64,000 nucleotides of DNA, taken from Candidatus Latescibacterota bacterium. Its GTDB lineage: Bacteria; Latescibacterota; UBA2968; UBA8231. The DNA lies in assembly GCA_965215195.1 (NCBI GenBank), contig CBDCDC010000002.1:1344001-1408000 (forward strand), written 5' to 3'. The notes under the pieces are model-generated. The model made no database searches. It was not told where the DNA came from and was given only the letters and a program-made list of their open reading frames with translations. Of this stretch, positions 1-64,000 are shown in pieces (the stretch's first letter is position 1; every line of letters starts with the position of its first letter). The position numbers and the translations under genes were made by a program.

Positions 1-2
1 TC

Positions 3-1706
3 GCTATCGAGAGCCACGCGCTCGGGCAGACCCAACGGGCGCAAGAGGCCCTCGACGCGGCCATCGGCATTTTAGCCGACCTCGACGAGCACGACGCGCT
101 CGTGGATACTGTGCAGGCCGCAACGCTCGGCCTAGCTATTGAACGGGCGTACCTCGACCTGTTGCCGCACTTGGAGCGCTTGCCCGCCGACAGCCACTTG
201 AACCTGCTGCTCGAAGGGCTAGCCGAGGAAAAAGTCGAGCACCTGCTGGCAGATGCCGAGCCTTTGGTCCGCATCCGCCAGCTCGGCCGCCGCTGCGACA
301 TGCCCATTGACGCCAACGATCGCGTCGTCGCCAGCCTCCACTTCTTCCAGACGCGGGGTCGCAAGACCTTTGCCACTTGGTTGCAGCGCGCCGGGCGCTA
401 CCGCACACTGATCGTCGATATCCTCCGGCGCGAGGGGATGCCCAGCGATCTTTTTTATTTAGCAGTCATCGAGAGCGGCCTCAATCCAAGGGCCTATTCG
501 CGGGCGCGGGCCGTGGGGTTGTGGCAGTTTATGGCGCATACCGGCCGCATGATGGGCCTCGAGCGCACCCATTGGATCGACGAGCGGCGCGACCCGATCA
601 AGGCGACCGTTGCTGCTGCCCGATACCTAAAAGACCACCTCTTAGCAGAGTTCGGCGACTGGCGCTTAGCTTTGGCCGCGTACAACGCCGGGCCAGGACG
701 AGTCCGCCGGGCCATCGCCCGCGCCGACACCAACGACTACTGGCAGCTCGATCTGCCCCGCGAAACGAAAAACTACGTGCCGCTCTTCATGGCCGCGGCC
801 GTTATAGCCAAGGATCCACAACTTTTTGGTTTTGAGCCCCAAGCCGAAGAGCCAGCCTTTACATACGAGGAAGTCGTCCTGCCCGCAGACTGGCCGTATG
901 TCGATCTGAAAGCGGCGGCTCAGCTCTTGGGCATCGAACGCCAAGTATTGCACGACCTCAACCCCGAGTTGCGCCAAGACATGACACCGCCGGGATCTCC
1001 GTCTTATGTTTTGAGGGTGCCGCGGGGTAAGAAGCAACTCTTGCTCGACCAGTACGCTAGCCTGCCGGCCCCACAGAAGGCGGCGGTCCATCGGTATCAG
1101 GTGCAACGCGGCGATACAATCTCTGGTATCGCCCAAGCCTTTGGCGTCTCCACGCAGGTCATTGCCGCGGCCAATAGCTTGAGAAACCCCCACCTCATCC
1201 GGCCGCGGCAGATGCTCTATATCCCGATCCCGTTCGCCCCAAAGGCCAAGCAAGCGCGTAGCAGCCGGGGGACCTATACCGTCCAGCCGAACGATGTACT
1301 CGGCCGCATCGCTTCCCAGCACGGGGTGAGGCTGCGCGACTTGATGAAATGGAACGGCCTCAAAACCACGCTGATCAAACCCGGTCAGGAATTGGTGGTG
1401 CGACGACAGCCTATCCCCGGCGCGACCTACACCGTGCAGCCGGGCGATACGCTGTGGGAGTTGGCCCGACACTTCTCGGTTAGTGTCAACGATTTGAAAG
1501 TGTGGAACGGCCTCAAAACCGAGCGGATCAAACCCGGTCAACAGCTAATCGTGGCCAACGCGCAAGCATACACCGTGGTCACGGGCGATACCCTGCACAG
1601 CATCGCCCGCAAATTCGGCCTCGCCCCCGGCGACATTGCCCGCCAGAACAACATCGGCCTCTCGGAGACGCTGCTGGCGGGTACGACCTTGCAAATCCCG
1701 CGGTGA
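3..1706 (+). CDS. mltD: MltD-like lytic transglycosylase with multiple LysM domains (5'-truncated by window edge)
   Basis: SLT motifs (AVIESG, GLWQFM, LAAYNAG, ETKNYV) followed by four LysM repeats (YQVQRGDT, YTVQPND, YTVQPGDT, YTVVTGDT); frame is open from base 3, ORF track starts at GTG 102. Confidence 0.88.
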   Translation, partial: AIESHALGQTQRAQEALDAAIGILADLDEHDALVDTVQAATLGLAIERAYLDLLPHLERLPADSHLNLLLEGLAEEKVEHLLADAEPLVRIRQLGRRCDMPIDANDRVVASLHFFQTRGRKTFATWLQRAGRYRTLIVDILRREGMPSDLFYLAVIESGLNPRAYSRARAVGLWQFMAHTGRMMGLERTHWIDERRDPIKATVAAARYLKDHLLAEFGDWRLALAAYNAGPGRVRRAIARADTNDYWQLDLPRETKNYVPLFMAAAVIAKDPQLFGFEPQAEEPAFTYEEVVLPADWPYVDLKAAAQLLGIERQVLHDLNPELRQDMTPPGSPSYVLRVPRGKKQLLLDQYASLPAPQKAAVHRYQVQRGDTISGIAQAFGVSTQVIAAANSLRNPHLIRPRQMLYIPIPFAPKAKQARSSRGTYTVQPNDVLGRIASQHGVRLRDLMKWNGLKTTLIKPGQELVVRRQPIPGATYTVQPGDTLWELARHFSVSVNDLKVWNGLKTERIKPGQQLIVANAQAYTVVTGDTLHSIARKFGLAPGDIARQNNIGLSETLLAGTTLQIPR

Positions 1707-1707
1707 C

Positions 1708-2175
1708 ATGAATGCGGTCCGCCATATCCTCTTGCTGGCACTGGCCTTCACCCTGCAAACCACTTGGGTTGATTCCCTAGAGGTATGGTCGAGCAAACCC
1801 GATCTATTGATCGTGATATTGACCCTCGTCGCGCTGCGCAGCGGGCCGATTGTCGGGACCTGTATGGGGCTGGGAGTCGGCATCCTTCAAGACATATACC
1901 TGCCCGCGTACCTCGGAGTCAACGCGCTCGCCAAGTCGCTCATCGGCGCAGGCCTCGGCTACTGCCACGCCCGCATGGTCGCCGACAGCATCCAAGTCCA
2001 GACCGGGCTGGTTTTTCTCGCCGTGATCGTCCATGATCTCATCTACTACGTGGGTGCGAGGGCCGATTTGCCCCTTGAGGTGAGCATCTTGGTGGGCCGC
2101 GCCGCGTACACGAGCCTGATCAGTGCGGTTTTCTTCGCCGGCTTGGCCCTCAAGCGCCATCTCTTCCCCGCTTGA
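1708..2175 (+). CDS. mreD: rod shape-determining protein MreD
   Basis: ATG 1708, 1 nt after upstream stop; hydrophobic ~155 aa with KPDLLIV and GILQD...LGVNAL motifs; directly upstream of PBP2. Confidence 0.85.
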   Translation: MNAVRHILLLALAFTLQTTWVDSLEVWSSKPDLLIVILTLVALRSGPIVGTCMGLGVGILQDIYLPAYLGVNALAKSLIGAGLGYCHARMVADSIQVQTGLVFLAVIVHDLIYYVGARADLPLEVSILVGRAAYTSLISAVFFAGLALKRHLFPA

Positions 2176-2177
2176 TC

Positions 2178-3938
2178 ATGGAATACCAAGTACAACAAGA
2201 TCAGCGCCCACCCCTCATCAGCCTCCTCGCACCCGTCGTCTTGCTGTTCGCGGTTTTGGTCTTGCGTCTGTTCTATTTGCAGGTCATCACCTCGGCCGAT
2301 TACGCCCGCGAGTCCGAGGAAAACCGCATTGCTCAGCGGCGCGTCAAGGCCCCGCGCGGGCTGATCTACGATCGCGATGGCCACATCTTGGCTCGCACCC
2401 GGCCGTTTTACACCGTCTCATTGGAGCGCACCACGCGCAAGGATTTCGACGCGGCCACCGCGGCGTTTACAGAGGCTGTCGGCGACCTAGAACTAGACGG
2501 CGAATACAGCCGCAAATACCGCACCATCCGCCTCAAGCGCGATGTTGATTTCCGCACGGTGTCGATCGTAGAGGAGCAGCTCAGGGCCGCTTGGCCCCTG
2601 CTCGATATTGAAATCGAGACCCAGCGCTACTATCCCCACGGCCCGGTGGCCGCCCATCTGCTCGGCTATCTCGGCATGATCCGCGACCAAGATCTACAGG
2701 GCAAAAACGATAACGCCTACGTGCTTGGCGACTTTATCGGCAAGACCGGAATCGAGAAGATGTACGAAAATAGCCTGCGCGGTCGCGACGGCATGGTGTA
2801 CGTCGAAATTGACGCAGTCGGGCGCACGGGCCGGGGGTTTCCCGAGCGCGACCTGCTCCCCGTACCCGGCGAGCCCCTGCATCTGACTGTTGACTTGGAG
2901 GTACAACTCGCGGCTGAGCGCGCCCTGCCCGATAGCTTGGCCGGGTCGCTCGTCGCGCTCGACCCGCGCACCGGGGCCGTGCTGGCCTTGGTCAGCAAGC
3001 CGACCTTTGACCCCAACATTTTCGTGTCGTTCCAAGCCCAAAAGGAGCGGCGGCGAGTGTTGCAGAGCGAGACCATGCTGCTCAACCGCGCCTTGCACGG
3101 GCGTTATCCACCTGGCTCAACGCTCAAGATGGTCAGTGCCATAGCCGCGCTCGAAACGGGCGTCACCGATACGCTGAGCCTGTTTGAGCCTTGCTATGGT
3201 TCGCTGACCGTGGGCAGGAGCAGGTTCCGCTGCCACAAGCGCGAGGGCCACGGCGGCTTGACCCTCTTAGGGGCGATCGAGACCTCCTGTAATGTTTACT
3301 TCTACCATTTGGCCCGGTTGCTGAGCATTGAAAGGTGGCACGAGTACGCGGCCAAACTCGGCTTCGGCCAGCCGACCGGGGTCGTCCATCCCGGGGAAGC
3401 GGCCGGCCTCCTGCCCTCGCGCCAGTACTACGAGGAGCGCGGCGGCTGGTCCTTCGGTCACCTGCTCAACCTCTCCATTGGCCAAGGGGCCGTACTGGTC
3501 ACGCCCATTCAGATGGCCCGCTACGTGGCCGCCATTGCCAACGGTGGCTACTTGGTCACTCCATACATCAGCGGCGCTCCACCCCCCCGCCAACGCATTG
3601 ACGGCATTTCGCCGCAGACCGTCGACATCGTGAGAAAGGCCATGCTGCGGGTGGTGGCCAACAACACCGGCACCGGCCGGCGAGCGCGGGTTGCCGGCGT
3701 CGCAATTGCGGCCAAGACTGGTACCGCGCAAGTGCCCAACCGAGACGACGACGCTTGGATGGTGGCCTTTGCTCCGTACGAGGATCCCGCCATTGCCATA
3801 GCGGCCGTGGTCGAAGGGGGCGGCAGCGGTGGGATGCGAGTTGGCCCGGTCGTGCGCGAGGTCGTCAAAGCCTTCTGTATCCAAGAGGGGATCATTGCTC
3901 CAGCAGACACGCTCTTAGCTAACCACGGAACGCTTTAG
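2178..3938 (+). CDS. mrdA: penicillin-binding protein 2
   Basis: N-terminal TM (RLFYLQV), APRGLIYDRDG, SxxK (STLK), SxN (SCN), KTG (KTGTAQ); between mreD and rodA. Confidence 0.93.
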   Translation: MEYQVQQDQRPPLISLLAPVVLLFAVLVLRLFYLQVITSADYARESEENRIAQRRVKAPRGLIYDRDGHILARTRPFYTVSLERTTRKDFDAATAAFTEAVGDLELDGEYSRKYRTIRLKRDVDFRTVSIVEEQLRAAWPLLDIEIETQRYYPHGPVAAHLLGYLGMIRDQDLQGKNDNAYVLGDFIGKTGIEKMYENSLRGRDGMVYVEIDAVGRTGRGFPERDLLPVPGEPLHLTVDLEVQLAAERALPDSLAGSLVALDPRTGAVLALVSKPTFDPNIFVSFQAQKERRRVLQSETMLLNRALHGRYPPGSTLKMVSAIAALETGVTDTLSLFEPCYGSLTVGRSRFRCHKREGHGGLTLLGAIETSCNVYFYHLARLLSIERWHEYAAKLGFGQPTGVVHPGEAAGLLPSRQYYEERGGWSFGHLLNLSIGQGAVLVTPIQMARYVAAIANGGYLVTPYISGAPPPRQRIDGISPQTVDIVRKAMLRVVANNTGTGRRARVAGVAIAAKTGTAQVPNRDDDAWMVAFAPYEDPAIAIAAVVEGGGSGGMRVGPVVREVVKAFCIQEGIIAPADTLLANHGTL

Positions 3939-3941
3939 CTC

Positions 3942-5180
3942 ATGCGCCTCCTCCGCCAACTCGACTTCCCGCTCCTAATTGCAACGTTGGCGACCGTACT
4001 AATCGGCATCATCGCGATCTATAGTGCTACGTATCACAACGATTCTACCGCAGTGCAGAACGCCTGGAGTAAGCAGGTCCAATTCGCGATCTTGGCCTTG
4101 GCCTTGGCCTTGGCGGTCGTCTATGTCCCGGAAAAGGTCATTTACAGCGTTGGTTATCTGCTGTACCTGAGCGGCATTGTGAGCCTAATCGCGGTGTTGG
4201 CTTGGGGCACGGGCGACGCTACCCGCTGGTTGCGCTTGGGGCCGTTGGTGTTGCAGCCTTCGGAGCTGGCCAAGATCGCGACCATCATCGCCCTAGCGCG
4301 CTACCTAAGCGACCGCAGCGTCGAGCGCATCAACTCCTTGGGCGGCTTTCTCGGGGCCTTGTTCCTCATCTTGGTGCCGCTCGCCTTGATTGTGCGCCAG
4401 CCCGACTTGGGGACCGCGGTTTCTTTTGGTGCGCCGCTTTTCCCCATGCTCTATTGGGCGGGGATGCGCAAGTTTTTCATCTTCCTCGTCGTTTCGCCGC
4501 TCATCAGCGTCATCTGCTCCTTAGATCCACTGTGGCAATGGGGCACTCCGTACGTCTTCGGCATCTTCCTCGTCGGCAGCACCTTCTTGATCCACCATTT
4601 TCTGCGCCAACTCTGGCTGACCATTTCCATGGCCTTAATCAACACCTCGGCGGGTTTGCTCACGGTGTACTTTTTAGAGCACTTCCTGCATCCATACCAG
4701 AAGGCCCGCATTATGACCTTCTTCAATCCAGAGAGCGATCCGCTCAGATCTGGGTGGAACATCATCCAGTCCAAGATCGCCATTGGCTCTGGAGGGCTGA
4801 CGGGCAAGGGCTTCCTAGAAGGCACGCAGACCAAGCACCAGTTCCTGCCGGCCGCTCATACTGATTTCATCTTTTCGGTCATCGGGGAGGAGGGGGGGTT
4901 TGTCGTGGCCCTGATAGTGCTGGGCTTGTTCTTTTTTCTCATCTATCGGGCACTGCACATCGCCTCCATGGCCAACAATGCCTTTTATAGCCTGACGGCC
5001 ATCGGCGTGGCCGCGATGCTGACCTTCCACGTGTTCATCAACATTGGCATGACCATCGGCGTCATGCCCATCACCGGCCTGCCGCTGCCCTTTCTCAGCT
5101 CGGGAGGCTCCTCGCTGTTGTCCAACCTCCTCGCCATCGGCCTGCTCCTCCACATCGACACCTACCGCCACGAGTTTTGA
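3942..5180 (+). CDS. rodA: rod shape-determining protein RodA (SEDS)
   Basis: QPSELAK, QPDLGT, SKIAIGSGG, HTDFIFSVIGEE, GLPLPFLS motifs. Confidence 0.95.
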   Translation: MRLLRQLDFPLLIATLATVLIGIIAIYSATYHNDSTAVQNAWSKQVQFAILALALALAVVYVPEKVIYSVGYLLYLSGIVSLIAVLAWGTGDATRWLRLGPLVLQPSELAKIATIIALARYLSDRSVERINSLGGFLGALFLILVPLALIVRQPDLGTAVSFGAPLFPMLYWAGMRKFFIFLVVSPLISVICSLDPLWQWGTPYVFGIFLVGSTFLIHHFLRQLWLTISMALINTSAGLLTVYFLEHFLHPYQKARIMTFFNPESDPLRSGWNIIQSKIAIGSGGLTGKGFLEGTQTKHQFLPAAHTDFIFSVIGEEGGFVVALIVLGLFFFLIYRALHIASMANNAFYSLTAIGVAAMLTFHVFINIGMTIGVMPITGLPLPFLSSGGSSLLSNLLAIGLLLHIDTYRHEF

Positions 5181-6239
5181 ATGCGCGTCGCTAGACAGGC
5201 CGTTTGCTGCGCCCTGCTCGGCGCGTTCGTCATCAGCAACCCGCAATGCGGTACCTATCGAGCCGGACACGCCCAGCTAGCGCACACCTATCTGCGCGAC
5301 GGCCTCTATGGCCAAGCCCTCGCCGAAACCCGGCGCGCCATCCGCCAAGACGGGCCGGACGACCGCGTACTCCTCATCGCCGCCCTCGCCCGGCTGGGCC
5401 TAGACGAAGTGGATGCCGCACTAGAACTGATCGGCCAAGCCATTGCCTTGGCACCGGACAACGACGACCTGTACCGGGCCCTGCGCGACATTTGCCAAAG
5501 AGAACAGCGCTTCGCCCAAACCGAAAAGCTCCTCGCGCACCTGCGCGCAGACCACGGGCAGAGCGCGTCCCTGTGGGCGACCGAGGGCTGGCTCTACGCC
5601 CATCAGGAGCGGCCCGATGCCGCCGTAGAAGCACTGCGCCAAGCCATCCAACTCGACGGGCACCACCTCTTCGCCCACATTGAACTCGGCCGCCTCTTAA
5701 TTGCCGAGGGACGACTCGCCGCGGCCGAAACCGCGCTCGCCGCGGCCGTACACATGCAACCCGATAACCCCCAGCTCGTCCTCGCCTTGGGGGATTGCCA
5801 GCTCCGCCAAGGGCTTGCTGAGCGGGCCGCCCACACTTTTGCCCAAGCACTGGAGGCCGGGGTCATCAGTGCAGTTGACATCGCCCGCACCTACTACGAG
5901 CGCGAGCGGCCCGACCGCGCCATTGAATACTACGAGCGCGCCTTGGCCGGTGCTCCAGACGATCCGCTGATCCTCAATAACTTGGCTTGGACCTATGCAG
6001 AAGAGGGCCTGCGCCTTAGCTATGCCCTGAATCTGTCGATGCGCGCGGTCAAGCTCGACGCAGAAAGCTCGGTCTATTTGGACACCTATGCGGAATTGCT
6101 GCACCTGTTGGGGCGGCACGCCCACGCGGTGGCCATTATGCGCCAAGCCCTCGCGCTCGAGCCGACCGACGGCGAGCACCGGGCCTATCTCGAAGGCCAG
6201 ATGGCGAAATTCCGCCGTGCGCTCGCCGCACACCTGTGA
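5181..6239 (+). CDS. tetratricopeptide repeat protein, probably exported
   Basis: Repeated TPR-like helices (A...Y..AL...P.D, LNNLAW, YLDTYA); N-terminal hydrophobic stretch; abuts rodA stop. Confidence 0.8.
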   Translation: MRVARQAVCCALLGAFVISNPQCGTYRAGHAQLAHTYLRDGLYGQALAETRRAIRQDGPDDRVLLIAALARLGLDEVDAALELIGQAIALAPDNDDLYRALRDICQREQRFAQTEKLLAHLRADHGQSASLWATEGWLYAHQERPDAAVEALRQAIQLDGHHLFAHIELGRLLIAEGRLAAAETALAAAVHMQPDNPQLVLALGDCQLRQGLAERAAHTFAQALEAGVISAVDIARTYYERERPDRAIEYYERALAGAPDDPLILNNLAWTYAEEGLRLSYALNLSMRAVKLDAESSVYLDTYAELLHLLGRHAHAVAIMRQALALEPTDGEHRAYLEGQMAKFRRALAAHL

Positions 6240-6240
6240 G

Positions 6241-7275
6241 TTAGGTTCGGTAGTGTTGGTAGTCGATATCGAGGTGTTCTAGCTTTGCGTACAGGCTTTT
6301 GCGCGACAAACCCACGTCTTCGGCCACTTGCGAAATCACCCCGCGGTGCCGGTGCAAGGCGTCGCAGAGGAAGTGCCGCTCAAACGAGTTCCGCGCTTCC
6401 CTAAAACCGCGCTCGCTCAGGTCGGGCTCTTCTTCGTCCTTCCAGTGGACGATCTCTTCGGGCACGTCTTCCTCCCGCAACAAGCTGTCGCTCGCGAGGA
6501 GGACCATGCGCTCGAGCGCGTTTTCCAACTGCCGCACATTGCCCGGCCACGGATAGGCCAAGAAGTGGTTTAAGGCCGCGGCGTCGAGCCCGAGAATTTT
6601 GCACCCGTTTTGCGCCGCCAGCCGGCGGATGAAGTATTCGATCAACAGGGGAATGTCTCCTTTGCGCTGGCGCAGCGGCGGCAGCTTCAGCGGCACGACA
6701 TTGAGCCGGTAGAAGAGGTCTTCGCGGAAGGCTCCTTTGCGGATCTCCTCTCGCAAATCGACGTTAGTAGCGGCGATGACCCGCACATCCACCTGCAAGG
6801 TCTCCGCGCCCCCGACGCGCTCGAACTCGCGCTCTTGCAAAACGCGCAACAGGCGCAGTTGCACGCGCATATCGGCCGCGCCAATCTCGTCGAGAAACAA
6901 GGTGCCGCGATCGGCTAGCTCAAAGCGACCTAAGCGCTGGCGGATCGCGCCGGTAAAGGCTCCTTTCTCGTGCCCGAACAGCTCGCTCTCCAACACGCCT
7001 TCGGGCAGCGAGGCGCAGTTGAGCCGCACAAACGAGGCCCTGCGCCTTGGGCTGCGCCCGTGCAAGCGCCTCGCCAGTACTTCTTTGCCGGTGCCGCTTT
7101 CTCCGGTGAGGAGCACGGTCGCCGGGGACTCGGCGACCCGGTCGGCTTGGGCTAGCAGGCGGCGGACTTGGGCGTTTTGGGTGATAAATTCGGGATGGTC
7201 AGTACAGCGGGGGGAGGACGCGCCCATTCGCGTAGCCGCGTCCGAGTTAGCAGACGTACAAGAATACACAGACAA
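6241..7275 (-). CDS. sigma-54-dependent Fis-family transcriptional activator lacking an N-terminal sensor domain
   Basis: GESGTGKE, GAFTGA, FLDEIG, DLFYRLNV, WPGNVRQLEN and C-terminal HTH; start TTG 7275 or GTG 7269 after GGAGG. Confidence 0.92.
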   Translation of the reverse strand: MSVYSCTSANSDAATRMGASSPRCTDHPEFITQNAQVRRLLAQADRVAESPATVLLTGESGTGKEVLARRLHGRSPRRRASFVRLNCASLPEGVLESELFGHEKGAFTGAIRQRLGRFELADRGTLFLDEIGAADMRVQLRLLRVLQEREFERVGGAETLQVDVRVIAATNVDLREEIRKGAFREDLFYRLNVVPLKLPPLRQRKGDIPLLIEYFIRRLAAQNGCKILGLDAAALNHFLAYPWPGNVRQLENALERMVLLASDSLLREEDVPEEIVHWKDEEEPDLSERGFREARNSFERHFLCDALHRHRGVISQVAEDVGLSRKSLYAKLEHLDIDYQHYRT

Positions 7276-7314
7276 CCTCCCTTCCTCATTTGGATATTTA
7301 ATACAAAAGTGAAT

Positions 7315-7342
7315 ATAATATGAGAATGCAAATAGTTGTCAA
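7315..7342 (-). promoter_or_regulatory. putative sigma-70 promoter of the sigma-54 activator
   Basis: TTGACA-16 nt-TATTAT on minus strand in an AT-rich gap. Confidence 0.5.
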
Positions 7343-7366
7343 GAACAACCAATGCGGATGGGGGGA

Positions 7367-8143
7367 TCAGGCCAAGACAGAGGGCCTAGCGGCGCATATC
7401 TCGGAAACCAAGCTATTGTAGTTGTTGGCTCCTCTCGATTCTGCGTCGTAGAGCACGACGGGCTGGCTAAAACCCGGGGCCTCGGCCAAGGTGATGTTGC
7501 GGCTGATGATCGTCTGATAGACCTTGTCGCCGAAGTGGTTGCGCACTTCTTGAGCCACGCGGCGACAAAGCTGCAAGCGAGCGTCGTACAGGGTGAGTAA
7601 AACGCCCTCAATTTCGAGGGTGGGGTTGAGATAGCGCCGCACCACGCGGATGGTATCGCTGAGCTTGCTCACGCCCTCTAAGGCATAGTACTCGCATTGC
7701 ACCGGGATGAGCACGGAATCGGCCGCGCTCAGCGCGTTGATCGTGAGCAAACCCAAAGACGGCGGGCAATCAATGAGAATAAATTCGTACTGCCCCTTTA
7801 CCGGATGCAGGGCTTCGGCCAGCCGCTTGTCGCGCCCAACCATGGCGGCCATCTCCACTTCAGCACCCGCGAGGCGGATGTGCCCGGGCACTACGAAGAG
7901 GTCCTTTATATAGGTGGGAAAGGTCGCCGAGGAGATGCTGAGCTGGCCTATCAAAACCTCGTAGGTAGAGGCGTAGTCGCTGCCGAGCGCGGCGTCGCAA
8001 CTACTAGTGGCATTGGCCTGCGGGTCTAAGTCGATGAGGAGGGTGGGGTGCCCGGAAAGGGCCAAACAGGCGGCGAGATTGACGGCCGTGGTGGTCTTGC
8101 CCACCCCGCCTTTTTGATTGGCGATAGCGATGATTTTGCCCAT
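7367..8143 (-). CDS. parA: ParA/Soj family ATPase
   Basis: MGKIIAIANQKGGVGKTTT, DLDPQAN, IDCPPSLG, PVQCEYYALEG, LAEAP. Confidence 0.93.
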   Translation of the reverse strand: MGKIIAIANQKGGVGKTTTAVNLAACLALSGHPTLLIDLDPQANATSSCDAALGSDYASTYEVLIGQLSISSATFPTYIKDLFVVPGHIRLAGAEVEMAAMVGRDKRLAEALHPVKGQYEFILIDCPPSLGLLTINALSAADSVLIPVQCEYYALEGVSKLSDTIRVVRRYLNPTLEIEGVLLTLYDARLQLCRRVAQEVRNHFGDKVYQTIISRNITLAEAPGFSQPVVLYDAESRGANNYNSLVSEICAARPSVLA

Positions 8144-8637
8144 GTCGATATTTTGCCCCGTGAAAGTCTGCAAAAAGGCTCAATCAGCTAGATCGGAGCG
8201 CACCCAAGCGCAATTCCGTGCTATTTAATGAGCAAAAAATAAAGCGGGCTAACTGATCGCTCCCACAGCAAAAGGGAGCCGCCAAAACTGTACTCAGGGG
8301 AGTTGTACAGAAGGCCTTCATCACCGCCTCTTCTTCAATATAAAGCGGTGTAATGGCTCGTCAAGGGATTGTACCGATTTGGTTATAGGCGAATAAAATA
8401 AAATTCATAACATTATATAAAATAAGATGTTATAACTTTTCAATAAATGAATTACAACCTCTGTGGCCTGCGGCGGGCGTAGTTCCTTATTATTCTTTTT
8501 CCCCTAAGTACACGACACCAATAACTTGTCGTTGATGGGCGATGAGTCCGGGATCGAGGGCGTCCCGCCCTCGACGAGGGTAAGGCCCTACTGTCGTGTA
8601 CTTAGCTTTTTCCCATAAAATCCAAAAGCAAAAAGCG

Positions 8638-9438
8638 ATGCAAAGCGATTCCACGTTCTCAGAATTAGTTGCTATCATGGCGCGTCTGCGCGGCCCCAAT
8701 GGCTGCCCTTGGGACCGCCAGCAGACGCACGCCACGCTCAGGCCCTATCTGTTGGAGGAGGCGCACGAGGCCCTCGAAGCCATTGACGCGGAAGACGACG
8801 CCGAGCTGTGCAAGGAGCTGGGCGATGTGTTGCTGCAAGTGGTGTTCCACGCCCAGATCGCGGCCGAGGAGGGCCGCTTCGACATTGAGGCGGTCGGCCA
8901 AGCCATCGTCGAGAAGCTGATTCGCCGCCATCCCCACGTCTTTGACGATGAGAGTGCGGACGGGGCCGACGAGGTTTTGCGCCGCTGGGAGCAGATCAAA
9001 AAGCAGGAGCGCCAAGAGCAAGGGAAAGCCGCGCCTTCACTGCTGGAGGGCATTCCCAAGCAGCTCCCCGCCCTAATGCGCGCCCAGCGGATCCAAGCGC
9101 GCGTCGCACAGCAGGGGTTTGATTGGGACGACATTGATGGCGCACTCGACAAGGTCGCAGAGGAATTCGCCGAAGTGCGCGAGGCTTGGGAGACGGGTGG
9201 GGCCGCAGCGGTCGAGGAGGAGTTTGGCGACCTGCTCTTCTCGCTGGTCAACGCCAGCCGCTTCCTCAAAGTAGATCCCGAGCAGGCCCTCAGGCGTGCA
9301 GTCGCCAAATTCGAGCGCCGCTTCCGCGCCCTAGAGGAGACCGTGCATGCGCGGGGCGAAGAAGTAGCTGCGCTCTCGCTGGCGGCCCTAGACGAGATAT
9401 GGGACGAGGTGAAAGCGCGCCAACGGGCCGAAGAATAA
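8638..9438 (+). CDS. mazG: nucleoside triphosphate pyrophosphohydrolase MazG
   Basis: GCPWD, LLEEAHE, ELGDVLLQVVFH, RRHPHVF, second domain EEEFGDLLF. Confidence 0.95.
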   Translation: MQSDSTFSELVAIMARLRGPNGCPWDRQQTHATLRPYLLEEAHEALEAIDAEDDAELCKELGDVLLQVVFHAQIAAEEGRFDIEAVGQAIVEKLIRRHPHVFDDESADGADEVLRRWEQIKKQERQEQGKAAPSLLEGIPKQLPALMRAQRIQARVAQQGFDWDDIDGALDKVAEEFAEVREAWETGGAAAVEEEFGDLLFSLVNASRFLKVDPEQALRRAVAKFERRFRALEETVHARGEEVAALSLAALDEIWDEVKARQRAEE

Positions 9439-9447
9439 GGAGGCGAC

Positions 9448-10161
9448 ATGGAGCTGGCCCTCGACAGGGTTCCCCTCCGCGTTGACGTGCTCTTTTTCGC
9501 CGCGGTCTTGGGCGTTTTGGCACTTTTGCTGTTGGCCGTGCGCACTGCTGCGCAGCGCACCAGCCAATCCGCCGACCGGTGGACGAGGTGGGCGGCGGCT
9601 GGAGCGGGGCTCTGGCTGGTATCGACCGGCCTGGCCGCGCTCTCGGGTGCGCTACGCGACTTTTCGCTACCCCTCTTTACAGCCTTGATGATCCTAACGA
9701 GCGGCGCGGCCTTTTCGCGGGTGGGGGCCGCGCTGATGGCTGCGGTCGGTCCGGTCGGCCTGATTGGCTTCCAGTTTTTCCGCATGCCGCTGGCTATGTT
9801 CCTCCAAGGGATGTACCAAGCCGGGCAGGCGCCGGTGCAGATGACCTACGAGGGGCTCAACTTCGACATCTTCGTCGGCTCAACCGCGCCGGCCATGGCT
9901 TGGCTAGTTTGGCGCGGCAAGGTGGGATCCTACGCGATATGGGCTTGGAATGCACTTGGACTGGTGCTGCTGGCCAATGCGGTCGTCGTCGCGGCCCTCT
10001 CCATGCCAACCGAGTTCCGCGTCTTCACCAACGAGCCGACGAGCGCGTTCGCGACCTACGCGCCCTACGTCTGGCTGCCAACGGTCTTGGCACCAGCCGC
10101 CCTAGTGGGTCATTTGCTGGTACTGCGCTGGCTGCTGTCGAGTTGCTCCGGGTCGAGGTAA
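9448..10161 (+). CDS. hypothetical integral membrane protein
   Basis: AGGAGG RBS; ~6 hydrophobic segments; NFDI and PYVWLP motifs. Confidence 0.65.
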   Translation: MELALDRVPLRVDVLFFAAVLGVLALLLLAVRTAAQRTSQSADRWTRWAAAGAGLWLVSTGLAALSGALRDFSLPLFTALMILTSGAAFSRVGAALMAAVGPVGLIGFQFFRMPLAMFLQGMYQAGQAPVQMTYEGLNFDIFVGSTAPAMAWLVWRGKVGSYAIWAWNALGLVLLANAVVVAALSMPTEFRVFTNEPTSAFATYAPYVWLPTVLAPAALVGHLLVLRWLLSSCSGSR

Positions 10162-11642
10162 TCCATGGCCGGATCGAGTTTCCAGCGGCACTGGTCGGGC
10201 GGCTGCACAGTGCGGCCCCACGCGGCTAGGATGGCCCGGTCGGCGCGCAGCGCGGCCAGGCGCGCAGCAATCCACTCTGGGTCCCACCCGTCCAAGACTT
10301 CGGCTTTGAGCGCGGCCAGCGTCTCTTGGTGCGCCGGATCGGCCGCTAGGTCGCAGCGCTCGCGTGGGTCGGCTCGGAGGTCGAAAAGCTGGCAGGGCTG
10401 GCCGTGGTAGTAGTTGAGCTTCCACGGCCCGCGCCGAATCATGCGCTGAAAAATGCCCTCTTGTGGGAAGGGGCCGCCGGCCCCGGCCGCGTCTTGGCAG
10501 AACTCGGAGAAAGCGACGTCGTCCCACGCGGCGTTTTGGGGATCCGCGAGCAAGGGCAGTAGGCTGCGGCCCCGCGAGCCGGGCAGGGACGGGCAGCCCA
10601 AGGCGTCGAGCATGGTCGCGTTGAGGTCGAGCGAAGAAATCACCCGGTCGCAACGAATGCCGGCGGGCAAGCGCCCGGGCCAAGCGAGTATAGCCGGCAC
10701 CTTAACCGAGTCCTCGTAAAAGGTCTGCTTCCACCACAGCCCGTGCTCGCCGACCTGCTCGCCGTGGTCCGACGTATAGAGGACGAGGGTATTTTCCTCC
10801 AAGTCGTTTTCCCGCAGCGCGGCCGCGATCTGGCCGATCAGCGCGTCCATGCGGTGGACTAGCGCCCAATAGGCAGCGCGGGCGCGGCGGGTCTCTTCCG
10901 CGCTGACTTCCTCGATCTCGCAGGCTTGACGCCAGCGTTTGATGTGGGGGTGTAGGTGGTCGCCGAAGGGTTCGGGGGTTTGCGGCGGACCCATGTTTTC
11001 ATAGTAGTAGCGATAGTCTTGCAAGCGGGCGACAAAGGGCTGGTGCGGCAGCATGAAACCAACCGAGAGCGAGAACGGCTCTGCTGCTTGGCCGGCGCGC
11101 TTGGCCACGCCGAGGCGGTTGAGAAAGTCAACGGCAGCGGCGGCCACGTCTTCGTCGTGGACTTGGTAGGCACTCTGGCCGTGGCCGGACAGGCGCAGGC
11201 TGACGCGGCTCGGCCCGGCCGTGCCGGCGAGTTGGCCGTGGTCGACGCCTTGGCCCCCGGGCTGGTTGGGGCCGTGGTCGCCAACGAGCCGCTCGGCGTA
11301 CCCGCGCAGCTGATCCGGCCCAACCGAGTGCATGCGGCCCACGAGTGCGGGGCGGTAGCCGCCCGCGCCCATGGCGTGGGCGAGGGTGGGGATGCCAGAG
11401 TCGAGGATGTGGGTATTGGTCCAGACTTGGTTGTCGCAGGGGTAGCGGCCCGAGAGCATGGACATCCGCGAGGGCACGCAAATCGGCGAGGGGCAATAGG
11501 TGTTGTCGAACACCACGCCACGGGCGGCGAGGGCATCGAGGTGGGGGGTCTCGACCAAGGGATCGCCATAGCAGCCGGCCACGTAGGGGCTGTGTTGGTC
11601 GGAGTGGATGTAAAGCAGGTTGGGGCGGGGGTCTCGGCTCAT
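10110..11642 (-). CDS. sulfatase (choline-sulfatase-like)
   Basis: PNLLYIHSDQH, CxPxR (CVPSR), GRMH, SDHGE, KQTFYEDSVKVP. Confidence 0.9.
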   Translation of the reverse strand: MSRDPRPNLLYIHSDQHSPYVAGCYGDPLVETPHLDALAARGVVFDNTYCPSPICVPSRMSMLSGRYPCDNQVWTNTHILDSGIPTLAHAMGAGGYRPALVGRMHSVGPDQLRGYAERLVGDHGPNQPGGQGVDHGQLAGTAGPSRVSLRLSGHGQSAYQVHDEDVAAAAVDFLNRLGVAKRAGQAAEPFSLSVGFMLPHQPFVARLQDYRYYYENMGPPQTPEPFGDHLHPHIKRWRQACEIEEVSAEETRRARAAYWALVHRMDALIGQIAAALRENDLEENTLVLYTSDHGEQVGEHGLWWKQTFYEDSVKVPAILAWPGRLPAGIRCDRVISSLDLNATMLDALGCPSLPGSRGRSLLPLLADPQNAAWDDVAFSEFCQDAAGAGGPFPQEGIFQRMIRRGPWKLNYYHGQPCQLFDLRADPRERCDLAADPAHQETLAALKAEVLDGWDPEWIAARLAALRADRAILAAWGRTVQPPDQCRWKLDPAMDYLDPEQLDSSQRSTSK

Positions 11643-11760
11643 AATGGACCTTGGCGGTTAGACGGTGTGCTCGACAAGGTACGCGGCTGGTTGGAGCCGA
11701 GCAAGATGGCGGGACAGGTTGTATTTTTTAACGGCGAATCGCAAGCCATGGAGATTGGAT

Positions 11761-12564
11761 ATGCAAGGTAAAAAAGCCGCCAAGCCGGCGAAGATGAAGC
11801 GGAAGATCTACGAGCGCGAATTGACCAAGTTGCACCACGAGCTGGTCAAGTTGCAGCACTGGATTAAGGACCAAGGCTTGCGGGTCGCAATCGTCTTTGA
11901 GGGGCGCGACACGGCCGGCAAGGGCGGGATCGTCAAGCGCATCACCGAGCCGCTCAATCCGCGCGGCGCACGCGTGGTGGCCTTGGGCACGCCCTCGGAC
12001 CGCGAGCGCACCCAGTGGTACTTCCAGCGCTACGTGGCCCACCTGCCAGCCGCGGGCGAGATCGCGATCTTCGACCGCAGCTGGTACAACCGCAGCGGCG
12101 TTGAGCGGGTCTTCGGCTTTTGCACCGAAGAGGAGTATTGGGAGTTTCTCCACTCGTGCCCAGAGTTTGAGCGCATGCTAGTGCGCTCGGGAATTATCCT
12201 GCTCAAGTACTGGCTCTCAGTGAGCGAGGAAGAGCAAGAAAGGCGCTTTCAGGAGCGCGCCCGGAATCCGCTCAAGCACTGGAAGCTCTCCGCTATAGAT
12301 CTCAAGTCGCGGAACATGTGGGTCGAGTACTCCAAGGCCAAAGACGAGGCGTTTTTCTACACGGACATTCCCGAAGCACCTTGGTACACGGTCGAAGCCG
12401 ACGACAAGCGCCGGGCGCGTCTCAACTGCATCGCGCACATCCTCAGCCAACTGCCCTACAAAGACGTGATGCCGCAAAAAATCGAGCTGCCGCCGCGCCC
12501 GCCTCACGGCGAGTACCAGCGTCCGCCCCACAGCAAGTTGCACTTTGTCGATGAGAAGTACTGA
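11761..12564 (+). CDS. ppk2: polyphosphate kinase 2
   Basis: EGRDTAGKGG, QWYFQRY, FDRSWYNR, DDKRRARLN. Confidence 0.95.
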   Translation: MQGKKAAKPAKMKRKIYERELTKLHHELVKLQHWIKDQGLRVAIVFEGRDTAGKGGIVKRITEPLNPRGARVVALGTPSDRERTQWYFQRYVAHLPAAGEIAIFDRSWYNRSGVERVFGFCTEEEYWEFLHSCPEFERMLVRSGIILLKYWLSVSEEEQERRFQERARNPLKHWKLSAIDLKSRNMWVEYSKAKDEAFFYTDIPEAPWYTVEADDKRRARLNCIAHILSQLPYKDVMPQKIELPPRPPHGEYQRPPHSKLHFVDEKY

Positions 12565-12610
12565 AAAGCGGTTTTGCAACTTGCCCGAGTTGCTGCGGGC
12601 GCCGTGCGGC

Positions 12611-14128
12611 ATGCCCCTCTTTATCGTCGCGGCGACATTCCTCGTAGGGGTCTGGACCTTTGACGCCAAACTTTCTCTGAGCGGCGACAACGCCGAATTC
12701 ATTACGCTGGCGCACAGTCTGGCCCAAGGCGAGGGGCTTTTGCACATCAACTCGCCCGATCCGCAGCCAGCGACCAAGTACCCGTTTGGCTTTCCCCTTT
12801 TGCTGGCACCTATGGCGTGGGCTTTCCCCGGCGATTGGGTGCCCATGAAGGCCTGGGTGCTGGTGCTCTTTGCACTGGGCATGGGGGTGCTCTACCAGTT
12901 GGCCAAGGAGCGGGTGGGCGTCTTGCCCGGCTTGGCAGTGGTGGCGCTGAGCCTTATGGCCGGCAAGAGCTATTTGACGCACGGCCCGACCGGCCCAGCC
13001 TACGGCCCGCTGCTGCTGCACTACGCACACCAAGTCATGTCCGAAGTGCCCTATCTGACTTTTTCGCTTTTGGCGCTGTGGCTCGTCGAACGGGGCGTTG
13101 GGCGCGAGCCCCTCAAGGGAAATTGGTGCCTCGTCGGCGGGTTTGCCTGCACCATTTGGGCGTACTACATCCGCACGGCTGGGATCGCGCTAGTGGCGGC
13201 TGTGGTGGTCTATTTGTTGGTCCGGCGCGATTTCCGGCGGGGTTCGCTCTTTGGCGGCGCGGCATTTGTCTGCTATCTGCCGTGGGCCTTGCGCAACCAA
13301 GCGGTGGGCGGCGGCAGCGTCTATATCAAACAGCTCTTCATGGTCAATCCCTACCACCCAGAGCGGGGCTTGCTCGACGTGGGCGGCCTTGTCGAGCGCT
13401 TCATCGGCCATACGCATGGCTATTTGACGCGGGAATTGCCCAATACCCTAGTGCCTTTTTTTAACGGCACCGAGACGATCCTGCATCCCGCCCCCTTGTT
13501 GCTGATCGCGCTCGCCGTTGCCGCGACAGCACTCTGCATCAAGCGCGGCCAACACCTGCTGCTCCTGCTCTACGCGGCCTTCTCTATAGGTATAGTGTTG
13601 CTCTGGCCCTGGCCGGGGGATCGCTTTTTGCTGCCCATTGTGCCGGTGCTCGTCTTGTTGGGGGTGTGGGCCGTTTTGCAAATCCGCGACAGACTGGCCG
13701 GGGGCCGTGTGGGCAAGTTCGCAGTATGGGGTTGCTTTCTCGCCTGCGTCAGCGGCCAAGTTGGCGGGGTCAAGCGCCTAGCCGACTACGCCGCCGCCGA
13801 CTACCCCCCGCCTTGGCGCCGCTACTACCAAGCCGGTCAATGGCTCAAAGCCAATGCGCCGGAAGACGCCATCGTGCTGTGCCGCAAGGGCTACTGGATG
13901 TACATCGCCTCGGGCCGGCGTTGCGTCGGCTTTCCCTTTGACGAGCCGGCCAAAGTGCTGGCCCACATGGAGCGCAAAAAGGTGGATTACGTCGTGCTGG
14001 AGAGCCTCGGTTTTCCGCAAACTTGGCAGTACCTGTACCCAGCCATCAAGGAATACGAGAGCCGCTTTCAGATGGTGTGGCACGACCCGGTGGTCCCGAC
14101 GTATGTACTGCGTTTTCTCCGGCCCTAG
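12611..14128 (+). CDS. GT-C superfamily (ArnT/PMT-like) membrane glycosyltransferase
   Basis: GDNAEFITLAHSLAQG, YP.GFPLLLA, MSEVPY, many TM helices, C-terminal WLKANAP..A domain; start uncertain (12545-12611). Confidence 0.7.
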   Translation: MPLFIVAATFLVGVWTFDAKLSLSGDNAEFITLAHSLAQGEGLLHINSPDPQPATKYPFGFPLLLAPMAWAFPGDWVPMKAWVLVLFALGMGVLYQLAKERVGVLPGLAVVALSLMAGKSYLTHGPTGPAYGPLLLHYAHQVMSEVPYLTFSLLALWLVERGVGREPLKGNWCLVGGFACTIWAYYIRTAGIALVAAVVVYLLVRRDFRRGSLFGGAAFVCYLPWALRNQAVGGGSVYIKQLFMVNPYHPERGLLDVGGLVERFIGHTHGYLTRELPNTLVPFFNGTETILHPAPLLLIALAVAATALCIKRGQHLLLLLYAAFSIGIVLLWPWPGDRFLLPIVPVLVLLGVWAVLQIRDRLAGGRVGKFAVWGCFLACVSGQVGGVKRLADYAAADYPPPWRRYYQAGQWLKANAPEDAIVLCRKGYWMYIASGRRCVGFPFDEPAKVLAHMERKKVDYVVLESLGFPQTWQYLYPAIKEYESRFQMVWHDPVVPTYVLRFLRP

Positions 14129-14265
14129 TGCGCTCGGCCGCGGCCTCCACCATTTCCCGTATTCGCACCTCGCTGCCGACTTTGAATTTTTATGCAAGTC
14201 TTGGGCGACCAGCCCCGCCTGCACGGTCAGTGCCACGTTTTACTCCCTGACCGCAATGCACAAGC

Positions 14266-15249
14266 TCACGGCAATGGGGCGTCGGCGCGGACCAAGCCCT
14301 CGGCGCGGAGTTCGGCCCAAAACGCGGGGGGAAGCTCCTGAGTGAGCAAGGCGAAATTCTCGCTCACTCGCTCGGGCTGCCGCGTCCCGGGGATGATGCA
14401 GGTGATGGCCGGATGGGCGAAGACGAATTGCGAGGCCGCCGCCCGCAGATCGACTTGGTGGCGAGCGGCCACGGCCTCTAGGGACTTGGCCCTAGCCGCG
14501 ATTTCGGGCGGAGCTTCCCGGTAGTTGTACGTTGCGCCCGGGCGCGCACCTTTGGCCAAGATGCCGCTGTTGTACGTGCCGCCGGCCATGATGCCGATGT
14601 TCTTTTGCACACACAGCGGCAAGAGTTCGTCGAGTGCGCTCTGATCGAGCAAGCTGTAGCGGCCGGCGAGGAGGAAGCAGTCGAAGTCGCCTTCGCGGGC
14701 AAAGCGGGCCAGCATTTCCCACTGGTTCATGCCCGCACTGACGGCGCGGATGACGCCCGCGCCGCGCAGCTTGTCGAGCGCGGGATACGCCCCGGCAATG
14801 GCCTCCTGCCAGTGATTGTCCGGGTCGTGAATGTGGAGGATGTCGATGCGATCTACGCCTAGGCGTTTGAGGCTGTCTTCAAAAGAGCGCATGACGCCGT
14901 CGTAGCTGAAGTCGAACACGGGTTGGTACGGGGCCGGGTCGTCAAACGCGCCCACCTGTTGGTCCCGCTCGGTTGGGACCAAGATGCGCCCCACTTTGGA
15001 CGCCAGCACGTACCTGTCGCGCGGCACCCCCACGAGGGCCTGCCCGAGGCGGATTTCGCTTTTGCCCGCTCCGTACAGGGGGGCGGTGTCCAAGAGGTTC
15101 AGCCCCAAAGACAGGGCGCGGCGCACTACGGAGACGGCCTGAGAGTCCGGTATGTCGCCGTATAGGCCGCCGATGGAGGCGCAGCCCAAGCCGAGGCGGG
15201 TGACGCACAAGCCGCTGCTGCCGAGGGGGACTTTTTCGAGTGGATTCAT
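14266..15249 (-). CDS. aldo/keto reductase
   Basis: DTAPLYGAGKSE, SKVG, DFSYDGV, HIHDPD, LAGRYSLLDQ. Confidence 0.92.
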   Translation of the reverse strand: MNPLEKVPLGSSGLCVTRLGLGCASIGGLYGDIPDSQAVSVVRRALSLGLNLLDTAPLYGAGKSEIRLGQALVGVPRDRYVLASKVGRILVPTERDQQVGAFDDPAPYQPVFDFSYDGVMRSFEDSLKRLGVDRIDILHIHDPDNHWQEAIAGAYPALDKLRGAGVIRAVSAGMNQWEMLARFAREGDFDCFLLAGRYSLLDQSALDELLPLCVQKNIGIMAGGTYNSGILAKGARPGATYNYREAPPEIAARAKSLEAVAARHQVDLRAAASQFVFAHPAITCIIPGTRQPERVSENFALLTQELPPAFWAELRAEGLVRADAPLP

Positions 15250-15342
15250 GGCGTGCTCCTCAGGGGATAGAGACCAGGGGTTAGTGGTTCAAAACATAGG
15301 CCAAATCACCCGCTGCAAAAAGCCCGCCCCCTTGGGGTCTGC

Positions 15343-15371
15343 TTGACGCCCACAGGGGCAGGCCGTACATT
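15343..15371 (+). promoter_or_regulatory. putative sigma-70 promoter
   Basis: TTGACG-17 nt-TACATT upstream of the 15417 operon. Confidence 0.5.
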
Positions 15372-15416
15372 AAACGGCCTTTGTAAATAGATCAGAACTC
15401 ATTGAATATAAAAGAG

Positions 15417-16850
15417 ATGTATCAATTTAAGGCCAAGCTCCTAGCGCTGCTGATGCTGGCCGGATGCACCGCCACTGAGGAGTTGCCGCAAGAAGCGGCG
15501 AGCGGCGAGCGGTCGGCCTTGGCCGAGTGGCAGTGGGCCGATGGCGAGCTGCCTTGGGGCACTTGGGACGAGTCTTTGTTCGCGCGCGCTCAACGCGCCG
15601 ACAACCCCATATTGGTGTATTTGGCCGCTCCGGGATGCGAGGGCCTGTTTCCCGCGCCAACGCCGGCGTTGCGCCGACTGGTCGCCGAGAAATTTGTCGG
15701 CGTGCGGGTCGATCCATTCAAGCGGCCGGACATTGCGCGGCACTACGACAGCGGCGGTTGGCCGGCTCTAGTGGCGGCCCTGCCGGACGGGCGAGTTTTC
15801 GCCCGGGCCGTGGATATTCCGCCGCCCAACGTCGAGCCTTATCTGCGCCGGTTGCGCACGGCCTACGAGGAAAAGCGCGCCGTAATCGCCGCCAAGGTGC
15901 AGCGCAGCGCCTCTCGTCCCGAGGTTGAGAAGCCCTTTGCAGTAGAGGCCGTGTACCGCGCCTGCGCGGCCGCCTTTGACTCGGCCCACGGCGGCTTTGG
16001 CGGCCCGACCAAGTTTCTCGAGGCTTCGGTATTGCGCTTCCTACTCGTCTATGCCGAGGCGCGGGGCACTGCGCCGGCGCGGCAGATGGCCTTGGCTAGC
16101 CTAGACGCGGTACTGGCCTCGCCGCTCGGCGACAGCGGTGGTTTTCGCGCGTACTCGTACGCGCCGGATTGGAGCGCACCCGCCAGCGAGCGGGACGCCC
16201 TCGATCAGGCCGCCATGCTGCATCTGTTGCTGGAGGCCGGCCAGCCCCGCTACGCCGAGTCGGCCAGAGCGCTGCTCGGCTTTGTCGAGGGCACGCTCTT
16301 CGACGCGGCCGAGGGCGCGTTCCGCGGCCGCCAAGTCATGGCCGGCACTTGGTGGACCGATCCCACGCTCTACGCCGACCGCCAAGCGGCCCTGATACGG
16401 GCCTATCTAGCCGCGGCGGCCGCCCTAGGCGACGACCGCGCCGCCGCGGTGGCCCTGCAAGCCGGCGACGCGCTCATCAACCGCTGTGTCGATGGGCGCG
16501 GCCAAGTGCAGCACGTCTGCGACGCAGAGGCCGAGGGCAGCGCGGGCCTGCTCGTCGATCAAGCCTTGGCGGCATTGGCCCTGTGGGAATTGGGCGAGTG
16601 GAGCGGAGAGGCGCGGTTTGCCGCGGCCGCCGACCAGGTCGCGCGCTTTACCGAGCAATCGTACGACTATTTTGCGGCCCTCGGCCCCCGGCCGCACCCC
16701 GGCAAGGCCCTCGCCCTCCAGCTCTACGGGCGACAGGGCCGGGCCGAACAGGTGGTCGCCTTGACCGGCGAGCCGCCCTTGGCGCAGGTACTTGGTCGGG
16801 CGCATAGCTCATGGGCGCGGGCCTTGCTGCTCTACGGCCCGCCGCTATGA
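15417..16850 (+). CDS. YyaL/DUF255-like thioredoxin plus (alpha/alpha)6 domain lipoprotein
   Basis: Lipobox LAGC; W..W...FARA, RPDIARHY..GGWP, D..HGGFG..TKF motifs. Confidence 0.65.
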   Translation: MYQFKAKLLALLMLAGCTATEELPQEAASGERSALAEWQWADGELPWGTWDESLFARAQRADNPILVYLAAPGCEGLFPAPTPALRRLVAEKFVGVRVDPFKRPDIARHYDSGGWPALVAALPDGRVFARAVDIPPPNVEPYLRRLRTAYEEKRAVIAAKVQRSASRPEVEKPFAVEAVYRACAAAFDSAHGGFGGPTKFLEASVLRFLLVYAEARGTAPARQMALASLDAVLASPLGDSGGFRAYSYAPDWSAPASERDALDQAAMLHLLLEAGQPRYAESARALLGFVEGTLFDAAEGAFRGRQVMAGTWWTDPTLYADRQAALIRAYLAAAAALGDDRAAAVALQAGDALINRCVDGRGQVQHVCDAEAEGSAGLLVDQALAALALWELGEWSGEARFAAAADQVARFTEQSYDYFAALGPRPHPGKALALQLYGRQGRAEQVVALTGEPPLAQVLGRAHSSWARALLLYGPPL

Positions 16851-17743
16851 GGATTTTGGTGACAGGTGCCACCGGCTTTTTGGGCCGCACCCTGCTGTCC
16901 TTGAAAGGGGAAGCCGAGTGGATCGGCTGCGGCCGCCGGCCCGCGGCCGACCTTCCCTATGGCCAAGTCGATCTAGCCGACCGCCAAGCCGCGACCGCAC
17001 TTGTCGCCGAGCTCGCTCCCGACTGGGTGATCAACGCCGCGGCCATGACCGATGTCGATGACTGCGAAAAAGACGTGCGGGCCGCGCGGCAAGCCAATGT
17101 CGATATTCCCGAGAACTTGGCAGTGGCTTGCGACGCGGTCGGAGCCGGCTTGGTTCACATTTCCACAGATTACGTCTTCGACGGCAAGCGCGGCCCCTAC
17201 GGCGAAGGGGATGCAGCCAATCCGCTGTCTTGCTATGGCCGACTCAAGCTCGAAAGCGAGGGTATATTAAAAAAAATGGAGCGCGTGCTCGTCGTGCGCA
17301 CCCTGTGGCTATACGGCTATGTCCCACAGGCCGGGTCCAATTTCCTCACGTGGGTGCTGCGGGCGCTGTCTAGCGGCCAGTCCGTGCGGATTTTTGCCGA
17401 TCAGTGGGGCAACCCGACCTACATCCGCGATCTGGCCCGCGCCTTGGTGGCCCTGTGCGGCCAAGACGCGCGGGGCTTGCTGCACGCAGGCGGCGCGACC
17501 TTTATGACGCGCTGGGAGATGGCGCGGGAGCTGGCCTGTTTCTTTGGCATTGATGGCGCGTTGATCCAACCCGTGCCGACCCGCGCGGCCGGGCTGCCAG
17601 CCGTGCGCCCCCTGCGCTCTGGTCTGCGCACCGATGCGTTGGAAGCTGCGCTCGGCCGCCGGCCCCTGAGCTTTGCCGAGGGGCTGCAACACCTCGCTGC
17701 GGACCCGCTTTTTCGCCGCGACTTTCCCCAATTTGCCCGCTAG
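16847..17743 (+). CDS. rmlD: dTDP-4-dehydrorhamnose reductase family SDR
   Basis: ILVTGATGFLG, NAAAMTDVD.CE, STDYVFDG, YxxxK (YGRLK), DQWGNPT; ATGA overlap with upstream gene. Confidence 0.85.
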   Translation: MRILVTGATGFLGRTLLSLKGEAEWIGCGRRPAADLPYGQVDLADRQAATALVAELAPDWVINAAAMTDVDDCEKDVRAARQANVDIPENLAVACDAVGAGLVHISTDYVFDGKRGPYGEGDAANPLSCYGRLKLESEGILKKMERVLVVRTLWLYGYVPQAGSNFLTWVLRALSSGQSVRIFADQWGNPTYIRDLARALVALCGQDARGLLHAGGATFMTRWEMARELACFFGIDGALIQPVPTRAAGLPAVRPLRSGLRTDALEAALGRRPLSFAEGLQHLAADPLFRRDFPQFAR

Positions 17744-17752
17744 CGCATTCCC

Positions 17753-18478
17753 GTGGACCCCGTGCGGATTTCGCTGGTGACGCCCACGTACAACGAGCGG
17801 GAAAACCTGCCGCTTTTGGCCGAAGAGATATTCGCGGTCGTCGGCCAAAAGCCGGATATCGACTTGGAGCTCATCGTGGTAGATGACAACTCGCCCGACG
17901 GCACCGGCGAGGTGGCCGAGTCCCTGAAGGACCGCTATCCCGTGCAGGTGGTCCATCGGGCCGGCAAGCTCGGTTTGGGGTCGGCGGTGATGGCGGGTTT
18001 CGCCCAGTCGGCGCGGCCGCACCTCGGGGTGATAGACGCCGACTTGAGCCACGACCCGGCGATTTTGCCCGAGCTGGTCCACAGCCTGCGCGAATGCGAC
18101 ATTGCCATGGGCAGCCGCTTTGGGGCGACCAGCCGCGTCGAGAAATGGGCTTGGCACCGCAAGCTAATTTCGCAAGTCGGGGTGGGCGCGGCCCGCCTGC
18201 TGACCGGGGTCGAGGACCCGCTGTCGGGTTATTTCTGTCTGCGCCGCCAAGTGATACAGGACCTAGTGCTCACGTCCTCGGGCTACAAAATTTTGCTCGA
18301 AATTTTGGTCAAGGGCCGCTATCAGCGGCATCGGTCCGTGCCATTTGTCTTTCGCAACCGCCAGTTCAGCTCCAGCAAGCTGGACCTGCGCGAGTACCTG
18401 CTCTTTGCCAAACAGATCCTCTACTTCAGCGGCTACAAGCTCATGGGCCGCCAGCGAGGGGCCCGATCGTGCGACTGA
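17753..18478 (+). CDS. polyprenol-phosphate mannose synthase-like GT2
   Basis: PTYNERENL, DDNSPDGT, DADLSH, DPLSGY. Confidence 0.88.
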   Translation: MDPVRISLVTPTYNERENLPLLAEEIFAVVGQKPDIDLELIVVDDNSPDGTGEVAESLKDRYPVQVVHRAGKLGLGSAVMAGFAQSARPHLGVIDADLSHDPAILPELVHSLRECDIAMGSRFGATSRVEKWAWHRKLISQVGVGAARLLTGVEDPLSGYFCLRRQVIQDLVLTSSGYKILLEILVKGRYQRHRSVPFVFRNRQFSSSKLDLREYLLFAKQILYFSGYKLMGRQRGARSCD

Positions 18479-20142
18479 GCGTCGTCTTCCTCAGCTACAA
18501 CACCCGCGACCTGACCCGACAGGCCCTGAGCGCGGTGCTCGCAGCAGCCGAGGGCCTAGAGGTGGAGATATTCGTCGTCGACAATGCCTCGGCCGACGGC
18601 AGCGCCGACATGGTGGCCGAGGAGTTTCCAGAAGTGGAGCTCATTTGCAACGCGGCCAACGTGGGTTTCGCGGCCGGCAACAACGTGGCCCTGCGGCAGG
18701 TGGCCGGAGAATACGCGCTGCTGATCAACACCGATACCATTGTGCGCCGAGACGCGCTGCGCACGATGGTAGAATTCTTGGACGCGCACCCACAAGCCGG
18801 GGCCTGCGGGTGCAAAATCCTCGACCCGGACGGCACTTTGCAGCTCGACAGCCGCCGCGGCTTCCCCACGCCCTTGGCTGCTTTCTGCAAGATGTCGGGC
18901 CTGAGCCGCCTCTTTCCCAAGCATCCACTCATCGCCCGCTACCACATGACGTATCTCGACCCTGAGCAAACGGCTGAGGTCGAGGTGCTGTCTGGTTCCT
19001 GCATGATGGTGCGAAAGGCGGCCATGGACCAAGTGGGTCTGCTCGACGAGTCCTACTTCATGTACGGCGAGGACATCGACTGGTGCTATCGCTTCCACCA
19101 AGCCGGCTGGAAGATCTACTACGTGCCGACGACCGCGATCATCCACTTCCGCGGCGAGAGCGGCCGGGGGACGCCCCTGAAAATTCTCTATCGCAAGAGC
19201 CAAGCCATGTCGATTTTTGTCGACAAGCACATGGCGCGGCGCTATCGCTTCTTTCCGCTGTGGCTTTTGCAGGTGGGCATTGCCCTGCACGGGACGTTCC
19301 GCTTCCTCGCTCGGGCGGGCCGCGCCTTGGCCATGCCCCTGATCGACGCCGGCTTGGTGCTCTGCGGCCTGAAGTTAGGTTTAGCAGTGCGCTACCACCC
19401 AGAGCTGGTGCCCTTCATCTACCGCATTGAGCAGGTCGGCAACCTCTTCGGCCTCGACGTCCAGCCGACGCGCTGGCTGGTCCCGCCTCCGTACTCGGAT
19501 TTGCAATGGGCCGTCGTGTACGGTGCTTCAACCTTAATCTGGCTGTTGGCGTTTTACGTGTCGGGCCTGTACGACCGCCGCCGCTACTCTGTGGCGTGGT
19601 CGGTGGTGGGCGTGACGCTGGGGTTTGCCTTCATCGTGACGCTGGTGTTCTTCTTTAAGGCATACAACTTCTCGCGGCTGGCTGCGGTCGCGGCTTGGTT
19701 TTGCAACGCAGTGTTAATCGCCGGTTGGCGCTTCGCCGGGCGTTGGTTCCTGCACCAGCGCGGCCGCGAGGGCCGATTGCGCACCCTGCTGGTGGGAACC
19801 GATGCGGTCGCAGTGGATTTCGTCGAGCAGCTAGAGCGGGCGGGCGTGGCCCACTACAACCTGATCGGCGTGGTGGGAGAGGCTCCTCAGCCGCGGGTCC
19901 GCGCCCTGGCCGGTCGCCCGCTAGTCGGTCACGTCGGCCAGCTAGAGGAGCTGGTGCGCGACTTTGCCATCGACCACCTCGTGTTCACCCCGAGTGCCAT
20001 GGGGTCGTTCTTGGAGCAGCCAGTGCGGTCGCGGGATTTGCGCGTTAGCATGGTGCCGGTCGCGTTTGCCGAAATGGTTGCCGACCGCGGCGTACGCGAC
20101 TCTGCGCCCCTGCCTCTCGTGGAAATTAGGACGGGCCGTTGA
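18469..20142 (+). CDS. GT2 glycosyltransferase fused to membrane and Rossmann-like sugar-transferase N-terminal domain
   Basis: GTG 18469; DNASADGS, NVGFAAGNN, FMYGEDIDWC; C-terminal TM helices, FSR and RTLLVG. Confidence 0.82.
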   Translation: MRLSVVFLSYNTRDLTRQALSAVLAAAEGLEVEIFVVDNASADGSADMVAEEFPEVELICNAANVGFAAGNNVALRQVAGEYALLINTDTIVRRDALRTMVEFLDAHPQAGACGCKILDPDGTLQLDSRRGFPTPLAAFCKMSGLSRLFPKHPLIARYHMTYLDPEQTAEVEVLSGSCMMVRKAAMDQVGLLDESYFMYGEDIDWCYRFHQAGWKIYYVPTTAIIHFRGESGRGTPLKILYRKSQAMSIFVDKHMARRYRFFPLWLLQVGIALHGTFRFLARAGRALAMPLIDAGLVLCGLKLGLAVRYHPELVPFIYRIEQVGNLFGLDVQPTRWLVPPPYSDLQWAVVYGASTLIWLLAFYVSGLYDRRRYSVAWSVVGVTLGFAFIVTLVFFFKAYNFSRLAAVAAWFCNAVLIAGWRFAGRWFLHQRGREGRLRTLLVGTDAVAVDFVEQLERAGVAHYNLIGVVGEAPQPRVRALAGRPLVGHVGQLEELVRDFAIDHLVFTPSAMGSFLEQPVRSRDLRVSMVPVAFAEMVADRGVRDSAPLPLVEIRTGR

Positions 20143-20153
20143 GGGGGGCAGTG

Positions 20154-20182
20154 TTGATTTTTTGCCTTTATTTACGTATTGT
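20154..20182 (+). promoter_or_regulatory. putative sigma-70 promoter of ABC exporter operon
   Basis: TTGATT-17 nt-TATTGT. Confidence 0.4.
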
Positions 20183-20211
20183 GAACGCGAGCATACGCTG
20201 GGAGAATAACT

Positions 20212-20913
20212 ATGTCTGAGAGGCGTTTGGCAGGCGGTCGGGAGATCGTGCTGCCGATGAGTAAAGCAGTGGAAATTAGTTTTCGCAGCCTGAAAATTCG
20301 CTTTGGCCGCTCGCTGATCACCACCAGCGGCGTGATTTTGGCCATTGCCTTTTTAATGTCGGTGTGGAGCAACAACGAAATCGTCACCAGCCTGCGGAGC
20401 GCGGACAAAAGCGAGATCAACTTGCTGTTGCAAAAAAACGGCATTGAGACCGGCATCACCGAAGCCGGCGACGCTTCCGCAGAGGCTGCGGGCCGCATAC
20501 AGGAAGAGCGATCCAAGCAGACTTGGCTCATCAGTCTCTCGCTCTTGGTCTGCGTCGTCGGCATTGCCAACGCCATGTTGATGTCGGTGACCGAGCGATT
20601 CCGCGAGATCGGCACTATGAAGTGCCTCGGGGCCTTGGACACCTTTATCGTCAAGCTCTTCCTTCTCGAATCGACCTTTCAGGGGTTGGCGGGGACTTCG
20701 GCGGGGATCGTCATTGGCTTCGCCCTGACGCTGGGCTTGGCCCTGCTCGACTACGGCGGCTACGCGCTCACTTATTTCCCGCTGGGCGGCATCGCCGAAT
20801 CGGCCGGGTACGCCTTGGTGGTGGGGACCCTGCTTTCGCTGATTGGTGCTATGTTGCCGGCGTACCGCGCGGCCAAGATGGAGCCGGTCGAGGCCATGCG
20901 CTCGGACACTTGA
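20212..20913 (+). CDS. ABC transporter permease, FtsX/MacB-like
   Basis: GIANAMLMSVTERFREIGTMKCLGA, PAYRAAKMEPVEAMR. Confidence 0.9.
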   Translation: MSERRLAGGREIVLPMSKAVEISFRSLKIRFGRSLITTSGVILAIAFLMSVWSNNEIVTSLRSADKSEINLLLQKNGIETGITEAGDASAEAAGRIQEERSKQTWLISLSLLVCVVGIANAMLMSVTERFREIGTMKCLGALDTFIVKLFLLESTFQGLAGTSAGIVIGFALTLGLALLDYGGYALTYFPLGGIAESAGYALVVGTLLSLIGAMLPAYRAAKMEPVEAMRSDT

Positions 20914-20934
20914 TTTCTTAGAGGAGATTCTGCA

Positions 20935-21705
20935 ATGACCGAAACCGCCCCAAGCGAGATCGCTGTCCAAGAAGCGGAAAAACGCACTGTAGTACGGACC
21001 CAGCAGGTAAAGAAAATTTACTTGATGGGCGAGATTGAGGTTCACGCCCTGCGCGGGGTCGACATGGAGATCTACACCGGCGAGTACCTGTCGATCATGG
21101 GGCCTTCGGGCTCGGGCAAGAGCACCTTCTTCAACATGGTCGGCGGCCTCGACAAGCCCTCGGAGGGCAAGGTGTACATCGACGAAGTAGACGTCGCCCA
21201 GCTCGACGCGTATGAACTGGCTTGGCTGCGCTGCCGCAAGATCGGCTACATCTTCCAGTCGTTCAACTTGATCCCGGTGATGACCGCGCTCGAAAACGTC
21301 ACCTTGCCGATGGTCTTCGCCGGCCTGACCAGCGACGAAGCCCGCGACAAGGGCATGGAGCTATTGGTCAAGGTGGGCCTTGGCGAGCGGCACTCGCACA
21401 AGCCGTACGAGCTTTCGGGCGGCCAGCAGCAGCGCGTGGCCGTCGCCCGCGCCCTCGCCAACGACCCGGCCGTGGTCCTCGCCGACGAGCCGACCGGGAA
21501 TCTGGACCTGCGCACGGGCACCGAAATCATCGAATTGCTCAAAGAGATGAACGAGAATTCCGGCGTGACCGTCATCTCAGCGACCCACGACCACAAGATG
21601 CTCAGCGTCTCCGACCGCGTGGTGTGGGTCAAGGACGGCCAAGTCGATCACGTGCGCAAACGCGAAGATCTCGATATCGAAGTAACCCACGTAGAAGGCG
21701 AGTAG
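20935..21705 (+). CDS. ABC transporter ATP-binding protein (LolD/MacB-like)
   Basis: GPSGSGKST, LSGGQQQRV, LADEPTGNLD, ATHD. Confidence 0.95.
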   Translation: MTETAPSEIAVQEAEKRTVVRTQQVKKIYLMGEIEVHALRGVDMEIYTGEYLSIMGPSGSGKSTFFNMVGGLDKPSEGKVYIDEVDVAQLDAYELAWLRCRKIGYIFQSFNLIPVMTALENVTLPMVFAGLTSDEARDKGMELLVKVGLGERHSHKPYELSGGQQQRVAVARALANDPAVVLADEPTGNLDLRTGTEIIELLKEMNENSGVTVISATHDHKMLSVSDRVVWVKDGQVDHVRKREDLDIEVTHVEGE

Positions 21706-22490
21706 TGCTGCCAGCCTACCCAACCGCCTTTTGGGTCTGCGCGGTGGGGGCAGTGCTCTTGATGGGGGTGGCCAAGGCCGGCTTTGGCGGCGGCATTGGG
21801 ATTTTGGCCACCCCGCTTTTGGCACTGACGGTTTCGGTGGCCGACGCGGCGGCCCTGTTGCTGCCGCTGTTGATCGCCTGCGATGTGTTCGCCGTCCGCC
21901 ACTACCGCCGCACCTTCGACAAAACGAGCGTCCAACGGCTCCTGCCCGGTTCCGCCTTGGGGATCGGCGCCGGGGCCTTTTTTTTTGGCTACTTCAGCCA
22001 GCACGAGCGCGTCTTGGAGATAGGCTTGGGCTGCTTGGCCTTGCTGTTTGTCGCTTTCCAATTCGGGCGGGCGGCGATTGTCGGGGCCGTGCGGAAGCAG
22101 CATCCGGGGCCGCTCGCCGGCGTACTGATGGGCGCGGCCTCGGGCTTCACCTCAACGCTTGCCCACGCCGGGGCCCCGCCGGTGGTCATCTACTTGCTGC
22201 CGCAGCAGCTTCCACGCCACGTCTTCGTCGGCACCACGGTCATCTTCTTCGCCGCGCTCAACTTGCTCAAACTGCCGCCCTATTGGGGCTTGGGGCTTTT
22301 TCACGCCGACATTTTTAAGACGACTTTGCTACTGGCTCCGCTGGCGTACATCGGGGTGCGGTTGGGCGTGTTTTTGCTCCAGCGATTTAGCGATGTGTGG
22401 TTTAATAGGATAGTGTACGGGATGTTGCTGGCGACGGCGGTGCAGTTGATTACTGGAAGCAATCTGCTGGAGGGGATGGTCCGGGGGTGA
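21705..22490 (+). CDS. TauE/SafE family sulfite exporter
   Basis: GTG overlapping upstream stop; GVAKAGFGGG, LLPLL..CD, GFTSTLAHAGAPP, NLLKLPPY. Confidence 0.85.
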   Translation: MLPAYPTAFWVCAVGAVLLMGVAKAGFGGGIGILATPLLALTVSVADAAALLLPLLIACDVFAVRHYRRTFDKTSVQRLLPGSALGIGAGAFFFGYFSQHERVLEIGLGCLALLFVAFQFGRAAIVGAVRKQHPGPLAGVLMGAASGFTSTLAHAGAPPVVIYLLPQQLPRHVFVGTTVIFFAALNLLKLPPYWGLGLFHADIFKTTLLLAPLAYIGVRLGVFLLQRFSDVWFNRIVYGMLLATAVQLITGSNLLEGMVRG

Positions 22491-22528
22491 TAGACCTTGC
22501 GCCTCAAAGTCGTGGCGCACGGACCGTT

Positions 22529-22620
22529 TCAGGGTGTCCGTAGTTCCCTTATTGCATTTATTACATCAACGGCTTCGCCCGGCGCGACGATGGGTATTTA
22601 GTGTCTAGGACGACTCTCAT
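22529..22620 (-). pseudogene. internally deleted PIN-domain (VapC-like) toxin remnant
   Basis: Starts right after the antitoxin stop: MRVVLDT (PIN N-terminus), joined out of frame to IPIVAPGEAVDVINAIRELRTP* (PIN C-terminus-like). Confidence 0.65.
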
Positions 22621-22854
22621 CTAGGCTCGGCGGAGCTGGTGGACAATACGGGAGATTTCTTCGAGCGAGGGCTGAGTAGAATCCGCTACGGCAGCGGCTC
22701 GGTCGAGCAGGTCGGATGAATTCTCTGCAAAAGCGACGACCTTAAACAGCGGCTTAGATCGCTTGACGACGACGATTTCGCGCCATTGCTCCAAGTGTTC
22801 GGCAATGCGCGGCAATTGCTGGCGAAATTCCTTTGCGCTCAAGTATTTAGCCAT
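22621..22854 (-). CDS. Phd/YefM family antitoxin
   Basis: 77 aa; SAKEFRQQLPRI...EIVVVKRSKPLFKV pattern; GGAG RBS. Confidence 0.75.
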   Translation of the reverse strand: MAKYLSAKEFRQQLPRIAEHLEQWREIVVVKRSKPLFKVVAFAENSSDLLDRAAAVADSTQPSLEEISRIVHQLRRA

Positions 22855-23001
22855 GAGAAATCTCCACTGTGAAGTTCGACGTTAAGTAACTTTAGTATAA
22901 ATTCTGCCGCCAAAAATCAACGGACCCATGCGGCCCGCTTCTACCGAGGATTGACCCTAGGCAGATCCTTTGAACGACTTTATTTAGAAGGAAACCAAAA
23001 C

Positions 23002-23229
23002 ATGGCGATCTCGATTCAACTTCCTGCTGACGCGGAACAACGGCTCGATTTTCTGGCGGCGCAAACAGGGCGCACCAAAGATGGCTGCCTGCGCGAGATT
23101 ATCGAACGGGGCCTTGAAGACATGGAGGACTACTATCTCGCCGCCGAAGTCCTGAAGCGCGTCCGAAACGGCGAGGAGCAGGTGTACTCCGCTGCTGAAG
23201 TGAAGAAAGCCCTTGGTCTGGACGATTGA
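23002..23229 (+). CDS. RelB-like ribbon-helix-helix antitoxin
   Basis: ISIQLP..EQRLDFLAAQTGRTK...LEDMEDYYLA; overlaps toxin gene. Confidence 0.85.
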   Translation: MAISIQLPADAEQRLDFLAAQTGRTKDGCLREIIERGLEDMEDYYLAAEVLKRVRNGEEQVYSAAEVKKALGLDD

Positions 23230-23479
23230 GTACACCAAAACTGCTAGCGATCAGCTTCGCAAACTGGACAAACAGACGGCTCGTCGTATTATCGCTTACC
23301 TCGACGACAGGGTGGCCGTGCTCGACGATCCACGGAGTTTGGGTAGAGTGCTAACAGGTCCATTTGGTGGGTTGTGGCGCTATCGCGTTGGAAATTGCCG
23401 GGTAGTCTGCGACATTCAGGATCGCGTCTTGCGGATTGTCGTCGTCAGGATTGGTGCTCGCGACAGGGTGTATCGTTGA
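23213..23479 (+). CDS. relE: RelE/ParE family toxin
   Basis: W.IEY...A..QLRKLDK, DPRSLG, LWRYRVGN.RV, RIG.R..VYR. Confidence 0.88.
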   Translation: MVWTIEYTKTASDQLRKLDKQTARRIIAYLDDRVAVLDDPRSLGRVLTGPFGGLWRYRVGNCRVVCDIQDRVLRIVVVRIGARDRVYR

Positions 23480-23551
23480 TCGTGAACGGTTTTGTGCGAC
23501 AGTATAATTACCTCTATAACGCCTTTACTTTCTCTCGGGAGACCATACCCA

Positions 23552-24505
23552 ATGGACACTAGACCCTATTCCCGCCGCACCTTCCTCAAGCTGTCGACCG
23601 CGGCGGCCGCTGGCCTTTCCATAAGTGCCGCTCCCAACCACCGCGACATGCCCCACCGGATCTTGGGCCGCACAGGCGAAGCCGTTTCCCTGCTCGGCTT
23701 GGGCGGCGCACACCTAGCCGACCACGGCCACATGGAGGAAAGGGAGGCCATCGCCTTGATGCACGCGGCCATCGACGAAGGGATCAACTTCTTCGACAAT
23801 GCTTGGGGCTACTCCAACGGCAAGAGCGAGATGCGCATGGGCAAGGCCCTGCGCGGGGGCTATCGCGACCGCGTATTTCTAATGACCAAGGACACCAGCC
23901 GCCACCCCAAGCGGGCGATTGCTCACCTCGAAGAGAGCTTGCGGCGGCTGCAAACCGACGCGATTGACCTGTGGCAGTTTCACAATATCAAACAGCCCGA
24001 CGACCCACAGCGGATCTACGAGCAGGGCCTGTTAGAGGCCGCGCTCAAAGCCAAAGAGGAGGGCAAGATCCGCTACATCGGCTTCACCGGCCATACCTTG
24101 CCCGCCCTGCACGTGGAGATGATCGAGCGCGGCTTTGCTTGGGACGCCACGCAAATGCCGATCAACGTGTTTGACCCGCACTACCTCAGCTTTGTCGAGC
24201 AGGTGCTGCCGGTCGCAGTGGAAAAGAACATCGGGGTCATCGCCATGAAAACCTTGGCCGGTTCGCCCGAAGCGATCCTCGCCACGGGTGTGGCCACGGC
24301 CGCAGAGTGCTTGCGCTACGCCATGAGTCTGCCGGTGGCTACCGTGTGTTCCGGGATGGATTCGCTGGAAAAGCTGCGGCAGAACATCGCCGTTGCCCGA
24401 CAGTTCGCGCCCTTGGCCGACGAAGAGCGGCTCGCGCTTTTGTCGCGCACTCAAGAGCTGGGGATGCGGGGTACACGCGAGTCGTACAAGGCCCGCCGGC
24501 CCTGA
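23552..24505 (+). CDS. aldo/keto reductase with Tat signal peptide
   Basis: SRRTFLK twin-arginine motif; FFDNAWGY, FLMTK, IDLWQFH, IGFTGH, AMKT. Confidence 0.88.
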   Translation: MDTRPYSRRTFLKLSTAAAAGLSISAAPNHRDMPHRILGRTGEAVSLLGLGGAHLADHGHMEEREAIALMHAAIDEGINFFDNAWGYSNGKSEMRMGKALRGGYRDRVFLMTKDTSRHPKRAIAHLEESLRRLQTDAIDLWQFHNIKQPDDPQRIYEQGLLEAALKAKEEGKIRYIGFTGHTLPALHVEMIERGFAWDATQMPINVFDPHYLSFVEQVLPVAVEKNIGVIAMKTLAGSPEAILATGVATAAECLRYAMSLPVATVCSGMDSLEKLRQNIAVARQFAPLADEERLALLSRTQELGMRGTRESYKARRP

Positions 24506-24510
24506 TCGCC

Positions 24511-27492
24511 GTGCGCCATCCCTTCCTTTGCCTCCTTTTTGCGCTGCCCCTGTGGGGCCAAGACCTCGCCATCGCGCCAGCCAAACCCGCTGGTCCTCCC
24601 AAGATGGAAAGTGCGCTGTGGGAGTTGGCTAGGCCCTCGGCGGCCAAGCCGACCCGCGCCAGCTCAAACGCGGTCGTCATTTTGGTGCCCACGGCGGGCG
24701 CGGCGGCCGCCATTGACACCGCAGCGTTAGCCTCCCTCGGCGTCGATATTTTGGCCCAGTCCAAGAGCCTGATGCGCGTGTCGGTTCCGCCCGCATCGCT
24801 GCGGGCGGTGTCTGAGTTACCGAGCGTGGCCTTCGTCCGCAGGCCGTACCGTCCACACGCGCAACAGACCGTTAGCGAAGGCTTAGCTCGCATCCGCGCT
24901 TTCGCACATCACGCGGCTGGCGCGAAGGGCCAAGGGATTAAGGTGGCGGTTATCGACGTCGGATTTAAGGGGGCCGATACGCTGCGCGACGACATACCAG
25001 CGCGTCGGTGGTTCCGCGACTATACGCACACGGGGATATACGCCGGGACCGCCCACGGCACCGCGTGTGCCGAGATCATCCACGACGTGGCTCCAGAAGC
25101 CGAACTCTATCTGTACAAGGTTGCGGATGAAGTGGATTTGGAGAATGCCAAAGACCGCTGCATCCAAAACGGCGTTGCCATTGTAAACCACTCGGTGACT
25201 TGGGTGGGAGAGGGCTTTGGGGACGGGCGCGGGATCATCTGCGACATTGTAAATGACGCGGCTGACAACGGCATTCTCTGGGTCAACGCGGTCGGCAACT
25301 ACGCCCAAAAGCACTACATGGGTTTTTGGCGCGATAGCGACGCCGACAATCGGCACAATTTTGCCGCCGGCGACGACGCGGTGAATTTTGCCGCTGAAAT
25401 CGGCAACGCCATAAGGGTGACCCTGACTTGGGACGATTGGCCCATCGCCACTCAGAATTACGACCTGTATCTCTACTATCAAGACGCGTCCGGCAACATC
25501 AAAGAGGTCGGCAAAAGCACGGACGTGCAGGGGAGCGGCGGTGCTCCGGTGGAGTTTATCGAATACTTCGCCGGGCGAGCGGGCACCTATGGCATTTCCG
25601 TCGTCCGCGTCGGCGAGGCCGCGCCCAAGAAGCTGCGAGTGTGGTCTTGGCACCACGACATCGAATATCCGGTCCCGGCTGGCAGCATTGGGATTCCATC
25701 GGATGCTCGCGGCGCACTGAGCGTTGGGGCGATCCACCACGACTACTGGGACTTAGGCACACTGGCAAGCTCTAGCTCGCGCGGCCCCACCGCCGATGGC
25801 CGCATCAAGCCCGACCTCGTCGCACCTTCGGGCGTGTCAACGGCTTCTTACGGTGCGGATATGTTTGGGGGGACCTCGGCTGCGGCTCCCCACGTGGCCG
25901 GTGCAGCCGCCTTGATCAAATCGGCCAATCCTTCGCTCACGCGCGACGATCTGTGGAAGGCCCTCGTCGAGGCCGCGGTCGATTTGGGGGCTCCGGGCAA
26001 GGACGACAGCACGGGATACGGCAAACTCGTGCTGTCGGTTGCCGCGCCGCAAATTGCGAGCGTCTCGCCGCGCCGCATTCAATACGGCCAAACAGCGACC
26101 ATCGTCGGCGAGGATTTCGGCGCAGACAGAGGGACGAGCAAAGTGGTCTTTTTCGCGGGAATGGAGCCGAGCGATTCCGACTATCTCGCTTGGAGCGACG
26201 CGCAGATTCGAGTGCGCGTGCCGACCGGTGCTCGCACCGGCAAGATGCAGGTGATAACCGGCAGCGGCAGCGACGGTGCGCCGGTGGTCGTCACATCCCC
26301 TTACATCGACGCGATCGCCAATCACACGCGCATGGATGCGCGGGCCAAGACCGGCGATCTCATCGAAATTGCCGGAGACAATTTCGGCCTCGCGCAGGAC
26401 AGCAGTTCCGTGCGGATTGATTCGGTCGCGGCGTCTTCGTTTGAGGCTTGGTCGGATGAGACGATACGATTCCGCGTTCCGCTCAATGCGCCCTCGGGCG
26501 ACGTAACTGTTGCGACGTCTGAGGGCACCAGCAATGCCGTCCGCGTGGAAATCGCCAGCCCGTACTTGGCGCAACTTTCGCCACCGCAAGTACAGGCCGG
26601 CGAGCACCTGACCCTGACCGGCGGCAACTTTGGCCCCGAGCGCGGCACCGGGTACGTGTTGTTTAATCCCAATGTGCAAGCGGCGGCGGCCGATTACGCG
26701 GTCTGGTCCAACGGCATCATCGTCGTGCGGGTCCCGTTTGAGGCCCGCAGCGGCGCGGTGCAGGTTTTTACCGATGCTGGGGCGACCGGAGCCGCGCACG
26801 TTGAGATTGGCAGCGAATGGGTAGAGCCGCTGCCGAGCAGTGGAATTTTCGGCTACAGCCCGCCCGCGGTTAGCAAAAATCCCAAAAGCGTCCGGTTCGG
26901 TTTTGCGGGGATCAACGGCGATGTCCTATGTCAATTTTCGACTAAGGAAATAAGCGACGACGAGGTCGTCATTTTCCTCAACGAACAGCAGTACGCCGCG
27001 GTGCCGGAGAGTGAGGATTGGACGATTCGGTATCTCGTCCTCCATGAAACAGACCTCCAATCCGGTCAAAACATCATCGAGTTCCGCAATATCATCAATC
27101 AAGACCGCGCCGCATCCTTCGCCCGCTGGCAGTTGAAGGACGTGATGCTGTGGAAGCCGTTTAGTGCCAAGCTGGCCGCCGGGACGCGGCTTTTGTCCAA
27201 GCTGCCGGACGGACTAGTGTCCGGCTTAGGCAACCCCTTCCCCACGCCGTTCAACGCCGAAGTGACCATTCCCTTTGCTCTGGTCGAGGCCGGCCCGGTG
27301 CGGCTTTCTGTCTATAACCTGATGGGGCAGCAGATTCGCGTGTTGGCCGATGGCTGGGTGACTGCTGGCGCACACCACGTGCGCTGGGACGGTCGCACGG
27401 CTGCGGGCACCGAAGTCGCTTCGGGGGTCTATTGGGCCGTTTTGCAAGCCGGCGAGGCCGTGCAAACGGCCAAATTGGCGTTGATTCGCTGA
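24511..27492 (+). CDS. secreted S8 (subtilisin-like) peptidase with IPT/TIG repeats and C-terminal FlgD/T9SS-like Ig domain
   Basis: GTG 24511 with signal peptide; triad VAVID, HGTACA, GTSAAAPHVAG; three IPT-like units (G.NFG...WS...I.VRVP); PTPFNAEVTIPF...VYNLMGQ. Confidence 0.88.
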   Translation: MRHPFLCLLFALPLWGQDLAIAPAKPAGPPKMESALWELARPSAAKPTRASSNAVVILVPTAGAAAAIDTAALASLGVDILAQSKSLMRVSVPPASLRAVSELPSVAFVRRPYRPHAQQTVSEGLARIRAFAHHAAGAKGQGIKVAVIDVGFKGADTLRDDIPARRWFRDYTHTGIYAGTAHGTACAEIIHDVAPEAELYLYKVADEVDLENAKDRCIQNGVAIVNHSVTWVGEGFGDGRGIICDIVNDAADNGILWVNAVGNYAQKHYMGFWRDSDADNRHNFAAGDDAVNFAAEIGNAIRVTLTWDDWPIATQNYDLYLYYQDASGNIKEVGKSTDVQGSGGAPVEFIEYFAGRAGTYGISVVRVGEAAPKKLRVWSWHHDIEYPVPAGSIGIPSDARGALSVGAIHHDYWDLGTLASSSSRGPTADGRIKPDLVAPSGVSTASYGADMFGGTSAAAPHVAGAAALIKSANPSLTRDDLWKALVEAAVDLGAPGKDDSTGYGKLVLSVAAPQIASVSPRRIQYGQTATIVGEDFGADRGTSKVVFFAGMEPSDSDYLAWSDAQIRVRVPTGARTGKMQVITGSGSDGAPVVVTSPYIDAIANHTRMDARAKTGDLIEIAGDNFGLAQDSSSVRIDSVAASSFEAWSDETIRFRVPLNAPSGDVTVATSEGTSNAVRVEIASPYLAQLSPPQVQAGEHLTLTGGNFGPERGTGYVLFNPNVQAAAADYAVWSNGIIVVRVPFEARSGAVQVFTDAGATGAAHVEIGSEWVEPLPSSGIFGYSPPAVSKNPKSVRFGFAGINGDVLCQFSTKEISDDEVVIFLNEQQYAAVPESEDWTIRYLVLHETDLQSGQNIIEFRNIINQDRAASFARWQLKDVMLWKPFSAKLAAGTRLLSKLPDGLVSGLGNPFPTPFNAEVTIPFALVEAGPVRLSVYNLMGQQIRVLADGWVTAGAHHVRWDGRTAAGTEVASGVYWAVLQAGEAVQTAKLALIR

Positions 27493-27499
27493 ACCGAAT
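27456..27499 (+). repeat. junction repeat copy 1 (S8 gene 3' end)
   Basis: GGCCGTGCAAACGGCCAAATTGGCGTTGATTCGCTGAACCGAAT; 42/44 identical to 33329-33372. Confidence 0.9.
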
Positions 27500-27520
27500 A
27501 GTGCCTGCCACGAATTTTCC

Positions 27521-27548
27521 TTGACGACTCGTTTTGAGGGCGTACTAT
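27521..27548 (+). promoter_or_regulatory. putative promoter of second S8 gene
   Basis: TTGACG-16 nt-TACTAT. Confidence 0.45.
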
Positions 27549-29196
27549 AAGCCGCCGCAACTCGCGTCGGCATTCCACATGCTAGATACACTCATCTCTT
27601 ACAGCATGGAGCGGAAATGAAATCAATTAATCGTTGTAGAATTATGACCGCCCTTTTCTCGGGCATCCTTGGCTATGTACCCCTTTGGGGACAAGACCTA
27701 AACTTCACACCGGCCAAACCCGACGGCCCTGCCAAGCTACAGAGTGCGTTGTGGGAGTTGGCAACGCCGCGGGCGGCCAAGTCGAGCCGCGCCTTACAGG
27801 ATACGGTCGTCGTCATCTTGGTTCCACAGCTTGGCCAAGCGTCGGCTTCGATTGACACGTCGTCGCTGGCAGCACTTGGGGGAAGGGTGTTGGCGCAGTC
27901 CAAGAGCCTGATGCGGATTTCGGTCCCGGCGGCGTCGTTACTGGCGGTCTCGGAATTGCCGGGAGTTGGCTTTGTCCGCCGGCCGTACCGGCCGCATTCG
28001 CAACTGACCCTTAGCGAGGGCGGGGCTTACATCAAAGCGTATGATAATTACCTCGCGGGTGTCAGAGGCCAAGGGGTCAAGGTGGCGATTATCGACGGAG
28101 GAGGATTTAAGGGGGCGAACCAGTTGGGTCAAGACATGCCGGCGCGTTGGCGATACCGCGACTATACGGGCGAGGGGATATACGCCGGCGAGGGCGTCCA
28201 CGGCACAGGGTGTGCCGAGATCGTCCACGACGTGGCTCCTGATGCTGAGCTCACGCTTCTGAAGACGGGCGATCTGCTTGACTTTGAAAATGCCAAGGAC
28301 TTCTGCATACGAGAGGGAATTGACATAATCAGTGATTCTGGGACTTGGCCAACAACGGGTTTTGGCGACGGCCGAGGGTTCGCCTGCGACATTGTAAACG
28401 ACGCCGCGGATAATGGCATTCTCTGGGTGAATGCGGCAGGCAATGGCGCAGAGAGCCATTACTCCGGGTTCTGGTCTGATCGCGATGATGACGATTGGCA
28501 CAACTTTAGAGGTGGAGATGAGTTGCTAACATTTGAAGCAGAGGAAGGAGATGAGATAGATATTGCGTTGATCTGGAATGATTGGCCGACCACCTCCAAA
28601 ATTACGACTTGTATCTTTATCATGACGACGAGCGGGTTGCCAAAAGTACGGATATTCAATCAAGGAATGCACCCAAAGCTCCCGTAGAATGGATCGAAAT
28701 CAAAGCAGAAAGATCGGGAAGATATGGAATTGCTGTTCGCAGCGAGGGCGCTCAGCCCAGAAGGCTGAAAATATGGTCGTTTGAGCACAATTTTGAAGCG
28801 TATGCGGTTGCGGAGAACAGCATAGAAGTTCCATCCGACGCACGAGGAGCCATGGCCGTCGGGGCAGTCCATTATTGGAACTATGGCTCAGGAAGAGTTG
28901 CAGAGTACAGCTCTCGCGGCCCCACCACCGATGGCCGCATCAAACCCGAACTCGTCGCGCCTAGTGGAGTGGCGACGGTTTCTTATGGAGCGGACGGTTT
29001 TTTTGGCACCTCGGCTGCGGCACCCCACGTGGCCGGCGCGGCCGCCCTGATCAAGTCGGCGAATCCCTCGTACTCGCGCACTCAATTGTGGAACGCACTG
29101 GTCGCGGCCACGGTTGACGTAGGAACCCGGGGCAGGGATAACACCAGCGGATACGGCAAACTTGTCCTGCCGGCTTTACGGAACACTTCATCTTTA

Positions 29197-30200
29197 TCTC
29201 GCGCTCCCCAAATCACGTCCGTATCGCCTAGCCGGGTTCGCTACAATCAAGTCGCGACCCTCCGCGGCCGTAATTTCGGCTCCTCGCGGAGGAGCAGCTC
29301 GGTGCGGATTGGTTCGGTGGTGGTCTCTTCATTCACTGCTTGGTCAAACACCACAATCAAGTTCCGCGTTCCTCTCAATACTCCTCCCGGCAACCTGACC
29401 GTTAGAACGTCAGAAGGCACCAGCAATTCCGTCCGCCTAGGCATAACAAGCCCGCATCTGACGCGAATCGCACCTACGCAAGCAAAAACGAGGGCTCCTC
29501 TAACGCTAACGGGCGGCAATTTTGGCACTAGACGCGGCAGCGGCTACGTTTTATTTTCCTCCAATGTCCGGCCTTCGGCTGCGGACTATGTGAGTTGGTC
29601 CAACAGCAGAATTGTCGTCCGGGTTCCGTCCCAAGCCCGCAGCGGCAATGTGCAGGTCGTTACCTCGAATGGGAGGTCGGGGACGAGGCTTTTACAGGTC
29701 GCTTCCTCTCGCGCTCCTCAAATCACGTCCGTATCGCCCAGCCGAGTGCGATACAATCAAGTCGCGACCCTCCGTGGCCGTAATTTCGGCTCCTCGCGGA
29801 GGAGCAGTTCGGTGCGGATAGGTTCGGTGGTGGTCTCTTCATTCACTGCGTGGTCAAACACCGCAATCAAGTTCCGCGTTCCCCTCAATACGCCTCCCGG
29901 CAACCTAACCGTTAGAACGTCGGAAGGCACCAGTAATTCCGTCCGCCTAGGCATAACAAGCCCGTATCTGACGCGAATCGCACCTACGCAAGCAAAACCA
30001 GGGACTCGTCTAACGCTAGCGGGCGGCAACTTTGGCACTAGACGTGGCACTGGCTACGTTTTATTTACTTCCAATGTACGACCCGCTGCTACAGACTATG
30101 TGAGTTGGTCCAACAGCAGAATTGTCGTCAAGGTCCCAAGTAGGGCACAAAGCGGCAATGTGCAGGTCGTTACCTCGAATGGAAGGTCGGGGACGAAGCG
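29197..30200 (+). repeat. 510-bp tandem duplication encoding IPT/TIG domain pairs
   Basis: Near-identical units starting TCTCGCGCTCC at 29197 and 29707. Confidence 0.92.
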
Positions 30201-30832
30201 GCTTGAAATCGAACAGTTAAAGCCATTGCCGAGCAGAGGGCTCTTCGGCTACAGTCCGCCTGCGGTTAGCAAAAATCCCAAAAGCGTCAAGTTCGGCTTT
30301 CAGGGCATTGGCGAAGATATTGCGCTAGGATGGTCTCTCAAAAATGATGCCGAGGTCGATATTTTGGTCAACGGTCAAAGAGTATGGCGCATTCCAGTAA
30401 GCGACGATTGGAAAATTTGGGGGGGCATTGTAAAACAGACGTATCTCAATTCTGGTCAGAATGTGCTCGAATTTCGCAACAGGGCCAACCAGAGCCGCAC
30501 GAGTTCCTTTACCCATTGGCAGTTGAAGGACGTGAAGTGGTGGAAGCCTGCCAATGCCAAGCCAGTTGCCGGGGCGAATTGGTCCGTCGTCGAATCCGGC
30601 CTAGGCGCTCCCTTTCCCACGCCGTTCAACGCCGAAGTTACCATTCCCTTTGCCTTGGCCGAGGCCGGCCCGGTGCGGCTTTCCGTCTATAACCTGATGG
30701 GGCAGTCCATTCGCGTGTTGGCCGATGGCTGGGTGGCTGCGGGCGCACACCACGTGCGCTGGGACGGTCGCACGGCTGCGGGCGCGGTGGCCGCTTCGGG
30801 GGTCTATTGGGCCGTGCTGCAAGCCGGCGATA

Positions 30833-30867
30833 CCGTGCAAACGGCTAAATTGGCGTTGATTCGCTGA
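30833..30867 (+). repeat. junction repeat copy 2
   Basis: CCGTGCAAACGGCTAAATTGGCGTTGATTCGCTGA, followed by TTGACA at 30882. Confidence 0.9.
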
Positions 30868-30949
30868 GCGTTGTCCGGCGCTTGACAGCGAAAATTTGAG
30901 GGCGTATTTGATTGACATGGGGATTCACAATCCTGCGGTTAGGCGAATA

Positions 30950-32386
30950 ATGGCGGTGAGTATTGCTGATCTTCTCAGGCTCGTGGAAGGTAAGACGCTG
31001 GAATTTAAGCGGGACGTGTCTTCCCCTAAAAACCTGCTGAAAACGCTAGTGGCTTTTGCAAACACCGCGGGTGGGCGGGTGATCGTTGGCGTGGACGATA
31101 GCTCTCGCTCGCCAGTGGGGATAGAGAATCCACTCGATGAAGAGGAGCGGCTTTGCAGTCTGATCGCCGACTCCATCCGACCACGCTTGGTTCCGAACGT
31201 CGAGATGACGACGGTTGATGGCCAAACCCTGCTCGTAGTAGAAGTGTTTCTGAGTGGGTCCCGGCCGCATTGGTTGAAGGCCGAAGGCCCTGAGCGCGGG
31301 GCCTATGTCCGCTTAGGCTCCACCAATCGGCTGGCCGATCGGGAATTGCTCGCCGAGTTGAGGCGCTCGGTGGCAGGCGTTGCTTATGATGAACTCCCGA
31401 TGCCCGAACTGTCGGTTGCCGATTTGGACTTGGTGGTACTGAAGGAGCTATTTCGCGACCAGCGCGACCTCGGCGCAAGGGAGCTGCTCACCCTGAGACT
31501 GCTGACCAACGAGCAGGGGCGACGGGTGCCGACTAGGGGAGCGGTTTTGCTCGTCGGAAAAGAGCGGGAAAGACATTTTCCCGACGCTTGGGTGCAATGC
31601 GGACGCTTTATCGGACGGGACAAAGCGGATATTTTCGATCACATCGAACTGCACGACCCGCTGCCGCAGGCGGTCGAAAGCATCCTGTTGTTTCTCAAAA
31701 AACACGCCATGCGCGGGGCCGACTTTTCCGCAATCCGGCGCAAAGACCGATGGAGCATTCCCCTTGGGATTTTGCGCGAGGTGGTCATTAACGCGTTGGT
31801 TCACGCCGACTATTCGCAGAAGGGGGGACCCATTCGGGTGGCTTTTTTTGACGACCGCATTGAGGTCGAAAATCCCGGCATCCTCCTGCCGGGTTTGACC
31901 CTCGACGATATCCGTCAGGGCCTCTCAAAAATTCGCAACCACGTCATTGCACGGGTCTTCCGCGAGTTGAACCTGATTGAACAGGGGGGCAGCGGCATCC
32001 CCCGCATGTTTCGCGAGGCCGAAGAACTGGGGCTGCCGGAGCTACAGATTGCGGAAATCGGTACGAGGATGCGCGTCACCGTACCGTTGTCTGAGAGCAT
32101 CGCGGCTCTAAAGGCCACCGAACAAGCTACCGAACAAGCTACCGAACAAGTAAGACGCATCCTTAACTGCCTCAAAAGTGAACCCTTGAGTGTCCGCGAG
32201 GCCATGAATATCCTTGGATTGCACCATCGCCCCACGTTTCTCTACAACTACCTGCATCCGGTCTTAGATACCGGCCTCGTTGAAAGGACGCAGCCCGACT
32301 CGCCGAGGAGTCCCCATCAGAAGTACCGCCTAACCGCAAGGGGAAAAAGGGTCCTCTGTCAGAGCGATCCAGCGGGAGCCGGATGA
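30950..32386 (+). CDS. AlbA_2 (Schlafen-like) plus HATPase_c_4 (RecG C-terminal-like) plus winged-helix protein
   Basis: EGKTLEFK, VAFANTAGG..IVGVDD, REVVINALVHADY, EVENPG, SKIRNHVIA, EQGGSG, QKYRLT. Confidence 0.85.
   Translation: MAVSIADLLRLVEGKTLEFKRDVSSPKNLLKTLVAFANTAGGRVIVGVDDSSRSPVGIENPLDEEERLCSLIADSIRPRLVPNVEMTTVDGQTLLVVEVFLSGSRPHWLKAEGPERGAYVRLGSTNRLADRELLAELRRSVAGVAYDELPMPELSVADLDLVVLKELFRDQRDLGARELLTLRLLTNEQGRRVPTRGAVLLVGKERERHFPDAWVQCGRFIGRDKADIFDHIELHDPLPQAVESILLFLKKHAMRGADFSAIRRKDRWSIPLGILREVVINALVHADYSQKGGPIRVAFFDDRIEVENPGILLPGLTLDDIRQGLSKIRNHVIARVFRELNLIEQGGSGIPRMFREAEELGLPELQIAEIGTRMRVTVPLSESIAALKATEQATEQATEQVRRILNCLKSEPLSVREAMNILGLHHRPTFLYNYLHPVLDTGLVERTQPDSPRSPHQKYRLTARGKRVLCQSDPAGAG
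32114..32149 (+). repeat. 12-bp tandem repeat x3 (ATEQ linker)
   Basis: GCYACCGAACAA x3. Confidence 0.9.
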
Positions 32387-32415
32387 CAGAGCTGTCGTTG
32401 GAGAGGTGCTATGTA

Positions 32416-33300
32416 ACCAATGGTGCTAGTGGGCTACAAGCTAAATTCCGCGATGGACAAGCGGACGAATCCATTTTCATCGGGTTGCAACCCGTGCCAC
32501 TGAACCAGCAGGTTGAAGGTGGCCATGGCAAAGCTCAGATGCGCTCTAAAGTAGGCCCAGGCTCGATGGGTCTGTCGCTTGAAGTGCCCGATGCGGGTCA
32601 GCATGGAAAAGACGGTCTCGATGACCATACGCTCGCCCCACGTTTTGCGGGGACACACTTTCAGATTGGCCGGATCACCGGCTTTGGCATGAAAGCCTTG
32701 GTCGCTGAGGAGGATCATCTGCTCTTCGTAGCGGCCAATCATCGGGTGAAAGACCGTATCGTGGACATTGGCGGTATTACAATCCCAATCGACGATCAAG
32801 CCCCATTGGTTGACGATCAAGCCCAGCTTGCCGCCGACGATCCAGCGGTGATTGGACCGCCCTTTCCGGCCGATAGGGTGAGCGGAGCGGCCTTCGCGTA
32901 CTGGATGGATCAACTCGATGCCATAGCTATCGATCACGCCTAAAGGGGTGGGGTCCGCTCGAAAGCGATCGGTCCAGTCCGCATGGGCGGCAAACAGGCG
33001 GAACAAGCGGGTGCGCTCGGGCAGGCGCGGAAAAAAGGCGCGCCAATCGCGCGCTACCCAGCGATAAAACGCCCGTTTGCCGCCCCCTTTGAGCGCATAC
33101 AGAACCGCCAAGGTCACCGTTTCGCTGGGATATAAGGCGGCTTGGGGGTGTTTGGGCACATCGCCCATCTGGTGGTCGATTCGACAGAACAGGGCTATTA
33201 TAAACTCGGCCGTGGTCATGGGACGCTCCTTCGCTGAAAGGGGGGATACCCTCAGCGTAGGAACTACCTTGACCACGGTCAACTCACTAGCACCATTGGT
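32416..33300 (-). mobile_element. IS982-like insertion sequence, 885 bp
   Basis: 16-bp perfect TIRs ACCAATGGTGCTAGTG / CACTAGCACCATTGGT; 6-bp target duplication TATGTA at 32410-32415 and 33301-33306. Confidence 0.88.
32434..33219 (-). CDS. IS982-like DDE transposase
   Basis: LYPSETVTLA, LPERTRLFR, IDSYGI, ANVHD, SDQGF, ERMVIETVFSML. Confidence 0.85.
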   Translation of the reverse strand: MTTAEFIIALFCRIDHQMGDVPKHPQAALYPSETVTLAVLYALKGGGKRAFYRWVARDWRAFFPRLPERTRLFRLFAAHADWTDRFRADPTPLGVIDSYGIELIHPVREGRSAHPIGRKGRSNHRWIVGGKLGLIVNQWGLIVDWDCNTANVHDTVFHPMIGRYEEQMILLSDQGFHAKAGDPANLKVCPRKTWGERMVIETVFSMLTRIGHFKRQTHRAWAYFRAHLSFAMATFNLLVQWHGLQPDENGFVRLSIAEFSL

Positions 33301-33328
33301 TATGTACAAGTGCCCAAAACCCGCCAGC

Positions 33329-33372
33329 GGCCGTGCAAACGGCTAAATTGGCGTCGATTCGCTGAACCGAAT
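33329..33372 (+). repeat. junction repeat copy 3 (non-coding copy of S8 3' end)
   Basis: 44 bp, 2 mismatches to copy 1; TTGACA at 33399. Confidence 0.9.
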
Positions 33373-33454
33373 CGTTGTCGCCGCCAAGGGGACTTGGGTT
33401 GACAATGCGAAAACGACTCTCGAATCTCCTACATGCCCTAAAGAGGAGATAATC

Positions 33455-34015
33455 GTGTTCAACGAAGAAAAGGCCACTGAACTGGCTGCCAGCATTCTGG
33501 CGTGGGGCGGCTCAATGAAGTTTATCAAGCTGCTCAAACTCATCTACCTAGCCGATCGCGAGGCATTGGACCGAGAAGGGCATAGCCTCTCCACGGATCG
33601 CTGGGTATCGATGAAACACGGCCCGGTGCCCATTCAGACGTACAATCTGATACACCAAGAAGACGACCCGGATCGCCATCCTGTGTGGAACCAGTACATC
33701 GAAAACCAAGCAGATTACTGCATCGGCCTAAAGAAAGAGATGGGAATAAACTACCTGTCTGAAGCGGAACGGACGATCGCCGAAGATGTCTGGAAGCAAT
33801 ACGGCCATCTGCCCCCTTGGGGTTCCAATGGTATTGTCGAGCTTACTCACCGCCTTCCCGAGTGGGAAAATCCCGCAGAAAATCCGCACGGTCCCCAAGC
33901 GACGCCCATCCCAGTCCAACGCATTTTGCTCGCCTTGAAGAAGAGCGACCAAGAAATACAAGCCATCTTGGAGCTGGAACAGACGGACGCTTGGCTGGAT
34001 AGGATCTTGGCGTGA
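33455..34015 (+). CDS. Panacea (SocA/DUF4065) domain antitoxin, orphan
   Basis: FNEEKA, KLLKLIYLADR, MKHGPV, LTH.LPEW; GAGGAG RBS. Confidence 0.82.
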   Translation: MFNEEKATELAASILAWGGSMKFIKLLKLIYLADREALDREGHSLSTDRWVSMKHGPVPIQTYNLIHQEDDPDRHPVWNQYIENQADYCIGLKKEMGINYLSEAERTIAEDVWKQYGHLPPWGSNGIVELTHRLPEWENPAENPHGPQATPIPVQRILLALKKSDQEIQAILELEQTDAWLDRILA

Positions 34016-34033
34016 TACGGGCTGGCACCGGAC

Positions 34034-34052
34034 GGCGTCGATTCGCTGAACC
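34034..34052 (+). repeat. junction repeat copy 4 (core)
   Basis: GGCGTCGATTCGCTGAACC immediately before the trp promoter -35. Confidence 0.8.
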
Positions 34053-34054
34053 AC

Positions 34055-34083
34055 TTGACAGCGCAAAGGCCCCCTTTTACTTT
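34055..34083 (+). promoter_or_regulatory. trp operon promoter
   Basis: TTGACA-17 nt-TACTTT, ~10 nt upstream of leader ATG. Confidence 0.6.
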
Positions 34084-34092
34084 TTGCTCGTT

Positions 34093-34173
34093 ATGAAATT
34101 TTCGTCTCACACTCGTCGCTGGTGGCGCGCTTGGCATTTCCCGAGCCGGGAGAGAGGCGCGTCCATCCGCTAG
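34093..34173 (+). CDS. trpL: trp leader peptide
   Basis: MKFSSHTRRWWRAWHFPSRERGASIR*: three Trp codons (two tandem) upstream of trpE and a terminator. Confidence 0.85.
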   Translation: MKFSSHTRRWWRAWHFPSRERGASIR

Positions 34174-34205
34174 ACTGCTAGACTGCGACGAGATGTTTTC
34201 AATCC

Positions 34206-34238
34206 AACGCGGACGCCCTCGGGTGTCCGCGTTTTTTT
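34206..34238 (+). terminator. attenuator terminator hairpin
   Basis: AACGCGGACGCCC-TC-GGGTGTCCGCGTT running into a T7 tract just before the trpE RBS. Confidence 0.88.
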
Positions 34239-34254
34239 GTACTTGGAGAACGCT

Positions 34255-36432
34255 ATGACCATACACGCGGAAACCTTTCGCACGACCGGCGGCGTCGAAA
34301 TCAGGCGCGAGACCGAGGAATTGTCCATAGAAAAGCCGCTAGAGTCCCTGCTCGAACGGCTCAATACCTACCGAGGTGCCATCTTCGCCAGCGGCTACGA
34401 GTACCCAGGGCGGTATAGCCGCTGGGACATCGGCTTCGTCGATCCGCCGCTGGAGCTGGTGGCGCGCCAGCGCGACTTCGCCTTCCGGGCACTCAACGCC
34501 CGCGGCCAAGTGCTGCTAGAGATCGTCCGCCGAGGGCTTACTGGGCACGAGCACTTGGTCGCGCTGGAACTAGCCGAAGGCCAGCTCAAAGGCGCAGTGG
34601 CGCAGATGCCCGAGTACTTCGCGGAAGAGGAGCGCTCCAAGCAGCCGACGATCTTCAGCGTCCTGCGCGCCCTCGTGGCGCAGATGCGAGCCGCAGGCGA
34701 AAATCACTTGGGCTTTTACGGGGCACTGGGCTACGACCTAGTACTCCAGTTTGAGCCGCTCCAACTGCGCCACCCGCGCCGCAAAGACCGGCCCGATCTG
34801 CACCTATTTTTGCCCGACGAACTAGTAGTAGTAGATCACCGCAAGGAACAGGCGCGGCGTTACCGCTATGAATTTGCCGCCGACGGATTGTCGACCGAGG
34901 GTATGGAGCGCAGCACGGACGCCGTGCCCGCGGTGCGCGGCGCGGCAACCGCGATCGCCTGCGACCACGCCCCCGGGGAATACGCCGACAAGGTGCGCGA
35001 GGTCATCGCCGGTACTGAGCGCGGCGACTTCTTTGAGGTGACGCCGAGCCAGGTACTCAGCGCTGGCTATGCGGGCAGTCCACACGCCCTCTTTGAGAAC
35101 ATCCGCCGCACCAGCCCCAGCCCCTATGAGTTCTTCATCAACCTCGGCGACGAGTATCTGATCGGGGCTTCGCCCGAAATGTTCGTGCGGGTCAACGGGT
35201 CATTCGTGGAGACTTGTCCGATTGCCGGGACCATCGGCCGGGGCAAAACCGCGATGGAGGACGCCGAGCAGATCCGCGACCTGCTCAACTCAAAAAAGGA
35301 CGAGGCCGAGCTGAACATGTGTACGGACGTGGACCGCAACGACAAAGCGCGGATTTGCAAGGAAGGCTCGGTGCGGGTGGTCGGGCGGCGGATGATCGAA
35401 AAGTACTCAAAGGTCTTTCACACCGTGGACCAAGTCGTAGGCGAGCTGAAGGACGACTGCGACGGATTCGACGCCTTGCTGTCGCACATGTGGGCAGTGA
35501 CCCTTACCGGCGCACCCAAACCGGCGGCCATGCAGAAAATCGAGGAATTGGAAAATTCGGCGCGGCGTTGGTACGGGGGCTGCATCGGCATGTTGCTCTT
35601 CAGCGGCGAGATCAACACCGGGATCACCATCCGCACCGTACACTTGGAGGACGGCATTGCCCAAGTGCGGGCCGGGGCAACCCTACTCTGCGACTCGGAC
35701 CCCGACGCCGAGGAACGCGAGACGCGGGTCAAGGCCGAGACCTTTATCAACGCGGTGATCGGCGTGGACGATGCCGAGAAGAAGAGCACCCAAATCGCGA
35801 CTTCGGGCGAGGGCAAGCGGGTGCTCTTTGTGGATAACCGCGACTCTTTCGTCCACACGCTCGGCGACTACGTGCGGCAAACCGGGGCCGAAGTGGTTAC
35901 AGTGCGCGCCGAGCGGGCGCGCGACAGCAGCCGAGCGCGGGGCCTGCGCCACCCGGAGCGCGTCTTTGCCGAGGTGAATCCGGACTTGGTCTTCATCTCG
36001 CCCGGCCCGGGGACGCCCGAGGAGTTCGGCGTACCAACGCTGGTGAAGGAATGCGTGCGGCGCGCGCGGCCGGTCTTTGGCGTGTGCCTCGGGCTACAGG
36101 GCATCGTCCAAGCCTTTGGCGGCGAACTGGGCGTCTTGTCCTACCCTATGCACGGCAAGGAATCGACGGTCCGCTGCACACCCGCAGGGATCTTCGACGG
36201 GTTTCCCGCGGAATTCGTCGCTGGCCGCTACCACTCGCTCTACGCCGTGCCGGAGAAGTTGCCGGCGTGCCTGCGGGTTTTGGCGCAGACCGACGACGGG
36301 GTCATCATGGCCGTGGAGCACTGCGAATTGCCAATAGCGGCCGTGCAGTTTCATCCGGAGTCGATCCTGACGCTCAAGGACAATCTCGGCTTGCGCTTAA
36401 TCTCCGAGGTAGTAGGGAAGCTGGCGCGGTGA
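34255..36432 (+). CDS. trpE: anthranilate synthase, fused components I and II (TrpE(G))
   Basis: EYPGRYSRWD, SPSPYEF, GASPEMFV, CPIAGT, CTDVDRND, GAPK; C-terminal GATase (DSFVH, SPGPG, GVCLG, QFHPES). Confidence 0.93.
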   Translation: MTIHAETFRTTGGVEIRRETEELSIEKPLESLLERLNTYRGAIFASGYEYPGRYSRWDIGFVDPPLELVARQRDFAFRALNARGQVLLEIVRRGLTGHEHLVALELAEGQLKGAVAQMPEYFAEEERSKQPTIFSVLRALVAQMRAAGENHLGFYGALGYDLVLQFEPLQLRHPRRKDRPDLHLFLPDELVVVDHRKEQARRYRYEFAADGLSTEGMERSTDAVPAVRGAATAIACDHAPGEYADKVREVIAGTERGDFFEVTPSQVLSAGYAGSPHALFENIRRTSPSPYEFFINLGDEYLIGASPEMFVRVNGSFVETCPIAGTIGRGKTAMEDAEQIRDLLNSKKDEAELNMCTDVDRNDKARICKEGSVRVVGRRMIEKYSKVFHTVDQVVGELKDDCDGFDALLSHMWAVTLTGAPKPAAMQKIEELENSARRWYGGCIGMLLFSGEINTGITIRTVHLEDGIAQVRAGATLLCDSDPDAEERETRVKAETFINAVIGVDDAEKKSTQIATSGEGKRVLFVDNRDSFVHTLGDYVRQTGAEVVTVRAERARDSSRARGLRHPERVFAEVNPDLVFISPGPGTPEEFGVPTLVKECVRRARPVFGVCLGLQGIVQAFGGELGVLSYPMHGKESTVRCTPAGIFDGFPAEFVAGRYHSLYAVPEKLPACLRVLAQTDDGVIMAVEHCELPIAAVQFHPESILTLKDNLGLRLISEVVGKLAR

Positions 36433-36795
36433 TACGCATCTACGGAATCCGCGAGAAACTGGACCCGATCAAAGCCGAATTGTCGGATGTGATCAACGCC
36501 TGCATGGCCCGCCAACAAACGCGCCCAGCGGTTCTTCCCGCTGGCAAGGGACGATTTCTACTACCCAGCAGGGCGGACGGATGCGTACATCGCCATAGAG
36601 ATCCACTTGATTGAGGGCCGGTCGCAGCAAGCGTGCAAAAAGCTGATTCGCTTGCTCTTTGCACGCATTCAGGAAGAACTGGGCCTAGACCCCATCAACG
36701 TGGAAATTGTGATATTCGAAAGCCCGGCCTGTAATTTCGGCTTTCGCGGCGCGACCGGCGACGAGGCGGAATTGGACTACAAAATTGACGTGTAA
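36429..36795 (+). pseudogene. tautomerase-family (YrdN-like) gene, frameshifted at ~36507
   Basis: VIRIYGIREKL...INACM in one frame, PANKRAQRFFP...GRTDAY...EGRS...KKLIRLLF...GFRG.TGDE..LDYKIDV in another; short deletion at the junction inferred. Confidence 0.7.
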
Positions 36796-36843
36796 GGCCC
36801 ATTTTTAGCGGTTGGTGGTTTTCCCATTGCACCCTGTACAACC

Positions 36844-37407
36844 ATGTTGCTGATACTTGATAACTACGACTCCTTTACCTACAATTTGGTGCATTATTTA
36901 GAGGAATTAGGGGCTGCAACCAAGGTCTTGCGCAACGACGAATTGACGGTCGCCGAAGCGGTTGCGCTCGCGCCCAAGCGCGTCGTTATCTCGCCCGGTC
37001 CTCGCGGCCCAGACCAAGCCGGAATTTCGTGCGCACTCGTCGAGCGGTTGGCCGGTGTGATTCCCATTTTAGGCGTGTGCTTGGGGCACCAAGCGATCGC
37101 CCAAGTTTGCGGCGGGCGCATCGTGCGGGCCAGCGAGATCGTCCACGGCCGCGCAACGCCGGTACGCCACGACGGTCGCACGCTGTTCGCCGGGTTGCCC
37201 AACCCACTCGTCGCCACTCGCTATCACTCGCTGGCCGTTGAGCAGGAAAGTTTACCTGAGTGCCTCGAAGTATCGGCCACGAGTGAGGATGGGACGATTA
37301 TGGGAATTCGGCACCGGCGCTGGCCCCTCGAAGGGGTGCAGTTTCACCCGGAATCGATCCTGACCATAGAAGGCAAACAACTGTTGGCCAATTTTCTTTG
37401 CTTATGA
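36844..37407 (+). CDS. trpG: anthranilate/aminodeoxychorismate synthase component II
   Basis: LDNYDSFTYNL, SPGP, GVCLGHQ, RYHSL, GVQFHPES; could equally be pabA. Confidence 0.88.
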   Translation: MLLILDNYDSFTYNLVHYLEELGAATKVLRNDELTVAEAVALAPKRVVISPGPRGPDQAGISCALVERLAGVIPILGVCLGHQAIAQVCGGRIVRASEIVHGRATPVRHDGRTLFAGLPNPLVATRYHSLAVEQESLPECLEVSATSEDGTIMGIRHRRWPLEGVQFHPESILTIEGKQLLANFLCL

Positions 37408-37418
37408 GGAGCGCGAGC

Positions 37419-38429
37419 ATGATACAAGAAGCTATAAGAGACCTGATCGCCGGAGCAGACCTAGGGCGCGCCAAGACGCGGGCGGTGATGGACCAGATTA
37501 TGAGCGGCCAAGCCACCGACGCCCAGATCGGCGCGTTTCTCGTGGCCCTGCGGATCAAGGGCGAGACCATCGACGAGATCGTCGGCTGCGCCGAAGTCAT
37601 GCGCGAAAAAGCCACGCCGATAGCGACGGTGCGGTCCAATCTCATCGACACCTGCGGCACCGGCGGCGATGCTTCGGGCACCTTCAATATCTCTACTGCG
37701 GTAGCCTTTGTAGCCTGCGGTGCCGGCCTAGCGGTGGCCAAGCACGGCAACCGCTCCATATCGAGCCACTGCGGCTCGGCGGACGTGCTGGCCGCATTAG
37801 GGGTCAATATCGAAGCCGCGCCGGAAAAGGTCGGCGAGTGCATCGACGAAGTCGGCATTGGCTTCCTCTTCGCGGTGGCCTTGCACGGGGCGATGAAACA
37901 CGCCATCGGCCCGCGCCGGGAGTTAGCCACTCGCACGGTTTTTAACATCTTGGGGCCCCTGACCAATCCGGCCGGGGCCAAAAGGCAATTGTTCGGCGCG
38001 TTCGACGGCGCGTTGACCGAGTCGCTCGCCCGGGTGCTCGGGGAGTTGGGATCGGAGCGGGCCTTGGTAGTACACGGCTCGGACGGGCTGGACGAGATCA
38101 CCCTGACCGGGCCGACGCAGGCCAGCGAGCTTAGAGATGGGCAGATCAGTACGCGCCAGATTCATCCGGGGGATTTTGGCTTGCAGACCGTCTCCGCCGA
38201 CGCGCTCAAAGGCGGCGATGCGAATTACAATGCGCACATTCTGCGCGGGGTACTCGACGGCAAGGAGGGGCCGCAGCGCGACGTGGTGCTGCTCAACGCG
38301 GCCGCGGCCATCGTCGTTGGCGGGCGGGCCGAGGATATGAGCGCTGGTCTCGAAGTGGCCCGGGCGTCCATCGACTCGGGCAAGGCACGCCAGGCCTTGG
38401 ATCGCCTAATCGAGGTAAGCAACGCCTAA
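37419..38429 (+). CDS. trpD: anthranilate phosphoribosyltransferase
   Basis: DTCGTGGD, FNIST, KHGNR, GSADVL, RTVFNILGPLTNP, DGLDEI. Confidence 0.96.
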   Translation: MIQEAIRDLIAGADLGRAKTRAVMDQIMSGQATDAQIGAFLVALRIKGETIDEIVGCAEVMREKATPIATVRSNLIDTCGTGGDASGTFNISTAVAFVACGAGLAVAKHGNRSISSHCGSADVLAALGVNIEAAPEKVGECIDEVGIGFLFAVALHGAMKHAIGPRRELATRTVFNILGPLTNPAGAKRQLFGAFDGALTESLARVLGELGSERALVVHGSDGLDEITLTGPTQASELRDGQISTRQIHPGDFGLQTVSADALKGGDANYNAHILRGVLDGKEGPQRDVVLLNAAAAIVVGGRAEDMSAGLEVARASIDSGKARQALDRLIEVSNA

Positions 38430-38488
38430 CATCACCACCCACCCCGGCCGGAGCGGAAGTGCCCGGCCCACTCAAAGGAGAAGCGACC

Positions 38489-38716
38489 ATGACCGATTTG
38501 ATCCCCGACCCGCTAGCCGGAACCGTGCAGCAGATGGACAAGCGGCTCGACAGCATCGAGAGACGCCTCGACAGTATCGAGACCCACCAGCGCGAGAACG
38601 CCAATGCCGTCACCCAGCGCATCGATGCGTTGACGCGCTGGGTTATCGGCATCCAGCTAAGCACCTTTATCGCGCTGGTTGGCTTGCTGGTGGCGATCCT
38701 GTTGAAGCTACCCTAG
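38489..38716 (+). CDS. small coiled-coil protein with C-terminal TM helix
   Basis: AGGAG RBS; heptads RLDSIERRLDSIE; RWVIGIQL...ILLK. Confidence 0.6.
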   Translation: MTDLIPDPLAGTVQQMDKRLDSIERRLDSIETHQRENANAVTQRIDALTRWVIGIQLSTFIALVGLLVAILLKLP

Positions 38717-38728
38717 CCTCCAACCATA

Positions 38729-39508
38729 ATGGCCGACATCCTCAGCGAAATAGCCGCGTACAAGCGCGAATTCGTGGCCGCCCGCCAGCGCCAGCGCAGC
38801 CTAGCCGATGTGCGCGCTCATGCCCGCGACACGCCCATGCCAGCCGATTTCGCGGGTGTGTTGGCTGCGGACGGGATCGCCCTGATCGCCGAGGTCAAAA
38901 AAGCCTCGCCGTCCAAGGGCGTCATCCGCGCCGATTTCGACCCGGAGCGGATCGCCGATGCGTATGCGGCCAACGGTGCGCGCTGTCTTTCGGTATTGAC
39001 GGACGAGGCGTATTTTCAGGGGTGTGATGCGTATGTACAGATGGCTAAAGAAGTTGCGGGCTTGCCGGTGTTGCGCAAGGACTTCACCATCGACGAGTAC
39101 CAGATCTACGAAGCCCGCGTCATCGGTGCCGACGCCATTTTGCTGATCGCAGCCCTGATGGACTCCAGCCAGCTCGACGACTACTTGGGCCTAGCCGGCG
39201 AATTGGAATTAGACGCACTGGTCGAAGTCCACGATGGGGCGGAACTGGCGCGCGCCAAAGCAGCCGGGGCCCGGCTCGTCGGCGTCAACAACCGCGATCT
39301 GCGGACCTTTGCGACGACCTTGGAGACGACCTTCGCGCTTGTGGATCAGATGCCGGAGGGGGCTGTCGTCGTCAGCGAGAGCGGAATTGAAAACCGCGGC
39401 CATGTCGAGCGGCTCGCAGATGCGGGCGTCGATGCGATCTTGGTCGGCGAATCCCTGATGCGCGAAGCCGATATCGGGGCTAAAGTGAGGGAGTTACTAG
39501 GCACGTGA
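38729..39508 (+). CDS. trpC: indole-3-glycerol phosphate synthase
   Basis: IAEVKKASPSKG, SVLTD, LRKDF, GVNNRDL, SESGI, LVGESLM. Confidence 0.96.
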   Translation: MADILSEIAAYKREFVAARQRQRSLADVRAHARDTPMPADFAGVLAADGIALIAEVKKASPSKGVIRADFDPERIADAYAANGARCLSVLTDEAYFQGCDAYVQMAKEVAGLPVLRKDFTIDEYQIYEARVIGADAILLIAALMDSSQLDDYLGLAGELELDALVEVHDGAELARAKAAGARLVGVNNRDLRTFATTLETTFALVDQMPEGAVVVSESGIENRGHVERLADAGVDAILVGESLMREADIGAKVRELLGT

Positions 39509-40488
39509 AAAGACGAGTATTTTCGGGCATTCAGCCTTCGGGCCACCTCCACCTCGGCAACTACATCGGTGCCATCCGCAACTGGCTGGCAAACCTCGAT
39601 GGCCGCGACAATGTCTTCTGCGTGGTCGATCAGCACGCCATCACCGTTGACTACGACCCGGACGCACTGCGCGAGGGGACGCGCCAAGCGGTGGCCCTGT
39701 ACATGGCCTGTGGTCTCGATCCGGCCAAGTGCCGCCTTTTCGTGCAGTCGCACATCCCCGAACACACCGAGTTGGCTTGGCTTTTGACTTGTATCACGCC
39801 GATGGGCTGGCTGGAGCGGATGACCCAGTTCAAAGAACGGGTCGGCCCTCGGCGCGAGCGGGTCGGCACGGGGCTGTTCGTCTATCCGACGCTCATGGCC
39901 GCCGACATTTTGCTCTACCAGTCCCATGAGGTGCCCGTGGGCGACGATCAGAAACAGCACGTGGAACTGACGCGCGACATTGCCGAGCGCTTCAACCGCA
40001 AATTCGGTGAAGTGCTCACGGTGCCCGAACCGGTCATTCCCCAAGTTGGGGCGCGGATTATGGGACTGGACGACCCGACGGCGAAGATGTCCAAGTCGGC
40101 CACAGGACGCCACCACAGCATTGCTCTGCTCGACAGCCCGGACCAGGTGCGCAAGGCGATTATGCGCGCAGTGACCGATTCGCAGCAGGGCATTGTCTTC
40201 GATCCGCAGCGCCCCGGGCTGTACAACCTTCTGACAATCTACCAAGCATTGACCGGTAGCGGGCACGCCGAGATCGAGACGCATTTTGCCGGCAAGGGGT
40301 ACGGCGACTTAAAAAAGGAACTGGTCGAAGTAGTCATCGCCGAGATCGAGCCGCTCCAAGGCCGCTATCGGGAGTTGACGGCCGATCCCGCGTACATCGA
40401 CGAGGTACTCGCCACAGGCGTCGAGAGGCTGCGCCCGGTCGTTGACGCGACTATGGACGCGGTCCGTCGGGCCATGGGCCACCGATGA
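39505..40488 (+). CDS. trpS: tryptophanyl-tRNA synthetase
   Basis: SGIQPSG.LHLGNY, YPTLMAADIL, VPVGDDQKQH, KMSKS. Confidence 0.96.
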   Translation: MKRRVFSGIQPSGHLHLGNYIGAIRNWLANLDGRDNVFCVVDQHAITVDYDPDALREGTRQAVALYMACGLDPAKCRLFVQSHIPEHTELAWLLTCITPMGWLERMTQFKERVGPRRERVGTGLFVYPTLMAADILLYQSHEVPVGDDQKQHVELTRDIAERFNRKFGEVLTVPEPVIPQVGARIMGLDDPTAKMSKSATGRHHSIALLDSPDQVRKAIMRAVTDSQQGIVFDPQRPGLYNLLTIYQALTGSGHAEIETHFAGKGYGDLKKELVEVVIAEIEPLQGRYRELTADPAYIDEVLATGVERLRPVVDATMDAVRRAMGHR

Positions 40489-40498
40489 GGGAGCAACT

Positions 40499-40762
40499 AT
40501 GAACCTGAGTGACTGGCGCGAACGCATAGATAGCATTGACCATCAGCTAATCGATCTGCTCAACGAGCGCATGCACTGCGCGCAGGAGATCGGGCGCATC
40601 AAAAAGGCCGCGGGAAAACCAATACGCGATCCCCAGCGCGAACTCGATGTGCTCGCCAAGGTCAAAGCCTACAATCAAGGACTAATTAAGGACGAGGCCC
40701 TAGAGGCACTCTACCGGCTGCTCATCGAAGTGACCACCAACTTCGAGCGCGAGGAGGCTTAG
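40499..40762 (+). CDS. chorismate mutase (AroQ type)
   Basis: L..WRERIDSID.QLI.LLNER, IG.IK, D..RE..VL. Confidence 0.88.
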   Translation: MNLSDWRERIDSIDHQLIDLLNERMHCAQEIGRIKKAAGKPIRDPQRELDVLAKVKAYNQGLIKDEALEALYRLLIEVTTNFEREEA

Positions 40763-41859
40763 CCTTCTTCCGGAGGGCAGTCATCGTCGGCGTGGGCCTG
40801 ATTGGCGGCTCCATAGGCTTGGCGCTCAAGCGCACCGGCTTTGGCGGGCGGCTCGTGGGCGTCAGCCGCCCGGCAACCATCGCCCGCGCACTCGAACTGG
40901 GCGTGATCGACGAGGGATGGGGCTACCACGAGTTGGAGCGGGCACTCAAAGGGGCCGACCTAGTCTTTATCTGCACCCCGATCAAGCGGATTCTCGCGCT
41001 GATTGCGGAGGTGGGTCGGCTCGCCGACCCGGGGACGCTAGTTACCGATGTGGGGAGCACCAAGCGGCGCATCGTCGCGGCGGCCCAAGCCCATTTCAGG
41101 GACGAGGTGTACTTTGTCGGCGGCCACCCCATGGCCGGCTCGGAAAAGGCCGGCGTGGCCGCGGCCGATCCGTTCCTCTTCCAAAATGCGATCTACATTT
41201 TAGTTCCCGACCAAAAGGTTCCGGCCGAACGCTACGAGGCGTTGACCGCGCTCTTGCGGCAGGTCGGGGCGCGGGTGATGGAGCTGGACGCTGAGGCACA
41301 CGACCGGGCGGTCGCCGCGATCAGCCACTTGCCGCAGATGCTGGCGACCTCGCTGGTGGGCATGGTCGGGCGGCTCAATGCCGAGCGGGACCACTTCCTA
41401 CCGCTGGCCGCCGGCGGTTTCCGCGACTTGACGCGCATTGCCTCCAGCCCATTCGCGCCGGTGTGGGAAGATATCTGCGCGACCAATGCCGACGAGATCC
41501 GTGCGATGATCGACCGCTACATGGCCGCGCTCGCGGATGTGCGGGGGCGGCTGGAGGCCGAGGACCTAAAGGCGGATTTCGATTTTGCCAACGAGATTCG
41601 CGGGTCCATCCCGCGGGATTCAAAGGGGTTTATCCACGCGCTGTACGAGATCTTGGTGCTGGCCGAGGACCGGCCGGGCGTCATCGCCGAGATCGGGCAG
41701 GCGCTGGGGTCGCAAGGGGTAAACATCAACGATATTGAGGTAATGAAGGTGCGCGAGGGCGAGGGAGGGACGCTGCGGCTGGGATTTGACAGCGCGGAGA
41801 GCGCGGAAAACGCGCTGGGAATTTTGGCTCAGCTCGGGTATGTGGCGCGGAGGCCCTAG
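40759..41859 (+). CDS. tyrA: prephenate/arogenate dehydrogenase with C-terminal ACT domain (no canonical start upstream of Rossmann strand 1)
   Basis: VIVGVGLIGGS, DVGSTK, GGHPMAGSE, HD..VA.ISHLP, GFRDLTRIASS, ACT EDRPGVIA; first canonical start GTG 40792 lies inside GxGxxG. Confidence 0.88.
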   Translation, partial: LAFFRRAVIVGVGLIGGSIGLALKRTGFGGRLVGVSRPATIARALELGVIDEGWGYHELERALKGADLVFICTPIKRILALIAEVGRLADPGTLVTDVGSTKRRIVAAAQAHFRDEVYFVGGHPMAGSEKAGVAAADPFLFQNAIYILVPDQKVPAERYEALTALLRQVGARVMELDAEAHDRAVAAISHLPQMLATSLVGMVGRLNAERDHFLPLAAGGFRDLTRIASSPFAPVWEDICATNADEIRAMIDRYMAALADVRGRLEAEDLKADFDFANEIRGSIPRDSKGFIHALYEILVLAEDRPGVIAEIGQALGSQGVNINDIEVMKVREGEGGTLRLGFDSAESAENALGILAQLGYVARRP

Positions 41860-41862
41860 GCC

Positions 41863-43095
41863 ATGGAAGCAGTCGTAAGCCCAGTCAGGAAAATCGCCGC
41901 GCAGATCTCGGTGCCCGGAGAGCGGGCGTCAGCCGAGCGGGCGCTCGTGTTGGCCGCATTGAGCGAAGGAGATAGCACCGTCCGCAACGCGCCCGTTGCC
42001 GCTGGCCGCGTGGTGGCTCTATTGCGCGGGCTGGGCGTTGACATGGCCGAGTGTGCAGGCACCTATGCGGTGCGCGGCGTTGGGCTGCGGGGGTTTCACG
42101 GCGCAGCGGCGCCACTCGACCTAAAAGGGCTGGGCGACACCGCCCTGTTGTTGCTTCCCCTGCTCGCCGGGCAAGCGTTTCGCTCGCGGGTGAAGTTGGG
42201 GATGGAAGCCGAGCGGTGCCAGCCCTTGCTCAACCTGCTGACCCAGCTCGGATTCGCCGTAGAACAGGAGAGCGCAGACACCTTTGTAACCGGGGGACAG
42301 CAAGCCAAAGGGTGCGTCCTCTCCGCGGCACCCGCGACCGATGCCCTAGCACTGGGTGCGCTGGTGGGCGCACTCTTTGCCAAAGGGACGACCGCGCTGA
42401 AAAGCAGTCGCCGCGTGGAGCGATTGTTGCGCGGGCGCGGGGTTGCGGTCGAGCGGCGCAAACTGCTGTCGGTAGAAGGCGGACAGGCACTGCAGGGGGT
42501 TGACGTGGAGGTGCCTGGGCAACTCGCGTTGGCTTATCCGCTCATGGGGGCCGCGCTGTGCCGCAAGAGGTCGCAGCTAACCATCAAGCGCGTGGCCATT
42601 CGCCCTAAGCAGCGGGCCTTCTTGGATTTGCTGCGGCAGATTGGGGCGCAGATAACCGCAGAACACCTCGGGGAAACGACGCGCTTCGAGTGCGATTTGC
42701 ACGTGCGCACCAGCCAGTTAAAGGGGACGCGCGTGGCCGGGTCGCGGGCCGCCAAAGTCACCGACCAGATCGCGCTGCTAGCGGTCTTGGCGACCCAAGC
42801 AAAGGGGACGACGGTCATCCGCGACATCGAAGACGTGCCGCACGTGGAGGATATGTGCGCCGCGCTGCGCTCGCTCGATGCGCGGATTGGCCAGTTCCCG
42901 GAGGGACTCGTCATCAAAGGCGGCTTCCCGCTCCAAGGCGGCCAGCTCGACGGCAAGGGCGACCCCGGTTTAATCATGGCTTTTGCCGTGGCCGGGCTGT
43001 TGGCCGAAGGGGCGCTGACCATCCAAGGCAGCGAGTGCTTGACGCCTATCTGGCCCGATTTTTTCGAGACAGTACACCTTATGCGAGGAGATTGA
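41863..43095 (+). CDS. aroA: EPSP synthase (AroA) homolog with degenerate active-site motifs
   Basis: AroA-like scaffold (VPG..., LAALSEGDS, V.GVGL.G, VPG, G.TVIRD, MAFAVAGL, WPDFF) and position after tyrA, but catalytic motifs are altered. Confidence 0.65.
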   Translation: MEAVVSPVRKIAAQISVPGERASAERALVLAALSEGDSTVRNAPVAAGRVVALLRGLGVDMAECAGTYAVRGVGLRGFHGAAAPLDLKGLGDTALLLLPLLAGQAFRSRVKLGMEAERCQPLLNLLTQLGFAVEQESADTFVTGGQQAKGCVLSAAPATDALALGALVGALFAKGTTALKSSRRVERLLRGRGVAVERRKLLSVEGGQALQGVDVEVPGQLALAYPLMGAALCRKRSQLTIKRVAIRPKQRAFLDLLRQIGAQITAEHLGETTRFECDLHVRTSQLKGTRVAGSRAAKVTDQIALLAVLATQAKGTTVIRDIEDVPHVEDMCAALRSLDARIGQFPEGLVIKGGFPLQGGQLDGKGDPGLIMAFAVAGLLAEGALTIQGSECLTPIWPDFFETVHLMRGD

Positions 43096-43097
43096 AC

Positions 43098-43238
43098 ATG
43101 CTGGGACTCTTTCGGCTCTTTATAGGCGTGGCCGTGCTGTTGAGCGGCGGCCTACTCGCCATTCGCCTGCTCTACGGAGTATCGTGGCGCGAATCCCTAG
43201 AGATTGCCAACAGCTTTATTGAGGATTTGCTGGGGTAA
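43098..43238 (+). CDS. small membrane protein (46 aa)
   Basis: GAGGAG RBS; MLGLFRLFIGVAVLLSGGLLAIRLLYG. Confidence 0.5.
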   Translation: MLGLFRLFIGVAVLLSGGLLAIRLLYGVSWRESLEIANSFIEDLLG

Positions 43239-43320
43239 TCCCAGCGATGCTGTGGGGCTGGGCTGGACATTCTATTAGGCTCCGGAGGGCGCGGTTGAAC
43301 TAGATAGACTGAGATTGATC

Positions 43321-43977
43321 ATGCCAATCCCAGATGCCCCTAAAATTTATCACATCTTCCATGTGGACCGCCTGCCCTCCATCATTAGCGACGGCTGCCT
43401 GTGGTGCGATAAGGAAGCGGCCCGGCGATCAATCGATGGAACGATGATTGGTATGAACCATCTCAAGCAGCGGCGGTTAGGATTGCATCTGCGGAGCCAC
43501 CCCGGCCTCCGCGTTGGCGACTGTGTGCCATTTTACTTCTCCCCACGTTCGGTCATGCTCTATGTGATCTACCGAAGGGAGCATTCAGATTTGTCCTATC
43601 GGGGCGGACAGGACCCCATCATTCATCTGGAGGCAAACTTGGCGCAAACGGTTGAGTGGGCGGACGACGAGGGGTGGCGCTGGGCATTCACGAACTCGAA
43701 TGCTGGCGGCTTTTCCTCTCGTGATTGGTGCAACTGGGAGCAATTAGATCAGATCAACTGGAATGCGGTACAAGCTAAAATGTGGAGCGGTCCCGATGTT
43801 GATCCATCCGTTAAGGAACACAAGCAAGCGGAATTCCTAGTTGAGCGGCGTTTCCCATGGAAGTTGGTGAACCGCATTGGCGTCTACTCGCAACAAGTCG
43901 AAAAGCAGGTGAGTGTCGCCTTGCGGGGGGCCAGTCATCAACCTCTTGTCGAAGTTAAGAGGGAGTGGTATTACTGA
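43321..43977 (+). CDS. darT: DarT DNA ADP-ribosyltransferase toxin (DUF4433)
   Basis: IYHIFHVDRL.SI, IG...LK.RR, VPFYF.PRS.MLY, FTNSNA, QAEFLV, terminal WYY. Confidence 0.9.
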   Translation: MPIPDAPKIYHIFHVDRLPSIISDGCLWCDKEAARRSIDGTMIGMNHLKQRRLGLHLRSHPGLRVGDCVPFYFSPRSVMLYVIYRREHSDLSYRGGQDPIIHLEANLAQTVEWADDEGWRWAFTNSNAGGFSSRDWCNWEQLDQINWNAVQAKMWSGPDVDPSVKEHKQAEFLVERRFPWKLVNRIGVYSQQVEKQVSVALRGASHQPLVEVKREWYY

Positions 43978-43994
43978 ACAGAAAGGAGAACACT

Positions 43995-44498
43995 ATGATC
44001 GAATACAAGACCGGCGACCTCATGGCCGAAGAGGTCGAAGCCTTGGTCAACACTGTCAACTGCGTCGGGGTTATGGGACGCGGTATCGCACTTCAGTTTA
44101 AGAAGGAGTTCCCGGAAAACTTCAAAGTCTATGCCAACGCATGCAGGCGTAAGGACGTTAAGTTAGGCCAGATGTTCGTGTTCGAGAGAGATGATATGTT
44201 TTCTCCGCAGCCGCGGTACATCATCAACTTTCCGACCAAGCGGCACTGGCGCAACAAGAGCAGGATGGAGGATATCGAGTCCGGGTTGGCGTCGCTTGTA
44301 ACGGAGATTCGGGAACGCGGCATCCGCTCAATTGCCATCCCAGCACTCGGTAGTGGTTTGGGCGGGTTGAACTGGTACGCAGTACGCACTCGCATGCAAA
44401 AGGCTCTAACAGAACTGGACGACGTGAAGATCGTCATATTCGAGCCGGACAGTGGGCCGGTCACACCCAAGCCAACCGTTCAAGCGACATTCCAATAA
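43995..44498 (+). CDS. darG: DarG-type macrodomain antitoxin (macrodomain only)
   Basis: GDL, ALVNTVNCVGVMGRGIA.QFK, INFPTKRHWR, SIAIPALGSGLGGL.W; ends at 167 aa. Confidence 0.85.
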   Translation: MIEYKTGDLMAEEVEALVNTVNCVGVMGRGIALQFKKEFPENFKVYANACRRKDVKLGQMFVFERDDMFSPQPRYIINFPTKRHWRNKSRMEDIESGLASLVTEIRERGIRSIAIPALGSGLGGLNWYAVRTRMQKALTELDDVKIVIFEPDSGPVTPKPTVQATFQ

Positions 44499-44533
44499 AT
44501 GTTCGTCTTAAGTCGGCTTCAAAGGAGACTTTT

Positions 44534-45382
44534 GTGATTTCCGGGACGACGCGGGTGCTCGGCGTCATCGGCGACCCGGTCGCACACACAGCGTCGCCGG
44601 CCATGCACAACGCCGCGCTCCGGGCGCTGAATCTCGACTATGTGTACGCGGCGTTCCGCGTTGCTCCCGCAGCCTTGCCCCAAGCGCTCGCCGGAATGCG
44701 CGCCTTCGGCATGGTCGGGCTGAATGTAACCGTGCCGCACAAGCAGGCCGTCATGGCGCATCTCGACGAGATTTCCGCCGAGGCCCAGAGCATTGGCGCG
44801 GTCAATACCATTGCCAACCGCGATGGGCGGCTCGTGGGGTACAATACCGACGCCTTTGGGATTGTCCAAAGCCTCAGGGCCGATGGCGGCTTGGACCCGC
44901 TGCCGCCCAAGGTCGCGCTCCTCGGGGCGGGCGGGGCGGCGCGGGCCGTGCTCTACGCGCTGCTGGCGCGGGAGGAGGTGGAGGAGGTGCTGCTGCTCAA
45001 CCGCACGGTGGAAAAGGCCGCAGCCCTCGCCGGTGACCTCGACCGCGCTGGCAAGGTGCGGGTCGGGTCGCTGGCCGAGAGTGGGGTGATTGGGGACGCT
45101 GGTTTGCTCATCAATGCCACGGCGCTGGGGATGCACCCCCGCGCCGACGTTTCGCCGCTGGCAGACCCGTCGTGCCTACACGAGCACATGTTGGTCGCCG
45201 ACATTGTGTACAACCCGCTGGAGACCGCGCTCATGCGGCAGGCTGCCGCTGCTGGTGCGCCGGCGATCAACGGCTTGGGGATGCTCGCTTGGCAGGGCGC
45301 GCGTTCGTTTGAGATATGGACGGGTGTGGAGCCGCCGGTCGAGGCGATGATGGCGGCCGCACTGGAGCATTTCCCCGGCTAG
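44534..45382 (+). CDS. aroE: shikimate dehydrogenase
   Basis: GDPVAHT.SP.MHN, NVTVPHK, GAVNT, NTD, GAGGAA, NRT, DIVYNP, GLGML..QG. Confidence 0.95.
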   Translation: MISGTTRVLGVIGDPVAHTASPAMHNAALRALNLDYVYAAFRVAPAALPQALAGMRAFGMVGLNVTVPHKQAVMAHLDEISAEAQSIGAVNTIANRDGRLVGYNTDAFGIVQSLRADGGLDPLPPKVALLGAGGAARAVLYALLAREEVEEVLLLNRTVEKAAALAGDLDRAGKVRVGSLAESGVIGDAGLLINATALGMHPRADVSPLADPSCLHEHMLVADIVYNPLETALMRQAAAAGAPAINGLGMLAWQGARSFEIWTGVEPPVEAMMAAALEHFPG

Positions 45383-45429
45383 ACCGCTGGTTGAATGGAC
45401 GGAATAAAGACAAACAACGTAGATAGCGC

Positions 45430-47145
45430 ATGATAACCGAATCATTAGAAACGCGCATTAGCGCGGCACTGGCCCGAGCAGGCGCGCCGGCCGGTTCCCC
45501 GGCTCTGGTCGGCCCGGCCACTCGCCCGGAGTTCGGCGATTACCAAGCCAACGGCGTGATGGCTGCGGCCAAGAAGCTCAAGACCAACCCCCGCGCACTC
45601 GCCGCCCAAGTCGTGGCGGAACTGGATCTAGAGGATATGGCCGCGTCCGTAGATATCGCCGGCCCGGGCTTTATCAATATCCAGCTCAAGGGCGAGTGGC
45701 TGGCCGCGCAGTTGGGAAACGTGTTGGCCGATCCGCGACTTGGCGTACCCAAAGACGCGCCGCAAAAGGTCGTACTCGACTACTCGCATCCCAACTTGGC
45801 CAAGGAAATGCACATCGGCCATTTGCGCAGCACGGTCATTGGCGACGCCATAGCCCGCGTCCTCGAATTTTTGGGCCACGAAGTGGTGCGCCACAATCAC
45901 GTGGGGGACTGGGGGACGCAGTTTGGGATGCTCATCGCCCACTTGGACCAGCTCGCGGACCCGGCTACGGAATTGGCCGATCTAGAAGTATTCTACCAAT
46001 CGGCGCGTCAGCGCTTTGACCAAGACGCGGCCTTTGCCGATCTGTCGCGGGAATACGTGGTCAAGTTGCAACGCGGCGACCCACACGTGCTGCGGATGTG
46101 GCAGCAGTTTATCGACGAGTCGCTCGCCCACGGCCAGCGCATATACGCGGCCCTAGGGGTCGGTCTCAAACCCGCAGACGTGCGAGGCGAGAGCGCGTAC
46201 AACGACGACTTGCCCGACGTGGTTGAGGACTTGCGGACCAAGGGCCTGCTTAAAGAGTCCAATGGCGCGCAGTGCGTGTTCTTGGAGGAATTCAAAAACA
46301 AGGACGGCCAGGTCACGCCGGTGATCGTGCAGAAGTCGGACGGCGGCTATTTGTATGCAACGAGCGACCTCGCGGCCGTGCGCTACCGGGCCGGCGACCT
46401 CGCGGCCGACCGCATCCTCTACATCGTGGATGCGCGCCAGTCGTTTCACTTGCAGCAAGTCTTTGCGGTGGCGCGGGCGGCCGGGTACGCGCCGGCCACG
46501 ACCGCTTTGGAGCACCACGCGTTTGGCGCGATTTTAGGCGCGGACAACCGGCCTTTCAGGACGCGGGCCGGCGGCACGGTCAAGCTGATGGACGTGCTAG
46601 AGGAAGGCGTGGTGCGGGCCTTTGCCCAAGTGAGCGCGAAAAACCCCGCGCTGGACGAGGCCGAGCGGCAGCACATCGCCCGCGTGATTGGCATTGCCAG
46701 CGTCAAGTACATGGAGCTGTCGTTCAACCGCACTTCGGACTACGTGTTCGACTGGGACAAGATGCTGGCCCTCGACGGCAACACCGCTCCGTACATGCTC
46801 TACTCCTATGCCCGCATCCAGAGCATGTTCCGCCGCGCCGGCGTGGATGGAGGGGCGCTCAGGGGCGCGATTGCCCTTGGCGCAAGGGCCGAGCATGCGC
46901 TCGCCATCAAGCTATTGCAGTTTCCCGAGCAGGTCGCGGCCGTAGCTGGCCAGTGCTATCCGCACGTGCTCTGCAACTATCTCTACGAGTTGGCGGATGC
47001 CTTTATGAAGTTCTACGAGCAGTGCCCGGTCCTCCGCGCGGCCGAGCCGGTGCGCACGAGCCGGCTGCTGCTGGCGCTGTTGACCGCGCGCATCCTGCGC
47101 CAGGGCCTCAACCTGCTCGGCATCGAGACCCTCGAGCGAATGTGA
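45430..47145 (+). CDS. argS: arginyl-tRNA synthetase
   Basis: FGDYQ.N, PNLAKEMHIGHLRS, NHVGDWGTQFG, GNTAPY, LLGIE.LERM. Confidence 0.96.
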   Translation: MITESLETRISAALARAGAPAGSPALVGPATRPEFGDYQANGVMAAAKKLKTNPRALAAQVVAELDLEDMAASVDIAGPGFINIQLKGEWLAAQLGNVLADPRLGVPKDAPQKVVLDYSHPNLAKEMHIGHLRSTVIGDAIARVLEFLGHEVVRHNHVGDWGTQFGMLIAHLDQLADPATELADLEVFYQSARQRFDQDAAFADLSREYVVKLQRGDPHVLRMWQQFIDESLAHGQRIYAALGVGLKPADVRGESAYNDDLPDVVEDLRTKGLLKESNGAQCVFLEEFKNKDGQVTPVIVQKSDGGYLYATSDLAAVRYRAGDLAADRILYIVDARQSFHLQQVFAVARAAGYAPATTALEHHAFGAILGADNRPFRTRAGGTVKLMDVLEEGVVRAFAQVSAKNPALDEAERQHIARVIGIASVKYMELSFNRTSDYVFDWDKMLALDGNTAPYMLYSYARIQSMFRRAGVDGGALRGAIALGARAEHALAIKLLQFPEQVAAVAGQCYPHVLCNYLYELADAFMKFYEQCPVLRAAEPVRTSRLLLALLTARILRQGLNLLGIETLERM

Positions 47146-47678
47146 TGGTAAAAGGGCCGGTATTTCTGACGGGGTTTATGGGCGTGGGCAAGACCCAAGT
47201 CGGGCGCATTCTGGCGCGGCAGCTAGGGCGTCGCTTCTTGGACACCGACCGGATGATTGAACAGCGCGCCGGCAAGCCCATTGCGGCGATTTTCGCCGAC
47301 GAAGGCGAGGCGCACTTCCGCCAGCTAGAGCGCGCCTGCGTCCTCGAAACCTGCCAGTGCCCGGATGCCGTAGTGGCCTTGGGCGGCGGGGCGATCACCC
47401 GCGCCGACAATGTCGCGGCCGTGCGCCGCGCCGGCGTCTTGGTCTGTCTCAAGGCCGATGTGGATACGATTTTCGCCCGCGTCAGGCGCCGCGTCCACCG
47501 GCCCTTGCTCGCCGGGTTGGGGCCGCAGGCCCAGCGCGCCAAGATAGAGTCCCTGCTCCGCGAGCGCACTCCGTTCTACGAGCAAGCCCACCTCGAGCTG
47601 TACACCACGCAGGCACAGACGCCTGAGGACACGGCGAGGCAACTCCGCAACTTACTGGAGAGCTATGCAAAGAATTGA
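47145..47678 (+). CDS. aroK: shikimate kinase
   Basis: GFMGVGKT, D.D..IE, GE.HFR..E, ALGGG, RPLL, R.PFY. Confidence 0.93.
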   Translation: MVKGPVFLTGFMGVGKTQVGRILARQLGRRFLDTDRMIEQRAGKPIAAIFADEGEAHFRQLERACVLETCQCPDAVVALGGGAITRADNVAAVRRAGVLVCLKADVDTIFARVRRRVHRPLLAGLGPQAQRAKIESLLRERTPFYEQAHLELYTTQAQTPEDTARQLRNLLESYAKN

Positions 47679-48774
47679 CTTAGACCTCCCGGGGGCTGCA
47701 TACCCCATCTTCGTCGGCCACGACATCCTCGGGGAACTGGGGCCGCGTTGCCGCGACTTGGCCTTGGGCCGGCAGGTCGCGCTGGTGACCGACGAGCTCG
47801 TGGCGGCGCACTACCTACAGCCTGCGGCCGCCAGCTTGCGCCGGGCCGGATTCGAGGTGTTGGAGATCGTCTATGCCGGGGGCGAGAGTGCCAAGACCTT
47901 GGGCGGGGCCGAAGGCATTTTCGCGCAGATGATCGAGGCCGAGTTCGACCGCGGCGCTTGGGTCGTAGCCCTCGGCGGGGGCGTGGTCGGCGACATGGCC
48001 GGCTTTGTGGCCTCCACCTATTTGCGCGGCGTGCCCTACGTGCAGGTGCCTACGACCATCGTCGCGCAGGTGGATTCGAGCATTGGCGGCAAGACCGGGG
48101 TCAACCACGCGCTGGGCAAAAACCTAATCGGCACCTTTCACCAGCCGCGCTTGGTCTTGGCCGACACGACCGCCCTGCACTCGCTGCCGCGGTCGGAGCG
48201 GGTCGCGGGCATGGCCGAGGTGGTCAAGCACGGGCTGATCCGCGACGCCGCGCTCTTCGCCTTTTTGGAGGAGCACTTGGAGGCGGTCGTGGACATGGCG
48301 CTGGCACCGGCGACCTTGGACTGGCTCATTGGCCGCAATGTCGAGATCAAGGCCGCGGTGGTGGCCGCCGACGAAAAGGAGCAGGGCTTGCGGGCCATCC
48401 TCAATTACGGGCACACCATTGGGCACGCGATTGAGGCCGCCACGGACTACAGCCGCTACCGGCACGGGGAAGCGGTGATTTTGGGCTCAATCGCCGCGGG
48501 CGAAATCGCCTGCCGCGAGGGATTTTGGTCCTCCGCAGAAAGGCAGCGGCAGGACGCGTTGCTGGAGAGATTGGGGGTGCCTCCGGGATTGGCCGCGGTC
48601 GAGGCGGAGCGGATTTTGGCCTGTGCTTATGCCGACAAGAAGCGGGTGGATGGGCGGTTGCGGTTCGTGCTGGGTCGGCGGATTGGGGAGGTGGAGGTCG
48701 TGGAGGGAATAACCGATGCGACAGTGCGCGCAGCCATTGCATACGCGCAGCAGTACTCTGGGCGCGACCCATGA
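47665..48774 (+). CDS. aroB: 3-dehydroquinate synthase
   Basis: GE..K, LGGGVVGD.AGF, PTT, DSSIGGKTG.N, KNLIG.FHQP, LNYGHT.GHAIE, HGEAV. Confidence 0.96.
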   Translation: MQRIDLDLPGAAYPIFVGHDILGELGPRCRDLALGRQVALVTDELVAAHYLQPAAASLRRAGFEVLEIVYAGGESAKTLGGAEGIFAQMIEAEFDRGAWVVALGGGVVGDMAGFVASTYLRGVPYVQVPTTIVAQVDSSIGGKTGVNHALGKNLIGTFHQPRLVLADTTALHSLPRSERVAGMAEVVKHGLIRDAALFAFLEEHLEAVVDMALAPATLDWLIGRNVEIKAAVVAADEKEQGLRAILNYGHTIGHAIEAATDYSRYRHGEAVILGSIAAGEIACREGFWSSAERQRQDALLERLGVPPGLAAVEAERILACAYADKKRVDGRLRFVLGRRIGEVEVVEGITDATVRAAIAYAQQYSGRDP

Positions 48775-48918
48775 TTCGGGCGTTACTCAAACGTTGTGGA
48801 GAACGCCATCGCCCAACGCACGGACATCCACTCGCTTACAAACGAGACGATCTTTACGCGCTCTGCATTTACCAAATCGCCGTTCTCTAACCTACTTAAT
48901 CCAAAGGGCGACAACACC

Positions 48919-51114
48919 ATGCAAGACCGTGGCATTATCGCATACAAAGACAAGCTAGATCAGGTCATCGATCGCTATGGCGATTTTCTCGGCGATGAGG
49001 CGGCAAACCTCGCCCTAGAACACGGCATCCCCGCGGCCAAGGAATTGCAAGCAAACCTAACGGCCATTGAAGATGAAAACCGCCTACTCAAGATCGGCAT
49101 TGTGGGACGAGTCAAATCTGGAAAATCCTCCCTGCTAAACGCCCTGCTCTTCGCGGGGGAAAGCATCCTGCCCAAGGCCGCAACTCCCATGACAGCGTCC
49201 TTAACGACGCTTTCTTACGGGGAGAGCCAAACGGCCGAAGTGGAGTTTTTCACCCAAGAGGACTTGAGACATATTGAGGGCAAGTACAATGAATATAAGA
49301 CGCGAGAAGAGCGGCTCTACGAGAAATTTCTAACCGAAGAACAAGCAAAAGAGACTCGCTCGCGTAGGTCCCCAGAAGAGCGAGCGAGAAGTAAGGCCAA
49401 GCGGGCGATGGGGGATGGCAACGACGCATTGATCGCCGCTTATGAGCAATACGATAAAATCGAAAAATCCGGAATCAACACCAGGGCGCTCGAGAAAAAG
49501 ACCGTTCTCAAGTTTGCAAGGCTCGCCGCTTTGCGTGGTCAGTTGGATGATTACGTCGGCGCGACAGGCCGTTACATGCCCGTTACCAAAAGCGTCAACA
49601 TTCGGCTGCCGCAAGAGAATCTGCGGGATATAGAAATTGTGGACACGCCGGGTATTAACGATCCGGTTCAGTCGCGTGAGGCGCGAACCCAACAGCATTT
49701 GAGTCAATGCGATGTGGTGTTGATCGTCAGTCCCGCCGGTCAGTTTATGAGTTCGGCGGATCTGAACCTGATGGATCGCATTGCTGGGAAGGAAGGCATC
49801 CGCGAGCTATACGTGGTGGCGTCGCAAGCCGATACGCAGCTTTCCAGCAATTTGAAGGATGAAAACAACGGCGACTTGGATCGCGTGTTGGAGTGCCTCA
49901 CTACGGTGCTTGGCAGGCATCTGGAGGCGATCATTGGCGATTTGAAGAAGCGCAATCCCGAAGTGGGCACTACCTACGATCAGTTGCTCGATCAAGGTAA
50001 GATCATTCACACTGCGGGCATTTGCGAAAGTCTGAAGCAGAGTTTTGAGCAGAAAAATGCGTGGGATGCGGGGATGCAGCATGCTTGGGACTGTTTGTTG
50101 GCCGAGTATGGAGATTATTTCTCCGCTGAAGATGCGGAGTTGTCGCGCATCAATCTGGAGAAGTTGTCCAACATACCGCGCATTTGGGAAATCGTCGCCA
50201 ATGTACGCGAACGAAAGGACACCATAATCAAGGACCGCCAAACAGAGTACATCGGCGCAAAACGCCAGTCCCTACACGAGTTAAAAGACGGCTTGCTCAA
50301 GTATGCCAACCATCGGCATACTCAGATTGAGAATATGGAGCTTGAAAGCTTTAAGAAGCGGCGCGACCATTTGCACAAGCGTCTGGAAAGGACGGCTTAT
50401 CTGATTAGGGAGGCGCACGCGGAATCGGTTGATCAGGTTAAAAAAGACCTGAATGACAATTTTAGAAAGGAACTAGCAATTCGCGATCGGCAGGTCCAAG
50501 AGGATATCGCTGGAGCGAAAGGCGAAGAATATGAAAGTCATCCAACAGGTTTATTTAAGAGAGATAAGACAAGACGTATTGAGACTATCTACACGAATGC
50601 TGTCGTTTGGAGCTTGACGGAATCTGCTGACAAAATGATAGAGGAGATTGCCGAGAAAACAGACGCCCAAAAGGACCAGTGGCGGGGTAAACTCAATAAG
50701 GAGCTAACTAAAGTTTTGCAGCAAGAATTGGGCGATGAGGATGTAGAAGCATGGAGAGTCCGCGAGATTATCAGAAATGCCGTCAATTCCATATCCATCT
50801 CACCATTCAAACACAATACCCAATTGCCAGAGAAGCTGAGTTCTCAGGGTGTGTTGAGGGATAAGGACGCGAGGAATTTTTTTGATAAGGCATGCGACTA
50901 TTCTAAGGAATCTTGTAGCGACCTTCGCAAGAAGGTGAATCGGTACATCAAAGATCTCACCGCAGAGATGGGCAGAGTTGAGTTAGACAAGTTGCTGCTG
51001 GAAAAATTCAACGAGGAATTCGCTTCCCTTGAGGAGTCGATTGCCAAGAAGGAAATGGAGTTGAAGCGAATCGCCCGCATTAGGGAAGAACTGAAGGAGA
51101 TTGATAATGGCTAA
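48919..51114 (+). CDS. bacterial dynamin-like GTPase (LeoA-like)
   Basis: G1 GRVKSGKS, G2 PMT, G3 DTPG.ND, long helical C-terminus; start ATG 48919 (alternative GTG 48796). Confidence 0.82.
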   Translation: MQDRGIIAYKDKLDQVIDRYGDFLGDEAANLALEHGIPAAKELQANLTAIEDENRLLKIGIVGRVKSGKSSLLNALLFAGESILPKAATPMTASLTTLSYGESQTAEVEFFTQEDLRHIEGKYNEYKTREERLYEKFLTEEQAKETRSRRSPEERARSKAKRAMGDGNDALIAAYEQYDKIEKSGINTRALEKKTVLKFARLAALRGQLDDYVGATGRYMPVTKSVNIRLPQENLRDIEIVDTPGINDPVQSREARTQQHLSQCDVVLIVSPAGQFMSSADLNLMDRIAGKEGIRELYVVASQADTQLSSNLKDENNGDLDRVLECLTTVLGRHLEAIIGDLKKRNPEVGTTYDQLLDQGKIIHTAGICESLKQSFEQKNAWDAGMQHAWDCLLAEYGDYFSAEDAELSRINLEKLSNIPRIWEIVANVRERKDTIIKDRQTEYIGAKRQSLHELKDGLLKYANHRHTQIENMELESFKKRRDHLHKRLERTAYLIREAHAESVDQVKKDLNDNFRKELAIRDRQVQEDIAGAKGEEYESHPTGLFKRDKTRRIETIYTNAVVWSLTESADKMIEEIAEKTDAQKDQWRGKLNKELTKVLQQELGDEDVEAWRVREIIRNAVNSISISPFKHNTQLPEKLSSQGVLRDKDARNFFDKACDYSKESCSDLRKKVNRYIKDLTAEMGRVELDKLLLEKFNEEFASLEESIAKKEMELKRIARIREELKEIDNG

Positions 51115-53419
51115 GAGTACGCTGCATTCAGCCGCGGATCATCGCAGTTTTGATTCGTTGCGTTCAGAGCACGAGGAGTTGCAAAAAAAATACAAACTGG
51201 TCTCCGATCTGCTCACGGCCAAACCCAACAAACACGTAGAATTCGAGAAGTTCGAGCGCCTCTTGAACGAGGAGTTTCGGGCATTTGCTGATGCGGAGTC
51301 GTCGCTGGCCGAGGAAGCGGCCGCGGTGCAGCGCCTCGAAAAACTGGCCGAGCGGCTGAAAGAACTGGTGGTCTTTCCGCATCTTTTCGCCAAGCGATCC
51401 ATTGCCATTGGGGGCGGGTTCAGCAGCGGCAAGTCGGCGTTTGTCAACAGTTTTATCGAGGGACATGACCATTTGCTGCCGGAGCGAGTCGAACCGGCCA
51501 CGGCCATTCCTTCCTTCGTCATCGCCAATTCGGAACTGGTGATCAAGGGCTTTTCCCGCACCGGCGATACGGTGGATATCGACCCGACCCTGTACTCCCA
51601 ATTATCCCACAATTTTATCGATACCTTTTCTTTTAATCTCAAGGACATCATGCCTTCCATCACAGTAGAGGTTCCTTTGCGCGACAACTTGTTTGAAAAC
51701 CTCTGCTTGATCGATACGCCGGGCTACAATCCAGGGGGCCGGAATGAAGACCGCACTACGGCGGCTGATTTTCTCAAGGATCGAGATGCGCTCATCTGGA
51801 TTATTGGGTTGGATTCTACTGGCACGGTTCCCAAGGACGATTTGGAGTTTCTGGAGGATTTGGAATTGGGGTCTTTGCCGTTTTACGTGGTTTTGAACAA
51901 GGCGGACAGAAGACCCCGCAGTGAATTGGAGAAGGTGCTGAGCGAGGTGCAGGATACGCTTGCCGACGCGGATTTCGACCCTCTTGGAATCTGCGTGTAT
52001 AATTCCCGCCGCGGTGAGCAATTCTTAGATGATGGGATGTCGTTGGCGGACTTTTTCCGCGAGCAAAACCAACCCAAAGAAGCGAACACGGGCTTGAAGC
52101 AGGAGATTGAGGGCGTCTTTGAGATGTATGAGAATGCCATTCGCAAAGACGAAAGAACGGCCAAGTGGATGACAAACGAACTCAACGCTATCGACTTTCA
52201 TCTTTCTGAGTTGAGTCCTGACGATGCGGACGTTTTAGGGGAAAAAGTCAGCAAGCTCATCGACTCGCAAAAGAGAGATTTCGCGCCGATCAAGAAACAG
52301 ATGAGCGAGATCCGGCAAAAGATGCTCAGTGCCGTTGATGAAATTTTCCGGTCGCTGAACCTTGCCAAGCCGGAACGAACAGCGCGGGAAGCGAAAGGCG
52401 AGAGTGAGGAAAGAGAATTTATTGCGAAGATAGGTCGCAAGCCATCGCCGAATATCGTGTACAACAAAGGAGTGACCGACCTCCATCACGCTGGGCATCT
52501 GAATCTGCCTGTACTCGCTCAATCCCTGCTGGATCAGGGAGCCGACATCGAGGCAAAGGCCACACTACACGCCAGTATCTCGCCGCACCTTACGACACTT
52601 TTGGATAAAATGGGAATGGGAGACGATGAGTTTGAGCTAGAAGACAGTACGCCGCTGCACATTGCGGCGTTTGCAAATGCGCGGGAGACCGCCGAAGTCT
52701 TGATCCAAAACGGAGCCAACATCAACGCCAAAGACAACGAGGGCCGGACGCCGCTGCACTGGACGGCGGTGGGGAATGCGCGGGAGACCGCCGAAGTCTT
52801 GATCCAAAACAGAACCAACATCAACGACAAGGACAACGAGGGCGGGACGCCGCTGCACGCTGCGGCGTTTGCAAATGCGCGGGAGACCGCCGAAGCCTTG
52901 ATCCAAAACGGAGCCAACATCAACGCCAAAGCCAACAAGGGCTGGACGCCGCTGTACGCTGCGGCGTTTGCAAATGCGCGGGAGACCGCCGAAGTCTTGA
53001 TCCAAAACAGAGCCAATATCAACGCCAAGGACAACGAGGGCACTACACCGCTGCACGCTGCGGCGTTGGGGAATGCGCGGGAGACCGCCGAAGCCTTGAT
53101 CCAAAACAGAGCCGATGTCTATGCCAAAGCCAAGCATGGCGTTACGCCGCTGCACTATGCGGCGTTGGAGGATGCTTCGTCGGTGGCGGCGGTGTTGCTT
53201 GAGCAGGGAGCCGACATCAACGCCAAAGCCAAGCATGGCGGGACGCCGCTGCATGCTGCGGCGTTTGCAAATGCGCGGAAGACCGCCGAAGTCTTGATCC
53301 AAAACGGAGCCAACATCAACGCCAAGGACAACGAGGGCACTACACCGCTGCACGATGCGAAGGAGAATGGAGCTCGTGAAACAGCAGAGTTATTGATCCG
53401 CTATGGTGGCCAACGTTAG
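51107..53419 (+). CDS. dynamin-like GTPase (LeoBC-like) fused to C-terminal ankyrin repeats
   Basis: G1 GGFSSGKS, G2 PAT, G3 DTPGYN, G4 NKAD; ~9 ankyrin repeats (TPLH.AA...A.ETAE.LIQNGANINAKD); 8-nt overlap with upstream gene. Confidence 0.85.
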   Translation: MAKSTLHSAADHRSFDSLRSEHEELQKKYKLVSDLLTAKPNKHVEFEKFERLLNEEFRAFADAESSLAEEAAAVQRLEKLAERLKELVVFPHLFAKRSIAIGGGFSSGKSAFVNSFIEGHDHLLPERVEPATAIPSFVIANSELVIKGFSRTGDTVDIDPTLYSQLSHNFIDTFSFNLKDIMPSITVEVPLRDNLFENLCLIDTPGYNPGGRNEDRTTAADFLKDRDALIWIIGLDSTGTVPKDDLEFLEDLELGSLPFYVVLNKADRRPRSELEKVLSEVQDTLADADFDPLGICVYNSRRGEQFLDDGMSLADFFREQNQPKEANTGLKQEIEGVFEMYENAIRKDERTAKWMTNELNAIDFHLSELSPDDADVLGEKVSKLIDSQKRDFAPIKKQMSEIRQKMLSAVDEIFRSLNLAKPERTAREAKGESEEREFIAKIGRKPSPNIVYNKGVTDLHHAGHLNLPVLAQSLLDQGADIEAKATLHASISPHLTTLLDKMGMGDDEFELEDSTPLHIAAFANARETAEVLIQNGANINAKDNEGRTPLHWTAVGNARETAEVLIQNRTNINDKDNEGGTPLHAAAFANARETAEALIQNGANINAKANKGWTPLYAAAFANARETAEVLIQNRANINAKDNEGTTPLHAAALGNARETAEALIQNRADVYAKAKHGVTPLHYAALEDASSVAAVLLEQGADINAKAKHGGTPLHAAAFANARKTAEVLIQNGANINAKDNEGTTPLHDAKENGARETAELLIRYGGQR
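52649..53400 (+). repeat. 99-bp tandem repeat x8 (ankyrin)
   Basis: Units start at 52649, 52748, 52847, 52946, 53045, 53144, 53243, 53342. Confidence 0.95.
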
Positions 53420-53440
53420 CCGTCCACACACCTCATCCAA

Positions 53441-54760
53441 ATGAACGAAAACCAGCCTCACAAAGTTCACCTAGTCAGCTTGGGGTGCCCGAAAAACACG
53501 GTCGATTCCGAGCGGATGCTGGGGCTTTTGCAGGGCCATGCCTATCAGATGACGGACGCGCCGGAAGAAGCGGACGTGGTGGTGGTCAATACCTGCGGCT
53601 TTATCGAACCGGCCAAAGAGGAGTCCCTCGCCGCGATTATGGACGCGCATCGGCTCAAGCAAGAAGGTCAATGCGAGGGCGTGATCGTCACGGGGTGTCT
53701 ATCGACGCGCTACTACGAAGAGCTAGCGCAGGAGTTGGTGGAGGCCGACAAGCTGTTGACGATCGCCGACGAGGCCGACATCGTCCACCACGTTGACGAC
53801 GTGTTGGGCGTCCAGCGGCCCGATTACTTAGCTAGTTTGCCGCGCACCTCGCTGACGCCCAAGCACTGGGCATACCTGCGCATATCCGACGGCTGCGATC
53901 ACCAATGCGCCTTTTGCGCCATTCCCGCCATTCGCGGGCGGCACAAAAGCGAGCCGCTCGAACAGCTCGTGGCCGAGGCCGAGCGGCTGGCCGCGGAAGG
54001 GGTGCGGGAGCTGGTCTTGGTCTCGCAGGATTCAGTGCGCTACGGGGCCGATCTGTACGGCCGGCCCCAGCTCGTGCGCCTTTTGCAAGCCCTCGCCGAG
54101 GTGGAGGGCATTGAGTGGATGCGCTTGATGTACACCTATCCGGCGTTTTGGACCGAGGAATTGATCGACTTCTACGCCACATGCGACAAAATGTGCGGGT
54201 ACATCGACATGCCGCTACAGCACATTGCCGACCCGGTGCTCAAGCGCATGAAGCGGGCGACGACGCGCCAAAAGACGCTCGATCTGCTGGCGCGACTGCG
54301 GGAGCGGCTGCCCGGGGCCGGGCTGCGCTCGACGTTCATCGTCGGCTTTCCCGGGGAGACCGACGCCGATTTTGCCGCCTTACTGGAGTTTGTGGCCGAG
54401 ACGCGCTTCGACTACGCGACCGGCTTTCTCTACTCGCCGGAAGATGGGACCACAGCCTATGAGCTCGGCGATCCGGTCGCCGAGGAAATCAAGCAGGAGC
54501 GCTACAGCCGCCTGACGCAACTGCAAGAGCGCGTGGGCACGGAGAAAAACGACGCCCTAGTCGGTACGCGGCAGCAGGTCTTGGTCGATGCGCACGACGG
54601 GGCGGTGTGCTATGGGCGGATGGAGCGCGACGCCCCGGAAATCGACGGCCAAGTCATCATCGCCGAGGGCATGCCGCCGGTGGGTTCTTTCGTCGCAGTG
54701 GAGATCACGGCCGCCGCGCCCTACGAGCTGACCGCTAAGGTAGTGGGAGAGCCGCGTTGA
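53441..54760 (+). CDS. rimO: ribosomal protein S12 methylthiotransferase RimO
   Basis: SLGCPKN.VDSE, NTCGFI..AKEES, CDHQCAFC.IP, DAPEIDG. Confidence 0.95.
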   Translation: MNENQPHKVHLVSLGCPKNTVDSERMLGLLQGHAYQMTDAPEEADVVVVNTCGFIEPAKEESLAAIMDAHRLKQEGQCEGVIVTGCLSTRYYEELAQELVEADKLLTIADEADIVHHVDDVLGVQRPDYLASLPRTSLTPKHWAYLRISDGCDHQCAFCAIPAIRGRHKSEPLEQLVAEAERLAAEGVRELVLVSQDSVRYGADLYGRPQLVRLLQALAEVEGIEWMRLMYTYPAFWTEELIDFYATCDKMCGYIDMPLQHIADPVLKRMKRATTRQKTLDLLARLRERLPGAGLRSTFIVGFPGETDADFAALLEFVAETRFDYATGFLYSPEDGTTAYELGDPVAEEIKQERYSRLTQLQERVGTEKNDALVGTRQQVLVDAHDGAVCYGRMERDAPEIDGQVIIAEGMPPVGSFVAVEITAAAPYELTAKVVGEPR

Positions 54761-55074
54761 ACAAGGCAAAGCCACGCACCATCGCCGTGGATGACCGGGC
54801 CGGCGAATTGGTCATCGCGTGGAGCAATGGCCGCGAGAGCCGCTACGCCTTGGAGGGCTTGCGACGCGAGTGTCCCTGCGCCCACTGCCGGGAATTGCGC
54901 GACGCGAGCGAGGGCGGTTTGACGCTCTTACAGCCCGAGGCCGCGTCGGCTACGGCCGAAGTGCGGGGAGTTAGCTACGTCGGCCGCTACGGCATTCGCA
55001 TTGAATGGGCCGACGGGCACGATCACGGCATTTATACATTTGAGTTTTTTCGCGCTATCGACGCGGGCGGATGA
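54757..55074 (+). CDS. DUF971 / GBBH-like N-terminal domain protein
   Basis: LR.ECPCAHC, VGRYGIRIEW.DGH..GIY. Confidence 0.85.
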   Translation: MNKAKPRTIAVDDRAGELVIAWSNGRESRYALEGLRRECPCAHCRELRDASEGGLTLLQPEAASATAEVRGVSYVGRYGIRIEWADGHDHGIYTFEFFRAIDAGG

Positions 55075-55100
55075 GGCAAGGCGGGCTTGGGGAAGCTACC

Positions 55101-55496
55101 CTACCGCAACCACGCCTCAAGATATTCCTTTACGGCACCGCTTACATGAGGCGAATCGCTTATCTCTTTCCGCAGCCGATGCACTACTTTGAAAGGGAGA
55201 TTCCCAACTATGGCATACAGGTTAAGGAATTTCGGATTAATGGAAAACTCAATTTTCTTAGGATTGACTAACCCCACCGCGGTTTGATCTATATAGCGAC
55301 AATGATGGCTGAAGTCAGGCCATTCACTAGCTGAGACGATGATGTGGGGAGTATCTTGGGGAGCGACTCTATTGCGATTGCGGTAAACAACCGCAACCGC
55401 GACTTCTGGGGCCTCTGAGGGAAATGGCGTCGTAAGAACGACTAGCTCTGGATGAGAGGAACCTTTCGGAGAAAGACATAGCCCCTCCCAGTTCAT
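55101..55496 (-). CDS. candidate toxin paired with Panacea antitoxin (possibly PemK/MazF-like)
   Basis: 131 aa; ATGA overlap with Panacea gene; lower GC than neighbours. Confidence 0.55.
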   Translation of the reverse strand: MNWEGLCLSPKGSSHPELVVLTTPFPSEAPEVAVAVVYRNRNRVAPQDTPHIIVSASEWPDFSHHCRYIDQTAVGLVNPKKIEFSINPKFLNLYAIVGNLPFKVVHRLRKEISDSPHVSGAVKEYLEAWLR

Positions 55497-56074
55497 TTGA
55501 GGAGATCCAAGAGAGCCTGTCCTTTGAGACGGCGCAAGGTGAAGTTAATTTCCTCTTGTGATTTGCCTAGTGCGCTAAGAATATCGCGTACGGATAGGGG
55601 TATTCTGCGCTCTCCATACCGATCTTCATCGGGGTTTTGGTATTCCGGCAGATCGTGGCTCTCATCGCGCAGTTGCTGCCAAGATTTGCTCCCATGCTCG
55701 GCAAAAATCTCATCCGCTAGTGCTATTTCAAATTCGGATAGCTCATCCACAGCAGCAGGCTTAATCAGCTTGATGTGGTACTGGTCGCTCGGTGCAATGT
55801 GCTGCGACCAAACCCCCTCGTCTCTAGTAGAGACCCCTCTGGCTAAGTCCATAGTTGCACTGACCACAGGTCCATGGGGGAGAGAAAAATAAATGTCTGT
55901 CGAGACGGCTACTCCACGGCGATCAAAGGCTGCTCTATCAATGAGATAGATCAATTTGATCAGTGAAAGATGCGGATACGGCCTATTCACTTTACTGAGC
56001 AGGTACGCGGCAAGCTGAGTAGCTTTCCTCTCGTTAAAATAAGGACGGGTTGGGACCTGTTCGGATTGCATCAT
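55493..56074 (-). CDS. Panacea (SocA/DUF4065) domain antitoxin
   Basis: FNERKATQLAAYLL, LIKLIYL.DR, LPHGPV, LSEFEI, SHDLPEY. Confidence 0.82.
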   Translation of the reverse strand: MMQSEQVPTRPYFNERKATQLAAYLLSKVNRPYPHLSLIKLIYLIDRAAFDRRGVAVSTDIYFSLPHGPVVSATMDLARGVSTRDEGVWSQHIAPSDQYHIKLIKPAAVDELSEFEIALADEIFAEHGSKSWQQLRDESHDLPEYQNPDEDRYGERRIPLSVRDILSALGKSQEEINFTLRRLKGQALLDLLK

Positions 56075-56119
56075 GACCTCTTTACCTCCTGAGGGGGACT
56101 ATTATCCGATTAGATCGTG

Positions 56120-56148
56120 AACATATGAACACCTTTTCACCACGGCAA
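56120..56148 (-). promoter_or_regulatory. putative promoter of Panacea pair
   Basis: TTGCCG-17 nt-TATGTT on minus strand, followed by AGGAGG. Confidence 0.4.
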
Positions 56149-56358
56149 GTCTGTAGTATCCGTTTATGCGGTGCCCTATTCTTTAACATACATTTCTGGT
56201 TAGCTGTCCGTCAATTATTGACCTCTGCATTTCTAATGGAGTGGCGTTTCAACCTTGCTTCGCCTCAGATCGTATTCCTTTATCTATGCAGGTATCAATT
56301 AGGTGTGAAGGGCGGGCAGCTTTGGTAGCCGGTCCACAATGTATGTAATTCCCCTTTT

Positions 56359-58425
56359 TTACGCCGCCTGACGCGCCGGAACGTCGCGGGGCGCACGGGC
56401 GATCCACTGCTCGGCGAGGAGGAGGCCGAGGGCCAACAGCAGGAATTCGCGCCACAACTCGCGGCCGTGGCGGTTGCCCAAGACCGCGAGGCGCAGGTCG
56501 TCGCCCGGGCCGAGGAAGTGGACTTCTGCGTCTGCAAAAACGCTCCGGACGTACTCGGCTGCTACGGGCGCGAGCGCAGATTCGCGGGCGTCGAGGTTGA
56601 CGGCGAACGCATCAACGGCTGCGCCGGCAACGCGGAGTCGCCAGATGCCGGCCTCGCCGACTTGGGGAATTTTCCACAAGTATTGGCCGCCGACGCGCTC
56701 CGGCTCCAAGCGCAGGTGCTCGCCCGACGGCGTTTCGGCCTCTACGGCCGCTTCCATTGGCACATCGGCCAAGCGGCGATAGACCGTTTCCCCGACCAAG
56801 TAGGCAGCGCGGCGGTCGGACGGCAGGCTCAACTCGCGCACTAAGCGGTGCAGGAGGGGAGCGAACAGCCCGCGTTGGTGCAGGTCGTTCCACTGCGGGT
56901 CAATGGGGAAGGCCGCGAGCGCGACGCGCCCCTGCCCCTGCCAAGCTAGCGCCATGGCGAGTTGCCCGTCACCTAAGCGGGCCAAGGGCAAAAGGTCGGG
57001 CGCAGGGACCATGGCGAAATAGGCGTAGAAGCGCGGTTTATCTTGGCCGCTGGCGAGGAGGTCGTTGAAAAGCTGGTGGTGCGGCTCGTCCTCGTCTAGG
57101 ACTTGATAGGTGGCTGCGTTGCCGGGTGCGCCGATCCGCTCTTTGAAGCGCCCCGGAGTCAGGCCGGGCAAGAGATCGCGGTTGTAGTAGCCGAGGTCGC
57201 TGTGCGGCGCGGGAAAGAGGACTACGCCGCCGCCGCTGGCGACGAACTCGTCCAAGGCCGCCTTTTGCACTGCGCTCAGCCGCGCGAGGTTGCAGAGCAC
57301 GAGCACATGTACTCCGGCGAGGGTGCTGGCGTTGAGGTCGGCGAAGAGACCCGTGCGGATTTTCACGGCTGGATCGGAGAGGGCCGCCGCCCCGAGCGCC
57401 CGGCGCACGTAGTACGCGTCCTCGGGCCGCTCGCCCAACAGCAGCGCGGTGATGGCGGTGGGCAGGTCGAGCGTGAAGTAGCGGCGGTTGTCGAGCGCGA
57501 GCCCGTCGTCTGCGAGCGCGATGTGCCCACTTAGCCGCCCGGGCCGTCGCGGCGAGAAGCTGAGTGCTACTTGGGTCGTGCCCGGCGCTCCGGGATTCAC
57601 GCTTTGGCGGCGCACGCGCTGGCCATCGACAAAAAGGTCCAGCGTTGTGCCTTCACCGCTGTGTGCGATTTCGGCTTGCATGGCGACCTTGGCGTCGGCC
57701 GCGAGCATCCAACTCGGGGCCGCGACCCGCTTGACGTAGGCATTCGGCCGGGTCTGGGCGCGAGGGCCAGCCATATAGACGCGCGTACCAGCAAAGGACG
57801 GGACCGAGTCCTCAAGTTCATCCCAATTGTAGTGGGCCAAATCAGTGAAAATAAAAAGTTCGTGCGCTAGTGCGGATTCTTGGTTGAAGCGTTGGGCCGC
57901 CGCGTGCAAGGCCGCGCGCAAGTCGGTCGCCTCTTGCGTCGGCGCGAGTTCGGCAATGCGCTCGGCCAAGTGGGCGCGGTCGCCGGCAAAAGGAGCGTGG
58001 GGCCGTTGGGCAAAAGGCTGCACTGCCACTTGATCGCGCTGGGGCAAAACGGCCAGCAGATCGCCGAGCTGGCGTTGGAGCTGGTCGAAAAGGGAGCTGC
58101 TGTCGGAAGGCCGTTGGTAGCGGGTGCTGTACGACAGGTCCAAGAGCGCGTGAACGGCCACCGGGCGATTCCCACCGCCCCAGCCGCCGCCGGCTGTCGG
58201 CCGGGCAAAGGCGCAGACGATGAGCGCGACGATGAGCGTGCGCAGCAAGAGGACCAGCCACTGGCGCAACTGGAGCCGCCGCATGCGGTTTTGCTGTAAC
58301 TGGCGCAGAAAGGCGAAGTCGCTGAAAGGATGGGGCTGGGCGCGTCCTCGATGCAGCAGGTGGATGGCTAGGGGAAGGGCTGCCGCGACTAGTCCGAGGA
58401 GCAGCGCGGGATTGAGAAACTGCAA
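56359..58425 (-). CDS. BatA N-terminal domain plus vWA-like membrane protein
   Basis: FLNP.LL.GL...LP.AIHL, LLLRTL...FARP, LDLSYS, TDL, DNRRY, C-terminal ELWR.FL...E.WI. Confidence 0.82.
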   Translation of the reverse strand: MQFLNPALLLGLVAAALPLAIHLLHRGRAQPHPFSDFAFLRQLQQNRMRRLQLRQWLVLLLRTLIVALIVCAFARPTAGGGWGGGNRPVAVHALLDLSYSTRYQRPSDSSSLFDQLQRQLGDLLAVLPQRDQVAVQPFAQRPHAPFAGDRAHLAERIAELAPTQEATDLRAALHAAAQRFNQESALAHELFIFTDLAHYNWDELEDSVPSFAGTRVYMAGPRAQTRPNAYVKRVAAPSWMLAADAKVAMQAEIAHSGEGTTLDLFVDGQRVRRQSVNPGAPGTTQVALSFSPRRPGRLSGHIALADDGLALDNRRYFTLDLPTAITALLLGERPEDAYYVRRALGAAALSDPAVKIRTGLFADLNASTLAGVHVLVLCNLARLSAVQKAALDEFVASGGGVVLFPAPHSDLGYYNRDLLPGLTPGRFKERIGAPGNAATYQVLDEDEPHHQLFNDLLASGQDKPRFYAYFAMVPAPDLLPLARLGDGQLAMALAWQGQGRVALAAFPIDPQWNDLHQRGLFAPLLHRLVRELSLPSDRRAAYLVGETVYRRLADVPMEAAVEAETPSGEHLRLEPERVGGQYLWKIPQVGEAGIWRLRVAGAAVDAFAVNLDARESALAPVAAEYVRSVFADAEVHFLGPGDDLRLAVLGNRHGRELWREFLLLALGLLLAEQWIARAPRDVPARQAA

Positions 58426-58443
58426 GACGGGGAAGGGACTGCG

Positions 58444-58917
58444 CTAGTTCGCAGAAGGAATATCGCGCTCGGCCGCTTCGATGGTGGCGATGATTTCCTC
58501 GGCTGAATTCGCTTCGATGAGCTTCTTTTTGAACGCGTCGTTTTTGAGCAAGCGCGAAATCCGCGCCAGGGCCTTGATGTGGGGCCCGGAAACATTGGCC
58601 GGGGAGACCAGCAGGAAGAACACAAAAGCTGGCTCGCCGTCGAGGGCATCGAAATCAACCCCCCGCCGCTGGGTGCCCATAGCTGCGACCAGCTCGGTTG
58701 CCGCGGCCGATTTGCCGTGGGGGATGGCGATGCCGTCGCCGATGCCCGTGCTCATGATTTTTTCGCGGTCAAGTACGGCTTGCAATACTTGGTCGCGGTC
58801 GGTGATGGCGTCGCCCACCGGAAGCGAGTTGACCAGTTCGGCGATGATGTCCTCTTTGGATTCTCCTTTGAGGTCAACTATGGTGGATTCGGGCGACAGG
58901 ATGTCTAACAGGTTCAT
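58444..58917 (-). CDS. PTS IIA domain protein (PtsN/fructose type)
   Basis: DREKIMSTGIGDGIAIPHG, FDALDGEP, HIKALARISRLL. Confidence 0.92.
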   Translation of the reverse strand: MNLLDILSPESTIVDLKGESKEDIIAELVNSLPVGDAITDRDQVLQAVLDREKIMSTGIGDGIAIPHGKSAAATELVAAMGTQRRGVDFDALDGEPAFVFFLLVSPANVSGPHIKALARISRLLKNDAFKKKLIEANSAEEIIATIEAAERDIPSAN

Positions 58918-59019
58918 GCGCGTTATCTCCGGGTGATTTGCTGAAAAGTAAGCCATGCCCGCGACATTCGTCAACCTGATCAGTAATTAGTCCGACCCCG
59001 CCGGGGGACTGACCACTGG

Positions 59020-59523
59020 TCACGGAGCACGAATCAGGGCTTTTACCAGCCGCGGCACCACGAAGTAGAGCAAGCGCCCGCGGCCGATTTCTTCCCAAGA
59101 ATGGAGGCCCAATTCGACCGCGGCTAGGCCCGCAGTCGGCAGGTGAAGATGTGCGCCCGTTAGCTGGCGAATCCACGCTTCCAGCCCTGGGTTATGGGCA
59201 ATGACGAGGCCAGTCTGGGCGCTGTCTGGCAAGCCGGCCGCCGCTTGGGCCAAGATGGGGGGAGATGCGTGGTAGAGCGCGTCGTCCAAGTGCAAGACGC
59301 TCGCCGGCAGGCCGAGGGATGCGGCTAGGCCGGTGGCTGTCTGGTGCGCTCGGCGCGCGGCCGAGGCCAGCACGACTTCGGGGCGCGGGCCATGCGCGGC
59401 AAGCAGGCGGGCGATGCGCGGCAAATCCGCGCGGCCGCGCTTGTTGAGCGGACGGTCGAAATCGTCGCTTATCCCGGGGGGATAAGCCGACTTGGCGTGG
59501 CGCATGATTAGCAAGGTTTTCAT
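59020..59523 (-). CDS. sixA: SixA-like phosphohistidine phosphatase
   Basis: LLIMRHAKS, DFDRPLNKRG, S.ARRA.QT, AHNPG, PTAG. Confidence 0.85.
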   Translation of the reverse strand: MKTLLIMRHAKSAYPPGISDDFDRPLNKRGRADLPRIARLLAAHGPRPEVVLASAARRAHQTATGLAASLGLPASVLHLDDALYHASPPILAQAAAGLPDSAQTGLVIAHNPGLEAWIRQLTGAHLHLPTAGLAAVELGLHSWEEIGRGRLLYFVVPRLVKALIRAP

Positions 59524-59640
59524 GGGAATTGCGAATTGAGAACCTCTTGGTTGCGTGGGCATTTACTAGAGGGTATTTTTGTTAGCGGCAAGATAGCGCG
59601 CGTCGGCGCTCGATACAACCGCGACTCGGGATTTATACCT

Positions 59641-60711
59641 ATGGCTCCGCAACCCGTAGAGCTCAATCTGACCATTCGCCCCCAGCGGCGCTTTGCAATC
59701 ATCGACATTGCCGAGCTGATCCGCAAACAAGTCGGCGACGAGCTGCGCCCCTTTCGCAAAGCCGCGTACTGTTCGTTTCACACTACGGCCGGCTATATAG
59801 AGCAGGGCATGTGTAGGCGTTTGGGGCACAGCCGCAAGCAGATCGACCCATTCATCCGCGCCATCAAAAAGATCTTTCCCCACAACGCCGGCTATTTCCA
59901 CGACCGCATGCAGCTGCGCGACGAACTGAGCGAGGGCGAAAAGGAAAAGGAGCCGGTCAACGCCGACTCGCACCTGACCTTTATCGCCGCGGGCCTCAAA
60001 AACTGCGTGACCTATATCCACCGCCCCGAGGAGCCAGTGTACTTCATCGAGCTAGACGGCATGTACAAGCACTACGTGCGCAGCCGGCGCACCGCAGTCA
60101 TGGCCTACAACCGCGCCGAAATCGTGCATCGCGGTCGGGTGGAGATTCCAGTGGCCGGCAGCCATGCGATCGACTCCTTCAACCTCAAGGATCCGCGCTA
60201 CGGCCTCTTTGAAACGCTCGCCGATCGGCTGCGGCAATGCGGCATAGACAAAGGCTGCATTGACATCCGCCTCGCCCCGGAGGAAAAGCACGTCGGCATG
60301 ACCGTCAACGAGTACGAGACCCTGTTGATGCGCAATGACTTGCCCCAGGCCCTCAGCGATCCACTGCGCTACGTGTTCCAGCACGGCAAGCGGCTCCTGC
60401 GGCACCCGGCCTCCATCCCCGGCAAGATGCACGCCTACGCGGCCTACGATTCCCTCCGCTTCTACAACGAATTGCTCGACCAAGTTCCGGTGGGGCGGTC
60501 GGTCATCGACCGCATCTTTTCGGTGCTGTCAACGCCGGCCCAGCGCATTTTGCGCCTGAAGCGCCACATCCGGCTGCTGGTCTCAGACCGCGCGGGCGCC
60601 GGGGCGGATCGCATCCTGCAGGGCACGTACCAAAGCCCGATTCTGGTGCAGCACCAACCGGCTGCGGGCGAGGTGCGCACGCTCGACGTCACCCTGCGCC
60701 GCTTCGTCTGA
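59641..60711 (+). CDS. hypothetical protein with two YjbQ/UPF0047-like domains
   Basis: HTTAG, NADSHL, FIELDG...R.R in first half; VGMTVNE and LQGTYQ.PI in second half. Confidence 0.55.
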   Translation: MAPQPVELNLTIRPQRRFAIIDIAELIRKQVGDELRPFRKAAYCSFHTTAGYIEQGMCRRLGHSRKQIDPFIRAIKKIFPHNAGYFHDRMQLRDELSEGEKEKEPVNADSHLTFIAAGLKNCVTYIHRPEEPVYFIELDGMYKHYVRSRRTAVMAYNRAEIVHRGRVEIPVAGSHAIDSFNLKDPRYGLFETLADRLRQCGIDKGCIDIRLAPEEKHVGMTVNEYETLLMRNDLPQALSDPLRYVFQHGKRLLRHPASIPGKMHAYAAYDSLRFYNELLDQVPVGRSVIDRIFSVLSTPAQRILRLKRHIRLLVSDRAGAGADRILQGTYQSPILVQHQPAAGEVRTLDVTLRRFV

Positions 60712-60713
60712 GT

Positions 60714-62054
60714 ATGCAGGTCGATCCTTCCATCTTCAAAGCCTACGACATCCGCGGCATCTATCCCGATCCCTTGAGCGAAGAAGTGGCCTACGCCATT
60801 GGCCGCGCCTTGGTGGCGCTGCTCAAGTGCGAGGAGGTCGTCGTGGGGCGCGACATGCGCCTTTCGAGTCCGGCCGTAAAAGAGCACCTCGTGCGCGGCC
60901 TCGTCGCGCAAGGCGCGGACGTCATCGACATCGGCATGGTCAGCACCGACCAGTACTACTATGCCTGCGCCACCTTGGACCGCCCGGGCGCCATGGTGAC
61001 GGCTTCGCACAACCCGCCCGAATACTGCGGCTTCAAGATGGTGCGCCAAATGCCCTATCTGCTCAGCGGCGAATCCGGGATCCAAGACCTGCGCCGCCTC
61101 GTGGCAGAAGAAAGCTGGGGCGCGGGCCGCAGGCCGGGCGCGGTTCGGGCCGAGGACGTGACGCAGGGGTTTATCGACAAAGTGTTAAGCCTCGTGGATC
61201 CGGCCCGCATTGAGCCGCTCAAGGTGGTGGCCGACACGGGCAACGGCATGGTCGGGCCGATCCTGCAAGCCGTGTACGGGCGCTTGCCCATTGAGTTTAT
61301 CGGCATGTATCTAGAGCCGGATGGCCGCTTGCCCAACCACGGTCTCGACCCCATGCAGCCGGAAAACCGCGCCGACTTAGCGCGCCGCGTCCTAGCCGAA
61401 GGCGCGGACGTTGGCTTTGCCTTTGACGGCGACGGCGACCGCTTCTTCATCATTGACGACCGAGGCCGCTTCGTGCCCGGCGACTTTGCGACCGCACTGA
61501 TGGCCTGCTACATGCTAGAGCGCCATCCCGGCGCCAAGATCGTGTACGACGTGCGCTGCTCGTGGGCCGTGCCCGACCTCGTAAAAGCGGCCGGCGGCAC
61601 TCCCCTGATCGAGCGCGTGGGGCATTCGTTCCTCAAGCCGAGGATGTTTGAGGAAGGAGCCGTTTTCGCCGGCGAGCTGAGCGGTCATTACTACTTCCGC
61701 GACTTCTTTGGCGCGGATTCCGGCATCGCCCCGTCGCTGGTGATGCTGGAGCTGCTGTCGCAGCGCGGGGTCGCACTCTCCGAGCTGCTCACCCCGCTGG
61801 AGCGCCAGTACTTCCCATCCTCTGAGATCAATTCCGAGGTCGCGGATCCCGCCGCCAAAATCGCGGCCCTAGCCGACCGCTACCAAGACGGCCGCATCCT
61901 GCGCCTCGACGGGATTTCGGTAAGCTACGACGACTGGCACTTCAACGTGCGGCCCTCCAATACCGAGCCCCTGTTGCGACTCAACCTAGAGGCCCTCTCG
62001 GCCGAGCGCATGGCCGAGAAGCGGGACGAGGTGCTGGCTTTTATTCGCTCGTGA
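60714..62054 (+). CDS. phosphomannomutase/phosphoglucomutase
   Basis: FKAYDIRG, TASHNP, FDGDGDR, GELSGHYYF, RPSNTEP. Confidence 0.95.
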   Translation: MQVDPSIFKAYDIRGIYPDPLSEEVAYAIGRALVALLKCEEVVVGRDMRLSSPAVKEHLVRGLVAQGADVIDIGMVSTDQYYYACATLDRPGAMVTASHNPPEYCGFKMVRQMPYLLSGESGIQDLRRLVAEESWGAGRRPGAVRAEDVTQGFIDKVLSLVDPARIEPLKVVADTGNGMVGPILQAVYGRLPIEFIGMYLEPDGRLPNHGLDPMQPENRADLARRVLAEGADVGFAFDGDGDRFFIIDDRGRFVPGDFATALMACYMLERHPGAKIVYDVRCSWAVPDLVKAAGGTPLIERVGHSFLKPRMFEEGAVFAGELSGHYYFRDFFGADSGIAPSLVMLELLSQRGVALSELLTPLERQYFPSSEINSEVADPAAKIAALADRYQDGRILRLDGISVSYDDWHFNVRPSNTEPLLRLNLEALSAERMAEKRDEVLAFIRS

Positions 62055-62060
62055 TGTGAC

Positions 62061-63500
62061 ATGACGCAATTGGTCCAACGGCATGCGCATTTGACCCAAA
62101 TAGGGTCCAAGGGATTTGCTGTTTTCCTGCTGGTCCAAGTAGCGATTTTGGTTTGTGTTCTCTTTTTGCCACCCGAACAGGTATTGTGGGGCTTGGGGGG
62201 AGTGGCGCTTGTCGTCGCGTTATTCTTCCTGACCCTATATCCTTGGCTCGCGATCCCGGCAATCATTGCCACCACGGCCTTGGATTCGGCCGGGCGCGTC
62301 ATCCAAACAACCGCCCTCGGGGAGCCGGTCACCGGCTTTCACCTGTCGTTTGCCCTGCTCTGCGTGGGGTTAGCCAGTCACATTTTCCTGCAAAAGCGCC
62401 GTACTTTCCCACCGCTCGAAATCCAAGCACCCCTAGTGCTGTTTTTAGGCTGTATGGCGGTCTCCCTCACCTATTCGCCCAACCAACCAGAAGCCACGAT
62501 CAGTTTCTTCCGCATCGTCTTTCTATCCTTGTTTCTCTACCTGACCCAAGTTCTCATCGACTCGCGCCGCGTGCTCAACCTGACAATCGCGTCGCTGGGA
62601 ATAGTCTTGGCGGGCGCGTCCATTCTGGCCGTGTTCCAGATCATCTCGGAACAATTCTACCTGCCGGCGAGCGTGGTTTCGAGTGTGGGCGCCAATATGC
62701 CGCGCGCTTCTGGGACCTATCACAACCCCAACATCTTCGGCACCTTCTTAGCCGTGAGTATCCTCTTCATGGCCGGGATTTTCCTCGTGCCCAAGCTGCG
62801 CTGGTGGAAGCGGCTCCTGTTGCTGGTGGCTATTGGGCTGGGGACCGCGGCATTGGTCATCACCTTCAGCCGCGGCAATTGGGTCGCGCTGTTCGTGGGC
62901 GTGGTCGTGCTGCTGTTTTTGGCAGGTAAACTGCGCTACCTCTTTTACGTCACAGTAGGGTTTTGCCTCGCCATTTTGCTAGTGAAAAACTACGTCCCTT
63001 TTGCCGCGTACATTTTCGAGCGGTTCTACTCTATCTTCTCGCTATTTGTGGAGTTTGGGGCCGACAGCCGGGCTTCGAGTACCGCACGGGTTTACTTCGC
63101 CATCGCCGGATTCAAAATGTTCTTGGAGCATCCTTTGCTCGGGGTCGGATGGCGTGCTTTTCCGGTCGTCTTTCAAGACTACCAGCCAGAAGGCTTTCCC
63201 CACTGGCTGCCGACGCGCGAGTCGCATACCCTGTTTGCAACCATTCTCGCGGAACTCGGGCTCGTGGGGCTGCTAGCCTCCATCTGGATCGTCTGGCGCG
63301 TCTTGGCCTTTTCCCTCCACCATATAAAGCGCATGCAGGACGAGTACTTGCGCAGTGTGATGATCGCGCTCGTCGCGATTTTCGTCACCTTCCAAGTCAG
63401 CCTCACCTTCACTGGCGAGTTTGCCAACAATTTCTTGTGGATGTTCACGGGAATCATGTTTGCCGTGCCGGCGCTGGAAGAGCGCGAGGATCCATCGTGA
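62061..63500 (+). CDS. O-antigen ligase/polymerase family membrane protein
   Basis: RASGTY.NPN, TFSRG, S..AR, HPLLGVG, H....LAELGLVG. Confidence 0.85.
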   Translation: MTQLVQRHAHLTQIGSKGFAVFLLVQVAILVCVLFLPPEQVLWGLGGVALVVALFFLTLYPWLAIPAIIATTALDSAGRVIQTTALGEPVTGFHLSFALLCVGLASHIFLQKRRTFPPLEIQAPLVLFLGCMAVSLTYSPNQPEATISFFRIVFLSLFLYLTQVLIDSRRVLNLTIASLGIVLAGASILAVFQIISEQFYLPASVVSSVGANMPRASGTYHNPNIFGTFLAVSILFMAGIFLVPKLRWWKRLLLLVAIGLGTAALVITFSRGNWVALFVGVVVLLFLAGKLRYLFYVTVGFCLAILLVKNYVPFAAYIFERFYSIFSLFVEFGADSRASSTARVYFAIAGFKMFLEHPLLGVGWRAFPVVFQDYQPEGFPHWLPTRESHTLFATILAELGLVGLLASIWIVWRVLAFSLHHIKRMQDEYLRSVMIALVAIFVTFQVSLTFTGEFANNFLWMFTGIMFAVPALEEREDPS

Positions 63501-64000
63501 AAGTTTTGCTGCTATCGCACCTCTACCCAACTTCATATCTACAATTCAGGGCCGCTTCGTCCACAACCAAGCGCGCTTCCTCAAAGAGCATTGTCAAGTA
63601 GAGGTAGTGGCACCCGTGCCTTGGTTTCCCCTGCCCGGGTTTGGGTTGTGGAGTGCCTACCGCCATGTCCCACGCCGCAAAGTAGTGGATGGAATCGAGG
63701 TGCGGCATCCCCGCCGCTTCGCCGTACCGCGGCGGATGTTCTTTGCCCGGCTATGGCGTTTTCACCTCAAGGCTTTGCTCAACGCTGTTGCGGGTACGCC
63801 GGACCTCATACACGCGCACTGCGCCTATCCCGACGGCCGGGCCGCTATTGAGTACGGCTCGCAAACCGGTCGGGCCGTAGTCATCACGGTCCACGGTTCC
63901 GACATCAAGATCCTGCCCAAGCTCAAGTCCCAATGGCGTCAACTGATCGTTGAGTCCCTAACGCGGGCCGCGGCCATCATCGCCGTCAGCCAAGAGTTGC
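63497..64000 (+). CDS. GT4 glycosyltransferase, 3'-truncated, with 1-nt frameshift at ~63526
   Basis: VKVLLLSHLYP then, with one C restored, NFISTIQGRFVHNQA...VVAPVPWFP...PDLIHAH.AYPDG...VITVHGSD...IIAVS. Confidence 0.8.

Follow-up and report, generated by a model that had tools for sequence, protein, structure and literature searches.

A GTPase-ankyrin fusion in a predicted dynamin-like operon of a Latescibacterota bacterium

The window (the whole 64,000-nucleotide stretch of DNA that was analysed) carries two dynamin-like genes, dyn1 and dyn2, on an island embedded in a row of housekeeping genes (Table 1). Plus-strand open reading frames were listed at 48796-51114 and 51101-53419; the true starts are likely ATG 48919 (dyn1) and ATG 51107 (dyn2). 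Orthologue alignments start at the ATG, and the paralogue alignment starts at residue 42 of the long dyn1 frame. The whole of dyn2 (51107-53419, 770 aa) is preceded by GAAGGAG 8 nt upstream of its ATG, which, with the 8-nt overlap, suggests that translation of the two genes may be coupled. rimO, 89-94% identical in relatives, begins 21 nt past the dyn2 stop. DarT and DarG are encoded 4.4 kb upstream, still within the window. Base composition marks the locus as foreign: GC was 0.47-0.55 against 0.60-0.67 in the flanks, a difference already seen in an earlier note on this DNA, and GC3 was 0.59-0.70 against 0.75-0.83.

Table 1. Positions of the genes and features in the window.
Feature	Position	Strand	Evidence and remarks
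aroB (3-dehydroquinate synthase)	47665..48774	+	Pfam DHQ_synthase 1.8e-44; upstream border of inserted island
dynX remnant (deleted first gene)	48771..48867	+	blastn and tblastn against orthologous or relative dynX
dyn1, 731 aa	48919..51114	+	Pfam Dynamin_N, AF2, Foldseek
dyn1/dyn2 overlap (dyn1 stop and dyn2 start share 8 nt), ATGGCTAA	51107..51114	+	Read from sequence
dyn2, GTPase part	51107..52432	+	Pfam Dynamin_N, AF2 model, VIA-align to IniA
dyn2, ankyrin array (nine repeats, then stop codon)	52478..53419	+	Pfam Ank, AF2
rimO	53441..54760	+	Pfam Radical_SAM, UPF0004, TRAM; downstream border of island

Both genes are intact and, as the earlier note had proposed, of the dynamin type; each product exceeds the Pfam Dynamin_N cut-off of 27 bits. 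dyn1 is a full-length bacterial dynamin-like protein (Dynamin_N E 1.9e-23, 83.8 bits). Its AF2 model (pLDDT 84.0) consists of N-terminal helices, a GTPase domain at ~57-400 with a three-helix insertion at 113-184, and a long helical stalk at 406-730 with a beta-hairpin at 534-558. Foldseek matched the model to SynDLP 7zw6 (1.9e-15), Cj-DLP 5oxf_A (4.1e-13), and IniA and BDLP (about 1e-12). G1, G3 and G4 residues were invariant in 56 sequences. No hydrophobic segment was detected in dyn1 by Kyte-Doolittle hydropathy (highest 19-residue mean 1.15).

dyn2 is a dynamin-type GTPase shorter than dyn1 (Dynamin_N E 6.5e-9, 36.5 bits; Ank E 2.4e-54). In its AF2 model a divergent dynamin-type GTPase domain at 97-320, with the motifs GGGFSSGKS, DTPG and NKAD, lies between three helices at the N-terminus (2-95) and a bundle of four helices (326-442); the motif residues were invariant among aligned homologues. 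The model was aligned to IniA 6j72_A by VIA-align (Z 21.4, rmsd 8.5, 313 aligned, model residues 50-407). TM-scores of the fold matches were low (0.26-0.37), as expected of hinged multi-domain proteins. The frame continues into nine ankyrin repeats, in line with the earlier count of about nine: eight of 33 aa and a degenerate first repeat with an insertion (DNA tandem period 99, 7.1 copies, 80% matches). The array was modelled at pLDDT 95-98 and matched AnkB, Espin and DARPin folds at Z 31-33. A hydropathy scan of dyn1 and dyn2 returned no N-terminal hydrophobic stretch of the signal-peptide kind.

The GTPase-ankyrin fusion is real. Misassembly at ~52350-52480 was checked with contigs from 3 studies (4 runs), which covered 48700-52660 with zero indels and support the junction, not the repeat number; a single contig bridged 49238-52542, including the junction. 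A paralogue on the genome's other contig has the same fusion. No system with this fusion was described in the literature searched, in keeping with the earlier note, but the architecture is common among relatives, being present in 63 of the 120 homologues listed (clusters), with 2 to 14 repeats.

A survey of relatives for C-terminal swaps indicated that the end of dyn2 is a site of evolutionary exchange of predicted binding modules. The ends seen in homologues are Ank by itself or with FGE-sulfatase or SWIB, 2-4 copies of HHH_3, FGE-sulfatase by itself, or no module at all. In a tree of 118 GTPase parts the Ank label has to change 6 times, and starred branches force at least 4 of these changes. 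For the same orthologue pairs, identity was 59-60% over the ankyrin part and 78-82% over the GTPase part. Within the repeat, positions 12, 9, 16, 4, 13 and 2 vary most; these presumably include the classical target-contact positions known from ankyrin library design.

By gene order, dyn1 and dyn2 are genes 2 and 3 of a predicted conserved operon, dynX-dyn1-dyn2; the earlier term "pair" thus holds for their dynamin-like nature and not for the native unit, which has three genes. Of 65 loci whose upstream DNA was long enough, 63 show this order, across 8 phyla; the 65 come from a set of 80 loci retained from 184 relatives. At the same aroB-rimO site, an intact trio was present in relative L029 and a trio in relative G004, where an IS5-like element cuts the dyn1 orthologue. 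In the window, dynX was removed by an in-frame deletion: 48771-48809 matched the start region of the G004 dynX and 48826-48867 its last ~50 bp (blastn), so that ~5 head codons (GTG at 48796) are joined in frame to ~22 tail codons and the frame remains open into dyn1. The translated remnant resembles the L029 dynX (tail, tblastn E 1.1e-5; head, matched by eye). dynX is likewise missing from a third genome, whose upstream junction is different. The second copy of the operon in the window's genome does have a paralogous dynX (C1:544250-545983).

Judged by hydropathy of four dynX proteins, dynX is the only subunit of the operon with a hydrophobic membrane segment: the highest 19-residue mean was 1.96-2.36 in three and 1.36 in that of H. 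pylori, against ≤1.42 in dyn1 and dyn2. The hydrophobic hairpin sits where the paddles of BDLP lie. The earlier description as a membrane-remodelling module is therefore unsupported for the window copy, in which the one gene with a membrane segment is lost and dyn1 and dyn2 have none.

dynX-dyn1-dyn2 is an accessory operon, found on plasmids and islands and often behind a WYL regulator. Of 168 genomes of the phylum, 11 carry the dyn2 family, the window's own among them; within the genus it is present in 5 of 30 others. The aroB-rimO site is empty, the two genes directly adjoining, in 4 of the 5 same-genus genomes tested. dyn1 matches were found on 15 plasmid records, among them an E. coli IncF plasmid, a Calditerrivibrio plasmid with the match beside IS200/IS605, and a P. 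aeruginosa megaplasmid with WYL and three dynamin genes flanked by IS elements, integrases, an EH-signature protein and a DEAD/DEAH-box helicase. Carriers of the trio include many host-associated bacteria (Helicobacter, Campylobacter, Neisseria, Treponema) as well as free-living ones, and one hot-spring plasmid has it too. One genome has four separate dynamin clusters. No relatives were found in IMG/VR viral contigs. At similar dS, dN/dS was 0.29-0.34 for dyn1, 0.16-0.25 for dyn2 and 0.10-0.13 for rimO.

Neighbouring genes were scanned with PADLOC (139 ORFs of 26 loci, hand-chosen for long flanks and distinct genera, with no matched control; PADLOC holds many generic models), giving WYL 7 times, IetA 3 times, and PglZ, BrxL and a type I methyltransferase once each. 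HTH-WYL-WCX genes lie immediately upstream in loci L043, L059, L084 and L103. The available text of PMC9122601 gives 48% co-localisation with defence systems for BrxR-type WYL regulators. No WYL gene accompanies the Latescibacterota copies of the operon, and upstream of the second copy lies a GFO/IDH/MocA oxidoreductase gene.

The preferred reading, which we consider about as likely to hold as to fail, is that dynX-dyn1-dyn2 is a candidate unnamed dynamin machine of the conflict or defence type, in which the dyn2 module recognises the target. The operon would be an accessory, horizontally moving system directed against phages or mobile elements. The hairpin of dynX would anchor the assembly to the membrane, dyn1 would act as the long-stalk mechanochemical subunit, and dyn2 would be the recognition subunit, its module binding protein (ankyrin) or DNA (helix-hairpin-helix); target binding might trigger or localise GTP-dependent assembly. 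The window pair would either use the paralogous dynX or be heading to decay. Points against defence are the lack of WYL in Latescibacterota, the housekeeping setting, the lack of an IMG/VR relative and the host-associated holders.

These holders would also fit a symbiont factor whose ankyrin array binds a host protein, for example of a sponge, while the GTPases remodel membranes or vesicles there. Sponge symbionts, Latescibacterota included, typically have ankyrin proteins among their eukaryote-like proteins (available text of PMC12993501), 41 Ank_2 matches occur in the window's genome, and the relatives cj0411 and LeoA have been tied in the literature to colonisation or the release of vesicles. 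Such a role is nevertheless unlikely: dyn1 and dyn2 have no signal-peptide-like N-terminus, the membrane subunit is absent here, sister proteins carry DNA-binding HHH_3 or FGE-sulfatase in the ankyrin position, and the trio is known from free-living bacteria and a hot-spring plasmid. Between the two, context favours defence. Housekeeping membrane maintenance (repair, tethering or vesicle formation, as for DynA, IniA and Cj-DLP1/2, with the ankyrin array as scaffold) is quite improbable. The top fold matches are membrane-active dynamins (SynDLP, Cj-DLP1/2, IniA, BDLP1) and the dynX hairpin occupies the BDLP paddle place, but the operon is sporadic and foreign in composition, it is carried on plasmids and near insertion sequences and integrases, the two window proteins have no hydrophobic segment, and four dynamin clusters in one genome suit accessory modules better than one core function.

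The missing dynX and the interrupted G004 dyn1 mean that the window locus may be losing function. That it is already a functionless remnant, open by chance or by a need for read-through from aroB to rimO, seems improbable. The third genome without dynX and dN/dS values about two to three times those of rimO agree with decay; against it, the two genes retain ~4.5 kb of open frame and every GTPase motif residue, dN/dS is well below 1, the deletion kept the frame and left the start region in place, and a paralogous dynX exists. Highly unlikely is an assignment to Eleos, an anti-phage LeoA/LeoBC pair whose LeoBC subunit had gained an ankyrin sensor. The available text of the preprints 10.1101/2022.05.11.491447 and 10.1101/2022.12.12.520048 defines Eleos by two dynamin-like genes that follow one another and have homology to the Leo operon; two dynamin-like genes with intact P-loops are adjacent here, and the dynX type weakly matches LeoA and LeoBC (31-42 bits). 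Identity by profile was rejected, however: PADLOC LeoBC reached just 13.8 bits on dyn2 (E 0.0059), LeoA matched neither window protein, and three further intact trios tested (Pseudomonas, H. pylori, Campylobacterales) scored ≤52.5 bits. LeoA (4aur) ranked 40 among the dyn1 fold matches.

Eleos, or 'Dynamins' (Millman et al. 2022; Cury et al.), nonetheless resembles the locus, from the available text, in its adjacent dynamin-like GTPase genes and accessory islands. It differs in having two native genes, in its profiles and in its phage phenotype, none being known for the present operon; dyn2 here is short, with a swappable C-terminal module. Ankyrin-sensor immune proteins, RNase L for one, offer an analogy only, a repeat array serving as ligand sensor joined to an effector; the RNase L ankyrin domain matched the dyn2 array at Z 25-27, as any long ankyrin array would, and outside the repeats there is no homology to dyn2. 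A genomic island of H. pylori with 'three dynamin-like proteins' is described in the available text of PMC8935386, which takes it for a virulence island on the model of LeoA. It is likened by that description to the H. pylori loci of this set, which have the same dynX-dyn1-dyn2 order at 30-33% identity; the dyn2 proteins scanned there have no ankyrin module, and one has a PP-binding domain. SynDLP, IniA and Nostoc BDLP1 aligned with dyn1 over its whole length (GTPase, neck and trunk; Foldseek E 1.9e-15 to 1e-10), and IniA with the N-terminal part of dyn2. Sequence identity to these proteins is 13-16%; unlike them, dyn1 and dyn2 lack a paddle or transmembrane tip, and dyn2 has just a short helical bundle. 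The best solved sequence relatives are Cj-DLP1/Cj-DLP2 of C. jejuni (5owv/5oxf), both for dyn1 (E 1.6e-15 single sequence, 8.8e-20 profile) and for the dyn2 profile (3.1e-7). According to the available text of PMC6104087, their genes are paired in an operon, the proteins are hetero-oligomeric, and Cj-DLP1 has an N-terminal assembly domain. The C. jejuni pair, as described, is a two-gene unit with lipid-binding tips, whereas dyn1 and dyn2 have no lipid-binding element, the intact operons of the present family add a third, hydrophobic subunit, and dyn2 here carries an ankyrin array.

The window copy is very probably a dynX-deleted version of an unnamed, widespread three-gene dynamin-like operon (dynX-dyn1-dyn2) in which the third subunit bears an exchangeable recognition module, made up in this case of nine ankyrin repeats. 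The arrangement described in the earlier note was borne out in every point: two overlapping genes with dynamin motifs (Pfam), the second continuing in frame into ankyrin repeats, occupy a low-GC island (GC 0.47-0.55 and GC3 0.59-0.70, against 0.60-0.67 and 0.75-0.83 in the flanks) preceded by aroE, argS and aroB and followed by rimO and a GBBH-like gene. Both proteins scored above the Dynamin_N cut-off and contain G1-G4, as expected of dynamin superfamily GTPases; the P-loop, DTPG and (N/S)(K/Q)AD are present in each, and the motif residues were invariant or nearly so (56 sequences per protein). ATG codons were taken as the most likely starts of both genes. Residue 42 of the long first ORF is where alignment to the paralogue begins, orthologue alignments of dyn1 begin at ATG 48919, and GAAGGAG lies just 5' of ATG 51107. 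The start of dyn2 and the stop of dyn1 share 8 nt (ATGGCTAA), an arrangement which, with the GAAGGAG, suggests that translation of the two genes is coupled. In relatives aroB and rimO form a tight pair with 10-62 nt between aligned parts; in the window (47665-54760) they are separated from the dynamin genes by 145 nt and 21 nt, respectively. A promoter and terminator scan of 47500-55200 returned fewer sites than shuffled sequence, none of which stood out. Given this placement, rimO may now be transcribed through the dynamin genes; RNA data for the locus were absent from the 16 runs listed.

Coordinates of features (window positions unless a contig, C, of the window's genome or a locus, L, of a dyn2 relative is named)
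Feature	Position	Strand	Details
DarT	43315-43977	+	PADLOC E 1.2e-65
DarG	43965-44498	+	PADLOC E 2.7e-78
dynX remnant, start region	48771-48809
dynX remnant, last ~50 bp	48826-48867
dynX mini-frame	48796-48867		GTG start
Long ORF 1	48796-51114	+	ORF listing
dyn1	48919-51114	+	731 aa; Dynamin_N E 1.9e-23, 83.8 bits (cut-off 27)
Long ORF 2	51101-53419	+	ORF listing
dyn2	51107-53419	+	770 aa; Dynamin_N E 6.5e-9, 36.5 bits (cut-off 27); Ank E 2.4e-54, 178.7 bits (cut-off 21.1)
Panacea-domain pair	55101-56074	-	Pfam 5.9e-15
Second copy (trio)	C1:544250-550996	+
dynX of second copy	C1:544250-545983
Trio of different family	C1:610717-616456	-
Trio of different family	C2:2432623-2439781	-
IS5-like element, relative G004	L016 12321-13249
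IS5-like element, window's genome	C2:1121597-1122532		75% identical to G004 copy
Two tandem dynX, genome G018	L035 2037-5616
Trio, E. coli IncF plasmid NZ_CP148279.1	L111 5192-12780
Gene after trio, Treponema	L077 9446-11044
Gene after trio, Paludibacteraceae	L096 9574-13004

The GTPase-ankyrin fusion is not an assembly error. Positions 48700-52660 were covered without indels by contigs of four runs from three studies, and a single contig (49238-52542) crosses both the dyn1-dyn2 junction and the GTPase-ankyrin junction, the stretch (~52350-52480) at which the earlier note had asked for a check. The array consists of eight 33-residue TPL(H/Y) repeats and a degenerate first repeat (tandem DNA period 99, 7.1 copies, 80% matches), and was modelled as nine helix pairs (pLDDT 95-98) that align with AnkB, Espin and DARPin at Z 31-33, which places it among ankyrin repeat proteins. 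The repeat number of nine is as assembled, short contigs breaking up within the array, and differences in repeat number among metagenome proteins may partly reflect assembly collapse. Separately, contigs of three runs (X1, X5 and X6) contained a joint 49264->52500 that skips 3235 bases and has short sides measuring 27-43 nt. No sequence is common to the two places, and the joint would break the dyn2 frame; it was not counted as a variant, and its source may be another organism or the assembly graph.

Eleven dynamin-like genes were found in the window's genome. They form four clusters, each low in GC3 (0.50-0.66): the window's pair plus three trios. The second copy, on the genome's other contig, begins with dynX, a dynamin gene of 577 aa that precedes dyn1, and its dyn1 and dyn2 are 51% and 45% identical to those of the window. 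Its dyn2 likewise continues into ankyrin repeats, further evidence that the window's fusion is genuine. The other two trios come from different families, resemble LeoA/LeoBC weakly (68 bits at most) and include some proteins with a hydrophobic or glycine-zipper segment. One genome per species was then scanned, yielding 184 dyn2 relatives, of which 80 loci were kept. Among the 65 with at least 4.3 kb upstream, the order dynX, dyn1, dyn2 was present in 63, from Latescibacterota, Thermodesulfobacteriota, Campylobacterota, Pseudomonadota, Spirochaetota, Planctomycetota, Fibrobacterota and Bacteroidota; the exceptions were L031, with dyn1-dyn2 only, and one Campylobacter locus. The window's dyn1 and dyn2 keep the adjacency and order of this operon. 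Gene number varies elsewhere: dynX is doubled in G018, and dyn2-like genes form a tandem pair in five loci (L081, L084, L088, L089 and L100).

No dynX with a hydrophobic hairpin lies directly upstream of dyn1 in the window, the paralogue being that of the second copy. The segment before dyn1 holds sequence matches to the dynX start region and to the last ~50 bp of dynX. The mini-frame opened by the GTG joins ~5 dynX head codons to ~22 tail codons, and the frame of the remnant is open through into dyn1; the deletion was therefore in frame and the removal of dynX nearly exact, and it is for this reason that the window holds a pair only. Identity to the window's dyn1 and dyn2 is 75-77% and 78-83%, respectively, for the copies at the same site in L029, L030 and L031. 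Between aroB and rimO, an intact trio is present in L029; G004 has a trio in which dyn1 is cut by an IS5-like element of ~930 bp; and L031 has a different upstream junction. Of 21 same-genus genomes that gave no match, five were tested: aroB directly adjoins rimO in G001, G002, G009 and G010, and no aroB was present within the 1.5 kb examined in G005. The G004 element, a copy of which occurs in the window's genome, contains a 206-aa DDE transposase-like ORF and breaks dyn1 after approximately residue 47.

The operon is accessory and mobile. Among 168 genomes of the phylum, 11 (counting the window's own) contain the dyn2 family, as do 5 of 30 further genomes of the genus. At 50% identity the family comprised 818 clusters for E<=1e-30, or 1539 for E<=1e-10. 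Relatives of dyn1 were found on 15 plasmid records. A P. aeruginosa megaplasmid carries a WYL gene and three genes annotated as 'dynamin family protein', flanked by IS256/IS30 transposases, integrases, an EH-signature protein and a DEAD/DEAH helicase, and on a Calditerrivibrio plasmid the trio adjoins IS200/IS605. Among IMG/VR viral contigs, 19 pattern matches included zero relatives. The E. coli IncF plasmid trio has a short third gene (405 aa), after which an 829-aa 'CFI-box-CTERM domain-containing protein' follows with an 8-nt overlap; here the recognition or effector module may be a separate fourth gene.

Judged by sequence, the C-terminus of dyn2 is a swap site whose modules are all binding modules, not enzymes. 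The fusion itself proved common among relatives: out of 276 homologues of the dyn2 GTPase part, 120 were listed, and 63 of these have ankyrin repeats (own repeat profile and precomputed Pfam lists). Homologues end in ankyrin repeats, ankyrin repeats plus an FGE-sulfatase domain (as in the second copy), ankyrin repeats plus SWIB, or two to four HHH_3 motifs. FGE-sulfatase alone forms the C-terminus at a Fibrobacteraceae locus, and basal forms of ~500 aa have no C-terminal module. Two long relatives resemble WG-repeat proteins in atlas look-ups (scores 0.90-0.91), a lead only. Among the best 150 representatives, 7 had ankyrin repeats and 31 had at least 120 residues past the family match. In a FastTree tree of 118 GTPase parts (P0088, P0103 and P0119 of the 120 homologue proteins were dropped for short coverage), 17 short forms grouped together in one clade and 101 fused forms in another; 6 changes of the ankyrin label were needed, of which starred branches force no fewer than 4. 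Between orthologues the ankyrin array was 59-60% identical, compared with 78-82% for the GTPase part, so the array evolves faster. Repeat number ranged from 2 to 14 among orthologues at least 75% identical. The most variable repeat positions were 12, 9, 16, 4, 13 and 2 (46 distinct repeats), which we take to include the classical contact positions of designed ankyrin libraries.

The dyn1 model (pLDDT 84.0) is that of a predicted full-length bacterial dynamin-like protein with a three-helix insertion within the GTPase (residues 113-184). Foldseek returned SynDLP (7zw6, 1.9e-15), Cj-DLP (5oxf_A, 4.1e-13), IniA (2.3e-12) and BDLP1 (4.1e-12) over 725-876 aligned columns, with LeoA at rank 40 (4.4e-6). 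As dyn1 can be aligned over its full length with these four proteins, a neck and trunk (BSE, stalk) are predicted; TM-scores were low (0.26-0.37), as expected for hinged proteins. In the dyn2 model (pLDDT 88.7), predicted helices (2-95) are followed by a GTPase (97-320), a four-helix bundle (326-442), a short linker and the nine repeats; in place of a long trunk dyn2 would have the N-terminal helices and the bundle. Matches to the ankyrin array filled the Foldseek list for whole dyn2, and a wide VIA-align search with the same model gave one non-ankyrin row, IniA, with which residues 50-407 aligned at Z 21.4 (rmsd 8.5, 313 residues). The best solved match of the dyn2 family profile was Cj-DLP1 (3.1e-7), followed by EngB, Der and Era. 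Complex prediction with fragments (dyn1 residues 1-430, dyn2 residues 1-450) scored 0.02, gave no answer and was not used as evidence. By hydropathy, neither window protein has a hydrophobic segment or a dynamin membrane paddle or transmembrane tip (highest 19-residue means 1.15 in dyn1 and 1.16 in dyn2). A hydrophobic segment was found at approximately residues 450-470 of dynX, with means of 1.96-2.36 in three of four tested and 1.36 in H. pylori dynX. The gene missing from the window is thus the one that encodes the machine's sole predicted membrane element.

Further neighbours of the island and of related trios were noted. The window's DarT and DarG genes, a defence pair of the toxin-antitoxin type, lie 4.4 kb upstream of the dynamin pair in a low-GC patch (0.54) just before aroE, and its DarG (177 aa) is a macro domain alone, against a 329-position profile. 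In another low-GC patch (0.50), 1.7 kb downstream of the dynamin genes, a 193-aa SocA/Panacea-domain protein overlaps a 131-aa ORF without a family match; the pair had no PADLOC match and probably represents a toxin-antitoxin system of PanA type. In the Treponema locus the trio is followed by a gene for multiple zinc ribbons fused to an EF-Tu-like GTPase (GTP_EFTU 4.4e-57), and in the Paludibacteraceae locus by one for zinc ribbons alone.

Whether the operon serves in conflict or defence is close to an even call, the rest being shared by four other readings: a host-interface factor, membrane housekeeping, a dead remnant and membership of Eleos, the LeoA and LeoBC anti-phage system. In a conflict role, the dyn2 module would recognise a target and the GTPases would assemble, dynX on the membrane. 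Neighbours were scanned with PADLOC at 26 loci chosen for long flanks and distinct genera (139 ORFs, up to 3 per side of the trio), giving WYL 7, IetA 3, mad2 2, RT-NERD helicase 2, and PglZ, BrxL and type I methyltransferase 1 each; as no control set was used, this tally is at most suggestive of defence. HTH-WYL-WCX proteins are encoded directly upstream in L043, L059, L084 and L103 (Pfam), with three more in the same homology groups, and no WYL gene precedes the operon in Latescibacterota, where a GFO/IDH/MocA oxidoreductase gene precedes the second copy. According to PMC9122601, BrxR-type WYL regulators adjoin known defence systems in 48% of cases. A host-interface factor would use the ankyrin repeats on a host. 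In a comparative paper (PMC8935386), 'three dynamin-like proteins' in an H. pylori island are viewed as virulence-linked. Legionella Dot/Icm ankyrin effectors (AnkY, AnkH and others) were rejected as relatives, the best NCBIfam score being 153.9 bits against a cut-off of 600, a generic ankyrin similarity. Membrane housekeeping would accord with the segment in dynX and less readily with an accessory, mobile operon. A dead remnant would be in keeping with the loss of dynX. On the conflict reading, too, the window copy either needs the paralogous dynX or is decaying. By rate of change, dN/dS was 0.29-0.34 for dyn1 and 0.16-0.25 for dyn2, with 0.10-0.13 for rimO, and orthologue dS (0.37-0.62) equalled that of rimO, so that the island co-diverged with these genomes.

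Eleos is defined in 10.1101/2022.05.11.491447 and 10.1101/2022.12.12.520048 as a pair of adjacent dynamin-like genes (LeoA and LeoBC) with homology to the Leo operon, which protects against jumbo phages. The earlier note had cited LeoA/LeoBC-type pairs as known systems; membership of the window pair in Eleos was not upheld: with PADLOC 2.0.0 no LeoA match was obtained for either protein at E<=0.01, LeoBC matched dyn2 only (13.8 bits, E 0.0059), and the two-gene state is the outcome of deletion from a native three-gene unit. Three further intact trios scored at most 52.5 bits against the Eleos profiles. A fuller proposal is that dynX-dyn1-dyn2 is a new, widespread immune system of three dynamin-like GTPases, often under a BrxR-like WYL repressor, in which dyn2 would be an Mx- or NLR-type sensor arm whose exchangeable module (ankyrin, WG repeats, FGE-sulfatase, helix-hairpin-helix or SWIB) selects an invader protein or DNA; taken as one joint claim it is tentative, and rather doubtful. 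If it is true, the fast-changing ankyrin arrays of Latescibacterota would be a record of an arms race with phages. For symbiont genomics, some 'eukaryote-like' ankyrin proteins tallied as host-interaction factors may be parts of intracellular conflict systems.

Bacterial dynamins are mostly known as single membrane-acting proteins or as pairs, and to our knowledge Eleos is the only named dynamin-based defence system, its mechanism being not known. In the literature searched, neither a dynamin-ankyrin fusion nor a three-dynamin defence operon was found described; the supplements to Millman et al. and Picton et al. may list such operons in their tables. The closest solved relatives of the window proteins, Cj-DLP1/2, are a membrane-tethering heterotypic pair (PMC6104087). 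To such arrangements a conserved, mobile three-GTPase operon would add a membrane element in one subunit alone and a swappable recognition module in another. This split-subunit layout would offer a handle on how dynamin machines are aimed at a target, in parallel with eukaryotic antiviral dynamins such as Mx.
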